58,252 nt of DNA from Eledone cirrhosa (Eukaryota), in NCBI GenBank assembly GCA_964016885.1, contig CAXHJY010001416.1:1-58252 (forward strand), given 5' to 3'. The notes under the pieces were generated by a model. It did not search any database. It was not told the origin of the DNA and saw only the letters and a program-made list of their open reading frames with translations. The position numbers were made by a program, and so were the translations under genes. Below are positions 1 through 58,252 of the stretch, one piece after another (positions within the stretch are counted from its first letter, which is position 1; the number at the start of each line of letters is the position of its first letter).

Positions 1-30765: not shown

Positions 30766-31211
30766 TTCTTTCTTTTGTCAGAAAACATCATTGGCAATAA
30801 AAGTTGTCCAAAAAATAAATACACACAAACATACATACAACGTATATATATATGTATATACATATATATATATATAAACATGTATAAATATATATGTGTG
30901 TGGTATATATACATATATATATATATACATATATATATGTGCATATACATATTGTATATATATGTGTGTACATATACATATATATATTATATATATATAT
31001 GTATATATATGATAATATACATATATATATGCATAATATATATATATGATATATACATATATACGTATATATATATATGTATATATATATGCGTATTATA
31101 TATTATATTATATTGTCTATTATATATATATATACATACATAGATACATATATAGTTATTTGTATATATATATTTGTATATATATATATATATAGACAAA
31201 TAACTATATTT

Positions 31212-31337
<126 letters not shown>

Positions 31338-31706
31338 GACAAATAACTATATAATGACGACAGGAACAAAAGGAATCTAAAAAACACAACAACACAACAC
31401 AAACAACAATAAAACCACGAAGATTTCACCAAAACAAACAACAAACGACAAAGATTATATTGTAGGGAAAAAATGGCGGCGATAGATTGAATGTTTCTAC
31501 GTTGTGTTGTGTGTTGTAAAAATATCAACTGCAAAGTTATGGTTCTTTTGTATTGTTTGACTAATAATCACATATATATCACACCTTATACTTCCCCCAT
31601 TCTACCCTCTCTCGACTTCTCTCTCTCTCTCACTCTCTTTTCTCTATCTAACTGTCTCTCTCTCTCTCTCTCTCCCTCTCTCACTCTCTTTTCTATATCT
31701 AACTCT

Positions 31707-31796
<90 letters not shown>

Positions 31797-31850
31797 ATCT
31801 GTCTATCTATCTATCTCTATATATATATTTCTCTATCTATCTATCTCTAC

Positions 31851-31916
<66 letters not shown>

Positions 31917-32027
31917 TCTATCTCTCTTTCCCTGTCTCTCCCTCCCTCATTCCTTCTTTCTTTCTTTCTTTTTTCTTTCTTTCTTACTTTCTAGGTATTA
32001 ATATCTCTCTTTCTGTTTACTTTCAAC

Positions 32028-32122
<95 letters not shown>

Positions 32123-32699
32123 CACTGCCCTTCCCTGTGTCTATCTCTGCACTCTCCCCTATCTGTGTGTCTTTCACTCTATACTCCCCCTCTCTGTCTC
32201 TCTACACTCACCCTCTCTGTCTCACTGCACCCCCCCTCTCTGTTTCTCTTTGATTTTCTTTATTTTATAATACACGACACTACACCGTGTAGTAAAGTAA
32301 AATACACACATACACACATACACACGTACACACATACACACATACATACATATGCATATAAATAGATACATATATCAACACATACGCATGCATATAAATA
32401 GATACACACATACATCAATACACACACATACATAGATACACACATTCATCCACACAGCAACAGCCAAAAATAAATAAACAAAACAATAATGAGAATATCA
32501 ACAAATAATCAAACATAAATATACAAAGACATATTTACACAGACACATACACACACACAGACACATACACACACACACACACACATACACGCACATGAAT
32601 GTACGCATACTCATAAAAACACGCTCTCATATACAAACACACAGAGATAAAGATGAGCTCACACATACATAGTCGCACATTCACACACACACAGACACG

Positions 32700-32745
<46 letters not shown>

Positions 32746-33630
32746 CATACATATAAACGCACACTCACACACACGCAAACACATGCTCACATATACACAT
32801 ACAAACATACACACACACACATACAATCTCACGCTCATACACACACATACAAACATACACTCACACATGCAAACACACACTCTCACATGCAAACACACGA
32901 TCACACATGCAAACACACAAACACACACACTCACACATGCAAACTCACACATGCAAACTCACACATGCAAACACACGCTTACAAAAACGCACACAAAAAC
33001 GCAAACGTTCACACAAACATATGCAAACACATGCATACTCACACATACAAGCGCAAACACATACAAACACACACACATACTTACAAACATACACATAGAC
33101 ACACAAACGCATATATACACACAAACAGCACACAAACACAAACATACACACATATATACACAAACACACACACATACAAACACAAACACATTTATACGAC
33201 AAACACATACGTACAAACGCAAACGCATTACATATACACACATACATACACACACAAACACATACACATATATATACACAAACACACATACAAACACACA
33301 AACATACACATACGCAGGTCGTAAAATAATTACATATGACCACTTTGTAGTGATGTTTTATTGATAATCGAAAATTGCATTTTTTCCCTTTGAAGATCTT
33401 CACATTGGTCCCGAGGAATCGGTGGTTTAATACCTAAAAAGAATACATCTTTTTTCGCGTTAGCATCGGCCACGTCAATTACGTACAGCAAAACTTTGGT
33501 AAAAATAACGACAATAACAACACTAACAACAACAACAACAACAATAATATCCACCAATAGCGACATCAACAACAACATTACCTACAAATTTTTCCTTTAA
33601 TAAGGTGCAACAGCTGCCATAGAGAAAACT

Positions 33631-33688
<58 letters not shown>

Positions 33689-33928
33689 TGTATGTATGTA
33701 TGTATGTATGTATGTATGTATGTATGTATGTATGTATGTATGTGTATGTATATATATATGTATGTGATATATGTATATATATATATATATATATATGCTT
33801 GTGTGGTTGTGTATAAATATCTATGTAATATGTATATGTGTGTGTTTGTGTGTGTGTGTGTGTGCATGTGTGTGCGTGTGTGAATATCTCTGAAATATAT
33901 ATAGATATATATACGCGTGCGTATATTC

Positions 33929-33962
<34 letters not shown>

Positions 33963-34058
33963 ATAAATGCGCGTGTGTGCGTATATATATCTATGTAATA
34001 TATTCACATGTATACGTGTGCGTGTATGTATATGTATGTATATCTATGTAATATATTC

Positions 34059-34160
<102 letters not shown>

Positions 34161-34729
34161 GTATATATTTTCGGGTTAACATATTTTTTTATATAATTTT
34201 TCTGCATGTTTTCTTGTGTATTTTTTAAAATTTGTGTCTCCATTTCTTTTGTATATTTGTTGTTATTGTTATCATTACTATGTGTTTTTTCTTCTTCTTT
34301 TAAATACGATATTATGAAGAATTCTTTGGGGGGAGGAATATACAAGCATTAGGCAATTTTTTAAAACACATACCCCCTCCCCAACAACATATATATATGT
34401 AAAACAACCAACAATTTTTAAAACCCTTTAAAAAAAAAATGGCGAACGAAAATATATCAATTTTTTTTTTGCAAGCGATTTTTATAAGCTTTTGATGTTG
34501 TTAACAATTTTCAACCTAGTACACATTTCATGAATAATCTTTACGTAATTTTTTTTATTTATTTAATTTTTTAAGGGTGAGGGGGATTGGAATTTCTTAT
34601 TTTAATGTTATTTTAGTTTATTTTAGATTAATTAAATGTATACATTATGATAGAATATACAAACACGTACAGCACAGATGGACACAAACAGAAACATAGC
34701 GAGCACACACGCACAACACAACACATATG

Positions 34730-34769
<40 letters not shown>

Positions 34770-34791
34770 ATACACACATCTATGTATATAT

Positions 34792-34838
<47 letters not shown>

Positions 34839-35005
34839 GATGTGTGTATCTTATATATATATATATATATAAGATACACACATGTATGTATACATATATA
34901 TATATTTATATATATATTTATATATATACATATATATAGTTATATATATAAATACGTATGCATATATATATATACATGCACATGTACGTATATGTATGTA
35001 TATAT

Positions 35006-35095
<90 letters not shown>

Positions 35096-35154
35096 ATATG
35101 TATGTATATATGTGTATATATATATATGTAAGTATATACACATGTATGTATATG

Positions 35155-35190
<36 letters not shown>

Positions 35191-35216
35191 CATATGTGTA
35201 TATATATATATATGCG

Positions 35217-35292
<76 letters not shown>

Positions 35293-35921
35293 CGTGTATG
35301 TATGTATTTACAAAGAGAGAGCATAAGGGGACTGAAAGTTTAAGAGAAGACCGAAACTAATTTAAAGGAACGCGGCATAAACAAACACACAAACACGACG
35401 TAGATAAAATATAAAAAAAATGATCAAATCAAATTAAAACAACAATAAACAACAAGAAAAACAACACCAACAACAAACAGCATTACCAACAACAACAATA
35501 TAAACAACAAGAACAAAATGGTGGACGTTTTTAAAGAAAAGTATATAAATATGTATGGCGGTAAAAATTAAAACAAAATTGCACGTAAATTAATATAAAG
35601 GAAGCGATACAGATTAAAAGCAATATGGTATAAAAAGCCGGAATCATTCAAGACCGTATTTGTCTATTTTGAGAGGAGAGTCCATTACAGAGGAATATGG
35701 AAATTATCCTATATGGAATTAAGATTAAAACTGGCTCTGAAAATTCTAACATTTTACAAGCACACATGTACACATGTACACATATACATGTGTACATATA
35801 CTCATATACTCATATACTCATATGTACACATGTACATATGTACATGCATATGCTCACACACACTCACCAATATACTTACAAATTGACGCGTCTTTTATAT
35901 ATGTACGCTTATGTAAGTTAT

Positions 35922-35960
<39 letters not shown>

Positions 35961-36053
35961 GATAGATAGATACACGTATATTGTTATATATATATATGTA
36001 TATAATCATATGTAATATATTTATGTATATATATATATATCATATATATCATA

Positions 36054-36108
<55 letters not shown>

Positions 36109-36203
36109 ATATGTGTGTGTGTATGTGTGTGTATAAATATATCATATGATGTATTTATGTGTATATATATATATAAAAATATATATATAGAGAGAGATAT
36201 ATA

Positions 36204-36263
36204 TAAGAAAAAATATGATCCCAACGGCTGAGCTTAAGCCGTTTCGACGGCTATTTCTGGACT
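36204..36263. mobile_element. Family F1 solo arm in (TA)n
   Basis: AAGAAAAAATATGATCCCAACGGCTGAGCTTAAGCCGTTTCGACGGCTATTTCTGGACT, with the same start and end points as the other arms. Confidence 0.85.
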
Positions 36264-36427
36264 TATATATATATTAAGCATTATTGCTCCAGCTTGTCTA
36301 CTTACATTCAACACTTACCCTAAACTGAACTCTAACCTGTCAAAGACTTGTTTCAAACGAACCGTATTCACCGTCAAATCACACACACACACACATAGAG
36401 GGTAACCCTTTATATATATATATATAA

Positions 36428-36689
36428 AGTGAATTGGATTGACAATTGTGAGGCTGGAAGTTCGATTCCTGGACCGGGCGATACGTTATGTCCTCGAGCA
36501 AGACACTTTATTTCACGTTGTTCCATCTACCTGGAGTTGCGACCGATAGAAAGTAATAGCAATTGGAAAGACCAACGGAAACATTGTTTCCTCGGTCCGA
36601 TATATATTGAGTGCAAACCGACAATCCATGTGAACACTATAACATATAATCATGTCTGTTGGATTTGTGCCTGAATCTGAAACCATTAA
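36428..36689 (+). mobile_element. tRNA-derived SINE with an S2-like head
   Basis: B box AGTTCGATTCC followed by GTCCTCGAGCAAGACACTTTATTTCACGTTG, shared with 38696-38970. Confidence 0.7.
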
Positions 36690-36880
36690 TGGCGGTGAAT
36701 TGGCAGTATCAGTAGAGGGTCGGACGCCATGCTTTCCAGCATAGTTACGTCCCTTTATGGTCTGAGTTCAAATCCCGTCGAGGTTAACTTTGCCTTTCAT
36801 CCTTACGGGGTCGATAAAATAAAGTACCAGTAATGCACTGGTTATGTGCTGGCCTTGTGCCAAAAGTAGAAACAATTATT
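36690..36880 (+). mobile_element. SINE family S1 (short-body variant)
   Basis: GGCGGTGAATTGGCAGTATC head, GAGTTCAAATCCC B box, S1 body and GCTGGCCTTGTGCC...TAGAAACAATTATT tail. Confidence 0.9.
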
Positions 36881-38285
36881 ACAGAACAGAAGGGTTTAAT
36901 AACACAAGTGTGAGTATGCATCTATGTGTATGCATATATGTATGTACAATTGTGAATGAGTCTGTATATATATATGTCGTATGTACGTATATGTAAAGAT
37001 GTAAGTATATATGTATATATATATATATTTACCATATGTACGTGTATATAAAGATGTAAGTATGTATATTTACCGTATATTCGTGTATATAAATGTATAT
37101 GTATGTGTGTATATGGAAATATCTGTGTGTATTTATACAATAGGAAGTCGGTTGTGTCAGAACATGTCTATACTGGCCCCAATTACCATCACGTCTGCCA
37201 CAAGAGAAAGCTCACTAAAACCTATTAGCACAACTATACACCAGGGGATTATATACTCTCAATAAAAACACTGGAAAACAGGAACAATTAATTTGACTAA
37301 GTCTTCAAATTCAAATTACAATATTTTAGAGAGAAAGACTGAGAGAGCGAGGGTCACATATATAAGACGGGGAGAAGGAGAGAGTGAATCTCAGACAGAG
37401 GGGGTGAAATGATAAAGCGAGAGTCACACACACATACACACGCGCGGCACACACGCACATGCACATAGAAACGAGCGCGCGCACAGGCACATATATACAT
37501 CATGCACACGCGTGCACGCACCATACAGACGCACGCACAAACACACACACATACACACACACACGAAAACGCACACATCATGCACACACACACAAACACA
37601 AACACGAACATATACACGCACACCCAGCCACACACTCAGCCATACCCAGGCGCGCACACACACACACCTAACCACATACACACACATCCACGTACATCCA
37701 GCCACACACGAAGACATACACACACACTCAGCCACACACAAGCGCACACACACCTAGCCACACACACACACACATGCAATGTGTTGTTACTATGGAGTTT
37801 CGCCTCTCTCTCTATACATTGTCACCAGATTGTCTAATGACCCTCTATATACACAGGAGAATCTTTAGAGCAACAAGACATTGGCTTAATAAATTTATTA
37901 ATTTATATTTTCGTATCACGACTAACATTGCTAAATAAACACACATATATACATATTATACAATGCCCGACAGTCAAGCTTAAACCGTAAGTCGGGCATT
38001 ATATCTATAACAATATCTATACTTTCGATACCAACTCGTCTGAAATCGTCTCTGGTTTCATGATACAAAATTCTAATATCTAAAAATCTTCCGTCATAAT
38101 TTTATGTAAGAACCTTTATGTTCCCCAGCCATCTTAATAATCAGTTATTAAATTCTTCCAAGTTTAAGATATTTAAGAAAATTACCAGAAAATCCTACTA
38201 GTCGGTGTCTTTTATTGGAAATCGAATTCCTCTCGAGGACTGACCGCAGCTGGTTTCTTCCAGGAAGATAGAGGGAGAGAGAGAG

Positions 38286-38363
<78 letters not shown>

Positions 38364-38410
38364 AATGAAAGGAATCTAGAACTTTACTGTTAATTCGTTT
38401 ATGGATGTTG

Positions 38411-38529
38411 TAAAGAATGAAAGGTGGTGTTTGTTACCTTCTGAGAGACTTGAACTGAGAACGCAGGGAGGCGACAGGTTCACTGCAATGTTTTGTATCC
38501 GACATCATAAGTCTGCCAATTCTCGCCCT
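38411..38529 (-). mobile_element. Old S1-related SINE 5' half
   Basis: GAATGAAAGG...TTGAACTGAGAACG...TCCGAC...CTGCCAATTC. Confidence 0.5.
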
Positions 38530-38692
38530 TCATAATCCTATGTTACCCAAACAACTATAACTGACCTTAATAGAATCTCTATCGAAACACTTGTGACATT
38601 GGTGGGAAGTGGAGATGTGGGTACTGATGGTTACTGTAAGGAATGTCGTAGATATTTTTGTGTATATTCAAATTTATGGATGTATTATCTAA

Positions 38693-38970
38693 ATATAGCC
38701 GAGTGGTTAGGGTGTTGAACTTACGATCGTAATGTCGTGGGTTCGATTCCTGGAATGGGTTGGATGTTGCGTTCTTGAGCAAAACACTTCATTTCACGTT
38801 GCTCCATTATACTAAGCTGAAAGTGAGTATCAGCAATAGCTGGGAGTTTAACCCTGCGATGGACTGGCGCCCTGTCCAGGAAATATCTTGTACTCTCAGT
38901 CACTTCACGCCATGAAACCGGATAAGCATCGATCTAACGAGCCTTAAATGGCTTAAGACAGAATTTAGAC
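38693..38970 (+). mobile_element. tRNA-derived SINE family S2 with CORE-like and V-domain-like segments
   Basis: A box TAGCCGAGTGG (38696-38706) and B box GGTTCGATTCC (38740-38750). Also TTCTTGAGCAAAACACTT and CCCTGCGATGGACTGGCGCCCTGTCCAGG. Confidence 0.85.
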
Positions 38971-39039
38971 TTTTAGAATTTTTAGTTGTAATGTGCGCAA
39001 TTAGTTGTCGTGTGTGGTCCTCAGACAACACGTGACCCA

Positions 39040-39078
39040 TGTGGCCCTGGGGGAACCCTCAGTTTGACATGCCTAGTC
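39040..39078 (+). mobile_element. hAT/Charlie-like MITE terminus
   Basis: TGTGGCCC...AGTTTGACATGCCT resembles the CAGGCATGTCAAACT TIR. The partner end was not found. Confidence 0.4.
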
Positions 39079-39420
39079 TAAACTGGGTTCGCATTCCTGC
39101 TTTAAAAATATTACCATTCTACCGGAAGTCTACATCATTGATTGTGACCCCTTCAATATAACACCTTTGACCTTGTACCAGTACCAACGATCAATATATC
39201 TTTACTTAAGATTTTATACATTAAAGTTCATATTTATTTTTTAAAATGTAACAAAGTAAAATCGAAATTTCGAAATTCAATATTTTTGTTTACTGTATCG
39301 ATCGATAACATCCATTGACCGAACGGTCACTAACATCAGGGTGTTGAAAATATATCATGACCATCACCATCAACATCACTACCATCATCATCATCACCAT
39401 CATCACCATCACAATTAAAC

Positions 39421-39596
39421 TCTGGCAGTATCGGTAGAAAGTCGGACACTATGCTTTGCAGCATAGAGTTACAGCCCTTTATGATCTTTAATTAAAATCT
39501 TGCCGAGGTTAACTTTGCCTTTCATCCTCGATAAAATAAAGTACCAGTAATGTACTGGGATAATTGCTGGCCTTGTGCCACAAGTAGAAACAATTC
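39421..39596 (+). mobile_element. SINE family S1 (short-body variant)
   Basis: Colinear with 36690-36880, with a small internal deletion. Confidence 0.85.
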
Positions 39597-39883
39597 TTAC
39601 ATAAATCATTATTATTGTTGTCTTTGCTACTTCGCGCTAATTACCGAATTGATTTTTAAAAGAAAAAAGAAAAATGTTAGATAAATCGATGTTATACTTC
39701 TCAAGAATAAGCAATATCTGAGAATTGAAACCAAAGAACGAAAGATGTAAGCGATAGATCGATAGATCGATATGAAAGTTAGCAGATAGAAAGATAGACA
39801 GGAATATAGGTAGTTAAATTTACAGATAAAGATGGTGTGTAGGTAGATAAGTAGATAACCTGATGGCTGTGTTGGTTTGTGTG

Positions 39884-39935
<52 letters not shown>

Positions 39936-40066
39936 GAGGTTATATTTAATTTGTTGGGATTCAACAAGCTTAACATTTTTTATAACTTATATAAAGCACT
40001 CAACAGTTTAGTGGAGTAAATACACAATATATTAATAAATGGAAACTATATTTATAAAACCATATT

Positions 40067-40132
40067 TATTTTATTATACATATTTCAAGGGCAACCAAGG
40101 CAAATTATGGTGCGCTTTCATCAGATAAAATA
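40067..40132 (-). ncRNA. Minimal type I hammerhead ribozyme (F2, left arm)
   Basis: TATTTTAT-CTGATGA-AAGcGCACCA...TGGtTGCcCTT-GAAA-TATGT-ATA-ATAAAATA. Confidence 0.8.
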
Positions 40133-40233
40133 CAGATTTGTTTTATAAATAAATATTGACATACCCGGAAAAAAGACAACCTTAACGGTTGGAGCTTCCG
40201 GGTATGTCAATATTTATTTATAAAACAAATCTG

Positions 40234-40299
40234 TATTTTATCTGATGAAAGCGCACCATAATTTGCCTTGGTTGCCTTTGAAATATGTATAATAAAATA
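40234..40299 (+). ncRNA. Minimal type I hammerhead ribozyme (F2, right arm)
   Basis: Perfect 8-bp stem I TATTTTAT/ATAAAATA. CTGATGA at 40242-40248 and GAAA at 40280-40283. Quasi-palindromic stem III ATATGTAT. AUA cleavage triplet at 40289-40291. Confidence 0.8.
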
Positions 40300-40325
40300 A
40301 ATATGGTTTTATAAATATAGTTTCC

Positions 40326-40390
40326 ATAAAATAAAGTACCAGTAATGCACTGGGTAATTGCTGGCCTTGTGCCTAAAGTAGAAACAATTA
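40326..40390 (+). mobile_element. S1 SINE 3' half abutting the F2 palindrome
   Basis: ATAAAATAAAGTACCAGTAATGCACTGGG...GCTGGCCTTGTGCCTAAAGTAGAAACAATT. Confidence 0.8.
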
Positions 40391-40580
40391 ATATATTGTA
40401 TATATATATATAGATAGATAGATAAAGACAGCATAAAACGCAGGTAAAACGAGATTACCTGTATATTCAGAGAGAGAGGGGGGGGGGTATCAATGTTATA
40501 TATTATAAACATTGGTGTTGTTATTGTTGTTTGGCAACAGAGAAGAACGTTTTAATATTGTATTATAAGACGCTATATGA

Positions 40581-40581
40581 C

Positions 40582-40647
<66 letters not shown>

Positions 40648-41483
40648 CCTGGATGGTTAGCTGAATGGTTAGGTGGCCGGATGGCTTGCTGAATATTTGG
40701 AAGGCTGGCTAGCTGAATGGTTGGGTGGATGGTTTGATGGCTAGCTGAATGTCTGTCTGGCTGTTTGGGTTGTTGGATGGTTGGCAGGTTGTCTGAATGG
40801 TTGAGTGGTTGGTTGGTTGGTTGGATGGTTGGCAGGTTGTCTGAATGGTTGAGTGGTTGGTTGGTTGGTTGGATGGTTGGTTGGATGGTTGGCAGGTTGT
40901 CTGAATGGTTGAGTGGTTGGTTGGTTGGTTAGATGGATGGATAGTTGGCTGGTTTTCTGAATGGCTGGCTGGCTGGTTGTTTGAATGGTTGAGTGACTGG
41001 TTGGTTGGTTGGATAGCTGGCTGGCTGGTTGAGTGGTTGGTTGGCTGGCTGGTTGAGTGGTTTGTTGGCTGGCTGGTTGAGTGGTTGGTTGGCTGGCTGG
41101 TTGAGTGGTTGGTTGGCTGGCTGGTTGAGTGGTTGGTTGGCTGGCTGGTTGAGTGGTTGGTTGGCTGGCTGGTTGAGTGGTTGGTTGGCTGGCTGGTTGA
41201 GTGGTTGGTTGGCTGGCTGGTTGAGTGGTTGGTTGGCTGGCTGGTTGAGTGGTTGGTTGGCTGGCTGGCTGAGTGGTTGGTTGGCTGGCTGGTTGAGTGG
41301 TTGGTTGGCTGGCTGGTTGAGTGGTTGGTTGGCTGGCTGGTTGAGTGGTTGGTTGGATGGTTGGATGATTGATTGGCTGGATGGTTGAGTGGTTGGCTGG
41401 TTGGTTGGTTGGATGGTTGGCTGGTTGGTTGGTTGGATGGTTGGATGATTGATTGGCTGGATGGTTGAGTGGTTGGATGGTTG
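40581..41483. repeat. (CTGT)n grading into a 24-bp minisatellite GGTTGAGTGGTTGGTTGGCTGGCT
   Basis: Homogeneous 24-bp units at about 41027-41355. Confidence 0.95.
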
Positions 41484-41687
41484 CTCATATTGCAGCAATG
41501 GAGAGGTGATAGTTCATTGGTTACATTTGTAAATGTTTGTTTCCTTCTCTTAATTTAGAATTAATTATGCATAACATTCAATAAGGTATAATAGTGGTGG
41601 TGGTGGTGGTGGTATTGATGGTGGTGGTGGATGGGAAGAGGCGTGTTGGAGGAGGCTGGGCTCCTTTTGATTGTTTTGTTTTTTATC

Positions 41688-41723
<36 letters not shown>

Positions 41724-41728
41724 ATGTA

Positions 41729-41762
41729 TACAGGGTGTCCCAAAAACTATACGCACTTTTAT
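41729..41762 (+). mobile_element. Tc1/mariner-like TIR fragment
   Basis: TA|CAGGGTGTCCCAAAA. A similar end in reverse (ACACCCTGT) lies near 48825-48833. Confidence 0.45.
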
Positions 41763-41786
41763 TAGAATGTGTATACATCTTTTGTG

Positions 41787-41817
<31 letters not shown>

Positions 41818-43032
41818 ATGTGTATATATATATATTAGAGAGAGAGAGAGAGAGAGAGGCTGAGGTTGTAAGGTGATTAAGAGATGAGTTTGTTGCTTGG
41901 CTGGTGTAGATTTAGGATGTAAATGATGTATATTTAATAGGGAGGGGAGGGGGTGACCATGTTAGCTCACATTATACTATAACACACACACACACTCAAA
42001 CATGGAGACACACATACAAATGTACACAATGCGTGCACACACACACACACACACACTCACACAGATGCACACATTAATACTATTAAACACACCGAGACTC
42101 ACATATATACACACACACATTCAAACACACAGACATACACACACAAATGTACATAATGTACACACACACACAGCACATGCAACACGCACATTCACCAACA
42201 CATACACACACACACACCAACACATACACACGCACAGCACATGCAACACACACTCACACCAACACACAAACACACCAAGACACCTTCACACCAACAAGCA
42301 CACCAACACACGCATACACACATACACACACACACCAACACACACACACACACAGACACACCAACACACACGAACACACACACACAGACACACACACACG
42401 AAGACAAGCGAAAAAATGAGTATTGAACAGCGGTAGTCTTTATCTGAGAGGCTTACGAAGGATTTGTAGACAGTTTAGATGAATAAACAAAGGAAACTAT
42501 GCGGAAACTTACACTCCACACTTCATTTATTTACTATTTATTTATCTGGCGGTGTAAAACCTTATGTTCTCTTAGATTTCTTACAACTTAATCGACTATC
42601 AGCAACTACTGAAATATTCATTACTTTCAGTTTTGATCTTGACATTAGTGTCTACATACAACGTTAACTTCAGACTCTTGGTTTTGTGCTTTAGTCCAGG
42701 TTAATGCAGGACAAAACGATAAGCTCGGCCAACAGTAGAGACAAATATTTCTCACAAAGAGATTTGTGAAGTCTTCTATTCTGCCATGGAAGCTGACCGT
42801 ATTATTCGCTCACATTTCACTATAATACATTATATATATATATATATAATATACATACATAAATATTTATTTATATATATATATGGATATATATGCATAT
42901 ACACACACATATATATATACATACATAAATATTTATATATATATATATGCTTAAAGATACATATATATTTATATATATTTATTTATAGACGCATATTAAA
43001 TAAATATGTATGCATATATATGTTTGTATATA

Positions 43033-43119
<87 letters not shown>

Positions 43120-43145
43120 ATAGACACATTAAATAAATATGTATG

Positions 43146-43177
<32 letters not shown>

Positions 43178-43307
43178 TACATATATATATATATGCATAT
43201 ATACATATATATATATATATATGTATACACACACACACACATACATATATATATATATTTATATATACACACACATATATATATATATATATATATCTAT
43301 ATATATA

Positions 43308-43503
43308 TTGGAAAATGTGTGAAATCTTTGGTTATATATATATAAAAAAAAAGGAAAAGAGTGACTTCACTTGTAGTTCTAAACAATTTAATTTAATTTT
43401 ATATAATTTTACAATTTGGTTTTGTAGATCTACAAAACCAAATGTAAAATTAAATTAAATTGTTTAGAACTACAAGTGAAGTCACTCTTTTCCCTTTTTT
43501 TAA
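43308..43503 (-). mobile_element. Fold-back family F3 (palindrome centred on GTAGATCTAC, plus tail)
   Basis: Inverted arms at 43344-43503. The tail TTGGAAAATGTGTGA is shared with 55681-55833. Confidence 0.85.
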
Positions 43504-43528
43504 ATATCTATATATACATATATATATA

Positions 43529-43721
43529 TAGAAGTAGTTCCACAACAGTTAGTTCCCCATACCGACAACAAATGTTTCACCTTATGCGGATCTTCAGCTT
43601 GGCCTGAGTGAAGTTGTACGGAAAAGGAAAATCACCGCATGAATACGCATGCGCAAAAACGGTCACTTCTACAAGGCGATGTAATCCCGCAGTGGAACGT
43701 TGTAACTCTCCAGTGTTCTAC
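43529..43721 (+). mobile_element. Fold-back family F4; the inverted arm carries an HHR (43562-43602, minus strand)
   Basis: Minus strand reads CCAAG-CTGAAGA-TCCGCATAAGGT-GAAA-CATTTG-TT-GTCGG. The arm start TAGAAGT and tail end CAGTGTTCTAC are shared with 49458-49658. Confidence 0.75.
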
Positions 43722-43783
<62 letters not shown>

Positions 43784-43786
43784 CAT

Positions 43787-43881
43787 GTATTCCGATGATT
43801 GGTCAGAGACACACACTGTATTTAAGGTCGAGTGATCAGCGACCTTTAGACTCACCTGATCAATGAAACAATTGTTAATAC
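43787..43881 (+). ncRNA. Type I HHR with an extended stem II, family F5 (element about 43785-44099)
   Basis: Stem I GTATT/AATAC. Core CCGATGA (U4C variant). Stem II TTGGTCAG/CTGATCAA encloses the hairpin AAGGTCG/CGACCTT. GAAA, palindromic stem III CAATTG and a GUU site follow. Confidence 0.7.
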
Positions 43882-44096
43882 TGTAAATAAAACCCCTTTT
43901 TGTACAGCCGACCATGTTATTCTTCACTCTTTCACTACTATTACTCCAAGAATAACCTACATGGGAATTCTCGTAAACTCGCCACCTAACTAAGGAAACC
44001 TCTTGTTGAGTCAAACAACGCCGTACGTTAAAACTATCCACAATACAGAGTACTCACAACCTCTAGCTGGATTACCTAAAACGATAACTTGTTATA

Positions 44097-44206
<110 letters not shown>

Positions 44207-45347
44207 AACCATCAGTAGAAATATATACGCAGCTAAATTTTAGTAAAAGATGACAGATTGCTTTTTTAAAAGGAAGGCTTCATTGGAACATGTGAAACAT
44301 ACTGGATGGTCACGGTTGGATAGTCACGACTGGATCCCCTTTGATGATAGGTCAACGTGATCAGAGGTAAACTAGAGCTAAACAACAATGATAGGGATGA
44401 AACGACAACAACAATAACATCAACAACGAATACAACAACCAAAAACAAACAGATTAAAGTATATATGTACTTGATAATGAAGTTGTTGTTGGTCAGATAA
44501 TGGAGTTTCCTTTACACGATAATGAAGTTTTACGACTTGATAATGGAGACGTTTTTTTAAATAGATAATGGTGCGTCGCTATGTTGACTATGTTGTTGTT
44601 GTTGTTGTTGTTGTTGTTATCCCGACATCCATTGCTCTACCATCACCATCACAATCATCATCACAACTTTTATCATCATCATTACCACCACCATTCTCAC
44701 CATCACCATCATCATCACCACTGTCATCATCACCATCCCCACCATCCTCACCATCACCACCACCACCACCATCACCACCACCACCTCACCATCACCACCA
44801 CCACCATCACCACCACCACCTCACCACCACCACCACCACCACCACCACCACCACCACCATGTCAACGATGATGATGATATTCCAGGCTAGATATTATTAG
44901 TACTTGCTTGTTTGTCATAATGGAATTTCACACTATGTAAATGGTATTGTTTAGCTGAACACTATCGATGTTTGATGACCGTATCGATCTGTTGACATAA
45001 TTTAAAAGGCAGTTGATTGATAAAGATGATGAAGTTGTTTACTAAACTATCTAGCTGTTAATTGGATTAGGGGGGCGGAGGTGGGGAAGATGGGGGCGGA
45101 GGTGGGAGATGTGGAGGTAGGGGGTGGGGGAGGAGGTGGTGGTGGGAGAGATGAGGTGGTGGAGATGGGGAGGTGGTGGTGGAGGAGATGGGGAGCTGGT
45201 GGTGGGGGAGAGATGGGGTGGTGGAGATGGGGAGGTGGTGGTGGGGGAGCTGGTGTTGGGGGAGATGGATATGTTTACAACAACAATAATATTAACAACC
45301 ATAACAACATGATTTGTTAACTTCATGTTAGTGTGTGTGTGTGTGCG

Positions 45348-45380
<33 letters not shown>

Positions 45381-45970
45381 TTAAGTATGATGTACGTGTG
45401 TGTGTAGGTACATATATATATATGTGTGTGTGTGTGTGTGTAGGTATGTGTTTATGTATGATGTTATAGTGTATGTGTCGGTATGTAATATATATATATA
45501 TATATATATAATGTGTGTGTGTATGTACGTGTGTACGCATATATATATGTGTGTGTGTATGTACGAGGGTACGTACGTATATATATATATATGTGTGTGT
45601 GTGTGTAGGTATGTCTTTATGTATGATGGATGTGTGTGTGTGTGCAGTTACGTACGTACATCTCTAATGTACATACAGTCCTCTTTCTCTCTCCCTCTGC
45701 GTGTGTGTGTTTACGTATGAGTGTGTGTGTATGTGTTTAATATGAGTGTGTGTATGTATATATATATATATATATATCTGTCTGTGTGTCTTTTTCTCTA
45801 TGTAACTACTTTCCCTATCATGCACAAAAAAAAAAAACAGTGGATCCTCCGTCGATTGCGAAGATGATAAAATCATTGGCTCGATCAACAGAATTACAGA
45901 CTCGCAGAATTATGAGAGAACTTATGGTGATAAATTAAGTAAGAGAAAGATATATATATATATATATATA

Positions 45971-46172
45971 TAGGAACGAGTAGGACCCCGACGGCTGAGC
46001 TCAAGCCGTTTCGACGGCTAATTCTGGACTTTTTAGTCCAGAATTAGCCGTCGAAACGGCTTGAGCTCAGCTGTCGGGGTCCTACTTGTTCCTATTACCC
46101 ACTCTACTACCCTAAGTATTGAGTACTTTGGTGCCTTATGGTCCATCTGGTTCCTTACCACATTTCCTTCGT

Positions 46173-46174
<2 letters not shown>
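45971..46174 (+). mobile_element. Fold-back family F1 (subfamily GGAACGAGTAGG)
   Basis: Arms meet at CTGGACT-TTTT-AGTCCAG. Full tail, in (TA)n. Confidence 0.9.
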
Positions 46175-46212
<38 letters not shown>

Positions 46213-46402
46213 AACATTTTTCCGCTTCCGACCTGTCCCTTTAATCTTTCTAATTTCTTTTCTTTTCTTCTGATGAAGGAGTAGCATCCGAAACATCCGG
46301 AGGAGCATCCGAAAGACCCTCTTCCTGCTATTTCAAGCGTTAAACTATTATATTCCTTCCATATACTGTACTGATTGTGTTGTTATTTCTGTTTACCTTT
46401 TA
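46213..46402 (+). mobile_element. Penelope-type pLTR relic with an HHR core at 46270-46294
   Basis: Pyrimidine-rich leader, then CTGATGA-A-GGA GTAGCA TCC-GAAAC. The 3' side is disrupted by a local duplication of GCATCCGAAA. Confidence 0.6.
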
Positions 46403-47051
46403 CATACATTCACACACACACATATATATTATACATATATATATATATATATGTGTGTGTGCGTATGTACATAAATATAATATACATTTTACCATCCATT
46501 ACACAATTATCAAGGATCAAAGAAAGGATGAGCCGAATTGAAACAATCTAGAGGTGTAGATCTGTCTTAGCTTCATTTTGACAGACATCATAGTATAGTG
46601 ATGTAGCAACGAGAAATGTTTGTGGGATGTGGCAACCATTTTGTTTTTTTGAAATATCTGTGTCGAACGCTTAACATTTCGTTACATCAAATGCCTTTAC
46701 TAGAACACATCGTTTTATTTGGTCGTCCATTTTCTATAGAAACCAAAGAATTAGCTACAGGAATAGAAATGAACTCGGAATTGTTGGTGCTGCCAATATT
46801 TTAAATATTATTATTATTATCATCGTCATTATTATTATTGTCAATTTCAGGATTTTAATCTGGGATCAAAATGCCGAATGTGTTACTAAGTGACAGTTAA
46901 TTCAATTAGACGCCAGAATCATATCTTCGACTATAAAATTAAATTTTATGGGCAATAAATATTTTTCTTTCTCCTTCTCTCTCTCTCTCTTTATCTCGAT
47001 CACTTCTGTTGAGTCATTGAGACGAAATCTGAACTGAAGAGCCAGAGAATG

Positions 47052-47106
<55 letters not shown>

Positions 47107-47339
47107 TAATAGATAGATAAGAATGCTTATGTCACTATACATTTATGTATATATATATATATAATGTGTTTAGAGATTAAATGCTGACTCCAAATATTGA
47201 AAGGAAATATAAAAAAAAACACCAACTTTGCATCAATTGTCCTCATTTCAATGTATTTGTTGTAATGGAAATAATATTTTTTCTATATGACAATGTCACA
47301 ACAGTAAACCCAACCCACAGATATATATATATATAATAC

Positions 47340-47381
<42 letters not shown>

Positions 47382-47397
47382 TATATATATATAATAT

Positions 47398-47500
<103 letters not shown>

Positions 47501-47536
47501 TACATATATATATATATAATATATATACATATATAT

Positions 47537-47586
<50 letters not shown>

Positions 47587-48236
47587 ATGTATATAACCAA
47601 CGAATACACACACACACATATATATATACCCCCCCCCATATACAGACACACAAAATCAACAAAAATATATAATAAATAAACTACAATTAGAAAACATATA
47701 TATATGTGTGTGTGTGTATGTATGTGAAACATACTGTTTGTGTGTGTGTGTATATATCTATATATATGTATGTATGTGAGAGTGGATAGCTGTATATATA
47801 TATATATAAAACACGAAAAGTGGGAATGAAAATATATAAATACAAAACAAACAAAGAAAACAACAAGAACAAGAACAAAACAATGAAAGAGAGACAGACA
47901 GACAGAGAGACAGACAGACAGACGAAAGAGGAAACGGGGTGAATGAGAGGAAAAAAGAGATGACAAAGTAGTTTTGAACGGATTAACGATGAATGTTGAT
48001 CAGCTGTCAACATTGAACCAGTTTAGCAAAGCGTGATGGCTCTATAGTACAGCTTTCACACATACACACACACACTGACGCACATACATGTACACAGACG
48101 CACACACAGACGCATGTACACATGTATACGCACGCATACACACTCACATGCATGCACATTCACACTCACACACGCACTCACATGCACATACTCACACATG
48201 TTCACACACTCACACACGCATATATATATATATATA

Positions 48237-48430
48237 TAGGAAAAAGTATGACCCCAACGGCAGAGCTCAAGCCGTTTCGACGGCTATTTCTGGACTGAAA
48301 TAGCCGTCGAAACGGCTTGAGCTCTGCCGTTGGGGTCATACTTTTTCCTATTTCCCACTCTACTACCCTAAGTATTGAGTACTCTGGTGCGTTATGGTCC
48401 ACCTGGTTCCTTACCACAATTCCTTTGTTA
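48237..48430 (+). mobile_element. Fold-back family F1, best-preserved copy
   Basis: Perfect approximately 53-bp arms around the loop TGGACT. Tail ends CCTTTGTT|ATAT. Confidence 0.9.
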
Positions 48431-48475
48431 TATATATATATATACATATACATACATATATATATATATACATAC

Positions 48476-48589
<114 letters not shown>

Positions 48590-48901
48590 CAAGGACGACT
48601 GGTTCATTACGTTTATGGGTTGGTGATGCGCGTTTCGTTACTGCTCAGCTCAAGGTTCGATCTGTATCGATCTAGCCCGACTCTGGAATCAAAAGCTCGT
48701 CGTACCTCTGTGGTAGTAATGACAGAATGGATAAACATGGCGTACAAAAAGTCTAACGTTGGTCAGTTTAAGTTGTTTTGATTGGTGGATCATTACGTGG
48801 AATGTGTTCGACTGTAATAATTACACACCCTGTTTATATGAGCGTGAATTTAATAAACATTTATCGTACTGCCTCTCTGTTCTGTCCCTGTTCAATTTTT
48901 C

Positions 48902-48965
<64 letters not shown>

Positions 48966-48977
48966 TATAGATATATA

Positions 48978-49035
48978 TAGAAATGGCTTCTATGGGACTA
49001 GAATTGTTTCTTTGGAAAGAAATGATCAAGAAAGC
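48978..49035. mobile_element. Family F6 arm
   Basis: TAGAAATGGCTTCTATGGGACTAGAATTGTTTC is homologous to both arms of 53707-53793. Confidence 0.65.
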
Positions 49036-49342
49036 CCTCGTATATAGGACTTTGTATATAGGGGTTTGTTGTTTCCTGTTTTTTTTCGCTGTTTCTTTTT
49101 CGTTTTTCTCTTTTCTACCCTCTTCCCTTCTGTTATTATATATTTTCTTTCTCTCTCTCCCTTTTCCCCCCAATAACTTACCTTCATTATTGACGCACTG
49201 GGGTAAGATATCTTGTCTTTAGTACGTAGAAATACCCATGATCCCCAGCAGACAACTGATGAAGGAAAACTTTCTCCCGTTCATGTTTTATTCTTATTTT
49301 TAAGTATACCTTATCCAGCAACTACATGGCCCCTCTCTTCTT

Positions 49343-49749
<407 letters not shown>

Positions 49750-50448
49750 ATATATGTGTGTGTGTATATATATATATATATGATTTCTTTGTAGCTTCTG
49801 ATCACGTTCACACCCTGAGGCCAGTTCTTGTTAAATCTGGTACCACGTGATGAGACCTTGAACAATAGGGTTATGAAACACACTTCCTTAACCACGCAGC
49901 TACACCAGTACCAGTTTTCTACTGGGGGGAAGCAACTCCTTCGTCTAACGATTTCCACCTAATTCTTCCTAGATACTTTTTCAAAAAGTATAATTCTAAA
50001 ATAATTATGTGTATATATATGTATTTACTGATGCGTGTAGTTGTGTGTGTGTGTGTGTCAAAGAGGTGTGCCTGTGTATGTGTATGAAAGACGCTTCTGC
50101 GTGATTGTGTGTGTGCAGAAGATGTGTGTGTGTGTGTGTGTGAACGGCGTATGTGTACGTGTAAGAGATGCGTGTGAGGGTTTGTTTATGAAGACGTGTG
50201 TGTGTGTGAGTGCTTCCCTTATAGTGTTTTTACGTGTGTGTAAAAGTCCTTAGGTTTATGAATAATTAATTTCATCTGATTAATCGATAGAAGAAATTGC
50301 TAAATCGATAATCATATTTACAGAGAGATCGATAGATGATAAACACTTCAATTAATTTGGCTACAATATATATAATAGATCGATAAGAAGAAATCTTGGT
50401 CAAAATGTTGATCGATTTGTTCAACACACTCACACAAACACACACACA

Positions 50449-50532
<84 letters not shown>

Positions 50533-50533
<1 letters not shown>

Positions 50534-50930
50534 GAAGTAACGTTACTCGATAGAGTGCGTAGCTCGGAGATCAGAAAGTCACTCCAGGTAAAGCCGCTAC
50601 TTCTGGGCCGGATTTAAGGAGTGGGAGGGCAAAGGGGGCATTTCCCCGGGTCCCCTGCAGTGAAAGACCCACCAATGACGGCCGTAGCAATACCTGTATG
50701 TTTAACTTTTCAATTCCAATTACTTGCACCAAGCTAACTTTGATATGTAAAATTGGGGGGTTTGCTGTGTATTTTAATTCTTTGTGTATGAGGCCTCCTC
50801 CCAAAAAATTTGAAGTGCACTGGGCTCCCCAAGTTCTAAATCCAACTCTGTCTACACCCCAGTCTGAGTGGTGATTCGACCATACCCCGCAGACAGAATG
50901 ATGAAAGCATTACCACAGAGAATGGCCAGT
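50533..50930 (+). pseudogene. RTE-clade LINE ORF fragment, interrupted by a MITE
   Basis: The translation EVTLLDRVRSSEIRKSLQVKPLL matches the post-RT motif of RTE/Expander LINEs (LxDRVRSSxIRxxLxVEPLLL). The part after the MITE is decayed. Confidence 0.6.
50603..50850. mobile_element. hAT (Tip100/MER91-like) MITE
   Basis: Imperfect TIRs CTGGGCCGGATTTA and TAAATCCAACTCTG, with GGGCCC-type subterminal motifs. The TSD is unclear. Confidence 0.65.
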
Positions 50931-51284
50931 GACACGTGCTGTAACATTCACCCAGACTCTCCAGAGCTACTTCAATGTATTTTGAATATATTTCCTCTGA
51001 CGTTTTAACCATTCAGTCTATATTAGTGACCCGTTTAATAAGAACCGGGCCAAACACGGCTCTTGTTCTGAGAAAACAAACCCCAAACCTCTCATTTTTT
51101 TGAAAGAGTTCTTGTTCTTATTTAAGCGTATATTTATAACGTATTCGAGAGTTTTATATCGGATAATAATAATATTCGATTCATTTGCAAGCAAACAGCC
51201 TCACTACGCTATGTCTTTTAGACAACTATCGCCATCGTTTTAGTCTCGCAAACGAATCGAATATTATTATTATTCGATATAAAA

Positions 51285-51502
51285 AGGCGGTGGATTGGCA
51301 GTATCGGTAGAGAGTCGGTCACCATGCTTTTCAGCAAAGAGTTACGGCCCTTTACAGTCTGAGTTCAAATCCCGCCGAGATTAACTTTGCCTTTCATCCT
51401 TACAGAGTCGATAAAATAAAGTACCAGTCACGCACTCGGGTCGATTTAATCGACTTTCTCCTCCTCCCAAAATATGCTGGCCTTGGGCCTATATAAGAAA
51501 TC
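51285..51502 (+). mobile_element. Full-length SINE family S1 with a 19-bp TSD
   Basis: TSD ATTATTATTCGATATAAAA at 51266-51284 and 51503-51521. B box GAGTTCAAATCCC. Confidence 0.92.
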
Positions 51503-51727
51503 ATTATTATTCGATATAAAATTCACGAATACATTTACGTGTCCGAAATGTGGGAGAAAAAATATATTTTGTTTTCTCTCATATAAACTTATTTACAATT
51601 ACAAACTAGGGAGGACCTCTAGTTTGTCGCAATCTTGAAGATTCGTGCACACTTAATGACCTTAACACTCCAGACAAGGCTCTGTCTCCAACACTGGATG
51701 GATGTCGTGTAGCGACTTGATAACAAT

Positions 51728-51946
51728 GATTTCTACTATAGGCACAAGGTCAGTAATTTGGGGGAGAGGAAAGTCGATTAAATCGACCCCAGTGCGTGAC
51801 TGGTACTTTATTTTATCGACCCCGTAAGGATGAAAGGCAAAGTTAACCTCGGCGGGATTTAAACGCAGATCATAAAGGGCCGTAACTCTGTGCTGCAAAG
51901 CACGGTGCACGGTGTCCGACTCTCTACCGATACTACCAATCAACCT
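51728..51946 (-). mobile_element. Full-length SINE family S1 with a 15-bp TSD
   Basis: TSD CGACTTGATAA(C/T)AAT at 51713-51727 and 51947-51961. Confidence 0.92.
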
Positions 51947-51970
51947 CGACTTGATAATAATAAGAATATA

Positions 51971-52030
51971 TCAAGGGCGGTGCCCCAGCATGGCCTCAGC
52001 CAGATGGTTGGAACAGGTAAAAGAGTAAAT
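51971..52030 (+). mobile_element. 3' tail of SINE family S3
   Basis: CAAGGGCGGTGCCCCAGCATGGCC...AACAGGTAAAAG. The same motif occurs at 26539-26563 and near 58115-58160. Confidence 0.7.
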
Positions 52031-52148
52031 AAACTTATATAACAACTATATGTTAAGTTACAATCTTAGTTATGAAATAATAATTTTAGTAAATCACTAA
52101 ACATTATTAATTAATTAATTAAAACAAAGTGTATTTAATAGGGGTAGG

Positions 52149-52426
52149 TTTAACATTTTTAATGGTATTAGAATGAAATAGTATGGTAGAATATTAAATG
52201 TTAAGTGTTAATTGAACAAGTACTTTCATGCTTTCGCAATATTCAGGTTCATATTGTGTGGTGACAGTCAAGTTTGCAATTTTCACAGTTGAAAATTGCA
52301 AACTTGACTGTCACCACACAATATGAACCTGAAGATTTCGAAAGCATGAAAGTACTTGTTCAATTAACACTTAACATTTAATATTCTACCATACTATTTC
52401 ATTCTAATACCTTTAAAAATTTTAAA
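52149..52426. mobile_element. Fold-back family F7: near-perfect inverted repeat (about 137-bp arms, 4-nt loop) with a minimal HHR-like motif
   Basis: Loop CAGT at 52286-52289. The right arm reads TGAAC-CTGAAGA-TTTC-GAAA-GCATGAAAGTAC-TT-GTTCA (52324-52362). Confidence 0.85.
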
Positions 52427-52509
52427 GGATTGTAAATAAAACGAGTAAATCAGACAAAGTTGGAATTCCTTTTATTAATATAATCTTCTATACACAATCA
52501 TACACACCC

Positions 52510-52574
<65 letters not shown>

Positions 52575-52592
52575 TATATACATATATATATA

Positions 52593-52667
<75 letters not shown>

Positions 52668-52873
52668 GTATATATATATATTTATATATGTGTATATAAA
52701 TATGTATATATATATATTTAATTATGTGTATATATATATATTTATATGTGTTTATATATATATTTATATATATGTATATATATATTTATATATATTTATA
52801 TATATATATATGTATAAATATATGTATATATATATTTATGTATATGTATATATATATATGTTTATATATATAT

Positions 52874-52911
<38 letters not shown>

Positions 52912-52967
52912 TTATTTATATATATATATACGTTTATATATATATATGTTTATATATTTATATATAT

Positions 52968-53020
<53 letters not shown>

Positions 53021-53503
53021 GGATATATTTATGATATATACACACACATATACATACATATATACATACATACAGATGACGTTATTGTTTATTTCTCAGC
53101 TGACTAATACTCTGTCTGACAACCTGTTACAACATTCTTTCACTTTACAGAGTCATCCGTGATAATTTAGCTTCGTAGACAGAACTCTTGTCTATTCTTT
53201 CCAAACTGTGTTCACAGATCCGTGAATTACTTCTTTCATTTTGTATATTTGTTGTTCAGTTCGCTCTCTTTACTAATAATAGGAAGTATAAGATAGGTGA
53301 TATGACATGTTTACGCATATTAAACATAAATGGGTCGCGCTGTGGATATTTTTAAGCGGTGATCATGTCACACCTATCTCAGTAGACGGTGAGAATGTCA
53401 AACTGGTGTTTAAAGATTTTTATTCGTCATCGGTAATCAGTGACTGAGACAAGAATAAACTAAATCTTATATGTTTTATTGTCTTTGAAATATTGGCTGC
53501 AGA

Positions 53504-53568
<65 letters not shown>

Positions 53569-53644
53569 AGGAGTTGATGGACCCACCATATTTATCAATG
53601 CCAGGACAGGTTGTATCTCAGCGTACCCCATGGGCAATGTAAGA

Positions 53645-53706
<62 letters not shown>

Positions 53707-53711
<5 letters not shown>

Positions 53712-53793
53712 GGCTTTTAGAGGACAGAACTGTTTCCTTCGAAGGAAATAATCATCGAATAAAAGAGTTCTAGTCCTGTAGAAGCCATTTCTA
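53707..53793. mobile_element. Fold-back family F6
   Basis: AAATGGCTT...AGAACT and AGTTCTAG...AAGCCATTT form an inverted pair. The minus strand has CGATGA...GAAA-CAG TT CTG-TC. Confidence 0.65.
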
Positions 53794-53880
53794 TATTAAA
53801 AACTGTATACTCTGCTTTGTATTGATTACCTTACTTACTGTGGTTACCCCCGATTGAACCCGACACACACACGCACACGC

Positions 53881-53987
<107 letters not shown>

Positions 53988-54048
53988 CATATATATATAT
54001 ATATATGAATTTTCAATTTCTTGCCCTGTAAAACAAGTGATGTCCTTA

Positions 54049-56041
<1,993 letters not shown>

Positions 56042-56141
56042 ATAATGGTCCGAGGACTCCAAGCTTAAGTTTGGAAGAAACAATTGTCAGCGATTAATTG
56101 ATTTAAACATAACTTTGATACTTGTGTAATATATCTATATA

Positions 56142-56185
<44 letters not shown>

Positions 56186-56231
56186 TATACGTATATACAT
56201 ATACATATATATATACATACACACATACATA

Positions 56232-56323
<92 letters not shown>

Positions 56324-56328
<5 letters not shown>

Positions 56329-56845
56329 TATGAAGAGAGAAGAAACATTTAGATATAATTAGTAATAAAATGTATCATACCTAAACTGCTCCTAAATTCC
56401 TCAATATAAATACGGCCTCGATATAAATACCCCCTCCGCCTCCGTGGTATTTTCTTCGGGGTTATAAGAGGCTTAGCTCTGTTTCTCGACCGTTATATCG
56501 CGTGACTATCTCCCCCTCCGCCTTTTGGGATTCTTTCTCACGTCGTGTAGACGCGTTCTTGAGACTAGTAAAATGAGGTATCCTCTTGATAAGTCGGCAG
56601 ACCTCGCAAGGACTCTATATCTTTATGATATATTGTTTTTGTTTATGCCACGAAACTACGTAGTCGAGGAATTTAGGAGCAGTTTAGGTATGATACATTT
56701 TATTACTAATTATATCTAAATGTTTCTTCTCTCTTCATAATGTATTTTTAACTCTGATACTGGTTCAGTCTAGTTCAACTGAATTGGTCTGTCCCAGTCA
56801 TTCATTGAGCAACATCGGTGAAGTTGGCACCCTTAACTCACAGTT
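56324..56845 (+). mobile_element. Fold-back family F8: perfect 79-bp inverted repeat, 263-bp spacer and 3' tail
   Basis: Arms at 56324-56402 and 56666-56744. The left arm abuts (TA)n. The tail end is approximate. Confidence 0.85.
56581..56670 (+). ncRNA. Type I HHR with a long stem II and a variant core
   Basis: TCCTC-TTGATAA-GTcGGCA...TGCCAC-GAAA-CTACGTAG-TC-GAGGA. All three stems pair, stem III is palindromic and the site is GUC. The core differs from CTGATGA at two positions. Confidence 0.7.
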
Positions 56846-56903
56846 GGGTGCGGATGCATTCATGTATATATGTGTGTGTCCGCATGTATCTGTGTGTTTC
56901 TAA

Positions 56904-57119
<216 letters not shown>

Positions 57120-57224
57120 GTATATGTACGTATGTATATGAAACAATCAAAATGTCAATGTGATCTTTACTATTTTGTGGTCGTTGCGAATTAGATCACT
57201 GAACTGCCAGAGAGCAAATCTATC

Positions 57225-57630
57225 AGGACATGTTATATTTTCAACAGTTAAACTATGGAACAAAATCAATGAGACAATCAGGGCATGTTACTGTTTTCAA
57301 AAACAATTAAACTATGGAACGAAATCAATGACACAATCAGAATATTTAACATAACTAAATAAATTGCAATTTTGATATGGATCGAAATCGAGAATATAAT
57401 TATAATATTACATACTGGAGTGTTACGCTTTTAAAAAGCTCATCTATGGAAGGCAATCGAAGACATAAGCACATGTTTAACAACAAAATTACTTTGAATG
57501 TTAAGGTAGCTTCAATAACAATCAGCATGGAACGAAATTGCAAACATAATTAAAATGGTAAACACAAAATAAATTAATGTGTTACTCTTTAAACAGTCTT
57601 AACTATTGAACGAAATCTATAACATAAGAA
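57225..57630. repeat. Degenerate tandem repeat of about 59-75 bp (AACAGTTAAACTATGGAACGAAATCAATGA...)
   Basis: The ATGGAACGAAATC-like core recurs about 6 times. The first two units are 59 bp apart. Confidence 0.7.
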
Positions 57631-57698
57631 AACTATATTACGTAGATCGATAGATTAACGCATAAAAGGTGGAATATTTTTGACTTCTGTCAGTAATG

Positions 57699-57845
57699 AA
57701 TGATTTCTATTTTAGGCACAAGACATGCAATTTTTGGAGAAAGAATAAAAAATCGATTAGACCGACTACAGTGCGTTAGTGGTCCTTTATTTTATCAACC
57801 CTTAAAGGATTAAAGGCAAAGGTAACCTCGGTAGGATTTGAACCC
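57699..57845 (-). mobile_element. S1-related SINE, head missing
   Basis: TTTATTTTATCAACCC...AAAGGCAAAGGTAACCTCGGTAGGATTTGAACC. Confidence 0.8.
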
Positions 57846-57849
57846 CTTC

Positions 57850-58165
57850 TACGTGGTTTGGGGTTCAGTTTCACTGTATTCTACCTTAGAAAAATATCGT
57901 CTACTATATAGCCTCAGGCTGGCTGGTTGATGTCTTGTGAGTGATATTTGGTAGATGAAAACTATGCGGAAGTCTGTGTATAAACCCGTGTAAGTGTGCC
58001 CTTCTTCGTGTTTATAATTATGTCCCTGAACAGAGAGGTTGGTCACATAGAGATCGATAAGTACCACACTTGAAAACAGTTATGGGGTCAATATAATCGA
58101 CGTAATCCCGTGAAGTCGGTGCCCCAGAATGGCCTCATTTTATTCACTAAAACAAATAAAATATC
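57850..58165 (+). mobile_element. Old SINE family S3 (Octopus-type, recognised from memory)
   Basis: GGGTTCAGTTTCACTG...CTTGTGAGTGATATTTGGTAGA...GATAAGTACCA...GGTGCCCCAGAATGGCC. Confidence 0.7.
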
Positions 58166-58252
58166 AAGACCAAAAGAATATACATACATACATATATTAT
58201 CCATGTTTTGTATGTTATACATTTTGTACTCTCTCTCTCTCTCTCTCTCTCT

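Follow-up and report, generated by a model that had tools for sequence, protein, structure and literature searches.

Head-to-head stubs of a Penelope-like element in Eledone cirrhosa and a probable transcription start within its hammerhead ribozyme

We analysed a family of short inverted insertions, F1, in the genome of Eledone cirrhosa and consider it fairly probable that they are head-to-head stubs of a Penelope-like element (PLE) of the Hydra clade, in which two cDNAs would have been primed near the 5' end of an RNA and have run off that end. The window is one 58-kb contig (58,252 nt) of the 3.0-Gb assembly in which the genome-wide counts were made. A first-pass annotation of the window had described eight half-hammerhead insertions, explained as palindromic mini-elements generated by hairpin-stalled reverse transcription or fold-back priming. 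Its observation was confirmed in part, and its interpretation was supported in part.

Copies in the window and their parent element

Element positions are counted from 0, the last base of the short 3' end (…TTCCTA), with +80 as the end of the tail and negative numbers toward 5'. All eight annotated copies were found at the coordinates below and carry GAAA, stem III, GUC, and GGGG; their identification as the 3' half of a type I hammerhead holds. Each is flanked by (TA)n or (GA)n.

48237..48296, minus strand: short (untailed) arm of the 48-kb copy, element -59 to 0, its 3' end abutting (TA)n
A at 48296, minus strand: putative transcription start of this short arm, equal to its 5' end
48297..48350, plus strand: long arm of the same copy, element -53 to 0, with the hammerhead 3' half
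48351..48430, plus strand: the PLE 80-nt tail, +1 to +80, here ending in (TA)n
6738..6898, plus strand: head-to-head copy in which a short arm to about -48 meets a tailed arm from about -38 at a common ACGGC
11497..11691, minus strand: head-to-head copy, tailed arm to -53 and short arm from -59
17058..17319, minus strand: head-to-head copy containing some 60 nt of AT-rich filler; an extra G precedes the start of the short arm at 17260
28186..28370, minus strand: short-ended arm reaching about -177, 94% to the natural copy L204 over 188 nt
28429..28572, minus strand: head-to-head copy of a divergent subfamily, a tail-only long arm and a short arm from about -49
36204..36263, minus strand: lone short arm flanked by (TA)n tracts and ending at -59
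45971..46174, plus strand: head-to-head copy, short arm to -59 and tailed arm from about -62

The arm at 48297..48350 contains the stem II 3' strand, GAAA, stem III with its palindromic loop, the UC cut site, and the stem I G-run, and the 80-nt tail is the beginning of the next unit in tandem arrays. The junction of the 11497..11691 copy is identical to that of the 48-kb copy. Arms had been said always to begin where TATA joins (G/A)GAA; this applies to the short arms (TA joined to GGAA), and the tailed arms begin instead at the end of the 80-nt tail. Two variants thought to be private to single copies are not: the one at 48 kb is a CpG transition that other copies have on a single arm, and the one at 11.6 kb is a subfamily letter. 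The proposal that both arms derive from one source is borne out by a mean of 1.1 differences arm-versus-arm and 4.2 copy-versus-copy (16 pairs, common 48 nt).

The window holds further insertions of this kind. A second family with similar anatomy, likely another PLE family, lies at 49457-49659 as two head-to-head arms, one of them tailed, flanked by (GA)n and (TA)n; it has a CUGAGGA...GAAA core and its junction at the 5' edge of that core, and a single related arm lies at 43530-43731. A third palindromic insertion (52200-52380) has a minimal CUGAAGA...UGAA hammerhead-like core that resembles listed Hydra motifs, and related sequence is carried by the flank of locus L046. A hammerhead-like motif with a canonical core (CUGAUGA...GAAAC) occupies 46270-46310, 100 nt from the 45971 copy. 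A 12-nt tandem unit at 18012-19629 (140 copies) is unrelated to F1.

The 14-mer that anchors the arm has 63,548 exact matches genome-wide, compared with 1 for a reversed control, and two arms lie head to head no more than 30 nt apart at 11,360 places. Longer copies have upstream sequence in common, and one 3.9-kb inverted insertion carries reverse transcriptase (RT) and GIY-YIG frames. A protein search returned many open frames of 784 codons (103 of 61,024 candidates scored) with YRDD and VIYQC...AYIGL, that is, an RT with a C-terminal GIY-YIG; the protein has 229 homologues at E ≤ 0.001. In five regions, units of 3.53–3.54 kb lie head to tail in arrays of 3–5 units, with the outer ends in (TA)n. 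Ten open frames are 95–99% identical to one unit, which indicates that the family is young. There are two fixed 3' ends, 80 nt apart and each joined to (TA)n; the tail end is joined to TATA at 33,333 exact junctions genome-wide.

The parent protein has RWR, DKT, YRDD, a CxCx5C linker (CNCPDRSIC), CNLC, and CKH, lacks CCHH, and has one C only between the halves of its GIY-YIG (alignment of 11 of 121 proteins). Comparison by eye gave long stretches common to it and to the printed Hydra proteins. The parent belongs almost certainly to the Hydra clade, judging from these sequence features. That clade likewise has a C-terminal GIY-YIG, RW(K/R), DKT, CxCx5C, CxxC, and CxH without CCHH, together with (TA)n targets and a hammerhead near the 3' end, and its Penelope-13_HM also has an inverted truncated copy attached (PMC8557442). 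The F1 parent unit, at 3.53 kb, is longer than the "generally <3 kb" given for the clade (PMC8557442). Tandem and partial-tandem units, an inverted truncated copy, and a one-sided tail are all present, as in EN+ PLEs. An autonomous Hydra-clade PLE thus takes the place of the self-propagating palindromic mini-element first proposed as the source.

Assignment to the Neptune or Nematis clade was rejected, as the linker is CxCx5C rather than CX2-5CxxC and CCHH is absent. Identity with Hydra-1_Obim was rejected because the ribozyme and N-terminus differ; the different ribozyme, together with 0 matches of the anchor motif in the PMC8557442 supplement, indicates another family. A SECIS element in the antisense hairpin, considered by eye, was also rejected, since the open frame is without an in-frame stop and the hairpin is on the wrong strand. 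Pfam gave no family at threshold for the parent protein, and a PDB sequence search gave no useful match. In the 5' region of one unit (L130), 67 open codons lie upstream of the methionine with which relatives align, and out-of-frame ATGs occur at +44 and +172. At another locus (L128+L129; G000:C1, ~91,489,170-91,490,000) a 55-nt segment of the element is repeated head to tail at least 15 times at the 5' end of the array, a pattern suggestive of repeated backward jumps by the RT.

The 190-nt palindrome might instead spread as a unit, as a non-autonomous element of the MITE or retrozyme type. The 11,360 short palindromes agree with this, as does the recurrence of one junction (at 48 kb, at 11.6 kb, and in many of L002-L030, which were chosen for likeness). 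Junctions take many forms among the 50 listed, however, and the recurrent one is found in two different subfamilies, so that it has originated repeatedly. Each main subfamily inspected includes long arms that extend into the upstream half. The stubs are not tandem and are missing one half of the ribozyme, and we regard this explanation as highly improbable.

The hammerhead ribozyme of long copies

The sole window copy with a complete hammerhead is the arm at 28186..28370, the parts of which are as follows.

28284..28290, minus strand: hammerhead 5' core, U3-U4-G5-A6-N7-A8-A9, reading TTGAGAA
28291-28294, minus strand: stem I C-run preceding the 5' core
28267..28276, minus strand: TATA-like stretch opening loop II, some 29 nt 5' of the putative start, a candidate promoter part
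28242..28251, minus strand: initiator-like stretch within loop II, the putative start being the A at 28245 (-59)
28204..28205, minus strand: predicted hammerhead cut, between -19 and -18

The TATA-like letters at 28267..28276 are weaker in the subfamily of this copy. The 5' half of the hammerhead had been reported from no copy; this arm holds all of it, both the C-run and TTGAGAA at 28284-28290. The 12-bp "stem II" described earlier is the palindrome created by the inversion, and in the true stem II the arm pairs with a strand some 40 nt upstream. The 5' half lies about 55 nt upstream as UUGANAA, a U3:A8 variant of the core that is known from PLEs (PMC4209133). The predicted core CUGANGA proved to be incorrect: it has 36 matches within 30 nt upstream genome-wide, and those inspected (30/36) are junction accidents or flanks of other elements. 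The predicted C-rich stem I strand was found in longer copies, a C-run with YUGANRA 44–58 nt upstream being present in 5,883 arms (9.3% of the 14-mer count).

Among full copies (83 of 85 contexts parsed, in which overlapping loci may repeat a copy), the core columns are U4 in 83/83, G5 in 81/83, A6 in 82/83, A8 in 83/83, and A9 in 82/83; position 3 has 73 U, 9 C, and 1 G, and all four letters occur at position 7. This invariance is weak evidence because the subfamilies are close relatives. The long copies have the type I hammerhead features (core positions 3–9, GAAA, three stems, NUH, and a 3:8 pair) and the stubs do not; the canonical C3:G8 core is absent, A8 being present in 83/83 full copies. 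Loop II is 35–45 nt, stem III 5–6 bp, and loop III a 9-nt palindrome.

When folded without constraints, a young natural copy is predicted to adopt a type I hammerhead at -27.7 kcal/mol. The costs of the hammerhead fold relative to the free ensemble in seven natural copies were 0.5, 1.6, 1.6, 2.4, 3.1, 5.3, and 8.7 kcal/mol, so that three of the seven fold 3.1–8.7 kcal/mol better in other structures. Furthermore, the C3:A8 mismatch constitutes an entire subfamily (9/83 full copies). These results suggest that catalysis may be relaxed in part of the family. The subfamily with C3 opposite A8 (L117, L149, L150, L200, L201) still spread and offers a natural control for the role of cleavage. The 14-mer around GAAA (window 48299-48315) can form its own hairpin in competition with stems II and III, and this hairpin is the predicted fold of RNA starting at -59 in most copies folded. 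For one long copy from an older subfamily, Rfam gave no hammerhead; for the window, there was none among 150 of 441 matches listed, with microRNA-like noise below gathering scores.

Arm ends, the putative start site, and the predicted cut

We scored arm ends at the first 75 of the 33,333 tail-end anchors in chromosome order, a sample from one chromosome end that favours young copies and in which one double-tailed insertion was counted twice. The tailed arms ended within the tail in 13/75, at 0 to -16 in 5/62, at -17 to -19 in 5/57, at -20 to -49 in 12/52, and at -50 to -63 in 33/40, and of the remaining 7 arms beyond this wall none (0/7) ended at -64 to -287. The hot spot is therefore real, and junctions are non-uniform as had been claimed. 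After removal of 7 insertions that were too long and 18 without an adjacent inverted partner, 50 were left; the partner ended at the short site (untailed) in 45/50, and 36 of these 45 short arms ended at -52 to -63. In an independent DNA run, summed contig depth fell approximately 12-fold across -66, depth not being a copy number. The annotated arm stops at 17195, 17260, 36263, and 46030 were upheld, and the one at 28245 was not, as the 28186 arm continues to about 28370. The ends are spread over 14 nt and not confined to a single base: those at -53 are as common as those at -59 (26 vs 18 of 209 arms, with 60 loci chosen by upstream letters excluded), and no array 5' end lies at -59 (0/9).

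The wall coincides with TTAGTC/TCAGTC, of which the A is at -59, and this sequence lies 29–31 nt below TATTTAAA/TATTTAT. We take TTAGTC/TCAGTC to fit the initiator consensus and TATTTAAA/TATTTAT to fit the TATA consensus. With A fixed one place further up, the letter before -59 was G in 880 and A in 375 cases, compared with 193 and 168 at a control start (-56), which gives an odds ratio of 2.0 for the excess of G (p 7e-9). Among the first 100 of 2,956 matches listed, 83 have G before -59; by hand count, this G could be common to the neighbour in 51 and could not in 32. The extra G was found on both arms in 463 two-strand matches, or about 230 junctions. A second initiator-like A (-63) showed no excess of G (23 G vs 77 T among 100 matches listed, hand count). 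Relative to the control the excess amounts to no more than a factor of two, and AG slippage could account for some of it.

An extra G at complete 5' ends of LINE-1 marks a copied cap (PMC11702581). Both the extra G at -59 and the empty interval from -64 to -287 are explained by an RNA 5' end, and we judge it likely that a promoter inside hammerhead loop II directs capped transcription from -59. An RNA run (contigs only, word share 0.10) gave one matching piece, which lies away from the ribozyme. Searches of open-access papers gave no report of a PLE start site inside a hammerhead loop or of footprints of cap G or ribozyme cut in PLE insertions.

A second peak lies at the predicted ribozyme cut. 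In the subfamilies matched by the search pattern, the starts of tailed arms with the same two-letter prefix numbered 10 at -21, 6 at -20, 49 at -18, and 16 at -17; with the prefix AA, they numbered 15 at -19 vs 35 at -18. Position -18 is the first base 3' of the predicted cut. Among the first 100 of 439 matches listed, 73 are true junctions and the other 27 are intact or internally deleted arms. In approximately 32 of these 73 (hand count), the partner of a tailed arm ending at -18 also ends at -17/-18; partners ending there account for 1/45 in the unbiased sample. Such paired ends would follow if a single cut RNA served as the template for both arms. Of 54 cut-site junctions inspected among 482 two-strand matches (hand count), both arms stop at -18 in 22, separated by nothing but A or T; another 19 lack a spacer and would be explained just as well by a 2-nt CG overlap, and 13 have other forms. 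The ends at -18 are, on balance, probably the footprint of hammerhead self-cleavage, as read from genomic junctions.

Both peaks might instead arise where the RT stalls, at the stem II/loop II hairpin and the three-way junction, without any RNA end. The wall lies on the 3' strand of the predicted distal hairpin in loop II, the smear of ends is consistent with stalling, and the -18 peak comes after the stem I G-run. Stalling does not, however, predict an untemplated G that is specific to -59 or present on both arms. It also leaves the interval of 224 nt beyond the wall unexplained, in which no arm ends although the 5' strands of the same stems lie there, and the paired -18 ends within one insertion point to a common RNA end. 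We consider hairpin stalling, which had been the first proposal, unlikely. A further explanation is that long inverted insertions collapsed after insertion, long palindromes being unstable. Long inverted insertions do occur, and small overlaps at junctions are common, but collapse would yield neither the added G nor the constant ends at -59 and -18; moreover, lone arms without a partner stop at the same wall against (TA)n (the 36204 copy and others). There is accordingly very little probability that collapse formed the stubs.

Formation of the paired arms and comparison with known elements

Each insertion has one tailed and one untailed arm. The untailed arm reached further 5' in 21/45 pairs and the tailed arm in 16, with 8 ties, which does not support the idea that the short arm always reaches further, as it would if one RT chased another. 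This independence of the two extents excludes a simple fold-back. Fold-back had been proposed for a single cDNA, and antisense-template self-priming has been proposed for rotifer PLEs (PMC3846280), so that a cDNA or antisense template might fold back and prime the second arm. The closer resemblance of arms to each other than to other copies would fit, and the anchor 14-mer is itself a small hairpin. Neither arm is always a copy of the other, however; only one is tailed, and some tailed arms have a partial tail and a partner reaching -56 to -60. Self-priming of this kind is very unlikely.

On the preferred reading of run-off from RNA 5' ends, an RNA from the loop II promoter would begin with its cap at -59, have the 3' half of the ribozyme only, and keep its cap, since a start inside loop II leaves it unable to form the ribozyme. 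Read-through RNA from tandem units would contain a whole ribozyme, and its cutting at -19/-18 would give a second RNA 5' end. The element protein would nick and prime both target strands, likely on one RNA molecule, by pairing of UAU/ATA with the target, UAU following both priming sites. From priming sites 59 and 139 nt from the putative start, two short run-off cDNAs would form the F1 stub, their ends being joined by end-joining with 0–7 nt of microhomology or filler; the observed junctions mostly have a 0–7 nt overlap or filler. Priming at a downstream unit on uncut read-through RNA would give long or tandem arms with scattered ends. Two cDNAs from the same stretch of RNA would call for strand displacement or for two RNAs of the same source held together, and we lean slightly toward both arms having been copied from one RNA. 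As a tentative proposal, the loop II promoter may act as a built-in switch, and tens of thousands of genomic stubs may record both RNA ends to the single base, along with cutting in vivo and dual priming on one RNA.

Hydra hammerheads (26 rows, file S2) have C3:G8 and a loop II of 3–10 nt, whereas F1 has U3:A8 and 35–45 nt (PMC8557442); the clade is defined by its protein, and canonical ribozymes are an observation (PMC8557442). F1 resembles Schistosoma Cercyon in its U3:A8 pair, long stem II, G10.1-C11.1, palindromic loop III, and motif pairs on opposite strands (PMC4209133). The Cercyon hammerheads are minimal and without a stable stem III, however, whereas stem III of F1 has 5–6 bp and its loop II contains the putative promoter (PMC4209133).

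A biochemical parallel lies in another clade, with Poseidon PAc of the green anole (PMC11167929), whose protein was shown in vitro to prime at two sites and to extend both strands. As in F1, two internal RT starts define the tail, both target strands are extended, the targets are AT-rich, and a dimer is predicted (PMC11167929). The start codon of Poseidon PAc lies within the overlap with its ribozyme, and RNA-seq yielded no cleaved ends (PMC11167929). F1 differs in that UAU follows both priming sites and in that genomic ends pile up at the predicted cut. The Penelope elements of D. virilis (PMC2377424) and Adineta vaga (PMC3846280) are similar in having a promoter within the pseudo-LTR, partial tandems, inverted terminal repeats, and a one-sided tail. 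The promoter of the D. virilis element is TATA-less, and an intron overlaps the ribozyme 5' end (PMC2377424). The available text of neither PMC2377424 nor PMC3846280 links an inverted-arm end to a start site or a copied cap.

LINE-1 twin priming resembles F1 in that two primed ends are end-joined and complete 5' ends carry an extra G; the LINE-1 cDNAs copy adjacent parts of the RNA, whereas those of F1 overlap and start at two fixed sites (PMC11702581). The non-LTR retrozymes are also short, hammerhead-related, and PLE-derived, but they are tandem units with a whole ribozyme each, and F1 forms inverted pairs with half a ribozyme (bioRxiv 10.64898/2026.07.22.740005).

The element class, the tail, the inverted pLTR, and the U3:A8 core were already known separately. 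F1 would add a new family in a known clade, an unusual overlap of ribozyme and promoter, and a genomic record of RNA ends, as far as its sequences suggest. Searches by core motif miss ribozymes with a U3:A8 core and a 40-nt loop II, and F1 stubs are liable to be taken for MITEs or microRNA hairpins. The origin of the tandem and inverted structures of PLEs and the role of the hammerhead are named as open questions in PMC8557442. If our reading is true, F1 would provide a genomic record, exact to the base, of where transcription starts, where the ribozyme cuts, and where the two cDNAs are primed, so that every step could be tested directly, and it would account for the formation of the inverted repeats and one-sided tails of PLEs.
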